A stretch of DNA of 64,000 nt from positions 995-64,994 of the forward strand of contig JBMORL010000103.1 of NCBI GenBank assembly GCA_049322335.1. Direction: 5' to 3'. This stretch comes from Bacteroidota bacterium (GTDB taxonomy: Bacteria; Bacteroidota; Bacteroidia; Flavobacteriales_D; UBA2798). Positions 1 to 64,000 of this stretch are shown here, piece by piece (position 1 is the stretch's first letter; every line of letters begins with the position of its first letter). A program made the translations under genes and the position numbers. The notes beneath the pieces were generated by a model. It did not search any database. It was not told the DNA's origin and was given only the letters and a program-made list of their open reading frames with translations.

Positions 1-1893
1 TGCATTTAGTGTAGGAAGATTAACCGAAAAGGTTCCTCCAAAAACGAAAAGGTTGTTATTGGCATCTGTTATTATACAGGCAGCATTATCTTCAAGAGCA
101 CCTGCTGGTCCGGGTCCGCTTCCGCCATAATAAGTAGACCAGGACAAATTACCTGTATTGCTGAATAAAGCTAAATAAGCATCATCATTTCCGTTTAGTG
201 TATTTGAAAAATATCCGCCAGAATTCAGAGTCGGAAAATCAGGAGAGCTTGTAGTTCCGCATATATATACATTGTTGTTGCCGTCAATAGTAATACTTTG
301 TCCCAGTTCAAATAAACTTCCTCCCAAAAAAGAAGACCACAATAAATTGCCATTGTTGCTGAATTTTCCGACAACCGATTCAGTGGGCCCGCTCATTGTT
401 CCGTCAAAGTAGGTTCCTGAATTTAGCAATGGAAAATTAGCTGCATCAGTAGATCCATGAAAAAAAACATTTCCAAAAGAGTCGATGTCGATATCATATA
501 TATAATCATCAAAAGTATCCGTTCCTCCAAAGTAGGTAGCCCATAACAGCACGCCTGTATTGCTGAATTTCAGTAATACCGGATCTCTGAATCCATTAAA
601 AGTTCCATCATAGTACGTTCCGCTATTAAGCGTAGGAAAATTCATGGAGAAAGTTTCTCCGCAGATAAATATATTGCCCGAGTTATCCGCTTTTATTTCG
701 TAACCTGCATCAGCATCGCTGCCACCATAATAGGTTGACCATAACAAAACACCTGCCGGAGAGAATTTGCTTATAAACATGTCGCCTGACGCAACCACAC
801 TGCTAAAATATGTGCCTGAATTTAGCAATGGAAAACCGCCATTGGCCGCATAGCCGGTCATAAACAGGTTTCCTGAATCATCTGTTGTCATTGAATGCGG
901 CACCTGTATTCCCCCGCTTCCGAAATAAGTACTCCAGGTTAGCTGTGGATCAATAACCAATGTATCATTTATTATTCCCTTATAATCAACTTTAACAGCA
1001 ACTTCTGTTTTGTAAGCATCAATGCGCTTAAGATTAAAATAACTTTCAATTACTTTTTTTGAATTTTTCATATAACTATACGGAGCGCCCTCACTCAAAA
1101 CTCCTAATTCCGTGCTTACATTTAAACCTCCTTCAGAGTTTAACTCCAGGGGGACAGCGCTTTCATAAATAAGTCTGATTTCAGAAGGATTGGCTCCGGG
1201 ATGGACAATAAAGTCGTACTTAATTCCTTTTTTTTCATTGCAATAAATAACCCAGTCAATGCCTTTGTATATTTCCTTAACGACTACTTTTTTGTATTTA
1301 CTTATTTGATAATTGCCCTTATCCACAGTTTCCAAAAAATAAGTAAAGGTTTCTTTTCCTTTTTCTTCTGCAAAAACATTTGAGGAGTTTATTTGAGCAC
1401 CTTTTAAAACCATATTTACCCAGGCCATTTGTATCGGAAATTCATATTTACTTTTGTTTCGGCCCTTAATCAAATCCGGTGAATCAATATTTTTAGTATC
1501 GGGTTTATCCGTGAAATCTGTGAATACATAAGTTAATCCTTCTTTTGTGATGTAAATGCTCATATCATTAAAAGAGGCTTTGAAAAGTACGTTCTTCGCT
1601 TTTTCGCCATTCACGTCAAGTATCTGGCCGATATTTTCCTCAAATCCAATACCTGTGGCCGATCCGGTGGATGATGGTGTGTCCGGGCCGCTGTTTCCTG
1701 AAAATGCAGATGACAATTTATCAGCCGTTGAACCATGTTGTTCCTTCATATCAATCAACTGCTCTTTGTTCCCGGCATATTCCGGGGAAATCAAATACTG
1801 GCTGTATTCTGATGCAAATGGCTGGGAGGGCGCCATTGTATAAAACAAAAGGAACAGCATGAGAATAAATAAAGAAAAAAAATTCGGTGTCAT
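1..1893 (-). CDS. SBBP (seven-bladed beta-propeller) repeat secreted protein, 3' end runs off the window
   Basis: Absent from the ORF track, probably because no stop lies in the window. Manual translation from ATG at 1893 gives a signal peptide (MTPNFFSLFILMLFLLFY), then GFEENIGQ...VLFKA...IYITKEGLTYVF and LVIDP-LTWSTYFG, then repeats of W(S/A)(T/S)(Y/F)xGG...FP(T/L)LNxG. The ends I translated are in frame with base 1. Confidence 0.85.
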   Translation of the reverse strand, partial: MTPNFFSLFILMLFLLFYTMAPSQPFASEYSQYLISPEYAGNKEQLIDMKEQHGSTADKLSSAFSGNSGPDTPSSTGSATGIGFEENIGQILDVNGEKAKNVLFKASFNDMSIYITKEGLTYVFTDFTDKPDTKNIDSPDLIKGRNKSKYEFPIQMAWVNMVLKGAQINSSNVFAEEKGKETFTYFLETVDKGNYQISKYKKVVVKEIYKGIDWVIYCNEKKGIKYDFIVHPGANPSEIRLIYESAVPLELNSEGGLNVSTELGVLSEGAPYSYMKNSKKVIESYFNLKRIDAYKTEVAVKVDYKGIINDTLVIDPQLTWSTYFGSGGIQVPHSMTTDDSGNLFMTGYAANGGFPLLNSGTYFSSVVASGDMFISKFSPAGVLLWSTYYGGSDADAGYEIKADNSGNIFICGETFSMNFPTLNSGTYYDGTFNGFRDPVLLKFSNTGVLLWATYFGGTDTFDDYIYDIDIDSFGNVFFHGSTDAANFPLLNSGTYFDGTMSGPTESVVGKFSNNGNLLWSSFLGGSLFELGQSITIDGNNNVYICGTTSSPDFPTLNSGGYFSNTLNGNDDAYLALFSNTGNLSWSTYYGGSGPGPAGALEDNAACIITDANNNLFVFGGTFSVNLPTLNA

Positions 1894-1929
1894 TGCGCAA
1901 TAATTTTTTTTAGGTTTTCGCTTTACGAA

Positions 1930-1950
1930 TATATTTCAAATTGAAATATA
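1930..1950. promoter_or_regulatory. Perfect 10-1-10 inverted repeat in a divergent promoter region (candidate operator)
   Basis: TATATTTCAA-A-TTGAAATATA. It overlaps a minus-strand TATATTCG box (1926-1933) and lies 11 bp before a plus-strand TATCTTTG -7 box (1962-1969). Confidence 0.5.
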
Positions 1951-2013
1951 AATGAATTTAATATCTTTGTTAAAACAGGAATCAAAACAATTATTCTAAA
2001 ACGATTTCGGAAA

Positions 2014-3486
2014 ATGGCAAAAGTTCCTTCTGCAGCAGTGTTTGATCTGATAAAGTCTTTAAATAAGACTGAAATAAGGTATTTCAGGGTATATTGCAAC
2101 CGGCATGTTATTAATGAAAAGAATAAATATCTCAGTTTGTTTGATTTGGTTATAAAACAGGAGTCTTTTAATGATAATTACCTGTTCCTGAAATCAGGAT
2201 TTAGCCGAAAGCAGACATATAATGAATTAAAACGCTACCTGTATTTTGTGATCCTGGATGCACTCTGTGCTTTTTATAAACGGAGTACAACTACAAATTC
2301 CATTAAATATTTAATTGAACAAACTACTATACTTTTCGAAAAACAGTTGTTTCACCAGGCCTATCAGCTGCTTCAAAAAGCCAAATACCTTGCAGAAAAA
2401 AATGAAAGTTTAAAGGAATTGTATGATGTTATTGAGCTGGAAGAAACAATTTTATTAAATCATTTGCATTTACATGAACTGGATGAACGGCTAAAAAATA
2501 ATTTTAAGCGTAAACGTTTTTTATCAAACCAAATAGCAGTATGCGCCCGCTACAGGTATTATTATCTGAAAATGGGGGTGGCTTATTTGAAGGGTATTTC
2601 GAAGGGAGCACAGCAAATTATTCATGGCCTTGCCGGGAAAATTGATATAAAAGAGATGCATCGCATGAAACAATACGAGATCTACTTTCATGGTTTTTCT
2701 GTGCTGGAAAAAGATTTTGAATTATCGGGAAATTTAAATCAATGTATAAAAACCAGGCTCACTTTGCTGAAACTTATTGAAAAATATCTGCCGTTAAGAA
2801 ATGTATATCCTGATTATTTTGAAACCTATCACAACTATATTCTCGCATTAATCCAGGCCAAACATTTTAAACTGGTGGAGAAGCACCTGGCATTGCTTCT
2901 TGCCCATTATTATAAAATAAAAAATGAACCGGTAAAAACAAATGTTATATCGTATTGGTTTGCGCTAACAACCAAATATTTTTTACAACGCAGGTGGTAC
3001 AACGAACTTAGCAATGTAGCCGCCAAGTACGACAGGGAAATACCGGTAAAATTTCTTAAGGAGGATAGTTATTATAACCAGTGGCTGCGCCAAAAATACT
3101 GGTTTGCCTATGCTGCCTTTCATGACGGAAATCTCAGGTTATGTATAAGAAGATTGCATGAGATCACAAACGATCCGCGTGAGGGGATAGGAGCACACAT
3201 TCAACTGTATGCTTCGTTGCTCAAAATTATTGTTCATATTGAAATGGGTGATTTTGAGCTGGGACTAAGTTTGCTGAATGCTTTAAAAAGAAATTTTAAA
3301 GTCAATAATCCCCGTATGAATAATGTTATACGAACATATTTTTCACATATTCCAAAACTGGGCAAATCCCGTTTAAAACAGTCGTGGATTAATTTTTATC
3401 ATGACCTCGAAAAGTGTAAAAGCAAAAATAATTCCGGTTTTCCAAAAGAGCTGGACATAACAGATTGGCTAAAAAGAAAAGAGTAA
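2014..3486 (+). CDS. Uncharacterised 490-aa cytoplasmic helical/TPR-like protein, possible regulator
   Basis: N-terminal FDLIKSLNKTEIRYF...YLSLFDLV...KRYLYFVILDAL block typical of a recurring Bacteroidota hypothetical family. The rest is basic and helical, with no signal peptide. Confidence 0.75.
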   Translation: MAKVPSAAVFDLIKSLNKTEIRYFRVYCNRHVINEKNKYLSLFDLVIKQESFNDNYLFLKSGFSRKQTYNELKRYLYFVILDALCAFYKRSTTTNSIKYLIEQTTILFEKQLFHQAYQLLQKAKYLAEKNESLKELYDVIELEETILLNHLHLHELDERLKNNFKRKRFLSNQIAVCARYRYYYLKMGVAYLKGISKGAQQIIHGLAGKIDIKEMHRMKQYEIYFHGFSVLEKDFELSGNLNQCIKTRLTLLKLIEKYLPLRNVYPDYFETYHNYILALIQAKHFKLVEKHLALLLAHYYKIKNEPVKTNVISYWFALTTKYFLQRRWYNELSNVAAKYDREIPVKFLKEDSYYNQWLRQKYWFAYAAFHDGNLRLCIRRLHEITNDPREGIGAHIQLYASLLKIIVHIEMGDFELGLSLLNALKRNFKVNNPRMNNVIRTYFSHIPKLGKSRLKQSWINFYHDLEKCKSKNNSGFPKELDITDWLKRKE

Positions 3487-3511
3487 AGAAAGTTTTTGAT
3501 TCAGAAAACGA

Positions 3512-6466
3512 TTATCGTATAAGCGTTACGTGGCCAATAAAATCATATGGAATCCCATCGGTTGCCGTAAGGCGAACCTTCCAAATGTAAACATCGATGG
3601 CAGCCTCTTTACCCATGTATGTTCCGTCCCAGCCCTTGTTTATATCAGTCGATTCAAAAATCAATTCTCCCCAGCGGTTAAAAATCTGCATGCTGAATGT
3701 TGAAATACCCACGCCCTTACTCATGAATAGTTCATTTAAATCGCCACCGTTTGGTGTAAATGCGTTAGGACAATAGAAACTAAAGTCGGTGCCTATGTGC
3801 AAGTAATAAGTGATGGTTGAAGTACATCCCTGCGCATTGGTAACCGTTAAAGTAACTGTATAATCACCGGGCGCGGCATAGGTATGTTCGGGATGTTGCT
3901 CGGTTGATGTGGTTCCATCGCCAAAATTCCATTCCCACAAAATTCCGCCTGACGAAATATCTGTAAACGATACAACAGGATTTGTCATATCCGGATTTAA
4001 CGGTGAAAAAGAAAAACCGGCAACGGGTCCGGGAAAAACAGTAATCAGTGATGCTATAGTTGTGTCGTCTGTACAACCATCTGTAGTTGTAACCTGCAAC
4101 GTTACGGTATAAGTTCCGGGATTATTGTAAGTGTAGCCTGGATGCAGGACAGACGAAATTCCGCCATCACCAAAATCCCAGTTGTTTTGAGCAATAGAAT
4201 TAACAGGTGTGACAGACTGATTGGTAAAAAGCACTGTAAGTGGTGCGCATCCCTGTTGCGGAACAGCGGTAAAAGATGCGAATGGATCATAAAAAATTAC
4301 TGAAATGCTATCGGTATCTGTACACATTCCATTGGTAACAGTAACCCAATAATTACCGGTTTGCGCTACTGTAATAGTTTGTGTTGCCGAACCAGTATTC
4401 CAGGAAAACACCGATCCTGAATTTTGTGCATTAAGTGTTGCCGAACTTCCGGTACAAGCGGTTATGTTTGCACCGAGATTTACATCAACATTGTTAATTG
4501 TAATATCAATAGAATCTGTTGTGCTGCATCCGCTATTGTTTACCGTTACCCAATAACTTCCGCTGGCAGTTACATTATAAAACTGGTTGTTACTTCCGTC
4601 TTGCCAGATAAAATTTGCTCCCGGGTTTTGGGCATCGAGTAAAAAACCGGGCGCACATAAAGTAGTATCCATTCCCAGGTTAACAACGGGTGGAGATACA
4701 ACTACAATTATTGCCGAAGAAGTATCGGTATCGCCTAACGAATCGGTTACAATTACAGTATACGTAGTTGTTACTGCGGGACAAACATTGATGGGGCCTG
4801 CCGTGGTAGAAGTAATTCCATTATTCCAGGTATATTGGTAAGGTGGTGATCCTCCTGCTGTAGCGGCCATTAAATTTATACAATCGCCAACGCAAATTGT
4901 GTCGGGTTGAATGCTTACCGTTACGCCACAATTTACATTTATACTTTGTGTAATGGTATCGGCATCCCATGTGCAGTTTTGTACTATGAGTGTTACATTG
5001 TATGCTCCTGATGAAGTGTAGGTATGCACCGGGTGCTGAAGTGAAGAAGAATTTCCGTCACCAAAATCCCATACCCATGATTTAATATTATTACAGCCTG
5101 TTACACTCATGTCTGTAAATTCAACCGTGAGGCATGAATCAGTAAACTGAAAACCTGCTACCACCGTATCGGGATGATATAACCATAACACATCTGAGGT
5201 TCCCATTCCATCACGCAACCAAAATCCCGATTGATTTTGCCACCAGGCTTGTCCTTCTGTTATGGCAGGATGATTTAGTGTCGAAGGAGTTCCTTGAGTG
5301 CCGTATACGGCTGCTCCGGTATATTGCGCAATTAACGCGAATGCATTGGTGCCGGGATTATATCTCCAAAATTCACCACCAAAAGAAGCGTTTCCATCCA
5401 ATCTCCACATATTGTTGCAATCATCAACCCATACAGCTCTTTTTTCACTGTCCATGCCGGGAGAATTATTTGGGTCTTCGCTGCAGAGTGTAGTAAACTG
5501 CATTCCAACAGGACTAATAATTTTCATACAGGCCCACTGTTCAAGTGTAACATCAAATTTCCATACTTCGGTTTGAAAAGGGCCGAACATGATGATGCAA
5601 TTTCGCAGCATCCAAAAATCTCCGTTGCTATCCTGCCAGGTACACCAGGTAGAATTATTACTTGAACCGGCACCAGGTGTATTTGCCGGTGCGGGTACAC
5701 CTAATGTTCCAACTACAGGAGGCCCCATGGGTGTTCCTTTTTTCCATATCCACTGGCTGATAGAAACATCAAACATCCACATTACGCCATCCATCCAGTT
5801 AAAAAACCAAATGTTGTTGTTAGCATCTACCCACGGGTCTGTATTTTCTTCGATAAAACCACCGGGTGTATTAAGTGGTGAAGCAACATTTATTGTTCCA
5901 TAGGTTGGAGCAGTAACTGTTCCTCCGCTTCCATGCATCCAGGTCCATTGCCCTGTTCCAATATTATATTTCCAAAGGTCATTTGCCCAGCCGCTTTCGG
6001 TTCCGTAGACCCAAAGATTATTGTTTTGGTCAATCCATCCCGGTGATCCATGTAGTTTTCCTCCCGGCCATGTAGTTGCAGAGGCTACACCCATGGTTCC
6101 GAACACGCCTGGTGGAGCTGATATACCATTTCCACCATACCATGTCCATTCATTGGTTGCCGGGTTATAAGTCCACAAATCGTTTCGCATTGTTCCCGCA
6201 GGAAGATTTTCTCCACCCCAGTACCAGAACATTCCGTTTTGATCTACCCACGGAGTACTGCAATAACGGTCGCCTCCCGGTGTGTTTGCTGCATTAGGCA
6301 CACCCATCGTTCCAAATACCGGTGCCGATCCGGCTGCCGATCCATGCACCCATTCCCACTGGCCCTGTGAAAACACCTGAGAAAAGGAAAAAATAAAAAG
6401 CAGGCATAAAAAACCCAACGACCGAAACTTGACAGTAAAAAGCAAAAGTTGGCAACAGGTTTTCAT
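3512..6466 (-). CDS. Kelch-like propeller + PKD domains + T9SS type B (gliding-motility-associated) C-terminal domain protein
   Basis: Signal peptide from ATG 6466 (track start 6487). WxWxxG...GTxGV...NDLWxY blades, three WDFGDG/WNFGDG PKD motifs, and a C-terminal PNAFTPNG...IFNRWGE...GWDG...GHVTLIR. Confidence 0.9.
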   Translation of the reverse strand: MKTCCQLLLFTVKFRSLGFLCLLFIFSFSQVFSQGQWEWVHGSAAGSAPVFGTMGVPNAANTPGGDRYCSTPWVDQNGMFWYWGGENLPAGTMRNDLWTYNPATNEWTWYGGNGISAPPGVFGTMGVASATTWPGGKLHGSPGWIDQNNNLWVYGTESGWANDLWKYNIGTGQWTWMHGSGGTVTAPTYGTINVASPLNTPGGFIEENTDPWVDANNNIWFFNWMDGVMWMFDVSISQWIWKKGTPMGPPVVGTLGVPAPANTPGAGSSNNSTWCTWQDSNGDFWMLRNCIIMFGPFQTEVWKFDVTLEQWACMKIISPVGMQFTTLCSEDPNNSPGMDSEKRAVWVDDCNNMWRLDGNASFGGEFWRYNPGTNAFALIAQYTGAAVYGTQGTPSTLNHPAITEGQAWWQNQSGFWLRDGMGTSDVLWLYHPDTVVAGFQFTDSCLTVEFTDMSVTGCNNIKSWVWDFGDGNSSSLQHPVHTYTSSGAYNVTLIVQNCTWDADTITQSINVNCGVTVSIQPDTICVGDCINLMAATAGGSPPYQYTWNNGITSTTAGPINVCPAVTTTYTVIVTDSLGDTDTSSAIIVVVSPPVVNLGMDTTLCAPGFLLDAQNPGANFIWQDGSNNQFYNVTASGSYWVTVNNSGCSTTDSIDITINNVDVNLGANITACTGSSATLNAQNSGSVFSWNTGSATQTITVAQTGNYWVTVTNGMCTDTDSISVIFYDPFASFTAVPQQGCAPLTVLFTNQSVTPVNSIAQNNWDFGDGGISSVLHPGYTYNNPGTYTVTLQVTTTDGCTDDTTIASLITVFPGPVAGFSFSPLNPDMTNPVVSFTDISSGGILWEWNFGDGTTSTEQHPEHTYAAPGDYTVTLTVTNAQGCTSTITYYLHIGTDFSFYCPNAFTPNGGDLNELFMSKGVGISTFSMQIFNRWGELIFESTDINKGWDGTYMGKEAAIDVYIWKVRLTATDGIPYDFIGHVTLIR

Positions 6467-6620
6467 CAAGCGTTTATTATGTCCCAAATTTCCTCACGCG
6501 GGCGCGTATTACCAAAATAAAGGCTATAACAAACCTATTACATGTTAATAGTTGGATAAAAACTATAATTTTGAAAACCAATTACTTAACTATAAGTAAT
6601 GAAAAAAATATCTATTATTT

Positions 6621-8405
6621 TTAGAAAGAGGATATAAATCTTGGGAGATTGTCTTCATGGTTTAGTTCAAGTTTCTTTTTAAGCCTTACTCTTGATATTT
6701 GTACACTACCGGGCACTATGTTCATTAGCCGGGCAATTTCCTTGGTTGATAAGTTCATTTTGATGTAAGCGCAGTGTTTGAGATCGTGCATGGTTAATTG
6801 CGGATACTGTTTTTCGAGTTTGGTAAAAAAGTGCGGATGGACCTGTTCAAAATGGTATTTGAATTGCTGCCAGTCTTTCTCCAGGCTCATATTTTCGGCA
6901 ATGGTCTTTTTTAGTTCATTTAGTTGAAGGATGATCTTTGCATCGGTACTTGAAATATTTTCAATTTTTTCATTTAATGTATTCAATATTTCGTTTTTGG
7001 TATAAATACTTACCGTTACAGTAGACAACTCACGGTTTTTAAGTTCAACCTCATCTTTCAGATGCATATTTTCAAGTTGTTGATTGCGAATGGTTAGTTC
7101 CTGCATCCGGACATGGTTTTCGTGTGCGAGTTTATTTTGTATAATGGTTTTTGATTTCAGGCGGATGGCTATAAACAGCATAATAAGAATAATTCCCGAT
7201 GAAAATAACAGTAACCATAAAAACCGGTTGCGGTTTTTAATAAGAAGTGTATCCTGTTCAAGCACTTTAACTTTTGCATTGGCAAGTTGTATGTCGCGGT
7301 CTTTTTTATCTACTTCATACAGAATACGCAGTTTTTCAATTCGCTCATCGCTTTCTGTATTAAAAATACTGTCTTTCACATTTATATATAAATGCGTGTA
7401 GTCGAATGCTTTTTTAAAATTATTTCCCGCATAATAAATTTGCGAAAGTTGTAATAATGCCTCGGATTTATGCAACATGCTTTGACCGGCTATAGCATTT
7501 TCAAGCGAAACCAATGCATATTTTTCAGCTTCAGTTAATTTTCCGGTACGGAAATACAAGTCGGCAATGTTGCGTTGTGTTATAGCAATACTTTTTTTAC
7601 TGCCGGAGGCCAGTTTAATTTCCAGCGCCTGTGTAAAGTAATCAAGTGCTTTATCGTATTCTTTCATTTCAAGGTAAACGGCACCAATATTGTTTAGTGA
7701 ACTGGCCAGGTTGTTTTTTCCCTCCAGTGTTTTTTTTATTTCCAGCCCGCGTAAATGATAAGAAAGTGAATTGCTGAAATCGCGTTTATCAAAATACACC
7801 ATTCCCATATTGTTATACAGGTATGCAATACGTTTTTTATCTTCCAGTTTCTGGTAAACGCTCAATGCTGCTGTAAAATTTTCGATAGCTTCTTCGTATT
7901 TTCGGCTGTAATAGAATACCAGCCCTATTGAATTTTTTACGTTGGCCTGTCCTTCGATATTTTTTGTTTGTTCATATATTTCCAGGGATCCCAAAAGATA
8001 TTTCATGGCCCGGGGATATTCACCCATGTCGGAATATATTCTTCCCAGGTTAAACATTTCTTTGGCTACCCCTGTATCCACCTGGTATTTTTTATAAATA
8101 TCTAAGGCATGATTGCTGTTTTCAATTGATTCGGCAAATTTCCCAAGAGTATAATATTCTTCACTCAAAACCGAAAGAAGCCGGGCGCGTTGTAGCGGAA
8201 AATGGGCTGAGTTTGCCAGTTGTAACAGGCTGTCGGTTGCAAGATTTTGTGCAGATGCCGCTGATGGTGTTAAAATAAACCAGGTTAAAACCAGCTTCAG
8301 CAATGTTTGGCACACATACCTTAAAAGCGGGTGAAACCGGCCAGTCGCAGCCCGTTCGAATGGTTTGGGATATTGGCGGACAAACGATAAGCAAAATTCA
8401 TTCAT
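6621..8405 (-). CDS. Membrane-anchored TPR sensor with C-terminal LuxR-type HTH (one-component regulator)
   Basis: TPR motifs (NLGRIY, NSIGLVF, NNMGMVY, NNIGAVY), a TM helix (FLWLLLFSSGIILIMLFIAI), a coiled coil, and HCAYIKMNLSTKEIARLMNIVPGSVQISRVRLKKKL. Exact start uncertain. Confidence 0.88.
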   Translation of the reverse strand: MNEFCLSFVRQYPKPFERAATGRFHPLLRYVCQTLLKLVLTWFILTPSAASAQNLATDSLLQLANSAHFPLQRARLLSVLSEEYYTLGKFAESIENSNHALDIYKKYQVDTGVAKEMFNLGRIYSDMGEYPRAMKYLLGSLEIYEQTKNIEGQANVKNSIGLVFYYSRKYEEAIENFTAALSVYQKLEDKKRIAYLYNNMGMVYFDKRDFSNSLSYHLRGLEIKKTLEGKNNLASSLNNIGAVYLEMKEYDKALDYFTQALEIKLASGSKKSIAITQRNIADLYFRTGKLTEAEKYALVSLENAIAGQSMLHKSEALLQLSQIYYAGNNFKKAFDYTHLYINVKDSIFNTESDERIEKLRILYEVDKKDRDIQLANAKVKVLEQDTLLIKNRNRFLWLLLFSSGIILIMLFIAIRLKSKTIIQNKLAHENHVRMQELTIRNQQLENMHLKDEVELKNRELSTVTVSIYTKNEILNTLNEKIENISSTDAKIILQLNELKKTIAENMSLEKDWQQFKYHFEQVHPHFFTKLEKQYPQLTMHDLKHCAYIKMNLSTKEIARLMNIVPGSVQISRVRLKKKLELNHEDNLPRFISSF

Positions 8406-8551
8406 TCATTCAGATGGATAAACAAATATAATTTTTTTAGCTGAACTCCGGTTCTGTAATCGTTCCGGGAAAATATTTTGAGCTGCCCTGAATTCGTTTT
8501 AGGGGGATAATTTTTTTCCGGATTATGAAATAAACATTCCTCTTACGAATA

Positions 8552-8583
8552 CCCCGTCACGCACTTCGCGTGACTGTGGGGAC
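8552..8583. repeat. GC-rich hairpin (terminator or mini-palindrome)
   Basis: CCCC-GTCACGC-ACTTC-GCGTGAC-TGT-GGGGAC, about 150 bp downstream of the stop of the 1.9-kaa gene. Confidence 0.35.
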
Positions 8584-8736
8584 ATTTATTTTGCTGTATC
8601 TTTTTTTGATTATGCCGGCAGGGAGAATAAAACAACATTATTCAGGTTGTTTTTCAATTACATTCTGTTAAACGTGATAGTTTTTATTCTGAAATATTTA
8701 GCATATGCGGCTGTAAAGAAAAAATATAAAAAACTT

Positions 8737-11700
8737 TTACCCTTTCGGCACCGAAGTTTCTACACTGAATTGTGTTTCGGAAATGGGTTTTCCGTTTTTA
8801 AAGTAAGTGTTTCCGCCTTTGTTGATGATCATCAGGTATTCGTAAACGGTGTTCCCTTTTTTCACCATGCGCTGGATAGTAATTTCGGTGGGCTTGCCGT
8901 TTACATCGGTTTTCTGGAATTGCTTTTCGCTCATCAAAACTCCTTTTTCATCGCTGCCCGGGTTGTTGTCCTGGTACTTGAGGTTTTCCATTTTATCCAG
9001 GTTATCGCGGGTTTTTGCGTGGTTGTTGTCGGCAATATCTTTTTGCGAATTGTTACGGGCTTCTTCTTCGGCTTTTAGTTTTTCGTAATTCTTGTTTCCG
9101 TTTTGCGAAAGTTCTCCCTGTTTTGTTGCGATCTCATTTTCAAGGTCGGTAAATTTATCGTTGGTGCTGTTGATCTTATTGGTTTGCGAATTGGCGGCAT
9201 TGCTTTCAAACGAATTTTTATTTTCCGCAATGGTTTTATATTCTTCTACATTTTCCTGGCGTATTTTATCCTGTCCCGCCAGTTGATCGGTTAACTGAAA
9301 CTGGTTAGCGTGAAGTTCTTCTGATTTAGCGTACAGTTTCTGGTCTATGCCTGAACTTAGTTCTCCTTCGGCTACATAACGCGCTTCTTTATAGGCGAGC
9401 AGGTCGTTGGTTTTTTCCTGGCGGGTAATGTCTTGTCCGGATAACTGATCCTGAAGTTTGAAATTCTGTAATACGAGTTCATCGCGTTTATCCAAAATTC
9501 TTCTGTCGGAAGTTCCGCTCAGTTCTCCTTCCAGTTCATAACGGGTTTCCTTATAGGCGAGGAGGTCGTTGGTTTTTTCCTGACGGGTGATATCCTGTCC
9601 GGCTAACTGATCGGTTAACTGGAAATTATCAGCACGCAATTCTTCCGATTTTTCAAAGAGACGTTTGTCTACTCCGTCACTTAATGAATTTTCATGCTGG
9701 TATCTTTCTTCTTTCAGGTTGGCTGTTTGTTCCACTTTTTCCTGGCGCGTTGCATCTTGTCCGGCCAACTGGTCGGTTAACTGGAACTGGTCGGCATGGA
9801 GTTGCTCTGACTTGTTCCAGAGTTTGTTATTAATGTCTCCGCTCAATTCTCCTTCGGCAATGTATCTTTCTTCTTTTAATGTTTTCAGTTCCTGTACATT
9901 TTCCTGCCGCGTGCGGTCTTGTCCGGCTAACGAATACTCCAGTTCAATTTTTTGTTGTGTAAAGTTATTATGGGTTTCCATAATTCTTTTGTTGTAATCG
10001 TTACTTAGTTCGCTTTCGGCTACGTAACGTTCTTCCTTAAAATTGCTGAACTCGGTTACATTATCAACGCGAATGGCTTCACCGTTAGTTCCGATAATGG
10101 AAAGATTTTCTTTGGTTTCAATAAAGGTGGTGTGATTTTCAAAACGTTTGGTGTCCTGGTTCAATGCATTGTTCATCTGGCTCAGTTCCTTGTTGAGTTT
10201 CACCTGGTCAACAGCTTCGGTATTGGCCTGGCTGTCGTCAAGGTTTTTCTCCACCATCATGCGTTGGGCTTCTTCAATGGAAATATTTACCGGTTTACCG
10301 TAATAATCTTCTTTTACGATAGGATTATTCAGCGCCATTTCCTGTTTTTTCTTCAGCTCGGCCGCAATGCGTGCATCTTCCAGTTCTTTCATCAGCCGGT
10401 CAATTTCCTCAATGCGTTTGCGTGGAAATTCCTGTTCGGGTTTAAGGTCTGAGGCTTTTACATAATACTCACGTGCTTTTTTATAATTTTCTGTATTGAA
10501 ATTATTGTTGGCTTGTGTGATCAGTGAGTTGTATGAGTTGGCTTCAATAGTCCCTTTATTTTCTTCCAGCAGCATTTTGTCAATGAGTGCAATCTGGTCT
10601 TTGGGATAGATTTCTTCTTTTTTAAATTTTAATGCACGTGTATAAAGATCACGGGCGTCTTTTAATTTTTTATCGTTAAAGTTTCCATCTGCTGCTTTGA
10701 TGATGAGTGCATATTGTTCGTCAATGAAGGCAATAGCAGCTTCTTTTTCTTTTTTCGCCTTGGCCAGCATTTTTTCTGCTTCAGCATCTCCGGGTTTGGC
10801 ATTCAAAGCACCTTCAAAATTGGTGATGGCATCATCCCATTGTGTGGCGTTGTAATTGGTCATTCCCTTATTCATGAATTCAAGATAAAGTGCTTCGGCT
10901 CCCTTGTTTTTCTCGTATTCTTCTTTTCTTCTTTTAGCTTCTGCAATTTTTTCGTCAGGTAATGTCTCGGTGGGTAATACTATTTTTGCCGCTTCGAAAG
11001 TGGAAATGGATTTATCGAACTCGTTTGCGTTTAATTCCTTGTCACCTTTTTTCATCAGTTCGGCATACTGTTGTTTTTTGGCAGCAAGGTCGGCAAGGTC
11101 TTTTAATTTTTCTTCTATCTCTATCAGCCTGTTTTTCGGATAGGGATCGTTGGGTTTTAATTGTTTGGCTCTTTCGTATAATGTTTTGGCTTCGGCATAA
11201 TTGGCTTCATCAAAGTATTTGTTGGCTACATTGATGATGTCGTTATACATTTTTTCTTTTTCCTCGTTGGTTTTCGCCTGTAATTTTTCATTGGCAAGAT
11301 TGATCTGATCCTGCGGATATTTTTCGGTGGGTTTTACTTTCAGTGCTTCTTTATAAATTTCTTTCGAGGCTTCGTATTCACCGGCATTGAATTGGGCATC
11401 AGCACGGCCGATGATCTCGTTGTATTTTGCGTCTAACTCTTTGTTTTTAGCCTGGGCATCTTTCAATGCTTTTGCTTTTACAATCTGTTCGGCAGGATAT
11501 TTTTCGTTTTTCTTCAGGCCCAGCGCAGATTCGTAATTGGAAATTGCATTATCGTAATCAGCATTCGAAAAAGCGGTATTGGCATCGTCAATAAATTTTT
11601 TATAATTGGCGTCTTCATCCATTTTCAGTTTTGCCTTTTCTATCTGGTCTTTGGGATATTTTTCATCGAGAATAGCCAGTGCAGCATTATAGGAGTTGAT

Positions 11701-14514
11701 AGATTCATTATATTTTGCAGTATTGAATTCGCCATCGGCTTTTAAAATAGCAGCATCATATTTCTTTTTCTTTTCGGCATAGGCAGCATCTTCCAGTTGT
11801 TTTTTCTTTATCGCTTCTTCAGCAGCTTTGATCTGGTTTTTGGGATATTCATCCGATTTTTTGAGATTGGAGGCGATAGTATAATGTTCTATCGCTTCTT
11901 TATAATTTCCTTTATTGAATTCTTCATCGGCTACTTTTATTCGTGCAGCATATTGCTGGTTCAGGAAGTCTTCTTTTTCTTTCAAACGCTGTTGAGCCAG
12001 TTCAATTCTTTCAGTAGCGTGTTTGTCATTTTCTTTATAAGAAAGCGCTTGTGTGTAATCGTCAATAGCCAATTTAAAATCGCCTGCATCAAATTCCTTA
12101 TCGGCTTTAGCGATAAATTCCTTGTATTTGGCATCTTTCTCAGCGGCTGCCATTTTCAATGCATCTTCTTCAGCTTTTTTCGCTTTGGCGGCTGTAATCT
12201 GGTCGTTGGGATATTTGTCGGTTTTTATTTTCAGCGCTTCCTGGTATTTGGTAATGGCATTGTCCCATTTCGAACTATTAAATTCTTTATCTGCGGCAGT
12301 TATCAGGTTGTTATACTGTTGGTCTTTGGCTTTGGCCAATGCATCATCTTCTTTTCCTTTTCTCGCTTTGGCCAGCTGATCCTGCGGGTATTTATCAGCT
12401 TTTATTTTTAAAGCTGCCTCGTAATTGGTAATGGCATTGTCATAATCTTTTCCATTCAGCGCATCATCGCCTTTTTGTACCAGGGTTTTGAAATCTGATT
12501 CCTTTGCCAGTTCGTCTTTTGCTTTTTGTATCTGGTCTTTGGGAAGCTGTTCGTCTTTCAGTGTCAGTGCTTCTTCGTACTTTGCAATGGCTTCGTTGTA
12601 TTTTTTGGCAGTGAAATCGGCATTGGCTTTGGTGATGATGTCGTTGTATTTTTTATCCAGCTCGGCTTTATTTTTTGCCAGTTCTTCTTCTTCTTTAATT
12701 TTTGCCCTTGCAGCTATAATCTGGTCTTTTGGATATTGCTCGGTGGGAATTATTTTTCCTGCCGCTTCATAACCGGTAATGGCTTTGGCCCAGTTTTTTG
12801 CATTGAAATCGGCATCGGCAATGGCCAGGGCAGCATCATATTGTTCTTTCAGTTTTTTCTTCGCTTCTTCATCTTTGGCCAGATCTTCTTCCTTTTTCTT
12901 TTCGGCTTTGGCTTTTGCAATTTGTTCTCCGGGATATTTTTCCGTGGGTTTTAATTTTTGAGCAGCTTCATAATTGGATATTGATTTATCCCATTGTTTG
13001 TTTCCGAAATCGCCATCGGCCTTATCAATTAGTTCTTTATAATCTTTTTCCAGTTTTTCCTTTGCTTCATTGGCTTTGGCAAGGTCCTCAGCATCCTTTT
13101 TTAATTTTTTTGCCTTCTCAATTTGGGCCGGAGGATAGGTTTCTTTCGGTTTGAGGACTAAAGCAGCTTCGTAAGTGGCAATGGATTTATCGTATTCTGC
13201 ACCGGCTAATTCACCGTCTGCTTTTTTAATGAGTTCCGCATATTCCTTGTCAATTCTCTCTTTTTCTATCCTGTCTTTTTCTGCAGTAAGGGCTTCTTCG
13301 TTTTTCTTTTTGGCAATTTCTATTTGCGATTTCGGATAAGGATCGTCTTTTATATTCAAAGCACCTTCATAGCCTTTAATGGCTGCTTCATATTTTCCTG
13401 CTTTAAAATCTACATCGGCTTGTTTAATAAGACTGGTGTATTCAGCTTCTTTTTTTCCGATGGCATCTTTTTCTGCTTTTGCTTTTGCTTCCAGGTCTTT
13501 GGGTTCCTGCTCGGCAGGTTTTAATTTTCCGGCATCCTGGAAACTTTTTATGGCAGCATCATATTGTTTATCGAGTAATTGTTTGTTTCCTGTGGCTAAA
13601 AGTTCATTGTATTTTTTATCGGCTTCAAGCTGTGCCGCTATTAATCCGTCTATTTCGTTAATTCTTTTGGTGGGATGCGGATCGGTTTTTATTTTCAGTG
13701 CTTCCTGGTATTGTGTTTTTGCAAAAGCATAATCCTTGGTGGCAAATGCTTTGTCGGCTTTGTCAATAAATTCTTTATATAGTTGCTCTTTATTTTTATT
13801 GGCTTCAAATTCTTTTTGTTTGTTTTTTGTGGCTTCCAGCTTTGTTGTTACAGCGGGATCATCTTTTATTTTCAATGCTTCGGTGTAACTATTGATGGCA
13901 GTATTGAAATCGGGACTTGTCAATGCAGCAGCTTTATCTCCTGCGGCTACCAGTTCATTGAATTTTTTATCGGCCTCTTCGTTTTTCTTTTTGTCCTGCT
14001 CTACTTTTGCAAGCAGCTTATTGAGTTCGTCAATGTATTTATCGGTGACTTTAAAATCCCAGTTAAGGTCCTGTGTTTTTTTATCAAAACGTATTTGACC
14101 CGTTGGCAGATTTTCGAGAGTGGTAACGATAGAAGAAATAGTGGGATCGGGATTTTTTGGTTGTTCTACCAATGTCATGTCCAATGGTATATCCTGTCCT
14201 TTTTCGTATTGGTATTCGGTGGGAATTCCGGTCAGATCTACATCAATGTAACGGGGAATAAACCCGGGTTGCCTGAAAACGATAGTATACTTGGCATCCA
14301 GTTCCAGTTCCAGTTTAAATTTTCCATTTCCACCCGAGGTTTTATTGGCAACAGTAGAACCGTTTTTCTTTACCTCAATAGCCACCCCGCTCATGGCCTG
14401 GCCGGTTACTTTATTGGAAACTTTTCCATCTACAAATCCATATACTTTCCCCTGCGACCATGCCAAATGGCCGGTAAATAACATTAAAGCAATAATAATC
14501 AGGCGTTTAGCCAT
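8737..14514 (-). CDS. Giant secreted TPR/coiled-coil repeat protein with an N-terminal carboxypeptidase-regulatory-like beta domain
   Basis: Likely start ATG 14514 (MAKRLIIIALMLFTGHLAWS signal peptide; track start 14568). 20 repeats of YxxxIxxADxxF...YxxAIxxYxxALxxK...YPxxQI and five 54-aa LAGQDxTRQE repeats. Confidence 0.85.
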   Translation of the reverse strand: MAKRLIIIALMLFTGHLAWSQGKVYGFVDGKVSNKVTGQAMSGVAIEVKKNGSTVANKTSGGNGKFKLELELDAKYTIVFRQPGFIPRYIDVDLTGIPTEYQYEKGQDIPLDMTLVEQPKNPDPTISSIVTTLENLPTGQIRFDKKTQDLNWDFKVTDKYIDELNKLLAKVEQDKKKNEEADKKFNELVAAGDKAAALTSPDFNTAINSYTEALKIKDDPAVTTKLEATKNKQKEFEANKNKEQLYKEFIDKADKAFATKDYAFAKTQYQEALKIKTDPHPTKRINEIDGLIAAQLEADKKYNELLATGNKQLLDKQYDAAIKSFQDAGKLKPAEQEPKDLEAKAKAEKDAIGKKEAEYTSLIKQADVDFKAGKYEAAIKGYEGALNIKDDPYPKSQIEIAKKKNEEALTAEKDRIEKERIDKEYAELIKKADGELAGAEYDKSIATYEAALVLKPKETYPPAQIEKAKKLKKDAEDLAKANEAKEKLEKDYKELIDKADGDFGNKQWDKSISNYEAAQKLKPTEKYPGEQIAKAKAEKKKEEDLAKDEEAKKKLKEQYDAALAIADADFNAKNWAKAITGYEAAGKIIPTEQYPKDQIIAARAKIKEEEELAKNKAELDKKYNDIITKANADFTAKKYNEAIAKYEEALTLKDEQLPKDQIQKAKDELAKESDFKTLVQKGDDALNGKDYDNAITNYEAALKIKADKYPQDQLAKARKGKEDDALAKAKDQQYNNLITAADKEFNSSKWDNAITKYQEALKIKTDKYPNDQITAAKAKKAEEDALKMAAAEKDAKYKEFIAKADKEFDAGDFKLAIDDYTQALSYKENDKHATERIELAQQRLKEKEDFLNQQYAARIKVADEEFNKGNYKEAIEHYTIASNLKKSDEYPKNQIKAAEEAIKKKQLEDAAYAEKKKKYDAAILKADGEFNTAKYNESINSYNAALAILDEKYPKDQIEKAKLKMDEDANYKKFIDDANTAFSNADYDNAISNYESALGLKKNEKYPAEQIVKAKALKDAQAKNKELDAKYNEIIGRADAQFNAGEYEASKEIYKEALKVKPTEKYPQDQINLANEKLQAKTNEEKEKMYNDIINVANKYFDEANYAEAKTLYERAKQLKPNDPYPKNRLIEIEEKLKDLADLAAKKQQYAELMKKGDKELNANEFDKSISTFEAAKIVLPTETLPDEKIAEAKRRKEEYEKNKGAEALYLEFMNKGMTNYNATQWDDAITNFEGALNAKPGDAEAEKMLAKAKKEKEAAIAFIDEQYALIIKAADGNFNDKKLKDARDLYTRALKFKKEEIYPKDQIALIDKMLLEENKGTIEANSYNSLITQANNNFNTENYKKAREYYVKASDLKPEQEFPRKRIEEIDRLMKELEDARIAAELKKKQEMALNNPIVKEDYYGKPVNISIEEAQRMMVEKNLDDSQANTEAVDQVKLNKELSQMNNALNQDTKRFENHTTFIETKENLSIIGTNGEAIRVDNVTEFSNFKEERYVAESELSNDYNKRIMETHNNFTQQKIELEYSLAGQDRTRQENVQELKTLKEERYIAEGELSGDINNKLWNKSEQLHADQFQLTDQLAGQDATRQEKVEQTANLKEERYQHENSLSDGVDKRLFEKSEELRADNFQLTDQLAGQDITRQEKTNDLLAYKETRYELEGELSGTSDRRILDKRDELVLQNFKLQDQLSGQDITRQEKTNDLLAYKEARYVAEGELSSGIDQKLYAKSEELHANQFQLTDQLAGQDKIRQENVEEYKTIAENKNSFESNAANSQTNKINSTNDKFTDLENEIATKQGELSQNGNKNYEKLKAEEEARNNSQKDIADNNHAKTRDNLDKMENLKYQDNNPGSDEKGVLMSEKQFQKTDVNGKPTEITIQRMVKKGNTVYEYLMIINKGGNTYFKNGKPISETQFSVETSVPKG

Positions 14515-14644
14515 ATTGCAAAAGGGGTTTATTAAATAACTGTACACTTTACTACCTCCGGGGTTCAACTGAAGTCATACAAATATCGTGAAAATTTCTC
14601 TATGTTTAGGCCCTTGTCTCACCCCCTGATATTTAACCGGAAAA

Positions 14645-15778
14645 ATGCAATTAAGTTACTGGGAAAAAGAGAGTTTTTTTGAACAGGTGGATGCCTGTGT
14701 GATCGGAAGTGGCATTGTAGGACTTTCTGCCGCTATCGAACTAAAGAAAATTCGTCAGGATTGGAATGTTTTGGTACTGGAAAGAGGTTTTTTGCCTTAT
14801 GGAGCCAGTACACGCAATGCAGGATTTGCCTGTTTTGGCAGCGTTACCGAGTTGCAGGACGATCTTTTGAAACAAAGTGAAAAAGATGTTTTTTCGCTGG
14901 TGGAATGGCGTTGGAAGGGATTACAAAACCTGAGAAATTTATTGGGAGATGAAAACATCGGTTTTTGCCTTTGCGGAGGTTATGAGCTGTTTACCACCAA
15001 AGATGAATTTGAAAAAGCGTACGTTTCTGTCCATGAATTTAATCGCATTTGTGAAAATATTATTGGTAAGGAGGTTTATTCGGATGCTTCACAAAAAATA
15101 AACGATTTTGGATTTAAAAATGTATCAGGAATGATCCTTAACCGTTATGAAGCGCAGGTAAATACAGGGAAAATGATGAAAAACCTGCTGAAACTGGCTT
15201 ACGCAAGCGGGGTGACCGTTATGAACGGGGTGGATGTGGAAACTATAAACGGGAAATCAGTAAAACTAAAAAATGGAATTGTTTTTGATGCCGGAAAAAT
15301 TATCATAACGGTAAACGGATTTGCGAAACAATTTTTGCCTGAACTGGATGTGGAGCCCGCCCGTGCACAGGTGCTGGTAACTTCCGAAATAAATGACCTG
15401 CCGTTCGAAGGCACTTTTCATTATGAAAAGGGCTATTATTATTTCCGAAATGTGGGTAAACGCGTACTTTTTGGCGGAGGAAGAAATCTCGATTTTGACG
15501 GGGAACGTACAACGGACATGGGACAAACATTGCCCATCCAAAACCAACTGGAGTCGTTACTTCGCGGGATGATTTTGCCTGGAAAAGAATATAAAATTGA
15601 ACAGCGCTGGAGTGGCATTATGGGAGTGGGTTCTACCCGGAGTCCTATTGTGAAACAAATCAGTGAAAACTTGTTTTGCGCAGTGAGAATGGGAGGAATG
15701 GGAGTGGCTATCGGATCGTTGGTAGGGAAGGAAGTGGCGGAGTTAACAGCCGGCAGTGACAGTAGACAGTGGCAGTAG
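14645..15778 (+). CDS. FAD-dependent oxidoreductase, DAO/glycine-oxidase (PuuB-like) family
   Basis: VIGSGIVGLS dinucleotide-binding motif, VLERG..PYGASTRNAGF, RWSGIMG, MGGMGVAIG. Confidence 0.88.
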   Translation: MQLSYWEKESFFEQVDACVIGSGIVGLSAAIELKKIRQDWNVLVLERGFLPYGASTRNAGFACFGSVTELQDDLLKQSEKDVFSLVEWRWKGLQNLRNLLGDENIGFCLCGGYELFTTKDEFEKAYVSVHEFNRICENIIGKEVYSDASQKINDFGFKNVSGMILNRYEAQVNTGKMMKNLLKLAYASGVTVMNGVDVETINGKSVKLKNGIVFDAGKIIITVNGFAKQFLPELDVEPARAQVLVTSEINDLPFEGTFHYEKGYYYFRNVGKRVLFGGGRNLDFDGERTTDMGQTLPIQNQLESLLRGMILPGKEYKIEQRWSGIMGVGSTRSPIVKQISENLFCAVRMGGMGVAIGSLVGKEVAELTAGSDSRQWQ

Positions 15779-15842
15779 GGAGTTCTCAGGCTTTTGTCTA
15801 ACATCTAACACCACGCCAGTGCGCGTGGCAAGTCTAACATCT
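15752..15842. repeat. Short-period (6/7-mer) tandem repeats with an embedded 22-bp palindrome
   Basis: GGCAGT GACAGTA GACAGT GGCAGTA GGGAGT, then TCTAACA TCTAACA [CCACGCCAGTGCGCGTGGCAAG] TCTAACA TCT. Confidence 0.7.
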
Positions 15843-15847
15843 CTTCC

Positions 15848-15855
15848 TATCTTTG
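15848..15855 (+). promoter_or_regulatory. Bacteroidota -7 promoter box
   Basis: TATCTTTG matches TAnnTTTG, 5 bp before the CDF ATG at 15861. Confidence 0.55.
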
Positions 15856-15860
15856 CTTAA

Positions 15861-16832
15861 ATGAAAAATCTCAGCCTCCAGTTCATTATTCTGGTTACCG
15901 GCATTTTGTTGCTGGTGATAAAATTTATTGCCTGGTGGCTTACTTCTTCCAATGCTATTTTAACCGATGCCAGTGAGAGTATTGTGAATGTGGTGGCGGG
16001 CGCTTTTGCCCTGTACAGTTTATGGCTCTCACAAAAACCGCGCGACCTCGATCATCCCTACGGACATGGAAAAATAGAATACATCTCAGCGGGAATAGAA
16101 GGAGCGCTTATAACGGTAGCCGGACTTACGATGATCGGAAAGGCTTCATGGAACTTTTTTTATCCTGTAGAACTTACTCATCTTGATACAGGTATCATCC
16201 TGGCCGGTTTCAGCGGACTGGTGAATTTTGTTATGGGTTGGATGTTGGTGAAAAGATCGGAAAAGAAAAACAATCTTATCATGAATGCCAGCGGAAAACA
16301 CCTGCTTTCGGATGCACTGTCCAGCGCTGGAATGATCGCAGGATTACTGGTGATGTTGTTTACGGATATGTTTTGGCTGGATAATGTGATTGCTGTCACT
16401 TTTGGACTTCTTATCATTTATATGGGAATAAAGCTGGTGCGCAGTTCGCTGAAAGGCGTGATGGACGAATCGGATGAAAAACTATTGAAACAGATTATTT
16501 CATCACTCGATAAAAACAGGCAGCCACAATGGATCGACCTGCATAATGTACGCGTGATAAAATACGGAGAAACACTGCATGTGGATTGCCATGTTACACT
16601 TCCCTGGTATATTTCATTAAAGGAAGCGCACGATGAAGTGGAAGCTATTGAACAGGCGGTAAACAAAGAGTCGGAAATGAATGTTGAATTTTTCATTCAC
16701 TCCGACCCTTGTATTCCATCCTCGTGTTCGGTATGCCAGCTCACTCAATGCCACCACCGTAAGCAGGCGTTCAAACAACGGATAGAATGGAACATCAGTA
16801 CCGCTCTTCAGAACCTGAAACACTCTGCCTGA
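15861..16832 (+). CDS. Cation diffusion facilitator (FieF-like) metal transporter
   Basis: Six TM segments; SNAILTDASES, DLDHPYGHGKIE, HLLSD, and a C-terminal HVDCH...AHDEV...FIHSDP dimerisation domain. Confidence 0.92.
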   Translation: MKNLSLQFIILVTGILLLVIKFIAWWLTSSNAILTDASESIVNVVAGAFALYSLWLSQKPRDLDHPYGHGKIEYISAGIEGALITVAGLTMIGKASWNFFYPVELTHLDTGIILAGFSGLVNFVMGWMLVKRSEKKNNLIMNASGKHLLSDALSSAGMIAGLLVMLFTDMFWLDNVIAVTFGLLIIYMGIKLVRSSLKGVMDESDEKLLKQIISSLDKNRQPQWIDLHNVRVIKYGETLHVDCHVTLPWYISLKEAHDEVEAIEQAVNKESEMNVEFFIHSDPCIPSSCSVCQLTQCHHRKQAFKQRIEWNISTALQNLKHSA

Positions 16833-16833
16833 A

Positions 16834-17043
16834 TCAGGCTTTTCTCAGCGGACAGGTGGTTATTCCGAATAATGCATAAAGCGGACAAAAACCGGAAAAA
16901 CTGGTGAGAACAAATACTCCGCTTATGATTAATGCAATTATTCCCAATGTTCCCGGGATTACGTTTGTAACAAACAATGCTGCCAAAACCAAAGCAATCA
17001 TCAACCGTATTGCCCTGTCTGAACCACCTAAATTCTTTTTCAT
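16834..17043 (-). CDS. DUF2892 (YgaP-like) small membrane protein
   Basis: MKKNLGGSDRAIRL...GFCPLYALFGITTC signature. Confidence 0.88.
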   Translation of the reverse strand: MKKNLGGSDRAIRLMIALVLAALFVTNVIPGTLGIIALIISGVFVLTSFSGFCPLYALFGITTCPLRKA

Positions 17044-17449
17044 AATTATTTAATTTATTTGATTCAAAGGTCAGCGAAGTTCAGTAAAGAAAAATTGACC
17101 TGGGACGTAAAACAGACTGATCTTAATCAGCAGTTTTAGATTTTGACTTTTATGCGGAACTGCATTTTTTACCTGGTAACAGAATGAAACATCGGATTAT
17201 TGATTAATAAACTTATTAACGCTGAACAAAATTTTGAAAGGGTATCTGATCATCAAAAACCTTTAATATTTAACATTAAGGTGAAAAAAATTGCATTTTT
17301 CATTGAATACCAGTCGATTAAATAAATCGATTAATCTGTTTAAAATCCTGCTTGATCGGGGCTTTCACCTTGTTTATCAAAATATGCCGAAAATCAGCTG
17401 TTTTAACGGTAAATACCCTTAATTTTAGTATCTCCAACCCAGGCCCAGA

Positions 17450-20400
17450 ATGCGAAAACCACTACTGATTATTGCTTTTATTATTTTCAGTTTATCTGCC
17501 AACGAACTTTTTTCGCAGAGTGTGGCCAATTATGCTGTAACACGTACTACAGGAATCACCTATTCATCCATTAGTTCAACCGGAAATGCTGTTCCCAGCT
17601 GGAGAAATAACGGAGCCTTTTCGCAGGATGATAACCGAAGTAATTTTATTGATATTGGTTTTGATTTCTGGTATGACGGAACCCGTTATACACAGTTTTC
17701 TGTTTCCACCAATGGTTTTGTGGATTTTTCAACTTCAACTGATGACGGAGGGCCTCAGGCTGATGATTTTGGTTATGCCAATGCCGCTTTTTCCACCTCA
17801 CTGGCAGCTAACGCTACGCGGCCTGCCTTAGCCCCGTTTTATGATGACATGACGGCTCAGGGTGGAGTTGATCCACTGGGGACAAGTGTCAAATACCTGC
17901 TTTCAGGAACTGCTCCTAATCGTGTACTCACGATTGAGTGGATCAATATGGCTGTATATTTAAATACCACTCCCAGCCTCAACTTCCAGGTAAAACTTTA
18001 TGAAAAAACAGGCGTGATCGAATACGTGTATGGCACAATGACACAGGGAACGCACACATTCAGTTATACCTGTGGAATTAACGCACCAACGGTAGGACTA
18101 CCCCCCACAGCAGCACAATTAAAAACACAACAAACCGCCAATACCACTACGTTTACCAATACGGCCCAAAATAATCTTTCCACGTTACCTGCCAATAATT
18201 CACGAATTACTTTTACTCCCCCGGTGCCTGCTGATCCTGCCGGTTCACTTACTTTTTCTGCTGTAACAGCCACCTCCATGACAGTAAACTGGACCGATTG
18301 GGCAACTAACGAGGTGGGGTATGCTGTTTATAATTCTACAGATGGAATTAATTATTATTTTGTAACGCAGGTAGCAGCCGGCAGCAATAATACCAATGTC
18401 ACCGGACTTTGGCCTTCCACGCTTTATTACTGGCAGGTGTATGCTGTAACAGAAGGAGCAGTAAGCAATGCCAAAACAGGAAATCAATCCACTTCTGCGG
18501 CCGGAAATAAATTATCCAATATTGCCAATGGAAGCTGGAGTAATGCAGCTCACTGGACTCCTGTTGGTGTTCCCACTGCTGCAGATAATGTCACCATTCA
18601 AAACGGACATATTATGACCATTGATACCGATCCGGTTTGCAATGATTTGACAATAGGACAGGGAACCACCGGAACTTTGCGTATCGGAAATAACAATACA
18701 GCACGGACACTTACAGTTAATGGTAATATTTCTGTCATTGCTGGCGGAAGCTTTACAGTGAACGGAGCATCCAATGCAACACATACCATGAATTTTAAAG
18801 GAAAAATTAATAATAACGGAATTTTAAATATGGCCACAGATGGCAACAGCTTGTGTAATATCAATTTCAATCGTGTAAATACTCAAACTATACAAGGTTC
18901 TGGTGCAATCAATAATTTTAACCGTATTACTTTAAATATTGGTACAGGGAGTTCAGACCTGCTGGATGTTACTTCAGTTGTATTTACAGCACCAGTCGAT
19001 TTTCTTACGCTTAATTCCGGGACTTTCCGTTTGCAAAATACAGCAGCCACCAATTTAACAGTAGCCAGCGCTAACGGAACATTTACTCTTCCTTCCAAAA
19101 CAGGAATTTGGATCAATAATGCAAATGCCACAGTAAATTTTAACGGTAGTGTTCAACTGGATGGAACTTTGCGGTTGACATCAGGAACTGTTAATTCAGG
19201 CAATGGCCCTGATGAAAACATTATTTCCAATGGGGGAATTTTAGTAGTGGAAGGCGGAACACTGAATGTGGCCGGAAGATATTATAATACAAATATTAAT
19301 ACTTTGTCGCGATTCACTATAACGGGCGGCACACTGATTGTTCCTACTTCTTCTACAACAGCAACAGGACAATCTCCTTTTTATATTGATAGCCCCGGTG
19401 CTACCTATACCATGACTGGAGGAACTATAATTGTAAGAAACGAAGGCGGACTTGGCCCGCAAAATCTAGGATTTACTGTAACAGGTGTTTCTTCAAGCAC
19501 TGTAACAGGCGGAACATTACAGATTGGAAGTGCATCTACTTCTCCCAATCAAACCATTTCCATCAATAGTATAGTCCCCGTAGGAAATCTTCATGTGAAT
19601 TCAGTTAATGCAACAGGTCAACTGGTAACCAATAATCTTACCGTAGTAAATGACGTGACCGTTACCACCGGAACATTAAATGCCAATAACCTTAATATAA
19701 CTTTAGGTGGCGACTGGTCGCAGTACTCCACTTTTATTCCCGGAACAGGAACTGTAACTTTTAATAATTCAGCTGCATCTGTAGTTACCGGAACCGTCCC
19801 AATTACTTATAATAATCTTACAATTGCAGGAACAAGTACAGTAACCGCCAACCGCGACCTTACCTTGAATGGAAACTTTACTATTTCCAGCGGTACATTT
19901 GATGTGAGTGCCGGCAATTATACACTCGACATCAACCGCAACTGGGTGAATAACGGAACATTTACCGAACAACAGGGAACGGTTATGTTTACCGGCACGC
20001 TTCCCCAAACACTCAGCGGAACTTCATCTACACGGTTTTTTAATCAAACCAATAACAATACAGCCGGAATTTCTGTTACCAGCGGCACTTATTCATTGCT
20101 AAATGCACTTACATTAACCAATGGAGACTTTAATGTTACAGGCGCCACTTCCTATACATTGCTTTCTGATGCAACGCGTACTTCGCGCATTGCACCTGTA
20201 GCAGCTACGGCAGGAATTACCGGAAATATGATTATTGAAAGATATATTTCATCCCGTGTTGCCGGGTATTCTGAATTTGGTTCTCCTGTTAATTCCACTA
20301 CTATTGGTGACTGGGATAACGAATTGCTGCTGGTATATGTGTATAATCCTCCAGCGGCTTATCCTTCTGTTTATTCATATAGTGAAACACTTTGGGATTA

Positions 20401-21523
20401 TGTTCCGGTAACCAGCTCGGCTACCGTTCTTACACCGGGAATGGGTTATGATGTGTGGCTGGATACTTTCGGAGATTATACCGTTTTTAATGCTGCAACT
20501 ATCAATACCATTGGAAATCCTAAAACGGGAGCACTAAATCTTTCCGCCAGTATAACACGCGTTAACGATGGCTGGAATCTTGTTGGCAATCCGTATGCTT
20601 CGCATATTTCATGGGATGCACTTTTTGCTTCTTCAACACAAATCGGAAGTACGATCATGATTTTTGATGAAGTACTTGGCGATTACGAAACATTCACTAC
20701 CGGTTCGGGAGTTGAAATTGCACCACACCAGGGATTCTGGATTGAAGCAACAGGTGCCGCTCCTTCTTTTTCATTCACGGAAGCTGTAAAAACTACCACC
20801 AGCGCCAGCCTGTTTAAAAATGCAAAAAATGAATATTTTTCATTAACGGTAAAAAAGAACAAGGCCTCTGCACATCTTTCTTCCACTACTAAATTTGTTT
20901 TCGACTCCAATGCTTCTGCTGATTACATGATGAACGAAGACATTTCCTTTAAAAAAGTTCCGCACCAGTTCGCGCCTTCGCTTTCATCGGTTTCAACTGA
21001 TGGAATTTTCCTGCGCATCAATTCACTTCCCGAAAATTCATTCCACATTTTACCTCTTCAGTTTGTTTGTGGCGAGGAAGGATTACATACCATAAGCGTA
21101 AACAACATCGATTTTGCTGCCCTGCGCGGTTATAATTGTATCCGCCTTGTCGACCGTAAAACCGGAATGGAAACAGATCTTATGGCTGACGAAGAATATG
21201 TTTTTACTGCTTCCAAAAACGATGATCCTTCCCGTTTTGTACTAAAACTATCAAAAGAAAACAACTGCGATGTGTCAACTGCTCAAAATGAAGTTCAGTT
21301 TGGAAATACAGAAAACGGTGTAAATATTATTTTCGATTTCGAAAACGATTATCCGGCAACCGTTAGTCTCACCAATCTTGTAGGCCAGCAGGTGAATGCG
21401 TCTGTTCGGGTGAATTCCACGGGTACGCAGTATTATGCTATGAATGAGCTTTCTTCAGGAGTGTATTTACTCACTGTAACAGTGAACAATAAAAAATTCA
21501 CTCACAAAGTAGTGGTGAAATAA
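17450..21523 (+). CDS. Large T9SS type A cargo: NIDO-like domain, FN3, G8/beta-helix region
   Basis: Signal peptide; IGFDFWYDG...VSTNGF...LAPFYDD...NFQVKLYE; FN3 (VTATSMTVNW...LWPSTLYYWQVYAV); T/G/N-rich beta repeats; GWNLVGNPY; C-terminal TNLVGQQV...LSSGVYLLTV...KVVVK. Confidence 0.88.
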   Translation: MRKPLLIIAFIIFSLSANELFSQSVANYAVTRTTGITYSSISSTGNAVPSWRNNGAFSQDDNRSNFIDIGFDFWYDGTRYTQFSVSTNGFVDFSTSTDDGGPQADDFGYANAAFSTSLAANATRPALAPFYDDMTAQGGVDPLGTSVKYLLSGTAPNRVLTIEWINMAVYLNTTPSLNFQVKLYEKTGVIEYVYGTMTQGTHTFSYTCGINAPTVGLPPTAAQLKTQQTANTTTFTNTAQNNLSTLPANNSRITFTPPVPADPAGSLTFSAVTATSMTVNWTDWATNEVGYAVYNSTDGINYYFVTQVAAGSNNTNVTGLWPSTLYYWQVYAVTEGAVSNAKTGNQSTSAAGNKLSNIANGSWSNAAHWTPVGVPTAADNVTIQNGHIMTIDTDPVCNDLTIGQGTTGTLRIGNNNTARTLTVNGNISVIAGGSFTVNGASNATHTMNFKGKINNNGILNMATDGNSLCNINFNRVNTQTIQGSGAINNFNRITLNIGTGSSDLLDVTSVVFTAPVDFLTLNSGTFRLQNTAATNLTVASANGTFTLPSKTGIWINNANATVNFNGSVQLDGTLRLTSGTVNSGNGPDENIISNGGILVVEGGTLNVAGRYYNTNINTLSRFTITGGTLIVPTSSTTATGQSPFYIDSPGATYTMTGGTIIVRNEGGLGPQNLGFTVTGVSSSTVTGGTLQIGSASTSPNQTISINSIVPVGNLHVNSVNATGQLVTNNLTVVNDVTVTTGTLNANNLNITLGGDWSQYSTFIPGTGTVTFNNSAASVVTGTVPITYNNLTIAGTSTVTANRDLTLNGNFTISSGTFDVSAGNYTLDINRNWVNNGTFTEQQGTVMFTGTLPQTLSGTSSTRFFNQTNNNTAGISVTSGTYSLLNALTLTNGDFNVTGATSYTLLSDATRTSRIAPVAATAGITGNMIIERYISSRVAGYSEFGSPVNSTTIGDWDNELLLVYVYNPPAAYPSVYSYSETLWDYVPVTSSATVLTPGMGYDVWLDTFGDYTVFNAATINTIGNPKTGALNLSASITRVNDGWNLVGNPYASHISWDALFASSTQIGSTIMIFDEVLGDYETFTTGSGVEIAPHQGFWIEATGAAPSFSFTEAVKTTTSASLFKNAKNEYFSLTVKKNKASAHLSSTTKFVFDSNASADYMMNEDISFKKVPHQFAPSLSSVSTDGIFLRINSLPENSFHILPLQFVCGEEGLHTISVNNIDFAALRGYNCIRLVDRKTGMETDLMADEEYVFTASKNDDPSRFVLKLSKENNCDVSTAQNEVQFGNTENGVNIIFDFENDYPATVSLTNLVGQQVNASVRVNSTGTQYYAMNELSSGVYLLTVTVNNKKFTHKVVVK

Positions 21524-21612
21524 ATTAATCCTGAAATTTAAGGCTTATTTTTTTGGTTTAATCTAACGCAACATCAATTATCCGTCTCTTTACTGTAAAC
21601 ATACATGGAAAT

Positions 21613-21838
21613 GCAAGATGCCGCTCCTGGCGGAGCTTAATATCATTTGAAATTCAATTCTACAGAGATGTCGCTCCAGGCGGAGCCGATTCAAAATTCA
21701 AATGCAATGATACAAAGATGACTCTTATTACGAATCTTGTTATCAACGCAATTTCACAGAGGTCCCGTTAGGGGACGACATCTTTGTAGCTAAATAAGTT
21801 ATTAAGAAATTTGAGCTCCGAAAGGAGCGACATCTTGC
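21613..21838. repeat. Cluster of five REP-like palindromic units in nested inverted arrangement
   Basis: Forward units GCAAGATGCCGCTCCTGGCGGAGCT (21613), CTACAGAGATGTCGCTCCAGGCGGAGCC (21660) and degenerate TACAAAGATGAC (21711). Reverse units at 21761-21790 and 21813-21838. Confidence 0.85.
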
Positions 21839-21914
21839 GTTTTCTTTCGTTACCAATTGCTCATGGTAAAGATTAATAACAAATCATTCAACCACAAAGT
21901 ATGTGGTGAAAAAA

Positions 21915-23141
21915 TCAAGCCGATATTTTTTCCTTTTCGCTGATAACTGTTCTTCCCGGGTAAACTTTCAGCGCTTCTGCCAGAACAATCACGGAATTTT
22001 TCAACGATTCTTTATTCAGCACATAAGCCAGGCGCACTTCCTGTTGTCCCAATCCTTTGGTGGCATAAAAACCGGTAGCAGGAGCCATCATTACCGTTTG
22101 TCCTTCGAATGAAAACTCTTCCAGCATCCACTGGCAGAATTTATCGGAATTATCAATGGGTAATTTGGCCATGGCATAAAATGCGCCTCCGGGTTTGGGA
22201 CAAATCACTCCCGGAATTTTATTTAAACCATCTATCAGGATATTTCTTCTTTCTACGTATTCCTTCACCACGTTATCAAAATATTCTTTCGGTGTTTCCA
22301 GTGCAGCTTCAGAGGCAACTTGTCCGAATGTTGGTGGACTCAACCGTGCTTGTCCGAATTTGAGTGCGGCTGCCATCAGTTCTTTGTTCCGGCTGATGAT
22401 AGCACCAATTCTTGCCCCGCACATACTATATCGTTTAGAAACTGAATCCACCAGCACAACATTATTTTCAATTCCAGAAAGATTCATAGCCGAATGGGGA
22501 ACTGCGCCATCGTAACAAAATTCGCGGTACACTTCATCGGCAAATAAAAACAAGTCGTGTTTTTTTACAATATCGCGCAATTGTTCCAGTTCATTCTTCG
22601 AATAAAGATATCCGGTTGGATTTCCCGGGTTGCAAATCAGAATGGCTTTTGTTTTTGGAGTGATCAGTTTTTCGAATTCGGCAATGGGAGGGAGAGCGTA
22701 TCCGTTCTCAATTTTGGCAGTTACCGGAACAACGGTTACACCTGCGGCAACGGCAAACCCGTTATAATTGGCATAAAAAGGTTCGGGAATAATTACCTCA
22801 TCTCCGGGATTCAGGCAAGTCATAAAACCAAAAATCAATGCTTCAGAACCTCCCGTGGTAATGATGATATCGTTATGAGTGATATCAATTCCGTTTTTTT
22901 TGTAATAGGCCGCCAGTCCTTTTCTGTACGATTCATTTCCCGCACTGTGGCTGTATTCTACCACTTTAAGATCGAGATCTTTCATTTTTTTTCTCACGAT
23001 CTCAGGGGTTTCAATGTCGGGTTGCCCGATGTTGAGGTGATAGACTTTTATTCCTCTTTTCTTGGCTTCTTCCGAATAGGGAACCAGTTTCCGGATAGGC
23101 GAGGGGGGCATCAGCTCTGCTTTGCGTGAAATGGAAGGCAT
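21915..23141 (-). CDS. PLP-dependent aminotransferase class I/II (aspartate aminotransferase-like)
   Basis: Likely start ATG 23141 (MPSISRKA). LNIGQPD, NPGNPTG, ADEVY, SVSKRYSMCGARIG (PLP lysine). Confidence 0.93.
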   Translation of the reverse strand: MPSISRKAELMPPSPIRKLVPYSEEAKKRGIKVYHLNIGQPDIETPEIVRKKMKDLDLKVVEYSHSAGNESYRKGLAAYYKKNGIDITHNDIIITTGGSEALIFGFMTCLNPGDEVIIPEPFYANYNGFAVAAGVTVVPVTAKIENGYALPPIAEFEKLITPKTKAILICNPGNPTGYLYSKNELEQLRDIVKKHDLFLFADEVYREFCYDGAVPHSAMNLSGIENNVVLVDSVSKRYSMCGARIGAIISRNKELMAAALKFGQARLSPPTFGQVASEAALETPKEYFDNVVKEYVERRNILIDGLNKIPGVICPKPGGAFYAMAKLPIDNSDKFCQWMLEEFSFEGQTVMMAPATGFYATKGLGQQEVRLAYVLNKESLKNSVIVLAEALKVYPGRTVISEKEKISA

Positions 23142-23194
23142 GGCAAATAATTTAGGCCACAAAAGTACAAAATGAAAGGGAAAAAGCACGAAAC

Positions 23195-23680
23195 TCAGTC
23201 GAGGATAACCACCTTTTGACTGATTTTTGCATTTTCGGGAAGAGCAGGAACTGAAACCAGCTGAAGGTAGTGGAATCCTCCCGCCCGGCAGCCTCCGTAT
23301 TTTACGGTTACGGTAATTGTAAATTCGGTTTCATTTTCTTTTTTCCAGTCAAATTCAAAAGTGGAATGACAATCAATTCCTGAATAGCTGATAAGGATAA
23401 TGGATCGTTTTGAAAAATCGAAATCGGCTGGAGGCATGGGATCAATGGGTTCCATCGAACGGCATCCGATCTCACCACTATTGATAAAGTGATTTAAAGA
23501 ATCTTTTGTGCGGATAACAACAACTTCATTATTATTAATTCTTGAAATCTCATAACCGGGACACGCATAAACATATCCCATAAGTTCATGGCTTGCGGTT
23601 TTTTTTTCTGCAACAGAGTCTTGCGGATAGCAAAACCCGCTGCTAAAAAATAAAATAATATAAAACAATACTGATTTCAT
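23195..23680 (-). CDS. Secreted hypothetical protein, possibly PrcB C-terminal-like
   Basis: Signal peptide; DFDFSKRSIILI...C...TVTVKYGGC...LVSVP pattern; 4-bp overlap with the upstream gene. Confidence 0.6.
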   Translation of the reverse strand: MKSVLFYIILFFSSGFCYPQDSVAEKKTASHELMGYVYACPGYEISRINNNEVVVIRTKDSLNHFINSGEIGCRSMEPIDPMPPADFDFSKRSIILISYSGIDCHSTFEFDWKKENETEFTITVTVKYGGCRAGGFHYLQLVSVPALPENAKISQKVVILD

Positions 23681-24051
23681 TTCTTATTATCCACCACAAT
23701 TTTAAAGCGTAACGTATAAGGTGAGTTTTCTGCATTGGAGTATACATCCAGCGTGCGGTCCTGGTAGCCGATTTTTCCTTTGGTGTCGAATGTAACTTTT
23801 ATCACTCCTGTTCCATCGGGAGGAATGGGGTCTTTGGGGAATTCAAACTTTGTACAACTGCACTGTACTTTTATTTCTTTAATGATCAGCGGGGCTTTTC
23901 CGTGGTTCATAAACGTAAATTGAAAATGCACCACTTCACCTTCTTTTGTTTTGGGAAGTTTAATGGTGCGGTCTAAAACTGAAAACTCCGCAACCTGCGT
24001 GAAAGCAAGTGCGGAGTTCAGTATAAAAAAGGCCAAAAAGATACGTTTCAT
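23677..24051 (-). CDS. DUF1573 domain protein
   Basis: Signal peptide; FTFMNHGKAPLII...QCSCT...PIPPDGTGVIKVTFDT. Confidence 0.88.
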   Translation of the reverse strand: MKRIFLAFFILNSALAFTQVAEFSVLDRTIKLPKTKEGEVVHFQFTFMNHGKAPLIIKEIKVQCSCTKFEFPKDPIPPDGTGVIKVTFDTKGKIGYQDRTLDVYSNAENSPYTLRFKIVVDNKK

Positions 24052-24054
24052 TTA

Positions 24055-24513
24055 TTATTGTCCACCTTCTTTAAGGATGGTGCTGCCATTGGTATTTACG
24101 GGTGCACCGCCACCTTCAACAGCTTCCACATTTCCTTTGATGCGGAGGATTTTGGTAGGATTTTCCACTGCATTCGATTCAACGGTAACGGTTTTGTTGA
24201 TGGGGCCAACACGTTTGGTATCGTATTTCACCTTGATTACTGCTGATTCGCCCGGTTTAATGGGTTGCTTGGGCCAATCGGGAACAGTACATCCGCAGGA
24301 ACCTTTGGCATTGGAAATGATCAAAGGAGCATTTCCTGTATTGGTGAATTTAAATTCACATTCACCATTTCCGGATTGTTTGATAGTTCCGTAGTCGTGA
24401 ACTTCTTTATCGAAAGAAATTTCAGGGCCTGCTGCGTTTTGGGCTTTTACCACCGATCCGCCAGTGAAGGCAGCCAGCATCAGGATTCCGAAGGATAAGG
24501 CTAACTTTTTCAT
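24055..24513 (-). CDS. DUF1573 domain protein
   Basis: HDYGTI...FKFTNTGNAPLII...SCGCTVP.W..QPIKPGES.VIKVKYD. Confidence 0.92.
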   Translation of the reverse strand: MKKLALSFGILMLAAFTGGSVVKAQNAAGPEISFDKEVHDYGTIKQSGNGECEFKFTNTGNAPLIISNAKGSCGCTVPDWPKQPIKPGESAVIKVKYDTKRVGPINKTVTVESNAVENPTKILRIKGNVEAVEGGGAPVNTNGSTILKEGGQ

Positions 24514-24607
24514 GTGTTAAGTTTTTTGATTTCTGTTTAACAGTAACAAATTTAATGCCTTTTTTCGGCAATTCCTATGGCTTAACAAATCATTAACAAC
24601 CCTCTGC

Positions 24608-25054
24608 CTATTTGTCAACAGGCATTCCCTCAGTAGTTTTCACCGGAGCCCCGTTCCCTTCAAAAGCTTCGATTGTCCCTTTGAATTTAAGGGTAATCTC
24701 CGGGTGTTCAGGGTCGTTGCAGGTAACTACCACCGATTTGTTAAAAGGCCCCACCCGCTTCGAATCATACTGAAGCACTATAAATCCTGTTTTCCCGGGT
24801 GCTACAGGCTCTTTTGTCCAGTTGGGAGTGGTGCATCCGCAGGTTCTCTTCACGTCTGTGATCACCAGGGGAGCATCGCCCGTATTGGTAAAAACGTATT
24901 TGTGCTCAACATCCGACCCCTGTTTCCGTGTTCCGAAATCATACATGTCGTGTTCGAAACTGATTTGAGGTGCAGCGATGTTTTTTTTGTTATCCGGGGC
25001 CGGCATAAATGCCATCAGTGCCACCGAAAAGAGAGAAAGAATCATTGTTTTCAT
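24608..25054 (-). CDS. DUF1573 domain protein
   Basis: YDFGT...FTNTGDAPLVI...TCGCTTP.W..EPVAPGKTG. Confidence 0.92.
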   Translation of the reverse strand: MKTMILSLFSVALMAFMPAPDNKKNIAAPQISFEHDMYDFGTRKQGSDVEHKYVFTNTGDAPLVITDVKRTCGCTTPNWTKEPVAPGKTGFIVLQYDSKRVGPFNKSVVVTCNDPEHPEITLKFKGTIEAFEGNGAPVKTTEGMPVDK

Positions 25055-25179
25055 AGTTATTGATTTTTAATTATGACACAAATGTATTCCGCATTTATAC
25101 CACCCTTCCCGGCTTTAACTTTGGCGTAACAGGGATTAACATTTCATTAGCAATAAGTCTCACACCACAGGCATTTTTC

Positions 25180-25187
25180 TAAATTTG
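25180..25187 (+). promoter_or_regulatory. Bacteroidota -7 promoter box for valS
   Basis: TAAATTTG, 20 bp upstream of ATG 25208. Confidence 0.55.
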
Positions 25188-25207
25188 CAGTCCTAAACAC
25201 AGCAGAA

Positions 25208-27844
25208 ATGGAAATCCCCAAAAAATTTGAACCGGGCGTTGCCGAAGAGAAATGGTATAAAGCATGGATGGATAACGGCTTTTTCCGTTCGGTTCCTGAT
25301 GGGCGCGAACCATATTCTGTAGTTATTCCGCCTCCCAATGTAACAGGTATCCTGCACATGGGACACATGCTTAATAATACGATACAGGATGTTTTGATAA
25401 GAAGGGCGCGCATGCTGGGAAAAAATGCCTGCTGGGTGCCGGGCACCGACCACGCTTCTATTGCCACCGAAGCAAAAGTGGTAAATAAATTACGCGAGCA
25501 GGGAATTAAGAAAAGTGATCTCACACGCGAAGAATTTCTGCAACACGCCTGGGACTGGACCGAAAAACACGGGGGAATTATTCTCGAACAATTAAAAAAA
25601 CTGGGAGCTTCGTGCGATTGGGACCGTACGCGTTTTACTATGGACCAACAGTATTACGATAGTGTAATAGATGTTTTTATTGACCTGTATGAAAAGGGAA
25701 AGATATACCGCGGTGTGCGCATGATCAACTGGGATCCGGAAGCTTTAACTGCACTTTCTGATGAAGAAGTTGTTCATAAAGAAGTAAACTCCAAATTATT
25801 TTATGTGCGCTATAAAGTAGATGGAACCGAAGATGAATGGCTCACTATTGCTACTACGCGCCCCGAAACCATTTTGGCCGACACTGCACTTTGTGTTCAT
25901 CCCAAAGATGAACGATATAAAAATTTCATTGGAAAAAAAGCGCTTGTTCCTGTTGTTAACCGGCTGGTGCCTATTATTGCCGATGAATACATTGATATGG
26001 AATTTGGAACAGGATGCTTGAAAGTAACACCGGCACACGATACCAACGACTACGAATTAAGCAAAAAACATAATCTCGAAGTAATTGATATCTTACACGA
26101 TAACGGAAAGCTCAACGATCATGCACTACATTATTCGGGGAAAGACCGTTTTAAAGTAAGAAAAGAAATTGCGGTAGAGCTGAATGAAAATGGTTATCTC
26201 GTAAAAACAGAAGATCATATCAATAAAATCGGTTTTTCTGAACGTACTGATGCGGTGATTGAACCGAAATTGTCGCTGCAATGGTTTGTGAGTATGAAAG
26301 AACTTTCAAAACCCGCTTTGGATAATGTGATGAAAGGTACGATTCGCTTTTATCCTGATAAATTTAAAAATACCTATCGCCACTGGATGGGGAACATCAA
26401 AGACTGGTGTATTTCGCGACAGTTGTGGTGGGGGCATCGTATTCCCGCGTTTTATTTTGGCAAAGGCCCGAATGATTTTGTAGTGGCAAAGAATGAAGAA
26501 CAGGCCGTAGAAAAAGCAAAAGCAAAGACCGGAAACCAGAAACTAACGGCAAACGACTTAAAGCAGGACGAAGATGTGCTGGATACATGGTTCTCTTCCT
26601 GGCTCTGGCCTATCAGTGTATTTGACACCGAAGTATATACCACACATAAGAAAAATGAAGAACTGAAGTACTACTATCCTACCAATGATCTGGTAACTGC
26701 TCCCGAAATTATGTTTTTCTGGGTGGCACGAATGATTATTGCCGGGTATGAATACATGGGCGAATTTCCCTTTCGTAATGTGTATTATACAGGAATTGTA
26801 CGCGATAAACTGGGCAGAAAGATGTCGAAGTCACTCGGAAATTCTCCCGATTCGCTGGAATTGATCGAAAAGTATTCGGCAGATGGCGTTCGTGTGGGAA
26901 TGCTGTTGAGTTCTCCGGCCGGAAACGATTTACTGTTCGACAGTGCCCAATGCGAACAGGGAAGAAATTTTTCGAATAAACTATGGAACGCTTTTCGCCT
27001 GGTAAAAGGATGGAAAGCGGAAGAAATGGAACAGACTAACGGTAACCGGGTTTCTGTAGACTGGTTCAGGGCCAGGTTTAACCTGCAACTGGCTGAAATC
27101 AACGAACATTTTGAGAAATTCAGGATTTCGGATGCGCTGATGTCGGTATACAAGCTGATATGGGATGATTTCTGTTCGTGGTACCTCGAAATGATCAAAC
27201 CCGGGTTTGAAGCGCCCATTGATTCGAAAACGTATAACGCTACCATTGCGTTTTTTGAAGATATTCTGAAAGCGGTTCATCCTTTTATGCCATTTATTTC
27301 GGAAGAAATATGGCAACACCTGAAAGAAAGGAAAAACGACTTTCTGATTGTGGCACCATGGCCGGAAGTGAAAACAGCGGATGAAAAAATTATTGAGCGA
27401 TTCAACAGAGCAGAAGCTGTTATTACGCAGGTAAGAGCTATCCGCAACGAAAAAAATATTGCCTTTAAGGTAAAACTTGAACTGGTGGTGAAAGGAAATG
27501 AATCGCCCGATAAGGATTTTGATGAAATTATTCAGAAGCTTTGTAATCTTTCTCACCTTCATTACAGGAATGAAAAAGTAAATAATGCATTCACTTTTGT
27601 AAGCGGAACACAGGAGTATTTTATTCCTTTCAGCAACGAGGTAGATGTAAAAGACGAACTTAAATCGCTGAAAGATGAGCTGGAATATACCAAAGGATTC
27701 CTCAGGAGTGTGGAGAAAAAACTCGGGAATGAACGTTTTGTAAGTGGTGCACCGGTTACAGTAGTGGAGATGGAAAAAAAGAAGCAACAGGATGCCATTG
27801 CGCGGATAAAACTACTGGAGGAAAAGATATCGCATCTGAACTGA
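25208..27844 (+). CDS. valS: Valine--tRNA ligase
   Basis: [13 protein letters not shown] (HIGH-like), [30 protein letters not shown]-terminal coiled coil. Confidence 0.98.
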
Positions 27845-27908
27845 CATCAGGTGCTGCGCCATATTTAATTTAAATTTAATTTTCAGATAATACTAAAACT
27901 GCATTTTC

Positions 27909-30002
27909 GTGGCCAAAAAGAAGAAAGAAAAGTTGGGAAAGAAGCTCGAAAAATTCGATGTAGTGAACCGTGACCTGAGCTGGTTGTCGTTTAATGCACG
28001 GGTTTTACAGGAAGCAGCAGACAGTTCCGTTCCATTGATTGAAAGGATGAGATTCCTGGGTATTTTTTCCAATAACCTGGATGAATTTTTTCGTGTACGC
28101 GTAGCTACTTTAAAACGGTTGATGGTGGTGGGCAATAAATCGCAAAAGGAATTTGGTTTTCAGCCTAAAAAAATACTTGATAAGATTCATAAAAATGTGG
28201 TGGAGCAGCAGCAGCAGTTTGACAGGATATTTAAAACAATTGTAAAGGAACTGGAGAAAAAAGGTATTTATCATAAAGACGAGACACAACTCAGCGAAGA
28301 GCAGGGAAATTTTGTAAGAGAATATTTTCAAACCACTATCCGTCAAACACTGGTTCCGGTGATGATGGATAAAAAAAGCAAATTACCCGCTTTAAAAGAT
28401 AAGGTCATTTATTTTGCAATCAAACTGGGATATAAAAAAAATCCCGATGACTTTCATTATTCGCTCATAGAAGTTCCTTCGCAGGTGGTTTCCCGTTTTT
28501 TGGTTTTGCCTAAAGAAAAAGACCGCATTTCCTTTATGCTGCTGGACGATGTGATCCGCTATTGCCTGGATGACATTTTTTCTATTTTCGATTACGACCG
28601 TTACGAAGCCTATACAATTAAACTTACCCGTGATGCCGAACTGGATATTGACCAGGACGTATCACAAAGTTTTATTGATAAAGTTTCCAAAAGCCTTAAA
28701 AAAAGAAAACACGGACAACCTGTTCGTTTTATTTACGATGAAAAAATTCCAAAGGATTTGCTTGGATTTATTCTGAAAAAATTAAAATTGGTTGATACCG
28801 GAAATATTATTGCAGGCGGACGCTATCATAACTTTAAGGATTTTATAAAATTCCCGGGAATGGGCGATCCTTCACTGCAGTATGAACCACTTCCTCCCTT
28901 ACCACACTGGAGCCTTGCCGGCCAGCGCAGTATGTTTGATGTGATCAAAAGAAAAGACGTGGTATTAAGTTTTCCCTATCATTCATTTAATTATATCATT
29001 GAATTATTGCGCCAGGCCGCTATCGACCCGCAGGTGATTTCCATACAAATTAATTTGTATCGCGTGGGAGAAAAATCACGAATCGTCAACGCACTGGTAA
29101 ATGCCGCAAAAAACGGCAAGGAAGTTACAGCGGTAGTGGAATTGCAGGCGCGTTTTGATGAAGAAAACAATATCAAACTCTCGCATAAATTACAGGATGA
29201 AGGGGTGCGCGTGATTTTCGGAGTGCCGGGATTAAAAGTTCATTCCAAACTTATTCTCATCAGGAGAAAAGAAAGAAAATCAGAACAACTATACGCCCAT
29301 GTTGGCACAGGAAATTTTCATGAAACCAATGCACTGATTTATGGCGATCATTCATTGCTTACCTGCGATGACCGTATCACTTACGAAGTGGAAAAAGTAT
29401 TTGAGTTCTTCCTTAAAAATTACGAACGCGCCAATTTTAAATATCTTTTCGTTTCACCATTTAATATGCGTAAACGACTTATTGAATTAATCGGTGAAGA
29501 GATCAGCAATGCCAAACGGCAACACGATGCATATATTATTTTAAAACTGAATAACCTGGTAGACGAAGAACTTATCAAACATTTATATAAAGCCAGTAAT
29601 GCCGGTGTAAAAATAAAACTGATTATAAGAGGAATTTGCTCGCTTATTCCCGGTGTAAAAGGTATGAGTGAAAATATCGAGGCAGTAAGTATTATTGATC
29701 GTTTTTTGGAACACGCGCGGGTATTTGTTTTTTGCAGTGACGGAAAAGAATTGGTTTATATTTCCTCTGCAGACTGGATGAGCAGGAATATCGATGGCCG
29801 GATAGAAGTAAGTACTCCGGTGTTTGATCCCGAAGTGAAACAAACTATCCTGGATGTGATCGGTATACAATTGCAGGGAAATGCCAAGGCGAGAATTATT
29901 GATAAGACCCAGAGCAATTCCTACAAAAGAAAGCCCGGAGAACCCTTATTCCGCTCGCAGGTAGAAACCTGGCATTACTTTAACAACAAGCTTTTAAAGT
30001 AA
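27909..30002 (+). CDS. ppk1: Polyphosphate kinase 1
   Basis: NRDLSWLSFNARVL, NNLDEFFRVRVA, ELQARFDEENN, LKVHSK, DRFLEHAR, SSADWMSRN. GTG start. Confidence 0.97.
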   Translation: MAKKKKEKLGKKLEKFDVVNRDLSWLSFNARVLQEAADSSVPLIERMRFLGIFSNNLDEFFRVRVATLKRLMVVGNKSQKEFGFQPKKILDKIHKNVVEQQQQFDRIFKTIVKELEKKGIYHKDETQLSEEQGNFVREYFQTTIRQTLVPVMMDKKSKLPALKDKVIYFAIKLGYKKNPDDFHYSLIEVPSQVVSRFLVLPKEKDRISFMLLDDVIRYCLDDIFSIFDYDRYEAYTIKLTRDAELDIDQDVSQSFIDKVSKSLKKRKHGQPVRFIYDEKIPKDLLGFILKKLKLVDTGNIIAGGRYHNFKDFIKFPGMGDPSLQYEPLPPLPHWSLAGQRSMFDVIKRKDVVLSFPYHSFNYIIELLRQAAIDPQVISIQINLYRVGEKSRIVNALVNAAKNGKEVTAVVELQARFDEENNIKLSHKLQDEGVRVIFGVPGLKVHSKLILIRRKERKSEQLYAHVGTGNFHETNALIYGDHSLLTCDDRITYEVEKVFEFFLKNYERANFKYLFVSPFNMRKRLIELIGEEISNAKRQHDAYIILKLNNLVDEELIKHLYKASNAGVKIKLIIRGICSLIPGVKGMSENIEAVSIIDRFLEHARVFVFCSDGKELVYISSADWMSRNIDGRIEVSTPVFDPEVKQTILDVIGIQLQGNAKARIIDKTQSNSYKRKPGEPLFRSQVETWHYFNNKLLK

Positions 30003-30085
30003 CTTGTTAACAATCGGGCAGAGTTTTCAAGGGTATTTTTTACTTCTCACAGCATCATTCTACCTTAGCAAAAAATCATTGAGAA

Positions 30086-30976
30086 TTGCTGTTTGGTGCT
30101 ATTGATATCGGTTCGAACGCGGGTCGTTTGCTGATAGGAAACATAAGTGAGTCGGAAGGCCATCCTGTTGTGAAGAAAATTCTTCTTGTGCGCGTACCCC
30201 TGCGCCTGGGAGAAGATGTATTTACGGATAAAAAAATTCCTAATTCAAAAGTAAAAATGCTGGTGAAAACATTAAAAGCGTTTCGCCACCTGATGGACGT
30301 GTATGATGTGGAAGATTACCGCGCCTGTGCCACTTCGGCCATGCGTGAAGCTGATAACCGGAAAGATGTGCTGGAAATTGTGAAAGACGAAACAGGAATA
30401 AAACTGGAAGTGATTGACGGGGAAGAAGAAGCGGAATTGATTTTTTCCAACTACTTTACACAAAACCTCGAAAAGAAAAAATCGTATCTCTATATTGATG
30501 TGGGCGGAGGAAGCACCGAAGTTTCATTGCTGGAAAACGGTGAGAAAAAACAATCCAAATCATTTAAAATCGGAACGCTTCGTATCCTCAAGGGAAAAGT
30601 GGATGAAAAAAGATGGGTTGACCTGAAAGAATGGGTGAAAACACTTAACCCGGAGCATAAGGAAATTATTGCCATTGGCACCGGTGGAAACATCAACCGT
30701 ATTTTAAAACTCAATCATAGTGATGAAGAAAATCACATCACCTATCCCGAAATAAAAAAGATTCAGGCGCATCTTGCAGGGTACACCGTAAAAGACAGAA
30801 TTGAAAAACTGGGCTTGCGTCCCGACCGTGCAGACGTGATCGTTCCTGCTGCTGATATTTATCTTGCCGTAATGCGTTATGCTGATGTAAAAGAAATGCT
30901 CGTTCCGAAAATTGGTTTAACAGACGGAATAGTGTATTCATTGTATAAAAAGGCAATGAAGAAGGTGGAGGCGTAA
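30086..30976 (+). CDS. ppx: Ppx/GppA family exopolyphosphatase
   Basis: AIDIGSNA, ATSAMREA, IDGEEEA, DVGGGSTE, GTGGN, RADVIVPA; directly follows ppk1. Confidence 0.93.
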   Translation: MLFGAIDIGSNAGRLLIGNISESEGHPVVKKILLVRVPLRLGEDVFTDKKIPNSKVKMLVKTLKAFRHLMDVYDVEDYRACATSAMREADNRKDVLEIVKDETGIKLEVIDGEEEAELIFSNYFTQNLEKKKSYLYIDVGGGSTEVSLLENGEKKQSKSFKIGTLRILKGKVDEKRWVDLKEWVKTLNPEHKEIIAIGTGGNINRILKLNHSDEENHITYPEIKKIQAHLAGYTVKDRIEKLGLRPDRADVIVPAADIYLAVMRYADVKEMLVPKIGLTDGIVYSLYKKAMKKVEA

Positions 30977-31016
30977 CCGGACAATAAGCTCGGGATTTTT
31001 ACGTTAATTCATTTCT

Positions 31017-32165
31017 ATGAAGAACCCGCTGTATTTTGTTTTGCTTCCAGTTTTCTTCTTGGCTTGCCGTAAAGATTCAGCCATAACCCCCCAATCCATA
31101 CCCGAAAAACAATGGCAGTTTCAATCGGTAACTGTTGGCGGATTGTTGGGAGACGCAGCAAGAGGAATGGCATATTACAACAACCGGTTGTTTTTATCTG
31201 GCTCTACTGCCTCTGCCGGAAACGGAATGACCGATCTTTATCTTGTGATTGCCGATACATCTCTTAATATTCTTGCGGAAAAATACATTGGCGGAGCGGC
31301 AGATGATGTGGGAATTTCAGCCTATACCACTACTAACGGTGTCCTCCTTTCCGGTTATACCGAAAGTTTTGGTAACCGGCAGGCCTGGCTGGTGAATGTA
31401 AATGTAAATGGAGATACACTGTGGACAAAACATTATAATATCACTTCTTCATCCGTGGCTTTTAATGTAACAGCCGATGCCAACGGTTTTTATATCGTGG
31501 GAAATTCGGCTGACGCTTACGGAAGCACCGATTTACTTCTCATCCGTACTGATCTGAATGGAGATACACTGTGGACAAAAAATTATGGTGGAAATCTCAG
31601 CGAATTAGGAACCGGTATAGAAATTCTTTCCAATGGAGAATTGATAATCTATGCCCATACCTACAGTTTCGGCAATGGCGACCGCGACCTGTGGCTGCTT
31701 AAAACAAACGCCAATGGAGATTCTTTGCAATCGTTGTTTATAGGTGGAGCGGGATATGAGCAACCGGGATACATGAATAAAACAGCTGCGGGAAAAATTC
31801 TTATTTCTGCACACTATGCCAGCAACGAACCCAATCACAATTTCTATAACGCCATGCTGGATGAAAACCTCACTATTCTGTGGCAATACGAATCAGGAGG
31901 TATGATGCATGATGGCAGTGAAGACATAATCGAATCGGATAACGGTTTTTTCAGTATCGGCCCGTCCATGAGCCAGTTTTCTACTGATTCGGATGTGATG
32001 GTAACGGAACTGAAGTCCGATGGAAGTTATAACCGGACATTTTATTACGATGCAGGAGCGGATGAGAGTGTTTTCCAGATCATCAGGACAGGAAACTCTT
32101 TTTACCTCTCAGGCACCAAAACCACAGGGGGAAACCAGGATGTGTTGGTGGTGAAGATGAAATGA
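31017..32165 (+). CDS. Beta-propeller lipoprotein
   Basis: Lipobox FFLAC; repeated DL(Y/W/L)L...NGDTLWTKxY blades. A 24-bp exact DNA repeat occurs at about 31407 and 31557. Confidence 0.8.
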   Translation: MKNPLYFVLLPVFFLACRKDSAITPQSIPEKQWQFQSVTVGGLLGDAARGMAYYNNRLFLSGSTASAGNGMTDLYLVIADTSLNILAEKYIGGAADDVGISAYTTTNGVLLSGYTESFGNRQAWLVNVNVNGDTLWTKHYNITSSSVAFNVTADANGFYIVGNSADAYGSTDLLLIRTDLNGDTLWTKNYGGNLSELGTGIEILSNGELIIYAHTYSFGNGDRDLWLLKTNANGDSLQSLFIGGAGYEQPGYMNKTAAGKILISAHYASNEPNHNFYNAMLDENLTILWQYESGGMMHDGSEDIIESDNGFFSIGPSMSQFSTDSDVMVTELKSDGSYNRTFYYDAGADESVFQIIRTGNSFYLSGTKTTGGNQDVLVVKMK

Positions 32166-32199
32166 ATGTGATTGAAAGTTGCAAGTTTAAAAGTTGAGA

Positions 32200-32297
32200 A
32201 AGTTTTGAAAGTTAGTCCGTATAACTTTCGCAACCTGCCAACTTTCTCAACTTGCTAACTTTATAACAACTCATTCGCCAGGTTAGCCAGCTCGGAT
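32200..32297. repeat. 98-bp perfect direct repeat, copy 1 (duplicated phoH 3' end plus downstream hairpin)
   Basis: Identical base for base to 33321-33418 (offset 1121). The minus strand encodes SELANLANELL-stop. Confidence 0.97.
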
Positions 32298-32347
32298 AGG
32301 GTAAATTTAATTTTCCTGCATTTGACTCTAAAATATTTCTTTTAATT

Positions 32348-33226
32348 TTAAAAACTAAAACCAGTTGTAACGGAAAGGCTCACCACTTTTTTATTTCTAA
32401 ACTTTGGTTCTTCGAGATAATAGAACAGAAGGGCGTTTCTGTTCGTAGAAGGATTTTCATCATAATCACTATAATATACGGGATCTGAGTTTGATGCGTC
32501 ATATTTTTGTACACCCCCATATCCCAGTCCTATCGAAAGATCCAATGTCCACCTTTCTCCTGGGAAAAATTGTATGCCCGGGGTGAAAATTATTGCCGAA
32601 TGAATTTGTTTTTCATCAATTGTGATTTTGTAAACCGGGGGATTTTGACCCTGACTTCCTCCATATCCTATTTTCTTATACTCTTTATTTTCATAAAACA
32701 GCATCGATCGAAACAAACTGATCCCAAGATAAAAACCATTCATTTTTGATTTTACAGGTGGTAATAAATAAAACCTGAAATCGCCCTTCAAAAAATTTCC
32801 GCCTCCTGGTAAGCGATTCGTATTCCAGGGAAAAGCAGGACTCCAGTTCAACCCACCGTATATTTCAATAGAAAGAGGCCAGGCTATATATCGTTCATAT
32901 CCCAGTGCAGCTTTTCCTCCTAAAGGAGAAAGAGGTGATGTTTTTATGATATTGTTTTTGGAAGAAGTATTCCACTCGCTTTTGGGCATATAAATTTTTT
33001 CTCGTTTTGGTTTCGGTTCCGGCTTTGACTCAGGATGAACGTATAGATTACTTACCTGGTTTCGTTTTATCGAGTGTACTATTCCATTGTCCTTATAATT
33101 TACGCGTCTTTTATTATCAGAAAGAATGAAGCATGCTTTTTTTGTGCCATCTTTAAAGTATACTGTATCTTGTGCCAGTAACGTGCATGGCAGAATAATT
33201 AAATATAATATAAAAATCAACCTCAT
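32348..33226 (-). CDS. Outer-membrane beta-barrel-like protein (DUF3575-like), cassette cargo
   Basis: Likely ATG 33226 (MRLIFILYLIILPCTLLAQDTVYFKDG). NIIKTSPLSP..GK..LGYER, FRFY, GFYLG, TLDLSIGLGY, terminal aromatic GFSF. Confidence 0.75.
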   Translation of the reverse strand: MRLIFILYLIILPCTLLAQDTVYFKDGTKKACFILSDNKRRVNYKDNGIVHSIKRNQVSNLYVHPESKPEPKPKREKIYMPKSEWNTSSKNNIIKTSPLSPLGGKAALGYERYIAWPLSIEIYGGLNWSPAFPWNTNRLPGGGNFLKGDFRFYLLPPVKSKMNGFYLGISLFRSMLFYENKEYKKIGYGGSQGQNPPVYKITIDEKQIHSAIIFTPGIQFFPGERWTLDLSIGLGYGGVQKYDASNSDPVYYSDYDENPSTNRNALLFYYLEEPKFRNKKVVSLSVTTGFSF

Positions 33227-33320
33227 TCCGGTTTTCAAGTTACACTTTTTTTTAAATAAATCAAATAATGTTGAAGGAAAGGCAAGATAATTTGAAGCAA
33301 AGGATAAGTTACAAGTTTAT

Positions 33321-33418
33321 AAGTTTTGAAAGTTAGTCCGTATAACTTTCGCAACCTGCCAACTTTCTCAACTTGCTAACTTTATAACAACTCATTCGCC
33401 AGGTTAGCCAGCTCGGAT
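33321..33418. repeat. 98-bp perfect direct repeat, copy 2 (overlaps the real phoH stop)
   Basis: Identical to 32200-32297; contains the phoH stop at 33382-33384. Confidence 0.97.
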
Positions 33419-34728
33419 CGTTCCCCTTTTTCGAGAGTGATGTGGGAGAAGAGTTTATTTCCCTTTAACCGGTCGATGATGTAGGAAAGTCCGTTGGATT
33501 GTTCATCGAGATAAGGTGTGTCGATCTGGTTAATATCACCGGTAAAAATGATTTTAGTGTTTTCTCCCGCACGGGTGATAATGGTTTTTACTTCGTGCGG
33601 AGTGAGATTTTGCGCTTCATCAATAATGAAAAAGATATTCGAAAAACTTCTCCCCCGGATGTAGGCGAGGGGAGTCACCACAATTTTATTTTCCTTGGTC
33701 ATTTCCTCGATAGCTTTGTATCTTTTTTCATTTTCAGAAAACTGCTGCTGGATGAATTTTAAATTATCCCACAGCGGTTCCATATAAGGATTGATCTTTT
33801 CTTTGGCATCCCCGGGAAGATAACCGATGTCTTTATTGCTGAGCGGAACAATGGGACGTGCAAGAATGATCTGCGCATGTTTTTTTCGTTGTTCTATCGC
33901 ACCGGCCAATGCCAGCAATGTTTTGCCAGTTCCTGCCACGCCTTGAATAGTCACCAGTTTCACTTCGTCATTCATAATAGCATGTAACGCGAATGTTTGT
34001 TCGGCATTACGTGGTTTAATGCCGTAGGTAAATTGTTTTTCCACCCGTTCGATTCTTTCCAGAAACGGGTTGTAGTAAGCCAGCGTGGAAGATTTATCAC
34101 CTTTTAAAATATAATACTGATTATTTTCTTTCAGGCTTCCCAGTATGGAAATGTTTTCAGTGTAACCGTCAGTAAAAATTTTTCTTATTTCTTCGGGATC
34201 TACATTTTCAATTACTGTTTTTGCATATTGCACCTGGCTCAGGTCGTGGATTTTTCCGGTTTCATAATCTTCGGCAACTATTCCCAATGCTTTTGCCTTG
34301 AGGCGGAGATTGATGTCTTTGGAAATGAGAATTACTTTTTTGTCTTTCTCTTCATTCATCAAAGAAAGTGCTGCATTGAGAATGCGGTGGTCGTTTTTTC
34401 TTTCGCCATACACTACGTTCGCATCGGTGCCATTCATTTTCTGGTTCATCACAATTTTCAGGCAACCCTGATTCGGCCCTTCCAGCGGAATCCATTCCTG
34501 TAGCGACATATTGCCCGATAATTTATCAATAATGCGGATGCATTCGCGCGCTTCGAAATTTTTTGAATCGTGTCCGCGTTTGAAATTATCCAGTTCTTCC
34601 AATACGGTGATTGGAATAGCCACATAATGCTCTTCAAAATTGTTTAACGAATTATGGTCGTGGAGAATTACAGAGGTGTCGAGAACAAAAATTTTCAAAG
34701 GACCCTTCTTTTTGGCTGCCATCATCAT
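33382..34728 (-). CDS. phoH: PIN-domain PhoH-family ATPase (PhoH2/YlaK-like)
   Basis: PIN domain FVLDTSVILHD...VLEELD...NDHRIL...SKDINLR; Walker A GVAGTGKT; IRGRS, IIDEAQN, GDINQID. The start is one of three adjacent ATGs (34722-34728). Confidence 0.92.
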   Translation of the reverse strand: MMMAAKKKGPLKIFVLDTSVILHDHNSLNNFEEHYVAIPITVLEELDNFKRGHDSKNFEARECIRIIDKLSGNMSLQEWIPLEGPNQGCLKIVMNQKMNGTDANVVYGERKNDHRILNAALSLMNEEKDKKVILISKDINLRLKAKALGIVAEDYETGKIHDLSQVQYAKTVIENVDPEEIRKIFTDGYTENISILGSLKENNQYYILKGDKSSTLAYYNPFLERIERVEKQFTYGIKPRNAEQTFALHAIMNDEVKLVTIQGVAGTGKTLLALAGAIEQRKKHAQIILARPIVPLSNKDIGYLPGDAKEKINPYMEPLWDNLKFIQQQFSENEKRYKAIEEMTKENKIVVTPLAYIRGRSFSNIFFIIDEAQNLTPHEVKTIITRAGENTKIIFTGDINQIDTPYLDEQSNGLSYIIDRLKGNKLFSHITLEKGERSELANLANELL

Positions 34729-34901
34729 AAGCAAAGAAATTTATATTGACTTCCATAAAATTAAACCAATTCAAAAACGGGCTTCCCCGGGCAGGGAAAA
34801 GTAATGAATAAACGATTGTTGAATAATGGCCGAAATGCTGGATTGACAAGGGTTTTGGGTATAAAATCAATGATTAAATTCGCACATTAATGTGGTGTGA
34901 A

Positions 34902-35018
34902 GATTACCACGACCGAAGACTTCCTCTTGCCTTCGCGCTTTGCTACGCTGAAGCTTCAGCGTAAGAGAAAGCTTCTGCATAAGAGAAGAAACGCTTTGAC
35001 AAAGCAAGACGCAATGAA
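34902..35018 (+). repeat. GATTGC...GCAATGAC-family REP-like element carrying an 85-bp nested palindromic insert
   Basis: GATTACCACGACCGAAGACTTCC [34925-35009] CGCAATGAA. The insert has TCTTGC/GCAAGA inverted ends and a perfect 20-bp palindrome TACGCTGAAGCTTCAGCGTA (34944-34963). Confidence 0.7.
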
Positions 35019-35099
35019 GCGCTTATGGAAAAGAGAAAAAACACAGGCCCCGGTAAATATTTTTTATACCATTTTTGGTTTTATTACTTTTGCAGTCGG

Positions 35100-35852
35100 T
35101 TGAAAAAAATTATACATATAACGTTATTCGCCTTGCTTGTTTCAGCGGTACAGGCACAGATCGTTAATATCGAAAACCAAAGGCTGAAGGATAAAAAAGA
35201 AGGGTGGACAGGCAGCTTCGACCTCAGTTTTTCGCTGATAAAAAACACACAGCAGGTAGTGCAGTTCAATAACCACAATCGTTTGATGTGGAAAAAACAG
35301 CAGCATTCCGTTTTGGGTATCACCGATTTTAGTTTTGTAAAAGCAGGGAAACAGGACTTTGTAAACAGCGGGTTTCAGCATGGGCGTTATGCCTGGAATC
35401 TTAAAAATCACCCAAAACTCTTTCTCGAAGGATTTCAACAGGTGCAATACAATAAAGTGCAGTATATCGATCTTCGGTTGCTGGCTGGTGGTGGAAGCAG
35501 GGCAATAGTACTGGATAAGGATTCTATTTCCATTAATATCGGTGCCTTTGTTATGGCTGAGCATGAAGAGGAGGTGGGAGGAAGGATCAACCAGCATATA
35601 CGCTATAGTTGTTTTCTCTCATTCGATTTCCAGTTCAACAAAACCACGGGATTTAATACCATCACCTACTACCAGCCCGATTTTCTAAGCCCGTCAGACT
35701 ACCGTATTTCCCACGAATCTTCCCTCCGTTTTAATGTCACCCGCCACCTGAAATTCCGTATTGCCTATAATCTCAATCACGACACCAACCCGCCCGTTGG
35801 AGCACCCAAAACGTTTTATGGGATTATGAATGTGTTCAGGTACGAGCTATAG
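35100..35852 (+). CDS. DUF481-like outer-membrane beta-barrel protein
   Basis: Likely TTG start at 35100 after a TACTTTTG -7 box (35085-35092). Signal peptide then QIVNIE; amphipathic strands; YYQP...DYRI; terminal FRYEL. Confidence 0.8.
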   Translation: MKKIIHITLFALLVSAVQAQIVNIENQRLKDKKEGWTGSFDLSFSLIKNTQQVVQFNNHNRLMWKKQQHSVLGITDFSFVKAGKQDFVNSGFQHGRYAWNLKNHPKLFLEGFQQVQYNKVQYIDLRLLAGGGSRAIVLDKDSISINIGAFVMAEHEEEVGGRINQHIRYSCFLSFDFQFNKTTGFNTITYYQPDFLSPSDYRISHESSLRFNVTRHLKFRIAYNLNHDTNPPVGAPKTFYGIMNVFRYEL

Positions 35853-35853
35853 G

Positions 35854-35995
35854 CCTCACCCCCGGCCCCTCTCCCGTGGAGAGGGGTGTAATTTCTTTGT
35901 TGGGATAAAATCTATAGATTTTATCCCAAAAGTTGATACTCAAAATACCAGCATTTTCTCCCCCTCTCTCGGGGAGAGGGGGCCGGGGGGTGAGG
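35854..35995. repeat. GC-rich inverted REP-like pair
   Basis: CCTCACCCCCGGCCCCTCTCCC...GAGGGG and CTCCCCCTCTC..GGGGAGAGGGGGCCGGGGGGTGAGG flank an AT-rich spacer. Confidence 0.85.
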
Positions 35996-36050
35996 TGCAT
36001 TTTTGTATTTTTCCCCTAAATAGTTATATTTGGCTACCTACAAACCAGTT

Positions 36051-36794
36051 ATGAAGATCATTGCCGTTTTCAACATCAAAGGCGGGGTGGGAAAAACCGC
36101 TACTGCCGTCAATTTAGCTGCTCTTTCTGCCAGCGGGGGAAATAAAACTCTGCTGGTTGACATGGATCCCCAGGGAGCTTCTACATTTTATTTTCATATT
36201 GACGAAGCTGAACAAAAACATTCCAAAAAAATGTTTTCCGAAAATCCGGATGCGGAAAAAGCTATTATGAAATCAAAATATGATCATCTGGATATCATTC
36301 CGGCCGATCATAACTATCGCAAAATGGATAACCTGCTTTCGAAAATGAAGGACGGGAAAAAATGGTTGCGTAACCTGTTTAAGCCCGTGTCGCGAAAATA
36401 TGATTACGTGATTTTGGATTGTCCGCCAAGCATTACTTTGTTTTCTGAAAATATTTTACGCAATGCGGATATGATTCTTGTCCCGGTAATTCCCACCACA
36501 CTTTCCACGCGCACTTACGATCAACTGGTGGAATTTGTTAATGAACAAAAAATCGACCGCAAAAAAATATTTCCGTTTTTCTCGATGTACGAGCGCAGAA
36601 AAAACCTGCACAACGAATCCATCACCGAATTTGCCTCACGTTACCACGAATGCATTGATGTGGCCATTCCCTATATTTCCGATATTGAAAGAATGGGCGT
36701 AGTGCGCAAACCTTATGTAGAATCCCATCCACATGATGAGATTACTTACCTCTACAAACAACTTTGGAAAGCGGTGAGGAAGAAGGTGGGGTGA
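36051..36794 (+). CDS. Orphan ParA/MinD-family ATPase
   Basis: ATG 36051 after a TATATTTG box (36025-36032). Deviant Walker A IKGGVGKT, DMDPQG, DCPPS. No ParB nearby. Confidence 0.9.
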   Translation: MKIIAVFNIKGGVGKTATAVNLAALSASGGNKTLLVDMDPQGASTFYFHIDEAEQKHSKKMFSENPDAEKAIMKSKYDHLDIIPADHNYRKMDNLLSKMKDGKKWLRNLFKPVSRKYDYVILDCPPSITLFSENILRNADMILVPVIPTTLSTRTYDQLVEFVNEQKIDRKKIFPFFSMYERRKNLHNESITEFASRYHECIDVAIPYISDIERMGVVRKPYVESHPHDEITYLYKQLWKAVRKKVG

Positions 36795-36807
36795 TTTTGG
36801 GTAGGAC

Positions 36808-37353
36808 ATGACCGAATATTTGATTAATCCGGAATCGCTTCCGAACTACATTCGAAAACTTAATCGAAAAATCCTTCGGTTTTTTTTGATTTCGTACGTA
36901 TTCATTTTAATATCTCTTCTTTTTTTAATTCTAAATGTTAAAATGCCGGAAGAATCTATTTTGACACTTCTGTTTTCCTATTTTGTAGTTTGTATTATAG
37001 GATTCGTTATCTATTTTAAAAATAAAATCTTCGTTAGTTGTAAAGCGGAGAACACAAAAATTTTAATTAATGAAAGATCAATAATTTTTAGCATAGATTT
37101 GCAAAATGAAACGAGGCTTGATTCAAGGCAAAGAAAACATTACCAGGTATTGAAAAAATCTCCTGTTTTTTTTTCGGAAATTGATGTTGATGAGATAGGT
37201 AAAATAACAGAAACTAAAGACGGTATTATTGTGATGAGTAAATCTCCAAATAAATTTTCCGGAAAAGGTATTATCCGAATCCCAATTGAAATAAAAGAAT
37301 ATAATAAAATAAAAACATTTTTATATTCACATATCAAAAGTAAAAACGCATAA
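36808..37353 (+). CDS. AT-rich hypothetical membrane protein (2 TM + soluble domain)
   Basis: 181-aa ORF 13 bp after the ParA stop, with two hydrophobic segments. Confidence 0.65.
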   Translation: MTEYLINPESLPNYIRKLNRKILRFFLISYVFILISLLFLILNVKMPEESILTLLFSYFVVCIIGFVIYFKNKIFVSCKAENTKILINERSIIFSIDLQNETRLDSRQRKHYQVLKKSPVFFSEIDVDEIGKITETKDGIIVMSKSPNKFSGKGIIRIPIEIKEYNKIKTFLYSHIKSKNA

Positions 37354-37389
37354 AAATTATTTGAGTTGTGATTTTTGTCAGTTAAGAAT

Positions 37390-37687
37390 TACAATATTCA
37401 ACCCCTCCGGGGTTGTTTTATTTTTGAGTGTTTTCTCCCCGGGTTCCAGGGCCAACCCGGGGTTATTTATGTTCGACCCGCTCCGGGGTCGATGATACTT
37501 TTCCTAAACTAATTTTTCATAACACTTCCTGAAATATTTTTCATTATGAATTTTATCAAAATTGCTCCTGAATAAACTTTGTAAAAAATCCTGACCCCGG
37601 AGCGGGTCAAATATAAATAACCCCACGCGGCTGCGTGGGGAAAATCAAGCAAGTGCTATCACAACCCCGGAGGGGTTGAATATTGTA
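37390..37687. mobile_element. Non-autonomous REPIN/MITE-like element with nested inverted repeats
   Basis: Perfect 27-bp terminal IR TACAATATTCAACCCCTCCGGGGTTGT (37390-37416 / 37661-37687). Inner 32-bp IR with 2 mismatches (37459-37490 / 37593-37624). No ORF inside. Confidence 0.75.
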
Positions 37688-37712
37688 TTTTAAAAAATGT
37701 CAGATAAAAAAC

Positions 37713-38243
37713 TTAACCCAAATCCACCTTATTCACTCTCCCGATAATAGCTTCATCGTCATCCATGATGGCTTCTTCTTTGAAATCGAGTGAGAGGTCG
37801 CGTTTGAATTTATCTCTTGAAGGTTTGGTTTTGGCAATAGCAAATCCCACCATAAAAACCGGAATAAACAATAGTATAGGTTCATCACCTGTAAAAAACA
37901 AAATAAAAGAAATAACCGAAGCAGCTTCCAGGATACACCATTGAAAGATGCAGGCTGCGCGATAGGTGATGGATTTATTTTCGAGCGGTTGCGATTTGGC
38001 TTCTTCCAGTTTTTTACCAAAGACCTGTCCCGACATAAAAATAGCCGCACCTGCCACGGCCGCACCAATTCCGATAAAAGTTACATTTTTTCCAATCATA
38101 GCCGGGTCGAGTGGTTCTCCGCTTCCGTATTTTAAAAACAAGCCGATGGCCACCAGCATAATTTGTGGTAACTGGAGTGAAAAAAACAGGATGGATAATC
38201 CCCTGAAATAGGAACGGACGTTTATTTCAATGTACCCGTTCAT
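37713..38243 (-). CDS. Hypothetical 4-TM membrane protein
   Basis: Four hydrophobic segments, YRAACIFQWCILEAA motif, 4-bp overlap with the upstream gene. Confidence 0.75.
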   Translation of the reverse strand: MNGYIEINVRSYFRGLSILFFSLQLPQIMLVAIGLFLKYGSGEPLDPAMIGKNVTFIGIGAAVAGAAIFMSGQVFGKKLEEAKSQPLENKSITYRAACIFQWCILEAASVISFILFFTGDEPILLFIPVFMVGFAIAKTKPSRDKFKRDLSLDFKEEAIMDDDEAIIGRVNKVDLG

Positions 38244-38632
38244 TTTTTCTCAATGGTTTTTAATTTTTTTCCATTTTTGTAAATGATCTCTCTTGCCAGT
38301 TTTCCGTCAGGGTGATATTCTTTAAATGTTCCGTTTTCCATTCCGTTGGTCCACTTTTCTTCGGCTTTTATTTTCCCGTTTTCGTACCAGTATTTCCAGG
38401 TTCCGTGTTCTGCGCCTTCCTTGTTGTATTCACCGCTGTATTCCATATTACCGTTTTCGTAGTAAGCTTCTTCTTTTACTTTCACTTCTACGCCATCTAC
38501 TACTTTCACATAAATAATTACTTCGGGTTTTCCATTGGGAAATTCTTTTACCACTACTTTTTTCTGTGCAATGGAGGGAAGAGTGGCGGTAAGCAGTGGC
38601 AGCAGCAGGAGAAGTGGTAAAAACCTTTTCAT
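38240..38632 (-). CDS. MORN-variant repeat (YwqK-like) secreted protein
   Basis: Signal peptide; YYENGN..YSGEY, GTWKYWYENGK, GTFKEYHPDGK repeats. Confidence 0.85.
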   Translation of the reverse strand: MKRFLPLLLLLPLLTATLPSIAQKKVVVKEFPNGKPEVIIYVKVVDGVEVKVKEEAYYENGNMEYSGEYNKEGAEHGTWKYWYENGKIKAEEKWTNGMENGTFKEYHPDGKLAREIIYKNGKKLKTIEKK

Positions 38633-38642
38633 GATATTGTTT

Positions 38643-41600
38643 TTAGTTTTCCAGTAATTTGTATTCCATTATTCCCATGTTTTCCAGTTCACGGATAAAT
38701 TCATTCGAGGGATTTACTCCGCTGTTCATGGAAGGAAGGTCGATTTGTATTTTTTCCAGCGGCTCGCGAACGGATACTTTTATCCTGCATTTTCCTTTCG
38801 ACTGTTTGATGGCTTCATCAAGGTTGTTGACCAGCGATTCATTTATATCCGAAAGCGAAATGGGAATATTGATCCACTTTACCAGTTTATCACGAACGTG
38901 GGCCAGGTGATCCATGTAGGAAATTTTAAATTCAAATTCGTCATATTTTATTTCACTGCCAAATTTCCGGTTTTGCACACGTCCGCGGATATATACAAAC
39001 TGGTTAATGCCCATATAGGGTTTTGATTTCAGGTACTCATCACCAAACAACATGAACTTACAAATTCCAGCAAAATCTTCCACTTCCATAATTCCGAATG
39101 GTTTTCCGGTTTTGGTAATCTTTTCTTCACTTTTAATAATGATGCCGGCTACCTTATATTCTTTGTTGAGGTTTTCTTTTCCAAGATGACTCAAAGTTTC
39201 CATAGTAATTCCGGGAGTGCATAAATGGTCAATTTCAATTCTGAAATCGTTCAGCGGATGCCCGGAAATATAAATTCCTACTACTTCTTTTTCCTTGTTA
39301 AGTTGAAACAATGTGGGCCATTCTTCTGTTTTGGGAACTAACGGTTCTGGCATTTCTGTTCCTGTGTCATCGCCAAACAAACTTTGCTGTGCCGAATTTT
39401 CCCCATCCTGCACACTATTTCCGTATTTTATTACTTTCGATAAGAACGTATTTCCTTCCGATTCCTCATGGAAATAGGCAGAACGTATAATGCTGAAACA
39501 ATCGAATGCTCCGGCCAGTGCAAGATTTTCCATTGTTTTTTTGTTGGCGGCACGAAGGTCGATGCGTTTGGTGAAATCAAAAACACTTTTATAGGTCCCG
39601 TTTTCTTTTCGTTGCGAAACGATCGATTCTACTGCATTTTCTCCTACACCCTTGATAGCGCCCAATCCAAAACGAATAGCGCCATTTTCATTTACGGTAA
39701 ATTTCAGTTCCGATTCATTTACACTGGGGCCCAATACAGGAATTCTCATCCTGCGGCATTCTTCCATAAAGAAAGTCACTTTTTTAATATCGCTCATATT
39801 GTGAGTGAGAACAGCGGCCATGTATTCTGCGGGATAATGTGCTTTTAGATAAGCGGTCTGGAAAGCAAGATAGGCATAGCAGGTAGAGTGAGATTTGTTG
39901 AACGCATACGAAGCAAATGCTTCCCAGTCTTTCCATATTTTTTCTACTTTTTCCACATTGTGTCCGCGTTCTTCACATCCTTTGATGAACATCGGTTTCA
40001 TTTCATCCAGTTTCGCGCGTATCTTTTTTCCCATGGCTTTGCGCAACTCATCTGCTTTTCCTTTCGAGAACCCCGCGAGTTTTTGCGAAAGCAACATCAC
40101 CTGCTCCTGGTAAACGGTAATACCATACGTTTCTTCGAGGAATTCCTGCATTTCGGGAAGGTCGTAGGTGATGGGTTCGATGCCGTGTTTTCTCCTGATA
40201 AAATTCGGAATGTATTCCAGCGGACCGGGACGAAACAAAGCATTCATCGCAATCAGGTCACCGAATTTATCGGGTTTCAGTTCCCGCAGGTATTTTTGCA
40301 TTCCCACCGATTCAAACTGGAATGTTCCGTTGGTATCGCCACGCTGGTAAAGTTTGTAGGTTTTTTCATCATCCAGCGGAAATTCATCGGGATCAAGCTC
40401 AATACCGTGTTTTTCTTTAATCAGTTTCACGGCATCCTTGATGATGGTTAGTGTTTTTAACCCGAGAAAATCCATTTTCAATAACCCGGCACTTTCTACC
40501 ACAGAGTTGTCGAATTGTGTTACGTATAATTCAGAATCTTTTGCAGTGGCAACGGGAATGAATTTTGTAATATCATCGGGAGTAATGATTACACCACAGG
40601 CATGAATTCCTGTATTACGGAGTGAGCCTTCCAGCAGTTTGGCCTGGTTGACGGTTTGTGCGGCAAGGTCGTTGCCCTGTGCCATTTTTCGTAATTGTTT
40701 GGCCATTTCCAGGTCGTCTCCCTGGAATTTTTCTTTTAATTCGGTATCGTTCGATTCAAATAATTTTTCCAGTGATGAAAAATCAGGAATGAGTTTGGCA
40801 ATTTTATCTGTTTCAGGTAATGGAAGATCAAGCACTCTTCCGGCATCGCGTATCGCTGATTTGGCAGCCATGGTTCCGTATGTAATAATTTGTGCTACCT
40901 GTGATGAACCATATTTTTTTACCACATAGTCAATCACTTTGTCACGCCCTTCATCATCAAAATCGATATCAATATCGGGAAGTGAAACGCGTTCGGGATT
41001 GAGGAAACGCTCAAACAGCAGGTCGTATTTAATGGGATCGACATTGGTGATGCCGATGCAATAGGCTACCGTTGATCCTGCCGCAGAGCCTCTTCCGGGT
41101 CCCACAGAAACACCCATTTTTCTGGCTTCGGTAGTAAAATCCTGCACAATGAGAAAGTAACCGGGATAACCGGTGTTTTCTATGGTTTTTAATTCAAACT
41201 CTAACCTGTCCCGGATTTCAGCAGTAAGTTCGGGATACCTTTTTTTTGCCCCTTCAAAAGTGAGGTATTTCAGGTAAGCATTTTCACCGCGTTTGCCTCC
41301 GTCTTCTTCGTCCAGCGGATCTTTAAACTCATCGGGGATATCATATTTGGGAAGTAGCACTTCTCTTTCCAGTTTAAATGGCGTAATTTTTTCAACAATT
41401 TCATTGGTGGTGATAATGGCTTCGGGAAGATCGGCAAACAATGCTTTCATTTCTTCCTGCGATTTAAAATAATACTGGTCGTTGGGAAAACCAAAGCGAA
41501 ATCCTCTTCCTCTTCCGATGGGGGTTTCTTTCTTCTCACCATCTTTCACACAAAGAAGAATGTCGTGCGCATTGGCATCTTCGCGGTTGAGATAAAACGT

Positions 41601-43040
41601 ATTATTGGCGGCAAAATATTTTACATTGTGCTTTTTACAGAATTTCAATAAAACTTCATTTACCTTTTCTTCTTCAGGCTGGTCGTGCCGGAGCAATTCA
41701 GCATAAAAGTCTTCTCCGAATTGTTCTTTCCACCATAAAAAAGCCTGTTCGGCCTGTTCTTCACCAATATTGAGAATCATCGAAGGAATTTCTCCCCATG
41801 CGCCTCCGGTAACAGCAATGATGTCGGATTTATATTGCAACAAAACTTCCTTATCAATTCGGGGAACATAATAAAACCCGTCAATAAATGCTATGGACGA
41901 CATTTTGGCGAGGTTATGATAACCTGTTTCATTTTTTGCCAGTAACACCACCTGGTAGCCGTTGTCTTTATTGGTTTTGTCTTTATGGTTGCGGCAGATG
42001 TTGAATTCACATCCTACAATGGGTTTGATGATGGTTTCGGTTTCTTCTTCTCCTTTTTCTTTCGCCCATTCGTTTTGCGCTTTGGCTTTTTTGTTGTGCG
42101 AAAAAACTTCTTTTACAAATTCAAAAGCGGCCATCATGTTTCCGCTGTCGGTTAAGGCAAGGGCAGGCATTTTATATTCCGCTGCTTTTTTCACCATTTT
42201 CGAAATCTCGGAAGTGGATTGCAATACCGAATACTGTGAATGATTATGTAAATGTGAAAAGGAAATGTTTTCGAGGGAGAGAGAAGAGGCCCCTTCATGT
42301 TTTTTACCGGCAGAATCTGAATCTTCCAACACACCTTTTTGCTCTTTCTGTTTTTTCTCCAGCGGTTCGTAGGGTTGAATGTTCAGGCCGATGGCTTTAA
42401 TGCGGTCAGGATTGAATTTCCGGAATTCTGCAATAACATCAGCAGTTGTTTTTAACCGCTGAAAATGAATTACACCTAATCGTATCAGTTCAAGAAAACA
42501 CCTGGTGGTAGCTTCCACGTCAGCTGATGCATTGTGTGCTTCACCGAATCCTTCTCCAAATAATTTTGTATGAAGTTCGGTAAGTGTAGGCCATTTGAAT
42601 TTTCCGCCTTTTCCACCGGGAATTGCGCAGTATTCGGTAGATTCATCTTTGGTATCGATGCTTTCTTTTTTCAGCATCGCTACTTCGCGATTTGCACGCA
42701 GGTATTCTGCTCCCCAGGCTTTAATATCAAAGTCAATATTATGCCCGGCAACAAATGTGGTTTGCGAAAGAGCCTTGTCAAATTCTTCAAAAACAAATTC
42801 AATATCCACCCCGTGTTTCAGCGCACGCTCTGTACTGATACCATGAATTTTTTCTGCATTATAGGGAATGGAAAAACCAACCGGTTTAATGATAAAGTTT
42901 TTTACTTCGATGAGTTTCCCGTTCACGTCATGTAATTGCCATGCAATCTGCACCACGCGCGGCCAGTTATCAAGTTTTTCCAGCGGGGCGTTGTAATCAA
43001 GAGGAAGCCCGGTGGTTTCGGTGTCGAATATCAGGTACAT
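38643..43040 (-). CDS. dnaE: DNA polymerase III alpha subunit with N-terminal DEDDh 3'-5' exonuclease
   Basis: FDTETTG...HNIDFD...HNASADV exonuclease; PHP region; GPGRGSAAGS, FERFLNPER..PDIDIDF, KMDFLGL, YAFNKSH. Confidence 0.97.
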   Translation of the reverse strand: MYLIFDTETTGLPLDYNAPLEKLDNWPRVVQIAWQLHDVNGKLIEVKNFIIKPVGFSIPYNAEKIHGISTERALKHGVDIEFVFEEFDKALSQTTFVAGHNIDFDIKAWGAEYLRANREVAMLKKESIDTKDESTEYCAIPGGKGGKFKWPTLTELHTKLFGEGFGEAHNASADVEATTRCFLELIRLGVIHFQRLKTTADVIAEFRKFNPDRIKAIGLNIQPYEPLEKKQKEQKGVLEDSDSAGKKHEGASSLSLENISFSHLHNHSQYSVLQSTSEISKMVKKAAEYKMPALALTDSGNMMAAFEFVKEVFSHNKKAKAQNEWAKEKGEEETETIIKPIVGCEFNICRNHKDKTNKDNGYQVVLLAKNETGYHNLAKMSSIAFIDGFYYVPRIDKEVLLQYKSDIIAVTGGAWGEIPSMILNIGEEQAEQAFLWWKEQFGEDFYAELLRHDQPEEEKVNEVLLKFCKKHNVKYFAANNTFYLNREDANAHDILLCVKDGEKKETPIGRGRGFRFGFPNDQYYFKSQEEMKALFADLPEAIITTNEIVEKITPFKLEREVLLPKYDIPDEFKDPLDEEDGGKRGENAYLKYLTFEGAKKRYPELTAEIRDRLEFELKTIENTGYPGYFLIVQDFTTEARKMGVSVGPGRGSAAGSTVAYCIGITNVDPIKYDLLFERFLNPERVSLPDIDIDFDDEGRDKVIDYVVKKYGSSQVAQIITYGTMAAKSAIRDAGRVLDLPLPETDKIAKLIPDFSSLEKLFESNDTELKEKFQGDDLEMAKQLRKMAQGNDLAAQTVNQAKLLEGSLRNTGIHACGVIITPDDITKFIPVATAKDSELYVTQFDNSVVESAGLLKMDFLGLKTLTIIKDAVKLIKEKHGIELDPDEFPLDDEKTYKLYQRGDTNGTFQFESVGMQKYLRELKPDKFGDLIAMNALFRPGPLEYIPNFIRRKHGIEPITYDLPEMQEFLEETYGITVYQEQVMLLSQKLAGFSKGKADELRKAMGKKIRAKLDEMKPMFIKGCEERGHNVEKVEKIWKDWEAFASYAFNKSHSTCYAYLAFQTAYLKAHYPAEYMAAVLTHNMSDIKKVTFFMEECRRMRIPVLGPSVNESELKFTVNENGAIRFGLGAIKGVGENAVESIVSQRKENGTYKSVFDFTKRIDLRAANKKTMENLALAGAFDCFSIIRSAYFHEESEGNTFLSKVIKYGNSVQDGENSAQQSLFGDDTGTEMPEPLVPKTEEWPTLFQLNKEKEVVGIYISGHPLNDFRIEIDHLCTPGITMETLSHLGKENLNKEYKVAGIIIKSEEKITKTGKPFGIMEVEDFAGICKFMLFGDEYLKSKPYMGINQFVYIRGRVQNRKFGSEIKYDEFEFKISYMDHLAHVRDKLVKWINIPISLSDINESLVNNLDEAIKQSKGKCRIKVSVREPLEKIQIDLPSMNSGVNPSNEFIRELENMGIMEYKLLEN

Positions 43041-43178
43041 AAAAAAGCGGTTTTCGGAATTAAAAATAAAATAATATATCTGATTTAATGGCCTGATGTT
43101 GAATACTTATCAGTACTTGTTGATAAACACCCGGCTATTCCTGCGTACGGGATCGGATGATGAAAAATAACAGGAAAT

Positions 43179-43808
43179 TTAACCCGCTGTGAGCAGTTTT
43201 AACAGTTTTTGCGCTTCCTTTTTCACTACGGCCCGCTTGCTTTCCGAATATTCTGCTGCAATATTTATTATTTTGTTTTTGATGCCGGGAAGACAGGGAT
43301 ACGATTCATTTAGTCCGCGCAAAACCTGGTGAGCGTGTTTGTCTTTCCATTTATCCAGCATATCTAACAGGCAGGGCACTGCTTTTTCGGCATTTTTCTT
43401 TGATGTTCCCGCAAAAAGGATAAGGGCATTGGCAGTATGGTCGCGAACGATTACGCTTTCATCATGGTGAATAATGTGTTGTATTTCCGGTAAAATACTT
43501 TCAACAGCTTCGGGACGCAAATGTGCGCATAAGGCAATGGCATGCATAGCTTCCCATCGTGATCGGGTGTGTGTTGATGTAAGAAGCGGGATCAATTTAT
43601 TTACGTAAGGCACCACCAGCTTCGGGTTTTCCATTCCCGCTTCTGTAAAAATTTCAGCGGCATCGGCCACAAGGTATTTGTCTTTGGAAGATAATGCCTT
43701 TGCTACTTCCTTCAGCAAAAAAGGATTTTTTACACATTGAGCTGCCGTTTTTTTATTGGTGGCCGAAGTTTTGTCTCCTTCCTGTGAAGAAAATTTTACT
43801 TTGGGCAT
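43179..43808 (-). CDS. HEAT-repeat protein
   Basis: All-helical sequence with RSRWEAMHAI and SVIVRD HEAT-like motifs. Confidence 0.7.
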   Translation of the reverse strand: MPKVKFSSQEGDKTSATNKKTAAQCVKNPFLLKEVAKALSSKDKYLVADAAEIFTEAGMENPKLVVPYVNKLIPLLTSTHTRSRWEAMHAIALCAHLRPEAVESILPEIQHIIHHDESVIVRDHTANALILFAGTSKKNAEKAVPCLLDMLDKWKDKHAHQVLRGLNESYPCLPGIKNKIINIAAEYSESKRAVVKKEAQKLLKLLTAG

Positions 43809-43811
43809 AAA

Positions 43812-44618
43812 TTATTTATCGATATCACTCACGGGCACGAAATTTTCAAAATCATACATTGATTTATCAAAGAGGTGAGAAGGATGAATATTTTTCAGTG
43901 AAGTATAAATGATCTCAGTGCGGTTAGGATATTTTTCTTCCCATTCGGTTAGCATTTTTTTAATCACTTTTCGCTGCATGTTTTCCTGCGATCCGCACAA
44001 ATTACAGGGAATAATCGGAAATTCTTTATGTTTTGCATAGTGCGAAATATCGGCTTCTTTACAGTAAGCCAGGGGACGAATCACCACGTGCCTTTCGTCA
44101 TCGGTTTTAAATTTGGCGGGCATAGCTTCCATTTTTCCGGCAAAAAATAAATTCAGAAAAAACGTTTCGATAATATCTTCACGGTGATGTCCCAGCGCAA
44201 TTTTTGTAGCGCCCAGCTCTGAAGCGAGGTCGTATAAAATTCCTCTTCTTAACCTTGAGCATAAACTGCACATTGTTTTTCCGGCCGGAGTTTTGTCCAC
44301 TACAACAGAATAAGTATCTCTTTCAACAATACGAAAAGGGATATTTAATTTTTTAAAATACTCCGGTAAAATATGTTCAGGAAAACCGGGTTGTTTCTGG
44401 TCGAGGTTTACGGCAATAATTTCGAAATTATTTTGTTTGGCGCGTTGCATGTGGAGCAACATATCCAGCATGGTATAGCTGTCTTTTCCTCCCGAAAGGC
44501 AGGCCATCACTTTATCACCGGGTTCAATCAGCATAAAATCTTCCTGTGCATCCCACACACTTTTGCGGATGCGCATGATAATTTTTTCAACAGGAATTTC
44601 TGTAATGGTTTCCGGCAT
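43812..44618 (-). CDS. ttcA: tRNA 2-thiocytidine(32) synthetase
   Basis: PP-loop [40 protein letters not shown]. Confidence 0.95.
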
Positions 44619-44625
44619 AAATTAT

Positions 44626-44985
44626 TTACGAAAACATATGCGTGCCGTATGCCGCGCCAATAAAAAATGCAGCCAGCGATACGACAAGTCCCAGCATGCC
44701 TTTTTTATCTTTTTTAAAGGAAGCGATCAGGCAAAGCAATACAGGAAGCATGGAAGCAAAAAACAGGTAGCCGCCAAGTTCCACTTTCTTATCCATAGCT
44801 TCCAGCGCTTCCAGGTAGCCTGGTTGTTCGGCCATAGGTTTATCCAAATCCATATTTTCCATTTGCATATGCTCTACGGTGGCTGCTGCAATGTCAGAAT
44901 CGGGAACTACTACAAAGTGGAGGTAAAGTCCAAAAGCAAGGCATGCGATGCCTAAAATAAGTCCGGTCATTCCAAGTGCTTTCAT
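44626..44985 (-). CDS. Hypothetical 3-TM membrane protein
   Basis: Likely ATG 44985 (MKALGMTGLILG); ends GAAYGTHMFS. Confidence 0.7.
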   Translation of the reverse strand: MKALGMTGLILGIACLAFGLYLHFVVVPDSDIAAATVEHMQMENMDLDKPMAEQPGYLEALEAMDKKVELGGYLFFASMLPVLLCLIASFKKDKKGMLGLVVSLAAFFIGAAYGTHMFS

Positions 44986-45031
44986 GGCATTATTGTTTTT
45001 AAGTTGATCAAATATACAAATTCCTGAAAAC

Positions 45032-45064
45032 AAAAAAGTCACTCCGTGCCGGGAATGACTTTTC
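45032..45064 (-). terminator. Probable intrinsic terminator of the M1 peptidase gene
   Basis: AAAAAAGTCA-CTCC-gtgccg-GGAA-TGACTTTT hairpin with A/T tails, about 40 bp after the stop at 45106. Confidence 0.6.
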
Positions 45065-45105
45065 TGTTGCTTTAAACTGGTGTATATTGGTTTACCTGTT
45101 CCTTT

Positions 45106-47004
45106 TTATTGCCAGTTGACGATTTTGTCAATGGTGTTGGTGGCCACAAAGTGATACCCGGGACGGGCCTTGGTATAAATATTTTTCGCCATCTTTTTTC
45201 CTTCTTCGGTTTTTACCATGGCTTTGTAGAGCGGTGTAAGGAATTTTCTTCTTCCCACGTGGGTAAGAAAATCTTCTACTTTGGGATAGGCTTTTTTGTA
45301 ATTGTTATTGATAGCTATTTCGAGCCATGCACAAAGTATTTCGGCATTCCCCGATTCGGTGAGCTTAAAAGAGTTATCTAAATCGGCCAGTTGATCCTGG
45401 GTTAAAGTGGCCGGAAGATTTTTAATAAAATGCAGCCATTCGTGAGTCGACCAGCCGGTTGTAGTTAAGGAAGAAGCTTTTGATCCTTTTTTGTAGGATT
45501 CAAGGTTTTCTTCCACTTTTTTAAATTTGATAGCATCCACTTTTGCGCAATTGGCCGGAATTTCTTTTCCATACACCCATTCATCCACATTTACTTTCAG
45601 ATTTTCCTTTTTTATCAGTTCATTGTCAAGATAGGTAAGAAATTCTTCGGTGGTCATGGTCTGAAACTGGTGTTTTGCGAAATAACCTTTCAGAAAATTA
45701 TCAAATTTTTCGCGGCCTGCTGTCTCTTCGAGCATGCGTAAAAAGAAGGCTCCTTTTTCATAGGCCACTTCTGTCATGCCATCATCAGGACTTCTGTCGG
45801 TAAGATCCAGTTTTAATTTAGTGTCATCGGGATTACCTTCTTTCAATCCGTCAATTTCTTCGAGCAGGTCTTGTTTACCTAATTGAGCAAGCATTTCAGA
45901 ATAGTCGCGGCCATAGAGTTCTTCCATAATTCTGCGCTCGATATAAACGGTAAAACCTTCATTCAGCCAAAAGTCATTCCAGGTGGCATTGGTAACCAGG
46001 TTTCCGCTCCATGAATGAGCCATTTCGTGAGCAATTAACGAAGTTAGTGAGCGATCGCCTGCAATAATGGTAGGAGTTGCAAATGTTAAACGGGGATTTT
46101 CCATTCCTCCAAAAGGAAAGCTGGGTGGAAGAACGATAATGTCGTAACGATCCCATTTATACGGGCCGTATAATTTTTCGGCCACTTCCAGCATTTTTTC
46201 TGTATCTATCAATTCATCCGCACATTTTTTTAACATGGATGGCTCAGTATAAACGCCCGTACGGTTTCCCAGTGATTGAAATTCAAGATCACCTGCTGCC
46301 AGTGCAATAAGATAAGTAGGAATCGGTTGTTTCATTTCATATTCATACACACCGGTTCCGTTTTTTTCCATTGGATTTTTAGCACTCATCACCGCCATCA
46401 TGTCTTTGGGTACAGTTACACGGGCTTTATAAGTGATGCGGCTTCCGGGAGTATCCTGGCAGGGAATCCATGTACGGGTAAGAATGGCCTCTCCCTGTGT
46501 AAAGAGATAAGGCATTTTTTTACCGGCTGTTTGTGCAGGCTCCAGCCATTGCAACGCTTCAGATTTTTCGGTAGTGGTATAATAGATGGAAACTTTTTTG
46601 GTGTCTTTGTTAATGGGAACGGTTATGGCTGTTCCCAGTAATTCATCTTCTTTGCCCAATTCAAATTTAGCTTCGGTATTATCGTTAAGAACGATTTTGT
46701 TGATGGTGATGTATTTGGAATCGAAGATCATCTTGTCACCACCATGCGACTGAATGTCGAAATGAGCTACACCATCAATTACTTTTTTGGTAAAATCTAC
46801 CCTGATATCGAGAAAAAGATGTGTACAGCTTACTTCGTTGATATTGGCGTGACTATGCACATCTTTTACGTAAGGTTTTTTAGTTTGATCGTTGTTGGCT
46901 TCCTGGGGTTGATGGCCCACTGTTTCTTTGGTTTCTTTTCCGTCTTTTGCGCCACAGGTCACAAATAAAAGTGCCGAGGCGATAAGGATAAATTTGTTCA
47001 ACAT
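45106..47004 (-). CDS. M1 family aminopeptidase (leukotriene A4 hydrolase-like), probable lipoprotein
   Basis: FVTC lipobox-like motif; GGMEN, HEMAH-X18-E (WLNEGFT), YEKG, VGRRKF. Confidence 0.95.
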   Translation of the reverse strand: MLNKFILIASALLFVTCGAKDGKETKETVGHQPQEANNDQTKKPYVKDVHSHANINEVSCTHLFLDIRVDFTKKVIDGVAHFDIQSHGGDKMIFDSKYITINKIVLNDNTEAKFELGKEDELLGTAITVPINKDTKKVSIYYTTTEKSEALQWLEPAQTAGKKMPYLFTQGEAILTRTWIPCQDTPGSRITYKARVTVPKDMMAVMSAKNPMEKNGTGVYEYEMKQPIPTYLIALAAGDLEFQSLGNRTGVYTEPSMLKKCADELIDTEKMLEVAEKLYGPYKWDRYDIIVLPPSFPFGGMENPRLTFATPTIIAGDRSLTSLIAHEMAHSWSGNLVTNATWNDFWLNEGFTVYIERRIMEELYGRDYSEMLAQLGKQDLLEEIDGLKEGNPDDTKLKLDLTDRSPDDGMTEVAYEKGAFFLRMLEETAGREKFDNFLKGYFAKHQFQTMTTEEFLTYLDNELIKKENLKVNVDEWVYGKEIPANCAKVDAIKFKKVEENLESYKKGSKASSLTTTGWSTHEWLHFIKNLPATLTQDQLADLDNSFKLTESGNAEILCAWLEIAINNNYKKAYPKVEDFLTHVGRRKFLTPLYKAMVKTEEGKKMAKNIYTKARPGYHFVATNTIDKIVNWQ

Positions 47005-47269
47005 GGTTCCTGCTCGTGTGTTTTGTTTAGGGGTCGCTAATTTAGAACAATTTACGAATGGATTTACCGGGATTTCGATAACCGGAGATTTTAGCCCGAT
47101 GAACCTTAGAATAGGGGGATGGAATTAGTTATCAACAGGTTGGGGTATTTGTTATATCTAAATGGGTTAAGGCAGTATGCAAAAACATCAAAAATTCGGT
47201 GTATGATAATATGCGTGGGGGGTAAATCTCAACTTACCCCTGCAGATTAACGAATTTAATGTATTTTTT

Positions 47270-48286
47270 CTATTCCTTAATTGTTTCTGTCTCCACCGGA
47301 TCGGTATTTTTTATCCGCCCTTTTCTAATCCATTTGTAACGGGCTTTATCGCCTTTATAAAACGGGTTATAATACCAGTTATAGGTAATAAAAATTTCAT
47401 GCGATCCACCGTTTCCTGGCCGGAGCGATGATAAAATCATGTCGTAGTAATAATACAATCGCAGGTTTTCAATGATCTCCATGCCGGCCCCCATATGAAT
47501 ATCTTTATTATTTCGCGCACCAAGAATAAAATCAAAACGGTTATAAAAATGAAAAGTAGTTTGTAAGTCGGCATAATACGTATATCCGTTTACAGAAGAA
47601 GCGAGCAGGGAAGGGGTGAAACCGAAATATTCATTGTTCTGTATTCTCCATTTGGCATGCAGGTAATAATGTGTGGCTTCTGTGTTTTGATGGGTTTCAT
47701 TGAAATTAATTTTTGAAGAAAGTAAATTCACTGCGCTAATCCCCACCACGTAATCTTCACGATAAAGTGCCATCCCCACTGCAAAATTTGGAACCAGCCC
47801 CGATTTCATATTGGCCTGCAGCAGGGCATCATCAGGGTGATAAAGATTCATAGCTGATTGATCGAGAGAATAGGAATAAAAATTTCCGGTGATACCCATT
47901 CCGAGTTTTGCATTGGCCCCTGCTTTAAGATGATAGCCGAATGAGGCAGAAAAACCGGTTGTGCGTAAAATACCACGGGTATCATTGAGAAATGATCCGC
48001 CCACTCCGATATTTTTTTCATTAATGGAACTATGAACAGAGAATTGTTGGGTAAACGGACTTCCCTCAAAACCTGTCCACTGTTTTTTGGCACCCGTGCT
48101 GAAAAAAGTATATCGCCCAAAGCCTGTCATCCCGGGATTGATGAGATAAAGATTCTGATCGAAAGAAGAAAACAACGGTAATTGTTGAGCTGAAAGAGGC
48201 AAGATGTAAGATAATGCGAAGATGTTAGACAGGAGACAAAATGTCTTTTTGTATGAAAGGACGATATTTTTTTTATAATATTTCAT
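47270..48286 (-). CDS. PorP/SprF family T9SS outer-membrane protein
   Basis: AQQLPLFS...NPGMTG, KQWTGFEGSP.T, YYDM...GSHEIFI; follows a type B CTD gene with a 4-bp overlap. Confidence 0.9.
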   Translation of the reverse strand: MKYYKKNIVLSYKKTFCLLSNIFALSYILPLSAQQLPLFSSFDQNLYLINPGMTGFGRYTFFSTGAKKQWTGFEGSPFTQQFSVHSSINEKNIGVGGSFLNDTRGILRTTGFSASFGYHLKAGANAKLGMGITGNFYSYSLDQSAMNLYHPDDALLQANMKSGLVPNFAVGMALYREDYVVGISAVNLLSSKINFNETHQNTEATHYYLHAKWRIQNNEYFGFTPSLLASSVNGYTYYADLQTTFHFYNRFDFILGARNNKDIHMGAGMEIIENLRLYYYYDMILSSLRPGNGGSHEIFITYNWYYNPFYKGDKARYKWIRKGRIKNTDPVETETIKE

Positions 48287-50319
48287 TTTTGTCTTACCAC
48301 TGTAATCGTTCCTTTTATTTTATCTTTTCCGTTGTTGAGGTCGATGATGAAATAATATACACCTGCAGGCAATCCTTCTGCATTCCAGTTGTTGTAATAG
48401 GGTGCGGACTGATAAACCAGTTGTCCCCTTCGGTTATAAATTTCCACTTTGTGCCCTTCGTATTGCTGAATGTAGTCGATTATCCAAGAGTCATTTTTTC
48501 CATCACCATCTGGAGTAATAGTGTTGGGCGGATCAAAACAAGCTTCCACTTCGAATGACGATTGGATGGAGCAATTGCTGTTTTGAATAGTTACAGTATA
48601 CGATCCCGTTGTGGCAACAGAAATAGTTTGTGTGGTATCGCCAGTATTCCACAAATAGTAACAACCCGGGTTTCCTGCATCAAGAAGGGCAGCGTCTCCC
48701 TGGCAAACATAATAGCTGTTTTGTACAGGAAAATCCGGATAACTGAAATTTTCAACCCGCACGGTATCTGTGGCAATGCAGTAACCGTTATCAGCCGCTA
48801 CCCAAAATGTATCGGATGTGATTACAGAAATGGTGGACGTGGTTTCACCGGTAGACCATTGGTAGGTGCAATTGGGGTTGGTGGCGTCCAGGGTAATAGC
48901 ATCAGTTCCGCAGGTGTATTGATAACCGCCTAAGTTTACCTGTGGCACTTTGTCGCAATATTTACTGCAATAAATACCATTTTCAATTTCACCATTGAGC
49001 TCAATCACACCATAACCGCCTCTTGTGGCGCCAATAGAATCTCCGTTACAGGCGGCAGTAGATAAAACAACAACCCCGGGATTTCCTCCATATAACGTGG
49101 CAGAGATAGTAGCAGGTAAAGAAGAAGAGCTTACTCTCAGTAATCCTCCTGCACCACCACCACCGGGTCCAAAGCAACGGTCGGTGTTGGCAGCAATGGA
49201 AGCATCCATATCACCGCCATTACCTCCATGCACATCAATAGTTAGAGTTGTATTTATAGTATCGCAAATAATCAATACTGATCCTCCTGCTCCGCCACCA
49301 CCTGCGCCATCACCATGAGCCTGTAATGCGTTGGTTCCATATCCGCTAACGGTTTGCGAATTGCCGTTAATCTGGTCTGAAACAATAATTACAATTCCTC
49401 CGCCATCACCGCCATCGGTAGGCCAGGGAATACTGTTGGAATGTCCCGCACCACCACCACCACCTAAAAACAAGCGTTCATTGTTACTGGATAAACTTCT
49501 TCCGCCCAGCCCGGGAAAATATCCTTTGCAGTTAAATGCACCGGGATCCTGGTTTTCACCGCCAATTCCACCTGCAGCAATATTTCCACCACCGCCACCA
49601 CCTGAATTGTGGTCGTTGCCACCACCACCGCCATTTCCTCTCGGGCCGCGACCCGCCCGTTCATTGTTATTGGTTACTTCTGCCACTCCCTCCCCTTTAT
49701 ATGCGCCAAGTCCTGTTGTAATATCGTAATTGAAATTATCGTTTTGCGATAAAATATTGCAGGAGTAGGTAGAAGTATTATGCACTGCTTTTCTGAATCC
49801 TTTTCCCGAAACATCTATTCCCGACTGGAAATCGAGCGTCCCCGAGTTAAAAATAACTACTATGCCACCGGTAGTTCCGTTCCAGGGAGCGCAGGTGATG
49901 GTTCCGGTGATAACGGCATTGGTATAACGGTTTACGGGTATAAGCTGTATGTGGCCGCTGGCATCATAATTGTGTTTGAATTTCTTTTTAAAATGAATGG
50001 TATTGCCCGAAATATCGCATACTTCCACCATTTCCCAACTGCCGGCACCATTGAAAGAGGTGACATTGCCATTGTCGGCAACATTATTGGAAATATCAAT
50101 ATCAGCTCCCTGCATCTGGATAATGATCAGCGTATCGTGAATATTAATTCCGGAAACAGAAACCACATCCACGGCAGCCTGGTTGTTATTTACACCCGTA
50201 ACTTCAATATAGGAATTAATTATTCCTGAAATGTTTTGTGAATAAGCGGTGAGAATAAATACAAATTCCGAAATAACAAGAATGAGTAATGTTTTAAATA
50301 TGTAAGAAAGATTATTCAT
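48283..50319 (-). CDS. Glycine-rich T9SS type B CTD protein
   Basis: Signal peptide; IIQMQGA, WNGTTGGIV, poly-Gly tracts, WSTG/WNTG Ig-like units, and a C-terminal PNTITPDGDGKND...IYNRRG...GVYYF. Confidence 0.9.
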   Translation of the reverse strand: MNNLSYIFKTLLILVISEFVFILTAYSQNISGIINSYIEVTGVNNNQAAVDVVSVSGINIHDTLIIIQMQGADIDISNNVADNGNVTSFNGAGSWEMVEVCDISGNTIHFKKKFKHNYDASGHIQLIPVNRYTNAVITGTITCAPWNGTTGGIVVIFNSGTLDFQSGIDVSGKGFRKAVHNTSTYSCNILSQNDNFNYDITTGLGAYKGEGVAEVTNNNERAGRGPRGNGGGGGNDHNSGGGGGGNIAAGGIGGENQDPGAFNCKGYFPGLGGRSLSSNNERLFLGGGGGAGHSNSIPWPTDGGDGGGIVIIVSDQINGNSQTVSGYGTNALQAHGDGAGGGGAGGSVLIICDTINTTLTIDVHGGNGGDMDASIAANTDRCFGPGGGGAGGLLRVSSSSLPATISATLYGGNPGVVVLSTAACNGDSIGATRGGYGVIELNGEIENGIYCSKYCDKVPQVNLGGYQYTCGTDAITLDATNPNCTYQWSTGETTSTISVITSDTFWVAADNGYCIATDTVRVENFSYPDFPVQNSYYVCQGDAALLDAGNPGCYYLWNTGDTTQTISVATTGSYTVTIQNSNCSIQSSFEVEACFDPPNTITPDGDGKNDSWIIDYIQQYEGHKVEIYNRRGQLVYQSAPYYNNWNAEGLPAGVYYFIIDLNNGKDKIKGTITVVRQK

Positions 50320-51094
50320 GGATAAAAATCCTGAAATGTTTCACGGATGATTCTGAAGAAAGGGAAATGGTATATATTCCGCTGGATAAAACGGAAAGAT
50401 CGATATTTTGTGATGAAGTGAAGACCTGGTGATAAACTATTTTTCCATTCATTCCTGTTATAGCACAATTTGTTTTTTCCGGCAGGGAATTTTGAATGGA
50501 AATTTCGGAACCGTTTTGAATAATAGTGAAAACGGATGAAAATATTTCACTTACTCCCACCATTTGCCCCGCGATAATGGGCGCTTCGGCACCGGTGCTG
50601 TAGGCATAATCTTTTATTATAAACGACAAACCATCTGTTCCTACACTCATTCTGCACCAGCCATAAAAAGTATTGGTGGCTACCTGGAAGCGAAGTCCCA
50701 TATAGTAATCGTTTCCTGTAATCCAGGGTCCTTGCGGATAGGGAGTATTGTTGATATAAATAATTCCTCCTGCGGGAAGTACACCGGCCTGGTAAGGCAG
50801 GGAGGCGTCAATAAGTGTTCCGTAGGTCAGGGCATCGAGAAAATCCATGAAGCTATTGACAAAAACAGCATCATTGTTATAGAGAGAAATCAGTTCCACG
50901 CCTTCAAGACTGTCTACAACAATAGAATCAAGTTGTTTGATCTGGTAATCGCTGGTGCCATCGTTATTGATGTCGAGAAAATAAGATTGATCGATACCGA
51001 AAGCGAGGTCGGGATTGACATCGGTATAAACGATTTGGGCATTAAGAAAAAGGCCGGCAAAGATGAAGAGCAGGGTGGTAAAGAATTTCTTCAT
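50312..51094 (-). CDS. Small T9SS type A cargo protein
   Basis: Signal peptide; IVYTDVNPD..LDINNDG..DY, YMGLRF, FYGWCR, KDYAY; C-terminal IDLSVLSSGIYTI. Confidence 0.82.
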   Translation of the reverse strand: MKKFFTTLLFIFAGLFLNAQIVYTDVNPDLAFGIDQSYFLDINNDGTSDYQIKQLDSIVVDSLEGVELISLYNNDAVFVNSFMDFLDALTYGTLIDASLPYQAGVLPAGGIIYINNTPYPQGPWITGNDYYMGLRFQVATNTFYGWCRMSVGTDGLSFIIKDYAYSTGAEAPIIAGQMVGVSEIFSSVFTIIQNGSEISIQNSLPEKTNCAITGMNGKIVYHQVFTSSQNIDLSVLSSGIYTISLSSESSVKHFRIFIHE

Positions 51095-51337
51095 AGCAGG
51101 GAGATTTCTATAAAAATACGAAAAGGAATGAAATAATCACAATGGTTTTGCATCAACTTCGGGTAATAATTGACAAAAGGGGGAATATGGTTGGTGAATG
51201 GGGGGGTAATGGTGGGCAAGAACTATCCAGCATTGGTAATATCCAGTGGTCATGCGATGCTATTACAGAGAGATGTTTTTGATAGGCGTGAAAATTATGT
51301 TAAAAAAATTGTGCGAAAACTGCACTATAGTTTTTAT

Positions 51338-52231
51338 TTATTTGTAATACTCAAATTTTCGATTTACTTCAACAATATTTTTATTAATTATATAATTAAT
51401 ACTATCATTTTCTATACCATTCACACCTGATACTATATTTTGCACAATCCAATTATTCATGGAATCGTATTCATAAAAAAAACTTTTCTGGTTTGACATC
51501 TTTGAATTCCTGATTTCTTTGATAAGCAAAATGTTTTGATAATTGTCATAATCAAATAACATTTTTGAACGGGTATTTATTCTATCAGAGATATAGGTTG
51601 TTGTACTAACTTCTTTTGGGAAACTTCTTTCATTGTTTATAAAAGTTGATTCAAATGCTAATTCCCCATCATGCCAAAGTCTTTGACTTATTAAAGCACC
51701 ATTTTCATCATACATATAAATAATTTTTCCTGATAATTTCCCCTTTAAAAACTGGTACTCTTGTGACTTTTCATTTTTCAAATTAAAGTACTGAAGATTA
51801 ATTATGTTATTGTTAAAATCTTTTGTTACACAAAACTTATAAAAACGAGTCTTTATGCATTCGTATTCGAATCTCAAAGTATCGTTTTCATAAACGGTCA
51901 TATTTTTCAAGTCATTATCCGACTCATACGTAAACAGGTTCTTTGTATTGATCCTTCCCAAAGTATCATAATTGATTTGTTGAGCTATGAAACCAGAAGT
52001 ATTAAAAATGGTTATTTGGTAAGACTGTGTAGATGTATCTCCAATGCTGTGTGGTTGATATAGAGTAACGGATTTAACAGAACCATTAATATTTGCTTTT
52101 TGCAAATCATTTTTGTGTGTAGGGTATTTATTAAAAGTAGTGGCGTTTTTTTCAGAACACCCTATTATACAAACTATAATGCAAATATTGATAATAAAAT
52201 TGCTCATTAATTTGCATGATAATATTGGCAA
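51338..52231 (-). CDS. AT-rich lipoprotein with YD/RHS-like beta repeats
   Basis: IIGC lipobox; NGSVKSV; YDTLG, YDENG, YDNYQN, YEYDSMNNWI motifs; begins just after the transporter stop. Confidence 0.72.
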   Translation of the reverse strand: MPILSCKLMSNFIINICIIVCIIGCSEKNATTFNKYPTHKNDLQKANINGSVKSVTLYQPHSIGDTSTQSYQITIFNTSGFIAQQINYDTLGRINTKNLFTYESDNDLKNMTVYENDTLRFEYECIKTRFYKFCVTKDFNNNIINLQYFNLKNEKSQEYQFLKGKLSGKIIYMYDENGALISQRLWHDGELAFESTFINNERSFPKEVSTTTYISDRINTRSKMLFDYDNYQNILLIKEIRNSKMSNQKSFFYEYDSMNNWIVQNIVSGVNGIENDSINYIINKNIVEVNRKFEYYK

Positions 52232-52237
52232 ATTGTT

Positions 52238-54031
52238 TTATTTTACCTCCATCATCAGCTTGCGCACAAGCGGAGAAATAAGAATAAGCGCCACCCCACA
52301 TATCATGGCATAAATGGTAAGTTGATGATACCCGTCTGTATAGCATTGCAACCTTTCGATAGGAACAGGTTGAACAACGGGGCTCAATTCTTTATTTTTA
52401 CTCATATCATCAAGGATATTTTGAGGCACGTCTACCGTTTCTGTGCCGTCATTGTCTAATGATGTAACCATAAAAGATACTATTTCATCTTTTTCTTTTT
52501 TTACAAGGGTATTTTTTTCTTTATCGAGAACTTCCCATTTTGCTTCACTCTTTTTTCCTTTTTCGCCATTGAATATGATCTCCACTTTTTTGAAATCGCC
52601 TTTTACTTCTGCAGTATCTGCCCATGTTATATTGGTCATATTATCTGTTTCAGCTTTCGTTAATTCAATTTTATATTCACCTGTAGAAGCCATTCCTGCG
52701 CCCAGAACTCCTGCAAAATATTGTCCGTAGGCGCTGGCGAGAAACCACATCCCCATAATGATTCCGAACATTCTCCTGGGGGCAAGTTTGGTCATAGCGG
52801 AAAGTCCAATTGGAGATAAACACAATTCTCCTAACGTAATGACAAGATAGGCAAACGTAAACACCATAAGCGAACTTATGCCATCTGCGCCTGCATAACC
52901 GATAAGCATATGAAATACATAGAATGCTAATCCAAGAAAAATAAATCCGAGTCCGAATTTTATAACGGTATTTGGTTCAGCTTTGCGTTTGTTCATCCAC
53001 AACCAGAACAAACCAAAAACAGGGCTCAGTAAAATTACAAAAAGCGAATTCGCGGAATTATTCACTTCATTAGGATCAAGTGTAATGCCTGCCATTTCAT
53101 GTGAAGTATGTTCCCGTGCTACGAGTGAGAGTGATCCACCGCTTTGTTCGAAGAATGCCCAGAAGAAAATGGAAAATACGATAAAGACGAGTGCGGCAAA
53201 AAGTTTTGACCGTTCATCACGGGTGGATTTAAGGGTTTCAATTAAAAAATAAATCAAGGCCAGAGGGCCTACTATGAACATGAAAATATCAGTATAGGCG
53301 GAATTTGAAATAAGAAGCAGGATTAAAGGAATTGATATAAGTGATCCGATATAAACCATCAGTTGATACATGTTTGCTTTGCTGGTGGTCATTCCTTCTT
53401 TTGAGAGTAGTGGTGAAAACCCGAGAGGACCTAATCCTTTTTGTCCTGCTGTAAAAATGACCAATCCTAACATCATGGCAATTGCCGCGCTGTAAAAAGC
53501 ATATTCCCATCCGTAATTACTTCCCAGGTTAAAGCATAGGTATCCACCCAATAATGCACCAATATTTATTCCGGAATAGAATAATGAAAAACCCGCATCT
53601 CTGCGCTGATCTCCATCATTGTAAAGCATACCTACCACACCTGAAATATTCGGTTTGAAAAAACCGGTACCTACAATAGAAATACTTGTTCCGATGAAAA
53701 ATAAATCATCCGGGGAAAAAGCAATGGTTAATGAACCAAGGATCATAAGCACTGCACCCCAGAAAATTGATTTCCGGAACCCAAGAATTTTATCCGCAAA
53801 CATTCCGCCTACAAAAGTCATAGTGTATACAAATGCCTGTATTGCGCCATATTTGAGGTTGGCATCCGGACGTAACATTCCGAGACGTTCAACCATAAAT
53901 ACGGTTAGTACACCACGCATTCCGTAGAAGCAGAATCGCTCCCACATTTCGGAAGCGAAAAGGAACCAGATTTGTTTAGGATATTTCCCTTTAAAATCCC
54001 TGATTTCTTCGATGGTTAGTTCTTTGCTCAT
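52238..54031 (-). CDS. POT/PTR proton-dependent oligopeptide transporter
   Basis: EMWERFCFYGMR (ExxERFxYY-like), GTGFFKPNIS, FSLFYSGINIG, GELCLSPIG. Confidence 0.93.
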   Translation of the reverse strand: MSKELTIEEIRDFKGKYPKQIWFLFASEMWERFCFYGMRGVLTVFMVERLGMLRPDANLKYGAIQAFVYTMTFVGGMFADKILGFRKSIFWGAVLMILGSLTIAFSPDDLFFIGTSISIVGTGFFKPNISGVVGMLYNDGDQRRDAGFSLFYSGINIGALLGGYLCFNLGSNYGWEYAFYSAAIAMMLGLVIFTAGQKGLGPLGFSPLLSKEGMTTSKANMYQLMVYIGSLISIPLILLLISNSAYTDIFMFIVGPLALIYFLIETLKSTRDERSKLFAALVFIVFSIFFWAFFEQSGGSLSLVAREHTSHEMAGITLDPNEVNNSANSLFVILLSPVFGLFWLWMNKRKAEPNTVIKFGLGFIFLGLAFYVFHMLIGYAGADGISSLMVFTFAYLVITLGELCLSPIGLSAMTKLAPRRMFGIIMGMWFLASAYGQYFAGVLGAGMASTGEYKIELTKAETDNMTNITWADTAEVKGDFKKVEIIFNGEKGKKSEAKWEVLDKEKNTLVKKEKDEIVSFMVTSLDNDGTETVDVPQNILDDMSKNKELSPVVQPVPIERLQCYTDGYHQLTIYAMICGVALILISPLVRKLMMEVK

Positions 54032-54048
54032 ATATTTTATTTAAAAAA

Positions 54049-55857
54049 TTAATTAACTCCTTTTTCTTTCATTACTTTTTTCAGCCAGCTGAGCTGAACA
54101 AATAAAAATAAAGCGGCACCCATACAGGCGGCAAAATTGATCCAGAAAAAATTGGCTTTGTTGTCCATGCCTTCCCATAATCCCGACATAATTCCGGATA
54201 ATTTATTTCCAACGCTCGTTGATAAAAACCATCCACCCATCATCAGTGCTGTTAAGCGCGGGGGAGAAAGTTTGGATACCAGTGATAATCCCATCGGTGA
54301 TAAACACAATTCTCCAATAGTAATTACTCCATAAGAAGTAAACAGCCACCAGATACTGGCTTTTTCGTTGCCCAGGTCAACGGCACTTACTGCAGCCACC
54401 ATCACCACAGTAGATAAACCGGTGATAAAAAGTCCTGCTGTAATTTTAGAAGGAGTTGAAGGTTCTATGTTTCTTCTGCGCATCCATCCGAATAACCCAA
54501 CTACAACTGGTGTAAGCACTACTACCCAAAACGGGTTGATGGATTGAAATAATTCTGTAGAAATAAGCAATAATGATTTATCGGGGCCCGGAACTTCTTC
54601 CTTTGGTAAATTAGAAAAATAAGCCCATGACTCCTGTTTTTTTAAATCTGCTTTCAGAGATTTTATAATTAAAGTATCTGCCTTTGCTTTTGTAAGGGAA
54701 TCGATTTCGTGTTTAAGAGAGTGAATGAGTTTATCGTTCTCGAATTTATTTACCTTCAACACACCTGGATCATAAAATACTTTTTCACGGAACATTGCTT
54801 TTGAACTGGTTGTATCGGAAACAGATAATGTTCTGTCAGTGTGTTCCTGCGCAAATACAGTAAGCGCATCTCCATTTTGGTGAAATACTGCCCAGAAAAC
54901 AATAACGCCAAAGAAAACGGATAACAATGCGCCAACGGGTTTGCGGTCTTCTTCATTAGCTCTGAATAAAAGGGAAAGATAAAAAACTACAACGGGAATA
55001 CAACCGATAAGAAATGCGTCATTGGAGTCGGATCCAAAAATATTTCCGCCAGGGTTATCAGCATCAGTAACACCCATAATGAAATAACCTACCACGCCAA
55101 AACCAAAAACAGGAAGTAAAACCATTCCGAAAATTTTGGCAAGAGAAAGGTCTTTCGGATCTTTTGGTTTTATTTTATCTGCATACTCCACGTGTTTAGT
55201 ACCCAGCATAAAAATAATAAGTCCAAGTGTCATTCCTACACCGGCAGCAATGAAAGCTGATCCCCATCCATATTCATTGCGAAGGTAAGCCGCAACGAAA
55301 TTGCAGATAAATGAACCGATATTGATTCCGAGATAAAATATATTGTAGCCGGCATCTTTCCTTGCTGTATACCGCGGATCGTTATATAAATTTCCGACCA
55401 GTGTGGATATGTTAGGCTTAAAAAAACCATTTCCGAGAATAATTAAAAGCAGAGAAGGAAAAAATGCCTCTGCAGAATTGGATAATCCTAAACCATAATA
55501 ACCCAATGCCATCAGTATTCCCCCCAGGATGATGGATCTGCGGTATCCAAAGAGGCGGTCGGCAAGTAATCCCCCTATAAAAGGGGTAAGATATACCAAT
55601 CCGATATAGGTTCCGTAAATATCAGATTTCATCGCGCTGGAAAATCCCATTCCACCATTTTCTACATTGTCAAGCATGTAAAGTGAAAAAATTCCGATCA
55701 TCAGGTAAAATCCAAATCGCTCCCACATTTCGGTGAAGAACAAAACGGATAATCCTTTTGGGTGTCTCTTGCCGGAATAATTAGGGTCCCGCATTTCATG
55801 CCCTGTATTTTTTTTCGGTTCAAAATCGCTGTCAATGATGGTTGATTCGTCAGACAT
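54049..55857 (-). CDS. POT/PTR proton-dependent oligopeptide transporter
   Basis: EMWERFGFY, GNGFFKPNIS, YNIFYLGINIG, FQSINP, GELCLSPMG. Confidence 0.93.
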   Translation of the reverse strand: MSDESTIIDSDFEPKKNTGHEMRDPNYSGKRHPKGLSVLFFTEMWERFGFYLMIGIFSLYMLDNVENGGMGFSSAMKSDIYGTYIGLVYLTPFIGGLLADRLFGYRRSIILGGILMALGYYGLGLSNSAEAFFPSLLLIILGNGFFKPNISTLVGNLYNDPRYTARKDAGYNIFYLGINIGSFICNFVAAYLRNEYGWGSAFIAAGVGMTLGLIIFMLGTKHVEYADKIKPKDPKDLSLAKIFGMVLLPVFGFGVVGYFIMGVTDADNPGGNIFGSDSNDAFLIGCIPVVVFYLSLLFRANEEDRKPVGALLSVFFGVIVFWAVFHQNGDALTVFAQEHTDRTLSVSDTTSSKAMFREKVFYDPGVLKVNKFENDKLIHSLKHEIDSLTKAKADTLIIKSLKADLKKQESWAYFSNLPKEEVPGPDKSLLLISTELFQSINPFWVVVLTPVVVGLFGWMRRRNIEPSTPSKITAGLFITGLSTVVMVAAVSAVDLGNEKASIWWLFTSYGVITIGELCLSPMGLSLVSKLSPPRLTALMMGGWFLSTSVGNKLSGIMSGLWEGMDNKANFFWINFAACMGAALFLFVQLSWLKKVMKEKGVN

Positions 55858-56032
55858 TTTTCAGGTTTTTTAGAAGTGTCGAATATAGGAAAAGTTAATG
55901 GAATTGAACCCTACATTTTTGAAGAAGAAAAAATAACATAAATTATTGAAAAACAGACAATTAAAATAACAAGGAGAATGACATTTCTATGACAAAACCA
56001 AATCATTAAATACAGACTGAAAGATAGGCGCG

Positions 56033-56085
56033 GATTGCCACCATCGAAGACTCCTCTGTCTGCGGACAGGCAGGCTTGCAATGAC
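56033..56085 (+). repeat. GATTGC...GCAATGAC-family REP-like element with a ~19-bp palindromic insert
   Basis: GATTGCCACCATCGAAGACTCCT [CTGTCTGCGGACAGGCAGG] CTTGCAATGAC. Confidence 0.75.
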
Positions 56086-56112
56086 GCACTAAATCGGGAT
56101 AGAAATCAAAAA

Positions 56113-57519
56113 TCACAAATCATCCGGAAAAATCTTCCCGGGATTTAAAATTCCTTTGGGGTCGAAAAGATCTTTTATGCCTTTCATTAATTTTAATTCG
56201 GTTTTGGTGAAGGCAATGTCCATATAGTTTTTTTGTACCCAGCCAATACCATGTTCGCCCGACAAAGTTCCTCCCAGTTTAACGGTAAGTTCAAATATTT
56301 CCCGAATAGCAAGGGGTAATTCGTTAGTCCATTTTTCATCAGGCAGATCGCCTTTGATGATGTTAACGTGCAGGTTTCCGTCTCCGGCATGTCCGTAGCA
56401 TACGCTTTTAAAACCGTATTTGCTGCCGATGGATTTTACGCCTTCCAGCAACCGTGGCAGTTCGTAGCGGGGCACCACAGTATCTTCTTCTTTATAAACG
56501 GAATTGGATTTTACCGCTTCGGCCACACGCCTTCTCATTTTCCAGAGCTGTTCTTTTTGTTCTGCTGTATCGGCAAAAAGAATTTCATCGCATTCAAATT
56601 GCTGCAGCACTTCCGAAATTTTTTCAGCGTCTTTATATAAAACATCCAAATCCTGTCCATCCACTTCAATGAGCAAATGCGCTTTGATTTCGTCTTTTAT
56701 AGAAATGGTTATTCCGTCTACATATTTTAATGTCCAGTCGATCGCATCCCGTTCCATAAACTCCAGTGCACTGGGTGTTATGCCGGCACGGAACACAGCT
56801 GAAACTGCTTCACAGGCTTTGGTGGCTGAGAAAAAAGGAACAAGCATCAGCACATTTTGTGAAGGCCAGGGAATGAGTTTTAAAACCGCTTTGGTAATAA
56901 TTCCCAGTGTGCCTTCGCTGCCTGTCATTAACTGTGTAAGATTATATCCTGTTGAATTTTTCAATGTGTTGGCACCTGTCCATATAATTTCTCCGTTGGG
57001 AAGAACCACTTCCAGGTTTAAGACATAATCTTTGGTGACGCCATATTTTACAGCGCGCGGGCCACCTGCATTCTCGGCTAAATTTCCCCCGATGAAACAG
57101 GAACCTCTTGAAGAAGGATCGGGCGGATAGAATAATTTTTTTTCGATCACTGCTTCCTGCAATACTTGCGTAATGACTCCCGGTTCTACAGTTACCTGCA
57201 GATTTTTCTCATCTATTTCAATAATTTTATTGAACCTTTCCATCGACAACCCCACACCACCTTTTACGGCCAGTGCTCCTCCGCTTAAGCCTGTGCGGGC
57301 GCCCATCGGTGTAACGGGGATAGCATAATCGTAGCAGAGTTTCATTATTTGTGAAACTTCTTCGGTTGTTCCGGGTTTAACCACTATTTGCGGAGGAAAA
57401 CGGAGGTCTTCTGTTTCATCGTGGGAGTAATTTTCAATTATTAGATTATCTAAAAAAACAAAACCGGAACCCAATATTTCAGCAAATTCATCAAAAATAT
57501 TTTTTTGAATGAGTTTCAT
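56113..57519 (-). CDS. FAD-linked oxidase, GlcD/D-2-hydroxyacid dehydrogenase family
   Basis: GARTGLSGG, PPDPSS, NAGGPRAVKYG, GSEGTLG, GHAGDGNLH, SGEHGIG, DPKGILNPGK. Confidence 0.93.
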   Translation of the reverse strand: MKLIQKNIFDEFAEILGSGFVFLDNLIIENYSHDETEDLRFPPQIVVKPGTTEEVSQIMKLCYDYAIPVTPMGARTGLSGGALAVKGGVGLSMERFNKIIEIDEKNLQVTVEPGVITQVLQEAVIEKKLFYPPDPSSRGSCFIGGNLAENAGGPRAVKYGVTKDYVLNLEVVLPNGEIIWTGANTLKNSTGYNLTQLMTGSEGTLGIITKAVLKLIPWPSQNVLMLVPFFSATKACEAVSAVFRAGITPSALEFMERDAIDWTLKYVDGITISIKDEIKAHLLIEVDGQDLDVLYKDAEKISEVLQQFECDEILFADTAEQKEQLWKMRRRVAEAVKSNSVYKEEDTVVPRYELPRLLEGVKSIGSKYGFKSVCYGHAGDGNLHVNIIKGDLPDEKWTNELPLAIREIFELTVKLGGTLSGEHGIGWVQKNYMDIAFTKTELKLMKGIKDLFDPKGILNPGKIFPDDL

Positions 57520-57526
57520 AATGGAA

Positions 57527-59125
57527 TTAATTGATTTTTATTTTTAGTGCCTGTTCAATAACATTTATCGGTATGGCAAACGCAATACCTTCAATGTTTT
57601 CACCGATTATTTTAGAATTTATTATTCCTATTAACTGACTATTCGTTGTATTTATCAAAGGGCCACCGCTGTTTCCCGGACTTACTTTTGTATCAGTTTG
57701 AATTAAAGAAAAATCTTCAAATTTCCTGAAGCCTGAAATGATTCCTTTTGTTATTGTTTGGCCAAGCTCAATGTCTTTCGGAGTTCCAATGGCAATTACT
57801 TCATCGGCTATTTCATTTTTTACATTTATATCAATATAAGGAGGTTGAAATAGTTTATCATTAATTTTAATTAATGCAAGATCGAATCCTGGATTGGTTC
57901 TTATAACTTTTGCCCTGGATTTTGAATTATCAGAAAAAATAACTTCAACCGAATCATTTTTACCGACTACATGATAATTTGATAGTGCATAACCATCATT
58001 TGAAATAACAATACCGGAACCATGCCCATCTTTTATTTTGATAATTAAGGAAGATTTTACAAAAGAGGCAATATCTTTGGGATTATTGTTTTTATTTTTT
58101 ATGTTTATTTGTTCCCAGTCATTATTAATAGACATCGGATCAACGGTATTTATTTTATTTTGACAAGCTGAATCTTTTATCAGTAACAAAAGAGACTTTT
58201 CAAAAATATTGATAATCATTTCTTCATTGAATCCTACTAACGGAACAAAATCAGAAGTTTCTTTCGTGTGGAATTCTACTATTACATCTTCTGTCATATG
58301 GTCTGTTATTTTCCATTTGATATCGATGGTTGCATTACGAATTTTATCGGAAATTACCCTATAAATTATTTTATTGATATCTAAGTTTAGATCATAGGAG
58401 TTAAAATTGTTGTATTTAATTTTTTTAGAATCTTCAATAAAATTTAATTTGGTTAATACGCTTTTTAACTGGTCATAATAGAATTTTTTATCATAAAAAA
58501 AATCAATATTTATTTTTTTAACCGGATTGGATTGGAAATTGTTTTTATGAAATCCGTTAAGATTTTTAAAATAATTTATAGTAAAATTTTCAGATTTCAG
58601 ATTTACATTCAATTTTGAGATAGTTAAGAAACGCTGGTGGTTTTTTCGTTTTAAAACAGGAATTAATTCAGGGAGTTGAAATTTTGTTCCATATTTTTTA
58701 TTGCCGGCAATGGCATCATAATAAAAAACGGAAGACAATGAAAGAGCATAAACCATTATAGTTGGATCCGGTCTTGAGCCATCTACTTCAATTAAAGCAG
58801 ATAATGCAACTATGGCTGTGCCCGTCAAAAAACTTATAAATTTTACCGGGTTTGGCTTAGCGGGTTCAATTAACGTAAATTGATTTATATAGCCTTCTTT
58901 ATATTGAATGAATAAATAATAGGGATGATCACTGTCGAGTTTTATGGTTATTGGTTTTAATGAATCCGGTTCACTTATTTCCATTAACCCCTTATTTTCA
59001 GAATAATACGATAATTTAGAACCTATATCTTTTCCTGAAATTATAGCTTCAGATTTGGGACGAATAACCCATGAACAGGAAGCAATAAATAATGGGAAGA
59101 TTAACACCCAAAAAATATTTTTCAT
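57527..59125 (-). CDS. Lipoprotein with C-terminal trypsin-like (S1C/HtrA-type) protease, triad intact
   Basis: Lipobox IASC; HGSG, LSNYHVV (His), DLALIK (Asp), IQTD..VSPGNSGGP (Ser); no PDZ domain. Confidence 0.9.
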   Translation of the reverse strand: MKNIFWVLIFPLFIASCSWVIRPKSEAIISGKDIGSKLSYYSENKGLMEISEPDSLKPITIKLDSDHPYYLFIQYKEGYINQFTLIEPAKPNPVKFISFLTGTAIVALSALIEVDGSRPDPTIMVYALSLSSVFYYDAIAGNKKYGTKFQLPELIPVLKRKNHQRFLTISKLNVNLKSENFTINYFKNLNGFHKNNFQSNPVKKINIDFFYDKKFYYDQLKSVLTKLNFIEDSKKIKYNNFNSYDLNLDINKIIYRVISDKIRNATIDIKWKITDHMTEDVIVEFHTKETSDFVPLVGFNEEMIINIFEKSLLLLIKDSACQNKINTVDPMSINNDWEQINIKNKNNNPKDIASFVKSSLIIKIKDGHGSGIVISNDGYALSNYHVVGKNDSVEVIFSDNSKSRAKVIRTNPGFDLALIKINDKLFQPPYIDINVKNEIADEVIAIGTPKDIELGQTITKGIISGFRKFEDFSLIQTDTKVSPGNSGGPLINTTNSQLIGIINSKIIGENIEGIAFAIPINVIEQALKIKIN

Positions 59126-59136
59126 ACTACTTTAAT

Positions 59137-60711
59137 TTAGAAATAAAATAATTTTTTTAGACTTTTTACGCTTATTATTCGTCCTGTAATTTCTTTTTTT
59201 GAATAATAGGGAGAAATCAAAATTCCGACCAAGTTCCCATTTTTGTCAACAATGGCAGTGCCTTCATTCCACGAATTGAATGAAACATCGGTGAGAAGGT
59301 ATTCAAAATTTTCATCCATATAAGTTGAAGAAATAATTCCTTTGTTCATTGTAACTGTTCCTGTATTTTCTGAATCTTCGCTATTGATAAGGTAAATTTC
59401 ATCCCCGGCTTCATAGATTTCAGAATTATTTAAAGAAAAATGTAATCCTGTATGATCTGATTTATCGGCCCTTATCACCGAAAGATTCAGTCGCGGGAAG
59501 TTTTTTATAATTTTGTAAGAAGATCTTTTTCCATTCATAAATACAACTTCATTATGTAATCCTGAATTTGAAGCAGCTTCAAATGAAGTGAGTATTATTC
59601 CTGAATCACCAATAATAATTCCTGAAGCCTCATGGTCATCATTTTTTATAACGACATTGCATTGGATACTTTCTTTCAGTGATTTGACCTGATAAGATGT
59701 GTCAGATGAAATTTTAAATGTAAATGTATCATGAATTTCATTGAATAAATCTGCAAATGCTGAAGCTTTTTTCTTGAAATTTTCATCATTCAAAAATTGA
59801 ATCATCGTTCTTTCATAGGCATCGAAAATCAAAGCATTTAGCAATATTCTGTGTTTTTCCGAAATTTCTGTTGAATATGAATTTGGTATTTTTATACAGT
59901 TGGAAAATGAGGCGTATTCTGACGAATAAATTTTGTTTTTATTCAAGGGGTTTTCAGCCCTCCAATAACATTTAAGGTTTATTGCCAAAAAGCCACTATA
60001 ATGCCTGATTGAAAACTCAGTCACTTCCCCTGAAATATCTATTTTATTTATTGATTTTCCTGATGAGTCTATATACCCCCACATTGAAAGTGATTTGTTT
60101 GCGTTTTTAAAGTTTTCTGAATTATTTAGCTGAAAGTGCGCATAATTATAGTTTGTTACATTAGTAATTATGTAATCGAAATAAAGATATTGAGGACCAC
60201 CAACTGGTATGATATAACCTTCACTTGGACCATCAGTTTTAGAAACGACTAAATTTAAAAAACTCTCGCTAGTTTTTTTATGTGGATACTTATAAAAGTT
60301 TTTTATTTCTATAAAGTCTGAATATTTTTTAAATGGTTTTAATTCACTTGTTCCTAATATGTAATGGTATGCGCCCACTGTAAAAAATAGTAATGGTAAA
60401 TCCAATAAAGAGAAGGGGTTAAATAAAGTTCGGCTAACAAGAAAATTAGTTGTTTTATACCCTTCTTTTGAAGCCTCAATAAGGGTAAAGGCCCTTCGGT
60501 TGTCAATTCTAATTATAGTATCACTCTTCCCGCCTTTTATTTTTCCTGTTGTTGGTATTTCGTATTGAGATCTTGTAACGTAAATATAACTAAGCTGGGC
60601 ATCTTTTTCAGGTGTTGTTTTAACATAAGTTTTGGATCGGTTTTTAATTATCAGGGTACATCCTGAAAAAATTAATAAGATAATTAAAATAAGTAGGGAT
60701 ATTGATCTCAT
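59137..60711 (-). CDS. Lipoprotein with a degenerate trypsin-like domain (pseudoprotease)
   Basis: Lipobox FSGC; triad positions read ILTSFEAA, NLSVIR, NSWNEGTA. Confidence 0.8.
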   Translation of the reverse strand: MRSISLLILIILLIFSGCTLIIKNRSKTYVKTTPEKDAQLSYIYVTRSQYEIPTTGKIKGGKSDTIIRIDNRRAFTLIEASKEGYKTTNFLVSRTLFNPFSLLDLPLLFFTVGAYHYILGTSELKPFKKYSDFIEIKNFYKYPHKKTSESFLNLVVSKTDGPSEGYIIPVGGPQYLYFDYIITNVTNYNYAHFQLNNSENFKNANKSLSMWGYIDSSGKSINKIDISGEVTEFSIRHYSGFLAINLKCYWRAENPLNKNKIYSSEYASFSNCIKIPNSYSTEISEKHRILLNALIFDAYERTMIQFLNDENFKKKASAFADLFNEIHDTFTFKISSDTSYQVKSLKESIQCNVVIKNDDHEASGIIIGDSGIILTSFEAASNSGLHNEVVFMNGKRSSYKIIKNFPRLNLSVIRADKSDHTGLHFSLNNSEIYEAGDEIYLINSEDSENTGTVTMNKGIISSTYMDENFEYLLTDVSFNSWNEGTAIVDKNGNLVGILISPYYSKKEITGRIISVKSLKKLFYF

Positions 60712-60716
60712 AAGGA

Positions 60717-62321
60717 TTATTTAATCTCAATATTCATTATTTTAAATATATCTTTTAATTCTGTTGCGAATGACAATCCTTCTACCCCGAATCCTCCTAC
60801 TTGTGTACACATAATACCAATAAGTGATTTATCACTTTTGTTAAAAACTGGACCACCAATGTTGGTTTCATTAATTTTCGCGTCCGTCTGAATCATTTTA
60901 ACAGCATCATTTTTCCTGAAACCAGATAATATTCCCGAAGTAATCGTTGGTCCGGCCCCCATATTAAATGGCACGCCAACTGCTAGTAATTCGATTCCGA
61001 TTTCCGAATTATGTTCAATGTTTATATAAGCTGATGGATAATTGCCTTCCGGAAGTTTTAACAGAACTATACCTGATTTTTTATGTTTATAAACTACACC
61101 GGCATTCAGTTTTGTTTTATCGCTCAGTTTTATTTCAACGGAATCTTGATTTTCAATATTATTAATATGTGATAATACATATCCGTTTTTTGAGATTATT
61201 ACTCCTGACCCTTTTTTTGAATCATTTTCAATAATCACGTAAGATAACAGGGCATTTTTCAAATCCTGTGGTTCTCTTGTGATAAGTTCCGGACGGATTA
61301 AAATTTTTGTGGTATTTTCGATTAATTTCTCCATCTCAATATTTTCCCTGAATTCACTATAATTTAAAAGCCCAATGAGTGATTTTTCGATGCAATTGTA
61401 ATAACTGTCATATAAATACAGATTGTTTAGCGGAACAAAATCAGATGTCTTTTCTGTTGAAAAAGTCTTTATCGTTTCTTTTGATAAATAATCTTTAATT
61501 TGCCATTCAAGAACAATGTTAGTCGAAAAAATCTGATTTGAAACCACATGATAAGTTATTTCTTTTACAGTTGCATCCAATAAACAACTGTTGTAACTTC
61601 CCGCATGAAATTCTGCAGTACTATCCATAAAATTACATTTGTATAAAAAATCGTTCATAGCTACTGAGAAAACAGTATTATCAAATTCCATTGAATTGTT
61701 TATAGTATTTTGAGGACGTGCAGGATCTTGCATGGCATTTTTATAGTGGTGCCATCTTTTATAATAATTGACTTTCATTTTACCCGACTCCACCATAAAA
61801 GCAATTTTATCTATATACATGTATTTTTGATTTTCTCCTCTCAGAGGAAAGGGAATCATATCAGGTAACTTATATTCTTTTGAGTATACTTTTTTCGGAT
61901 AAAACAATATGTAAAGTGCTCCTGCCGCAGGATATCCTAGTGCCCAAAGATTACTTGAACCATCTTCTATGATATCATTATTTAAAAGATAAAATAATCC
62001 TCCGCATACAGAAATTCCTAACGCAAGATCTGCAAATTTTAATTTATTAAACCGGTCTGCGATTATTACATCATAACTTTTAGAATATTTTTCCTTTTCC
62101 CTTGTTACAACATATAGCTGTGATTTGTTTTCCAAAACCACTTTTACATTTCCGGCAGAATCCGGCTCTAGTTTTTCATTATGTGAATTATTAATAAGAT
62201 AAGATTGACTGACATTTTCGCCCAGTCCTAAATTAGATTTCGTATGCACATTAATCAAAATATTACAGGAAGACAGGCAAACTGTGTTGACAACAAAAAA
62301 TATAAAAACCAGAGTTTTCAT
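60717..62321 (-). CDS. Lipoprotein with a degenerate trypsin-like domain (pseudoprotease)
   Basis: Lipobox LSSC; KGSG; triad positions read VLSHINNI, GIVLLK, INETNIGGP; 4-bp overlap with dedA. Confidence 0.82.
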   Translation of the reverse strand: MKTLVFIFFVVNTVCLSSCNILINVHTKSNLGLGENVSQSYLINNSHNEKLEPDSAGNVKVVLENKSQLYVVTREKEKYSKSYDVIIADRFNKLKFADLALGISVCGGLFYLLNNDIIEDGSSNLWALGYPAAGALYILFYPKKVYSKEYKLPDMIPFPLRGENQKYMYIDKIAFMVESGKMKVNYYKRWHHYKNAMQDPARPQNTINNSMEFDNTVFSVAMNDFLYKCNFMDSTAEFHAGSYNSCLLDATVKEITYHVVSNQIFSTNIVLEWQIKDYLSKETIKTFSTEKTSDFVPLNNLYLYDSYYNCIEKSLIGLLNYSEFRENIEMEKLIENTTKILIRPELITREPQDLKNALLSYVIIENDSKKGSGVIISKNGYVLSHINNIENQDSVEIKLSDKTKLNAGVVYKHKKSGIVLLKLPEGNYPSAYINIEHNSEIGIELLAVGVPFNMGAGPTITSGILSGFRKNDAVKMIQTDAKINETNIGGPVFNKSDKSLIGIMCTQVGGFGVEGLSFATELKDIFKIMNIEIK

Positions 62322-62953
62322 TTTTTAAATTTTTTATATTTTAAATACTCCACCCCCACCGGCACCAGCGAAAGCACAATAATTCCCAATACCACAAACT
62401 CAAAATTTTCTTTCACTATGGGAATATTACCGAAAAAATAGCCGAGTAAAGTTATCGAAACCACCCAAAGAATAGCTCCGGCAATACAATTCACAATGTA
62501 TTTCCGGTAGGTCATGCTGCCTACTCCGGCAACAAAAGGAGCAAATGTTCTTACAATGGGAACAAACCGCGCCATAATGATGGTTTTTCCACCATGTTTT
62601 TCGTAGAAGGCATGGGTTTTTTCAAGGTAATCTTTCCGTATGGTAAAAATCCCGAAGAGTTTGGCGCCTTCTCCTTTTCTGGCAAGAAATCTCCCGATAA
62701 AATAATTGGAATTATCGCCACACAAAGCGGCTGCTATCAACAACAAAATGATCAACACTACATTCAACCCGTTGGCTTCATTGGCGGCTAATGCACCGGC
62801 TGTAAATAGTAAAGAATCTCCCGGCAAAAACGGCATGATCACTATACCTGTCTCCACAAAAACAATGAGAAATAAAATAATGTACGTTGTTGTTCCGTAT
62901 TCGTTGATGATGGCCTGCAGGCGTTCGTCAAGATGTAAGATGAAATCGATCAT
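62318..62953 (-). CDS. dedA: DedA family membrane protein
   Basis: FVETG...PFLPGDSLLF, GDNSNYFIG, ARFVPIVRTFAPFVAG. Confidence 0.95.
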   Translation of the reverse strand: MIDFILHLDERLQAIINEYGTTTYIILFLIVFVETGIVIMPFLPGDSLLFTAGALAANEANGLNVVLIILLLIAAALCGDNSNYFIGRFLARKGEGAKLFGIFTIRKDYLEKTHAFYEKHGGKTIIMARFVPIVRTFAPFVAGVGSMTYRKYIVNCIAGAILWVVSITLLGYFFGNIPIVKENFEFVVLGIIVLSLVPVGVEYLKYKKFKK

Positions 62954-62988
62954 TTGTTTTATTCTTTTTTACCTCTATGCTAAATACA

Positions 62989-63049
62989 GATTGCTTCAGT
63001 CGAGGACTCCTTCGCAATGACCCACAAACAGGGACTCCCTCGCAATGAC
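62989..63049 (+). repeat. GATTGC...GCAATGAC-family REP-like element (empty form) plus a partial second copy
   Basis: GATTGCTTCAGTCGAGGACTCCTTCGCAATGAC (62989-63021), then GGACTCCCTCGCAATGAC (63032-63049). Confidence 0.8.
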
Positions 63050-63066
63050 CCGAGCTTGGGTGAAAA

Positions 63067-63384
63067 TTAATACTTACTCATTGAAGGATCAATTTCATCG
63101 GCCCAGGCAAGGATACCACCTTTTAAATTACTGAGGTTGGTGTATCCCAGTTGCGATTCTAACGCTTCGATGACTGCAGCAGAACGTTTCCCGCTGCGGC
63201 AATGAATAACAACCGGTATATCTTTTTTTATCCGTGATGCATTTTCCAATACATCTCCCATGGGAATTAATTCACCGCCCAGTGAACAAATGTCGGCTTC
63301 ATAACTTTCGCGTACATCAATCAGCTGGAAATTTTCTTTTGCATCCAGTTTTGCTTTTAATTCCTGTACAGAAATTTCGCGCAT
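63067..63384 (-). CDS. Single-domain rhodanese (MoeZ C-terminal-like)
   Basis: LIDVRE, HCRSGKRS active-site loop, NLKGGILAW. Confidence 0.92.
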   Translation of the reverse strand: MREISVQELKAKLDAKENFQLIDVRESYEADICSLGGELIPMGDVLENASRIKKDIPVVIHCRSGKRSAAVIEALESQLGYTNLSNLKGGILAWADEIDPSMSKY

Positions 63385-63386
63385 AA

Positions 63387-64000
63387 TTATTTCTTTTTTT
63401 CGGGGTGTTTTATTTTTTTAACGATCTCGGCCGGGAGAAAATGGAAAAACGTGTCTCCCCGCAATCCCAGGCGAAGGCATTCCATGGCAATTACTTCATT
63501 CGGACTGATATTTCCGAGATTAACGTTGGCGCCAAAATGTTTGATAAACCATACCTGTTGTTCTTTTTTGGGTGCTTCCCACATGATCTTATCCGGAGCA
63601 ACGCGCGCTGTAATTTTGTTGATGAGTAAAGTATGGGCATGGCCACTGGGACGAAAAATTCCGACTGTTCCGCTTTCCCTTCCTTCTGCAATCACTTTCC
63701 ATGCACCGGCTTCAATTTCGGTAGTCATCATTTTTATCCATCTAGCAGGAGAAATAAGTAATCCCGCTTCTTTCGATCCCACTTCAGATAATACGGTATA
63801 ATCTTTCGCCAGCGTTTCAATGTATTTGCATTTCTGGTCGTGATCCAATACAATCGATCCGTCTGAAACTTCAGCTACTTCGAGTTTGTATTTTGAAAGC
63901 AGTTTCCTGTAGTCGTCAAATTTTCCGCGGGCAATGAAAGCTTCAAATAATGTTCCTCCGAAATAACATTTCATTCCCGCGCTTTTGTATAGTTTTAATT
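63387..64000 (-). CDS. comA: Phosphosulfolactate synthase (ComA/HSA32 family), 5' end outside the window
   Basis: Frame open to the window edge (LKLYKSAGM...). YFGGTLFE, EVSDG, SEVGSK, AEGRESG, WEAP, NVNLGNI, LRLGLRGDT. Confidence 0.92.
   Translation of the reverse strand, partial: LKLYKSAGMKCYFGGTLFEAFIARGKFDDYRKLLSKYKLEVAEVSDGSIVLDHDQKCKYIETLAKDYTVLSEVGSKEAGLLISPARWIKMMTTEIEAGAWKVIAEGRESGTVGIFRPSGHAHTLLINKITARVAPDKIMWEAPKKEQQVWFIKHFGANVNLGNISPNEVIAMECLRLGLRGDTFFHFLPAEIVKKIKHPEKKK

Follow-up and report, generated by a model that had tools for sequence, protein, structure and literature searches.

The duplicated phoH end and the gene it encloses

The window, by which we mean the whole stretch of DNA that was analysed (64,000 nucleotides), comes from an uncultured Bacteroidota bacterium and contains a core neighbourhood made up of valS, ppk, ppx, phoH and dnaE. 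Immediately downstream of phoH we find a single inserted gene bracketed by two identical copies of the phoH 3′ end, here called R. The features of the locus, in order along the forward strand, are the following.

31017-32165, plus strand: gene convergent with phoH, 382 aa, signal or lipoprotein-like N-terminus, no Pfam match
32175-32262, no strand assigned: distal AAGTT/AACTT octamer hairpin of full length, separating the cassette from the convergent 382-aa gene
32200-32297, no strand assigned: distal copy of R; displaced pseudo 3′ end of phoH (32264-32297), stop codon (32261-32263) and 61 nt of hairpin
32298-33320, minus strand: inserted segment, 1023 bp, comprising one gene with 50 nt of 3′ flank and 82 nt of upstream region
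32348-33238, minus strand: cargo gene, 296 aa; predicted signal peptide and beta-barrel, outer-membrane-protein type
33304-33388, minus strand: proximal hairpin, downstream of the intact phoH; −22.2 kcal/mol and z −1.5, computed for 33287-33396 (minus strand)
33321-33418, no strand assigned: proximal copy of R; real phoH 3′ end (33385-33418), stop codon (33382-33384) and 61 nt of hairpin
33382-34734, minus strand: phoH, intact, PIN-PhoH (PhoH2-type), 450 aa; PF02562 PhoH 3.2e-52, PF13638 PIN_4 3e-35

A search of the window for repeats shows that positions 32200-32297 and 33321-33418 are identical throughout their 98 nt (100%) and start 1121 nt apart; from the size of the genome (4.27 Mb) we estimate the expectation of an exact 98-mer repeat by chance at about 1e-46. 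On the minus strand R comprises 1 nt of an Arg codon, the last 11 codons of phoH (SELANLANELL), the stop codon and 61 nt of an AAGTT-octamer hairpin, the codons and stop in the proximal copy being those that phoH itself uses. An initial annotation of this DNA had claimed both the exact duplication and this make-up, and in both it was right. It had also described a looser similarity running 15-25 bp past R, which we find on the left side only, the right flanks being unrelated. The left flanks, GA-AAGTTGCAAGTTTA[AAAGTTGAG]A and GATAAGTTACAAGTTTA[-]T, can be aligned, with an indel of one 9-nt unit, to about positions 32174 and 33302, and a blastn alignment across R and this left extension covers 111 nt at 96% identity. 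The right boundary of R is sharp and lies inside phoH; the left boundary is fuzzy and lies in the outer arm of the hairpin, with about 15 of 17 positions matching beside the 9-nt unit indel, and further octamer units are present in both left flanks. R is asymmetric and is not a self-contained palindrome, since 37 nt of coding sequence stand on one side only. Full-length R occurs in these two copies only in the 4.27-Mb genome, where other matches extend to at most 41 nt and belong to the octamer-array family, and an attP-like third copy was not found in it.

An orthologue of phoH is present in most of 41 relatives (best identity 85%). The C-terminus of the protein, ...KGERSELANL/MAN-E/D-L/M-L/M, is conserved at 19 of the 20 phoH loci examined (the twentieth, L002, was printed out of register), and the coding part of R is therefore native to phoH and the distal copy a pseudo-end. 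The distal hairpin has a computed stability of −33.3 kcal/mol (z −4.95, with 0 of 200 shuffles as good) and 22-nt arms that are 86% complementary, and it was probably the original two-way terminator for phoH and the 382-aa gene. A variant octamer array (AAGTTACAAGTTTAT) forms the outer left arm of the proximal hairpin and accounts for its lower stability. The hairpin centre reads GAAAGTTA-N7-TAACTTTC, with 8-nt arms and a 7-nt spacer. Rfam offers no family for the hairpin, the sole match being a meaningless miRNA (E 0.81), and a scan for sigma-70 promoters and terminators gave results at shuffle level, the sigma-70 consensus being uninformative for Bacteroidota.

The inserted segment has a GC content of 34.8%, as against 41.5% in the 3-kb flanks. 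Its gene appears to encode a lineage-specific protein of outer-membrane type, in keeping with the barrel-like gene with its own upstream region that had been proposed from the sequence. The predicted product has a signal peptide, cleaved near LLA|QD. A small beta domain follows at about residues 23-66, then a disordered linker and a beta-barrel whose last residues are ...TGFSF; a public gene call starts at Met84 and gives 213 aa. An alignment of homologues shows conservation of the AQD motif and of the signal sequence at the N-terminus, and the cargo protein has the C-terminus ...FSF. In an AF2 model (mean pLDDT 71.6) residues 96-295 form long antiparallel strands, and the top Foldseek matches are the outer-membrane barrels OmpT, OprF-N, CarO, Ail and OmpW, all with E values of at least 7e-3; the protein would thus combine the signal peptide, antiparallel barrel and C-terminal aromatic residue that mark outer-membrane beta-barrels. 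The Pfam family DUF3575 matches with E 0.0015 and 18.3 bits, under its cut-off of 21.1. A HMMER search returned 14 matches, the best other match having 35% identity; matches were found in 1 of 11 other genomes of the same family and in 3 of 40 relatives, all weak (E values of at least 1.4e-5), and plasmid and phage collections contained no match. Searching metagenome contigs with the 382-aa neighbour gave 82 pattern matches and zero relatives, an exact 31-nt pattern from R gave 0 matches in metagenome contigs, and the single protein P0002 gave 600 pattern matches and zero relatives in genome contigs.

The cassette is single-copy in the genome and carries no recombinase. The genome-wide recombinase search was made up of PF00589, PF01797 and the integron integrase IntI, and it yielded 15 matches to Phage_integrase (PF00589) and 5 to Y1_Tnp (PF01797), none of either on the 68.6-kb contig that holds the locus (C103), and no integron integrase (TIGR02249) over the cut-off, the best score being 115 bits against 265. 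The 19 ORFs that we examined within about 12 kb of the cassette are housekeeping genes or are without a mobility domain. The description of the locus as a one-gene insertion lacking a recombinase is therefore upheld for these three families.

Assembly, strains and relatives

The source genome (G000) is a fragmented, metagenome-type assembly of 4.27 Mb in 132 contigs, with 31 gaps of 100 N, so that an artefact has to be considered: the repeat might have been created in assembly, or a free 1121-bp circle and an empty chromosomal site might have been threaded into one contig. In keeping with such a reading, the Logan k=31 contigs all break at R, leaving linkage across R unproved by them, and they are therefore blind to that linkage and to rare empty-site or circle junctions. 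Against it, the cassette is present in contigs of four of four metagenome runs from four studies, and the same four junction contigs together with a separate 98-nt unitig for R recur in two runs from different studies (X1 and X3). The depth of the R unitig is 1.85 times (X1) and 1.56 times (X3) that of the flanks. The cassette itself stands at 23.9, against 23.9 and 21.7 in its flanks, in X1, and at 33, against 34.2 and 32.1, in X3; the resulting cassette-to-flank ratios of 1.05 and 0.99 indicate no loss at the per-cent level, and a free circle would not be so constant in two samples. Furthermore, perfect 127-nt overlaps at the scaffold gaps imply a final k of 127, longer than the 98-nt repeat, and the assembler's words would therefore have spanned R with both flanks. 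We regard an artefact as extremely improbable. Uncovered parts of the locus in runs X7 and X8 are low-coverage holes and were not counted as evidence.

Over the stretch, 18 SNPs separate the strain in X3 from the source genome, a divergence of about 0.6% in the flanks, and none of them lies in R or in either outer arm. The difference between the outer arms of the two copies is thus not later decay, because both outer arms and R are unchanged in this strain; by our own estimate, uniform decay would yield 4-5 changes in 26 nt together with 0 in 98 nt with a probability of about 4e-4. The scar is real and is stable across several strains. The initial annotation had called the insertion recent, which is hard to reconcile with a 98-nt R with the same boundaries in a strain that is about 0.6% divergent in its flanks and with the presence of the cassette in all four runs. 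It had also proposed on/off control of the surface protein, to which the data lend no support: in X1 and X3 the cassette is as deep as its flanks, in k=31 contigs that are blind to rare junctions. A joint that skips the 1121 bp was seen in none of the four runs, whose k=31 contigs cannot bridge R and are hence silent on rare excision. That recombination between the two copies would restore an intact phoH, as had been pointed out, follows by construction.

Relative to the genome of another member of the family the cargo gene is an addition. In that genome (G009) ppk-ppx and phoH converge with about 67 nt between them and neither the cargo gene nor the 382-aa gene is present; because ppx and phoH are adjacent there, the cargo gene appears to have been added, in a comparison that is made at the level of the family, without DNA-level alignment, and in which the 382-aa gene is also extra. 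A DNA-level empty site was not found, the collection holding no other genome of the genus and two scans of metagenome contigs being empty, and the arrangement expected of a donor (phoH followed by the cargo gene, without a duplication) was observed nowhere. Runs X10-X19, which contain 5-23% of the sequence words, may hold relatives at the level of the genus. Since both copies of R are 100% identical, a donor-derived copy and an in-situ duplication cannot be distinguished at this locus.

A parallel case bears on this point. A genome of another family (G021) has a phoH-end repeat of 175 nt, 89% identical, around a different gene, again with a sharp boundary inside phoH and a fuzzy one in the terminator. 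Within its 49 codons there are 5 synonymous and 2 nonsynonymous differences (p about 0.02, our own binomial estimate), a bias that points to a diverged donor: the two ends would have evolved as working genes in separate lineages, the donor copy arriving with the cargo. The crossover boundaries differ between the two cases, at codon −11 with 98 nt in the source genome and at codon −49 with 175 nt in G021. G021 was the only one among the 400 others in a screen of 401 genomes of the order for duplicated phoH ends, a screen that is blind to duplicates under about 25 aa, that of the source genome included. Five other genomes with three phoH matches proved to hold paralogues on other contigs or, in G099, two full copies on different contigs. 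The G021 cargo occurs in 1 of the 61 genomes of its family, namely G021 itself, and no donor was found among them. Co-orientation of the cargo with its upstream gene was dropped as a signal, neighbours being usually co-oriented and the G021 cargo being convergent.

Origin of the duplication

We consider that the locus is probably the scar of a one-off event of the kind termed insertion with long target duplication, produced by homology-anchored recombination combined with one illegitimate joint, and not an active cassette system of an undescribed kind. The ancestral locus would have read ppx, perhaps the 382-aa gene, the octamer hairpin and, convergent with these, phoH. In a single, old event, DNA carrying the outer-membrane-protein gene would have been taken in by the recombination and repair machinery of the host, with homologous pairing in the phoH 3′ end and hairpin on one side and illegitimate joining at phoH codon −11 on the other; the intact phoH would then end in one 98-nt copy, and the resident copy would have been displaced beyond the new gene. 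One route to this product would be one-sided, homology-facilitated illegitimate recombination with DNA from a close relative that already carried the gene behind phoH; a second route, a single crossover of a circularised fragment, would give the same product. One sharp and one fuzzy boundary are the pattern expected of one illegitimate joint and fading homology, whereas a staggered cut would leave both boundaries sharp. The complete and stable hairpin at the distal site and the weaker one behind the intact phoH also fit the distal site as the original target. At present each repeat may serve as a terminator, strong in the copy that follows the new gene and weaker in the copy that follows phoH, and apart from this the two would be substrates for rare RecA-type deletion only, with no dedicated recombinase. 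Both the route of recombination and the terminator role are what we infer from the architecture.

It is possible to read the two copies of R instead as attL and attR of a minimal integrative cassette, either a relic or a unit mobilised in trans. Such a cassette would have the 3′ end of phoH, or the hairpin there, as its target and would depend on a recombinase encoded elsewhere; its excision as a 1121-bp circle would switch the surface protein off. Direct repeats of a gene 3′ end are the classical signature of att sites, and cis-mobilizable elements (CIMEs), which are decayed ICEs or IMEs, keep attL and attR after loss of the integrase (PMC5704250). The hairpin centre resembles a recombinase core site, the 15 tyrosine-recombinase matches elsewhere in the genome could act in trans, and the phoH 3′ end has been struck twice independently, here and in G021. 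Nevertheless, several observations lead us to think this reading unlikely. R has no attP-like partner beyond its two copies; cassette and protein alike are single-copy and turned up in no other context, plasmid or phage; and 1023 bp is too small for a decayed integrase. Repeat length and boundary differ between the two phoH cases, which is unexpected for a site-specific crossover, a detectable phoH-end duplicate occurs in just 1 of 400 other genomes, and the depth of the cassette in X1 and X3 equals that of its flanks. Mobility of the cassette is not demonstrable. The suggestion that the gene was mobilised as a cassette, or captured by a route keyed to the hairpin, likewise finds no footing in a single-copy segment that has no close homologue in another context, and no recombinase linked to octamer hairpins was found in the genome.

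Alternatively, the cargo gene may already have been resident and about 100 nt, comprising the phoH end and the inner hairpin, may later have been duplicated on its far side, for instance through template switching or through one-ended gene conversion begun in a second AAGTT-octamer array. Such arrays are dispersed in the genome (23 runs of at least 3 units, compared with 0-9 for 12 control pentamers), so that two neighbouring intergenic regions could each hold one; the octamer units in both left flanks of R and its abrupt, illegitimate-looking right boundary would suit such copying, and elsewhere in the genome near-identical palindromic elements do occupy adjacent intergenic regions. A local copy would, however, have to start from the poorer hairpin beside the intact phoH and yet complete the best one at the patched site. 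R, with its one-sided 37 nt of coding sequence, is also unlike the self-contained REPIN/MITE-like pairs, and the donor-type divergence in G021 would be left unexplained. We give this explanation a low probability.

Several families of palindromic intergenic elements are present in the source genome, some as near-identical pairs that flank genes or lie in adjacent intergenic regions. Seven further near-identical repeats flank genes there. Four of these (C20:140085, C52, C46 and C36) were rejected as analogues because they are self-contained, palindromic, multi-copy elements of REPIN/MITE type, and a fifth (C118) because it is a composite of such pieces. The remaining two, on C22 and at a tRNA-Pro gene (C98), are the only repeats in this genome that resemble the phoH scar. 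Differences between the C22 copies show no synonymous bias, as would be expected of an in-situ duplicate.

One could take a broader view, in which long hairpins of short tandem units, such as the AAGTT octamers behind phoH, are preferred entry points for the recombinase-independent or in-trans capture of single surface-protein genes together with the 3′ end and terminator of a neighbour, the 98-nt repeats permitting reversible loss and re-gain within the population. The scars at phoH in a second family and, in the source genome, at a tRNA and a second gene would then reflect one general, unnamed mechanism. We hold this to be quite doubtful.

Known systems compared

The locus shares features with several systems. 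Clusters of attC sites without an integrase (CALINs) were reportedly described by Cury and colleagues in 2016, and like an integron cassette or CALIN the unit consists of one ORF and, after it, an imperfect palindrome some 60-120 nt long, with hairpins in direct repeat and no recombinase of its own. In attC the R″ and R′ sites are laid out as ...AAC / GTT..., with GTTRRRY at the 3′ end. The arms of the phoH hairpin (5′-AAGTT...AACTT-3′) have the opposite polarity to this layout, the genome has no IntI over the cut-off, the repeat holds 37 nt of a host gene and the cargo is preceded by an upstream region of its own (82 nt). With REP/REPIN-RAYT and IS200/IS605 elements, which are served by Y1 HUH transposases, the genome shares its five Y1_Tnp matches and its palindromic intergenic families, but R is asymmetric, has two copies and contains host coding sequence. 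Moreover, the five Y1_Tnp loci and a weak Y1-like ORF (C20:72890-73453) have no AAGTT arrays in their 600-nt flanks, with 0-3 AAGTT/AACTT pentamers per approximately 1.5 kb.

Prophage scars may duplicate the 3′ end of a gene, as e14 does at icd. In such scars, and in CIMEs, integrase-less DNA is bracketed by a duplicated gene 3′ end and the target gene is intact, as here. A CIME depends on a cognate integrase and a related element; for the phoH cassette neither was found, with no integrase on the 68.6-kb contig and no third copy of R in the genome, and its 1023 bp hold no remnant of integration or transfer genes. Nor do the boundaries of the two phoH cases coincide, as the same crossover would require. 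Integrase-less duplications of gene ends should not, we suggest, be taken for att sites by default.

Homology-facilitated illegitimate recombination has reportedly been observed in naturally transformable bacteria, by de Vries and Wackernagel and by Prudhomme and colleagues, both in 2002. Here, as there, a homologous anchor would be combined with a joint made by microhomology or illegitimately, bringing in foreign DNA with no dedicated recombinase taking part; such recombination would therefore account for one sharp and one homology-limited boundary and for the donor-type divergence in G021. Laboratory events are reported usually to delete recipient DNA and not to duplicate the anchor. At phoH, unlike in those events, the anchor would have been duplicated, and the only hint of transformability seen in the source genome is a dprA homologue.

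Insertion with long target duplication, reportedly treated by Nobusato and colleagues in 2000, is the class in which our preferred reading places the locus. Its published criteria are a repeat longer than 30 bp, an insert under 20 kb that carries no mobility genes and a repeat that is not high-copy (Furuta, Abe & Kobayashi 2010, NAR, PMC2853133). At phoH the repeat measures 98 nt at 100% identity or 111 nt at 96%, the 1023-bp insert holds one ORF and has no mobility gene in or beside it, and the 98-nt sequence occurs twice only. A further criterion is an empty-site genome that has the repeat sequence once and whose flanks both align; the comparison here is with G009, where ppx and phoH are adjacent but alignment at DNA level is lost. 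As this architecture falls within published criteria (PMC2853133), we do not retain the claim of an undescribed system. In the cases described there the inserts likewise have no transposase or integrase, the direct repeats that flank them measure tens to hundreds of bp and are single-copy in the empty sites, repeat length varies by case, the insert is often lower in GC and there is an overlap between the repeat and the 3′ end of a neighbouring gene in two H. influenzae cases (PMC2853133). The cases given there carry restriction-modification genes, and the authors suspect DNA breakage by the cargo itself (PMC2853133), whereas the phoH cargo is probably of outer-membrane type; they were proved by an empty site in the same species, where we compare at the level of the family; and at phoH, unlike in those cases, one boundary of the repeat lies inside an octamer-repeat hairpin. 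On our preferred reading, insertion with long target duplication would extend to cargo other than restriction-modification genes and to Bacteroidota, and a lineage-specific surface protein could be added to a housekeeping neighbourhood (valS, ppk, ppx, phoH and dnaE) with no mobile-element gene involved. The synonymous-biased divergence in G021 would be sequence evidence that such scars can come from recombination with a diverged donor, and the sharp edge and the homology-limited edge of a scar would together preserve a record of its route of entry.

A 98-nt repeat at the end of phoH

We have found that an intact phoH gene is followed by a single inserted gene and a second, displaced copy of its own end. 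The elements of the locus are as follows.

33382-34734, minus strand: intact PIN-PhoH gene, 450 aa (Pfam: PhoH 3.2e-52, PIN_4 3e-35)
33321-33418: proximal repeat copy, at the intact phoH
32348-33238, minus strand: cargo ORF, 296 aa, the sole ORF of the 1023-bp insert, preceded by 82 nt and followed by 50 nt
32200-32297: distal repeat copy
31017-32165: convergent gene, 382 aa, N-terminus signal- or lipoprotein-like, NGDTLWTK repeated internally, unmatched in Pfam

A repeat search and the sequence itself bear out the exact repeat reported in the initial annotation (98 nt, 100% identity, spacing 1121 nt) and also its make-up: on the minus strand, each copy consists of a single Arg-codon nucleotide, eleven codons that spell SELANLANELL, a TAA stop and a 61-nt hairpin whose AAGTT/AACTT units are 8-9 nt each. 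The looser similarity said to continue past the repeat is found on the left, where blastn extends the match to 111 nt at 96% (about 15 of 17 more positions match, with one 9-nt unit counted as an indel), but not on the right, where the flanks are unrelated. Of 20 orthologous loci compared, 19 keep the PhoH C-terminus, the remaining one being out of register; the codons within the repeat are accordingly native to phoH, and it is the distal copy that represents a displaced pseudo-end. Across the source genome (4.27 Mb in 132 contigs, 40.8% GC; the contig with the locus, C103, is 68,566 nt) the full-length repeat is present in just these two copies.

The assembly contains 31 gaps of exactly 100 N (e.g. 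C2:28655-28754 and C22:7353-7452). Perfect overlaps of 127 nt border at least 13 of these gaps, which represent joins left open in a k=127 assembly. The final word length of 127 thus exceeds the 98-nt repeat, so that the assembler's words would have spanned the repeat together with both flanks. We note that the same gaps yield false "127-nt repeats spaced 227 nt" in this genome. For an independent check of the locus we used Logan contigs (k=31) of four metagenome runs from four studies, which break at the repeat and do not themselves prove linkage across it; the cassette is present in all four.

The cassette in metagenome runs (Logan contigs, k=31)
X1 (possibly the source sample): contigs end at 32229, cover 32268-33350 and resume at 33389; repeat unitig depth 42.1; flank/cassette depths 23.9, 23.9, 21.7
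X3 (another study; 18 SNPs across the stretch): the same four breakpoints; repeat unitig depth 51.6, 0 differences; flank/cassette depths 34.2, 33, 32.1
X7 and X8: 3-6x coverage; fragments of the cassette interior

Cassette depth equals flank depth in X1 and X3, in contigs whose 31-nt words are too short to bridge the repeat or to reveal rare empty sites or circles, and we regard it as highly improbable that the arrangement is an artefact or a free circle. The insertion had been described as recent; since the X3 strain shares both cassette and repeat, the duplication predates the ~0.6% divergence of the strains, and that description is not supported.

The inserted gene and its surroundings

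The 1023-bp insert has a GC content of 34.8%, against 41.5% in its flanks. Pfam returns only DUF3575 for the cargo protein, below threshold, and a word-based search of 5.8 billion proteins yields nothing but the protein itself, with its start called at Met84 (213 aa). A full HMMER search of 1.84 billion representatives found 14 proteins, the best at 35% (E 1.4e-32) and 31% identity (E 6.6e-19), and in their alignment the signal peptide ends ...A|QD, the N-terminal domain is small and the C-terminus reads ...GY/F-x-F. Because homologues keep the signal peptide and N-terminal domain, the 296-aa reading is likely and, judged by this alignment, the deposited start at Met84 is probably wrong. In the AlphaFold model (mean pLDDT 71.6), long antiparallel strands come after a small beta domain; among its Foldseek matches the outer-membrane barrels OmpT, OprF-N, CarO, Ail and OmpW rank highest, and Sm/SH3-like small barrels match the N-terminal domain, all at E >= 7e-3. 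The plasmid and phage collections hold no match to the cargo protein and the source genome no paralogue; 3 of 40 relatives have weak matches only.

No mobility domain turned up in the 19 ORFs examined within ~12 kb of the cassette, among them valS, ppk, ppx, a DUF481 protein, a ParA-type ATPase, dnaE, a PP-loop ATPase and an M1 peptidase. Across the whole genome we count 15 Phage_integrase and 5 Y1_Tnp matches; C103 carries none of these, and no integron integrase in the genome exceeds the cut-off. In a relative of the same family (G009), ppk-ppx converges with phoH across ~67 nt and an ordinary terminator. Neither the 382-aa gene nor the barrel-type gene lies in that gap, which argues that both were added in the lineage of the source genome, the gap thereby gaining two lineage-specific secreted-protein genes. 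Behind the DUF481 gene, at 35854-35995, we also observe a GC-rich pair of inverted repeats with 33-nt arms (CCCCTCTCCCGTGGAGAGGGG and similar); elements similar to GGAGAGGG occur elsewhere in the genome (C81 and C20:125003).

Hairpins, parallel duplications and a proposed route of insertion

Together with its own left flank, the distal copy folds into a long hairpin (-33.3 kcal/mol, z -4.95; none of 200 shuffles did as well), while the proximal copy, with a variant left arm, forms a weaker one (-22.2 kcal/mol, z -1.5). This outer-arm difference is unchanged in X3, and so goes back to the insertion and did not arise by slippage afterwards; the stronger hairpin points to the distal site as the original target. 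Both copies may now act as terminators, and read-through from phoH into the cargo gene is conceivable. Arrays of AAGTT units are dispersed in the genome, with 23 runs of at least three units (0-9 for 12 control pentamers) and a longest array of 19 units. They are intergenic, with units of 8-9 nt at ~19 loci (e.g. C120:26304-26461, C114:45431-45561, C11:11598-11663 and C94:80076-80143), and some are inverted pairs forming long hairpins. No Rfam family covers the hairpin or the arrays, and no array in the genome lies beside a Y1 transposase gene.

We compared the last 80 PhoH residues with 401 genomes of the order and found one further local duplicate of the phoH end, in a genome of another family (G021). 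Two other pairs in the source genome also lie at gene ends.

G021, locus L025 (C220), 6159-6333 and 7549-7723: 175 nt, 89% identity, the last 49 phoH codons plus 27 nt
Source genome, locus L028, C22:117221-117298 and 119017-119094: 78 nt, 95% identity, covering the final 26 codons of an ORF of 180 aa
Source genome, C98:60890-61007 and 61388-61505: perfect 118-nt direct repeat, spacing 498 nt, at tRNA-Pro(GGG)

In G021 the copies enclose a convergent 261-aa gene whose product has an HExxHxxGxxH motif. This cargo, too, is lineage-specific, being detected in just one of the 61 genomes of that family, and none of the ORFs listed for 3-10.5 kb of the locus looks recombinase-like. Over the 49 codons the copies differ at five synonymous and two nonsynonymous codons, a bias suggesting that selection acted on the two ends in separate lineages and that one arrived with the cargo. 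At C22 the second copy lies behind a 525-aa gene with a T9SS sorting tail, in the architecture seen at phoH without the hairpin, and by our own reading all four sense-codon differences are nonsynonymous, as expected of an in-situ duplicate that decayed afterwards. For phoH itself, we think it unlikely that the 98 nt were copied locally at a later time behind an already resident gene.

In G021, as in the source genome, the edge within phoH is sharp; past the stop codon, the similarity in G021 fades into two different terminators. Both phoH cases pair a sharp edge in the gene with an edge in the terminator that is limited by homology, as fits a recombination with one homologous and one illegitimate side. 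Recombination of this kind would have brought in the cargo, possibly by homology-facilitated illegitimate recombination, or else by a circularised fragment that integrated through a single crossover. We somewhat favour this origin for the phoH scar, with the original target at the distal site. A staggered cut fits less well, since it would be expected to produce two sharp edges. Mobilisation in trans, or a CIME-type element, seems improbable to us; a site-specific crossover would put the edge at the same position in both phoH cases.

The C98 repeat overlaps the final 10 nt of tRNA-Pro(GGG), and a partial tRNA-like stretch precedes its second copy; with just 380 bp enclosed, the pair resembles a scar of att type or of a duplication. 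Other gene-flanking pairs were rejected as analogues of the phoH scar, being palindromic and of REPIN/MITE type (C20:140085-141443, C52:2011-3563, C46:3038-4299, C36:133686-135661 and C20:72618-73706). They comprise several families of 83-232 nt, whose paired copies, 95-99% identical, occupy neighbouring intergenic spaces on either side of one or two genes; IS200-like (RAYT-like) Y1 transposase genes lie between the copies of two pairs. We also note a CRISPR-like array at a contig end (C92:113-1314), with a 47-nt repeat (GTTGTAAATAGC...AAACAAC), a length typical of type II-C systems in Bacteroidota, and a period of ~77 nt.

Relation to known systems

Nothing we found speaks for the mobile element or on-off switch initially proposed. 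The repeat is distinct from REPIN and IS200-type elements, and the cassette from integron cassettes and from CIMEs as characterised in PMC5704250. It shares three of the four published features of an "insertion with long target duplication" (PMC2853133; Furuta, Abe & Kobayashi 2010), namely a repeat longer than 30 bp, an insert below 20 kb without mobility genes and a repeat that is not high-copy; the fourth is an empty-site genome. The phoH locus is a real, stable and well-delimited insertion scar of an already described kind, noteworthy for its clean anatomy, for a second event at the same gene in G021 and for its hairpin setting.
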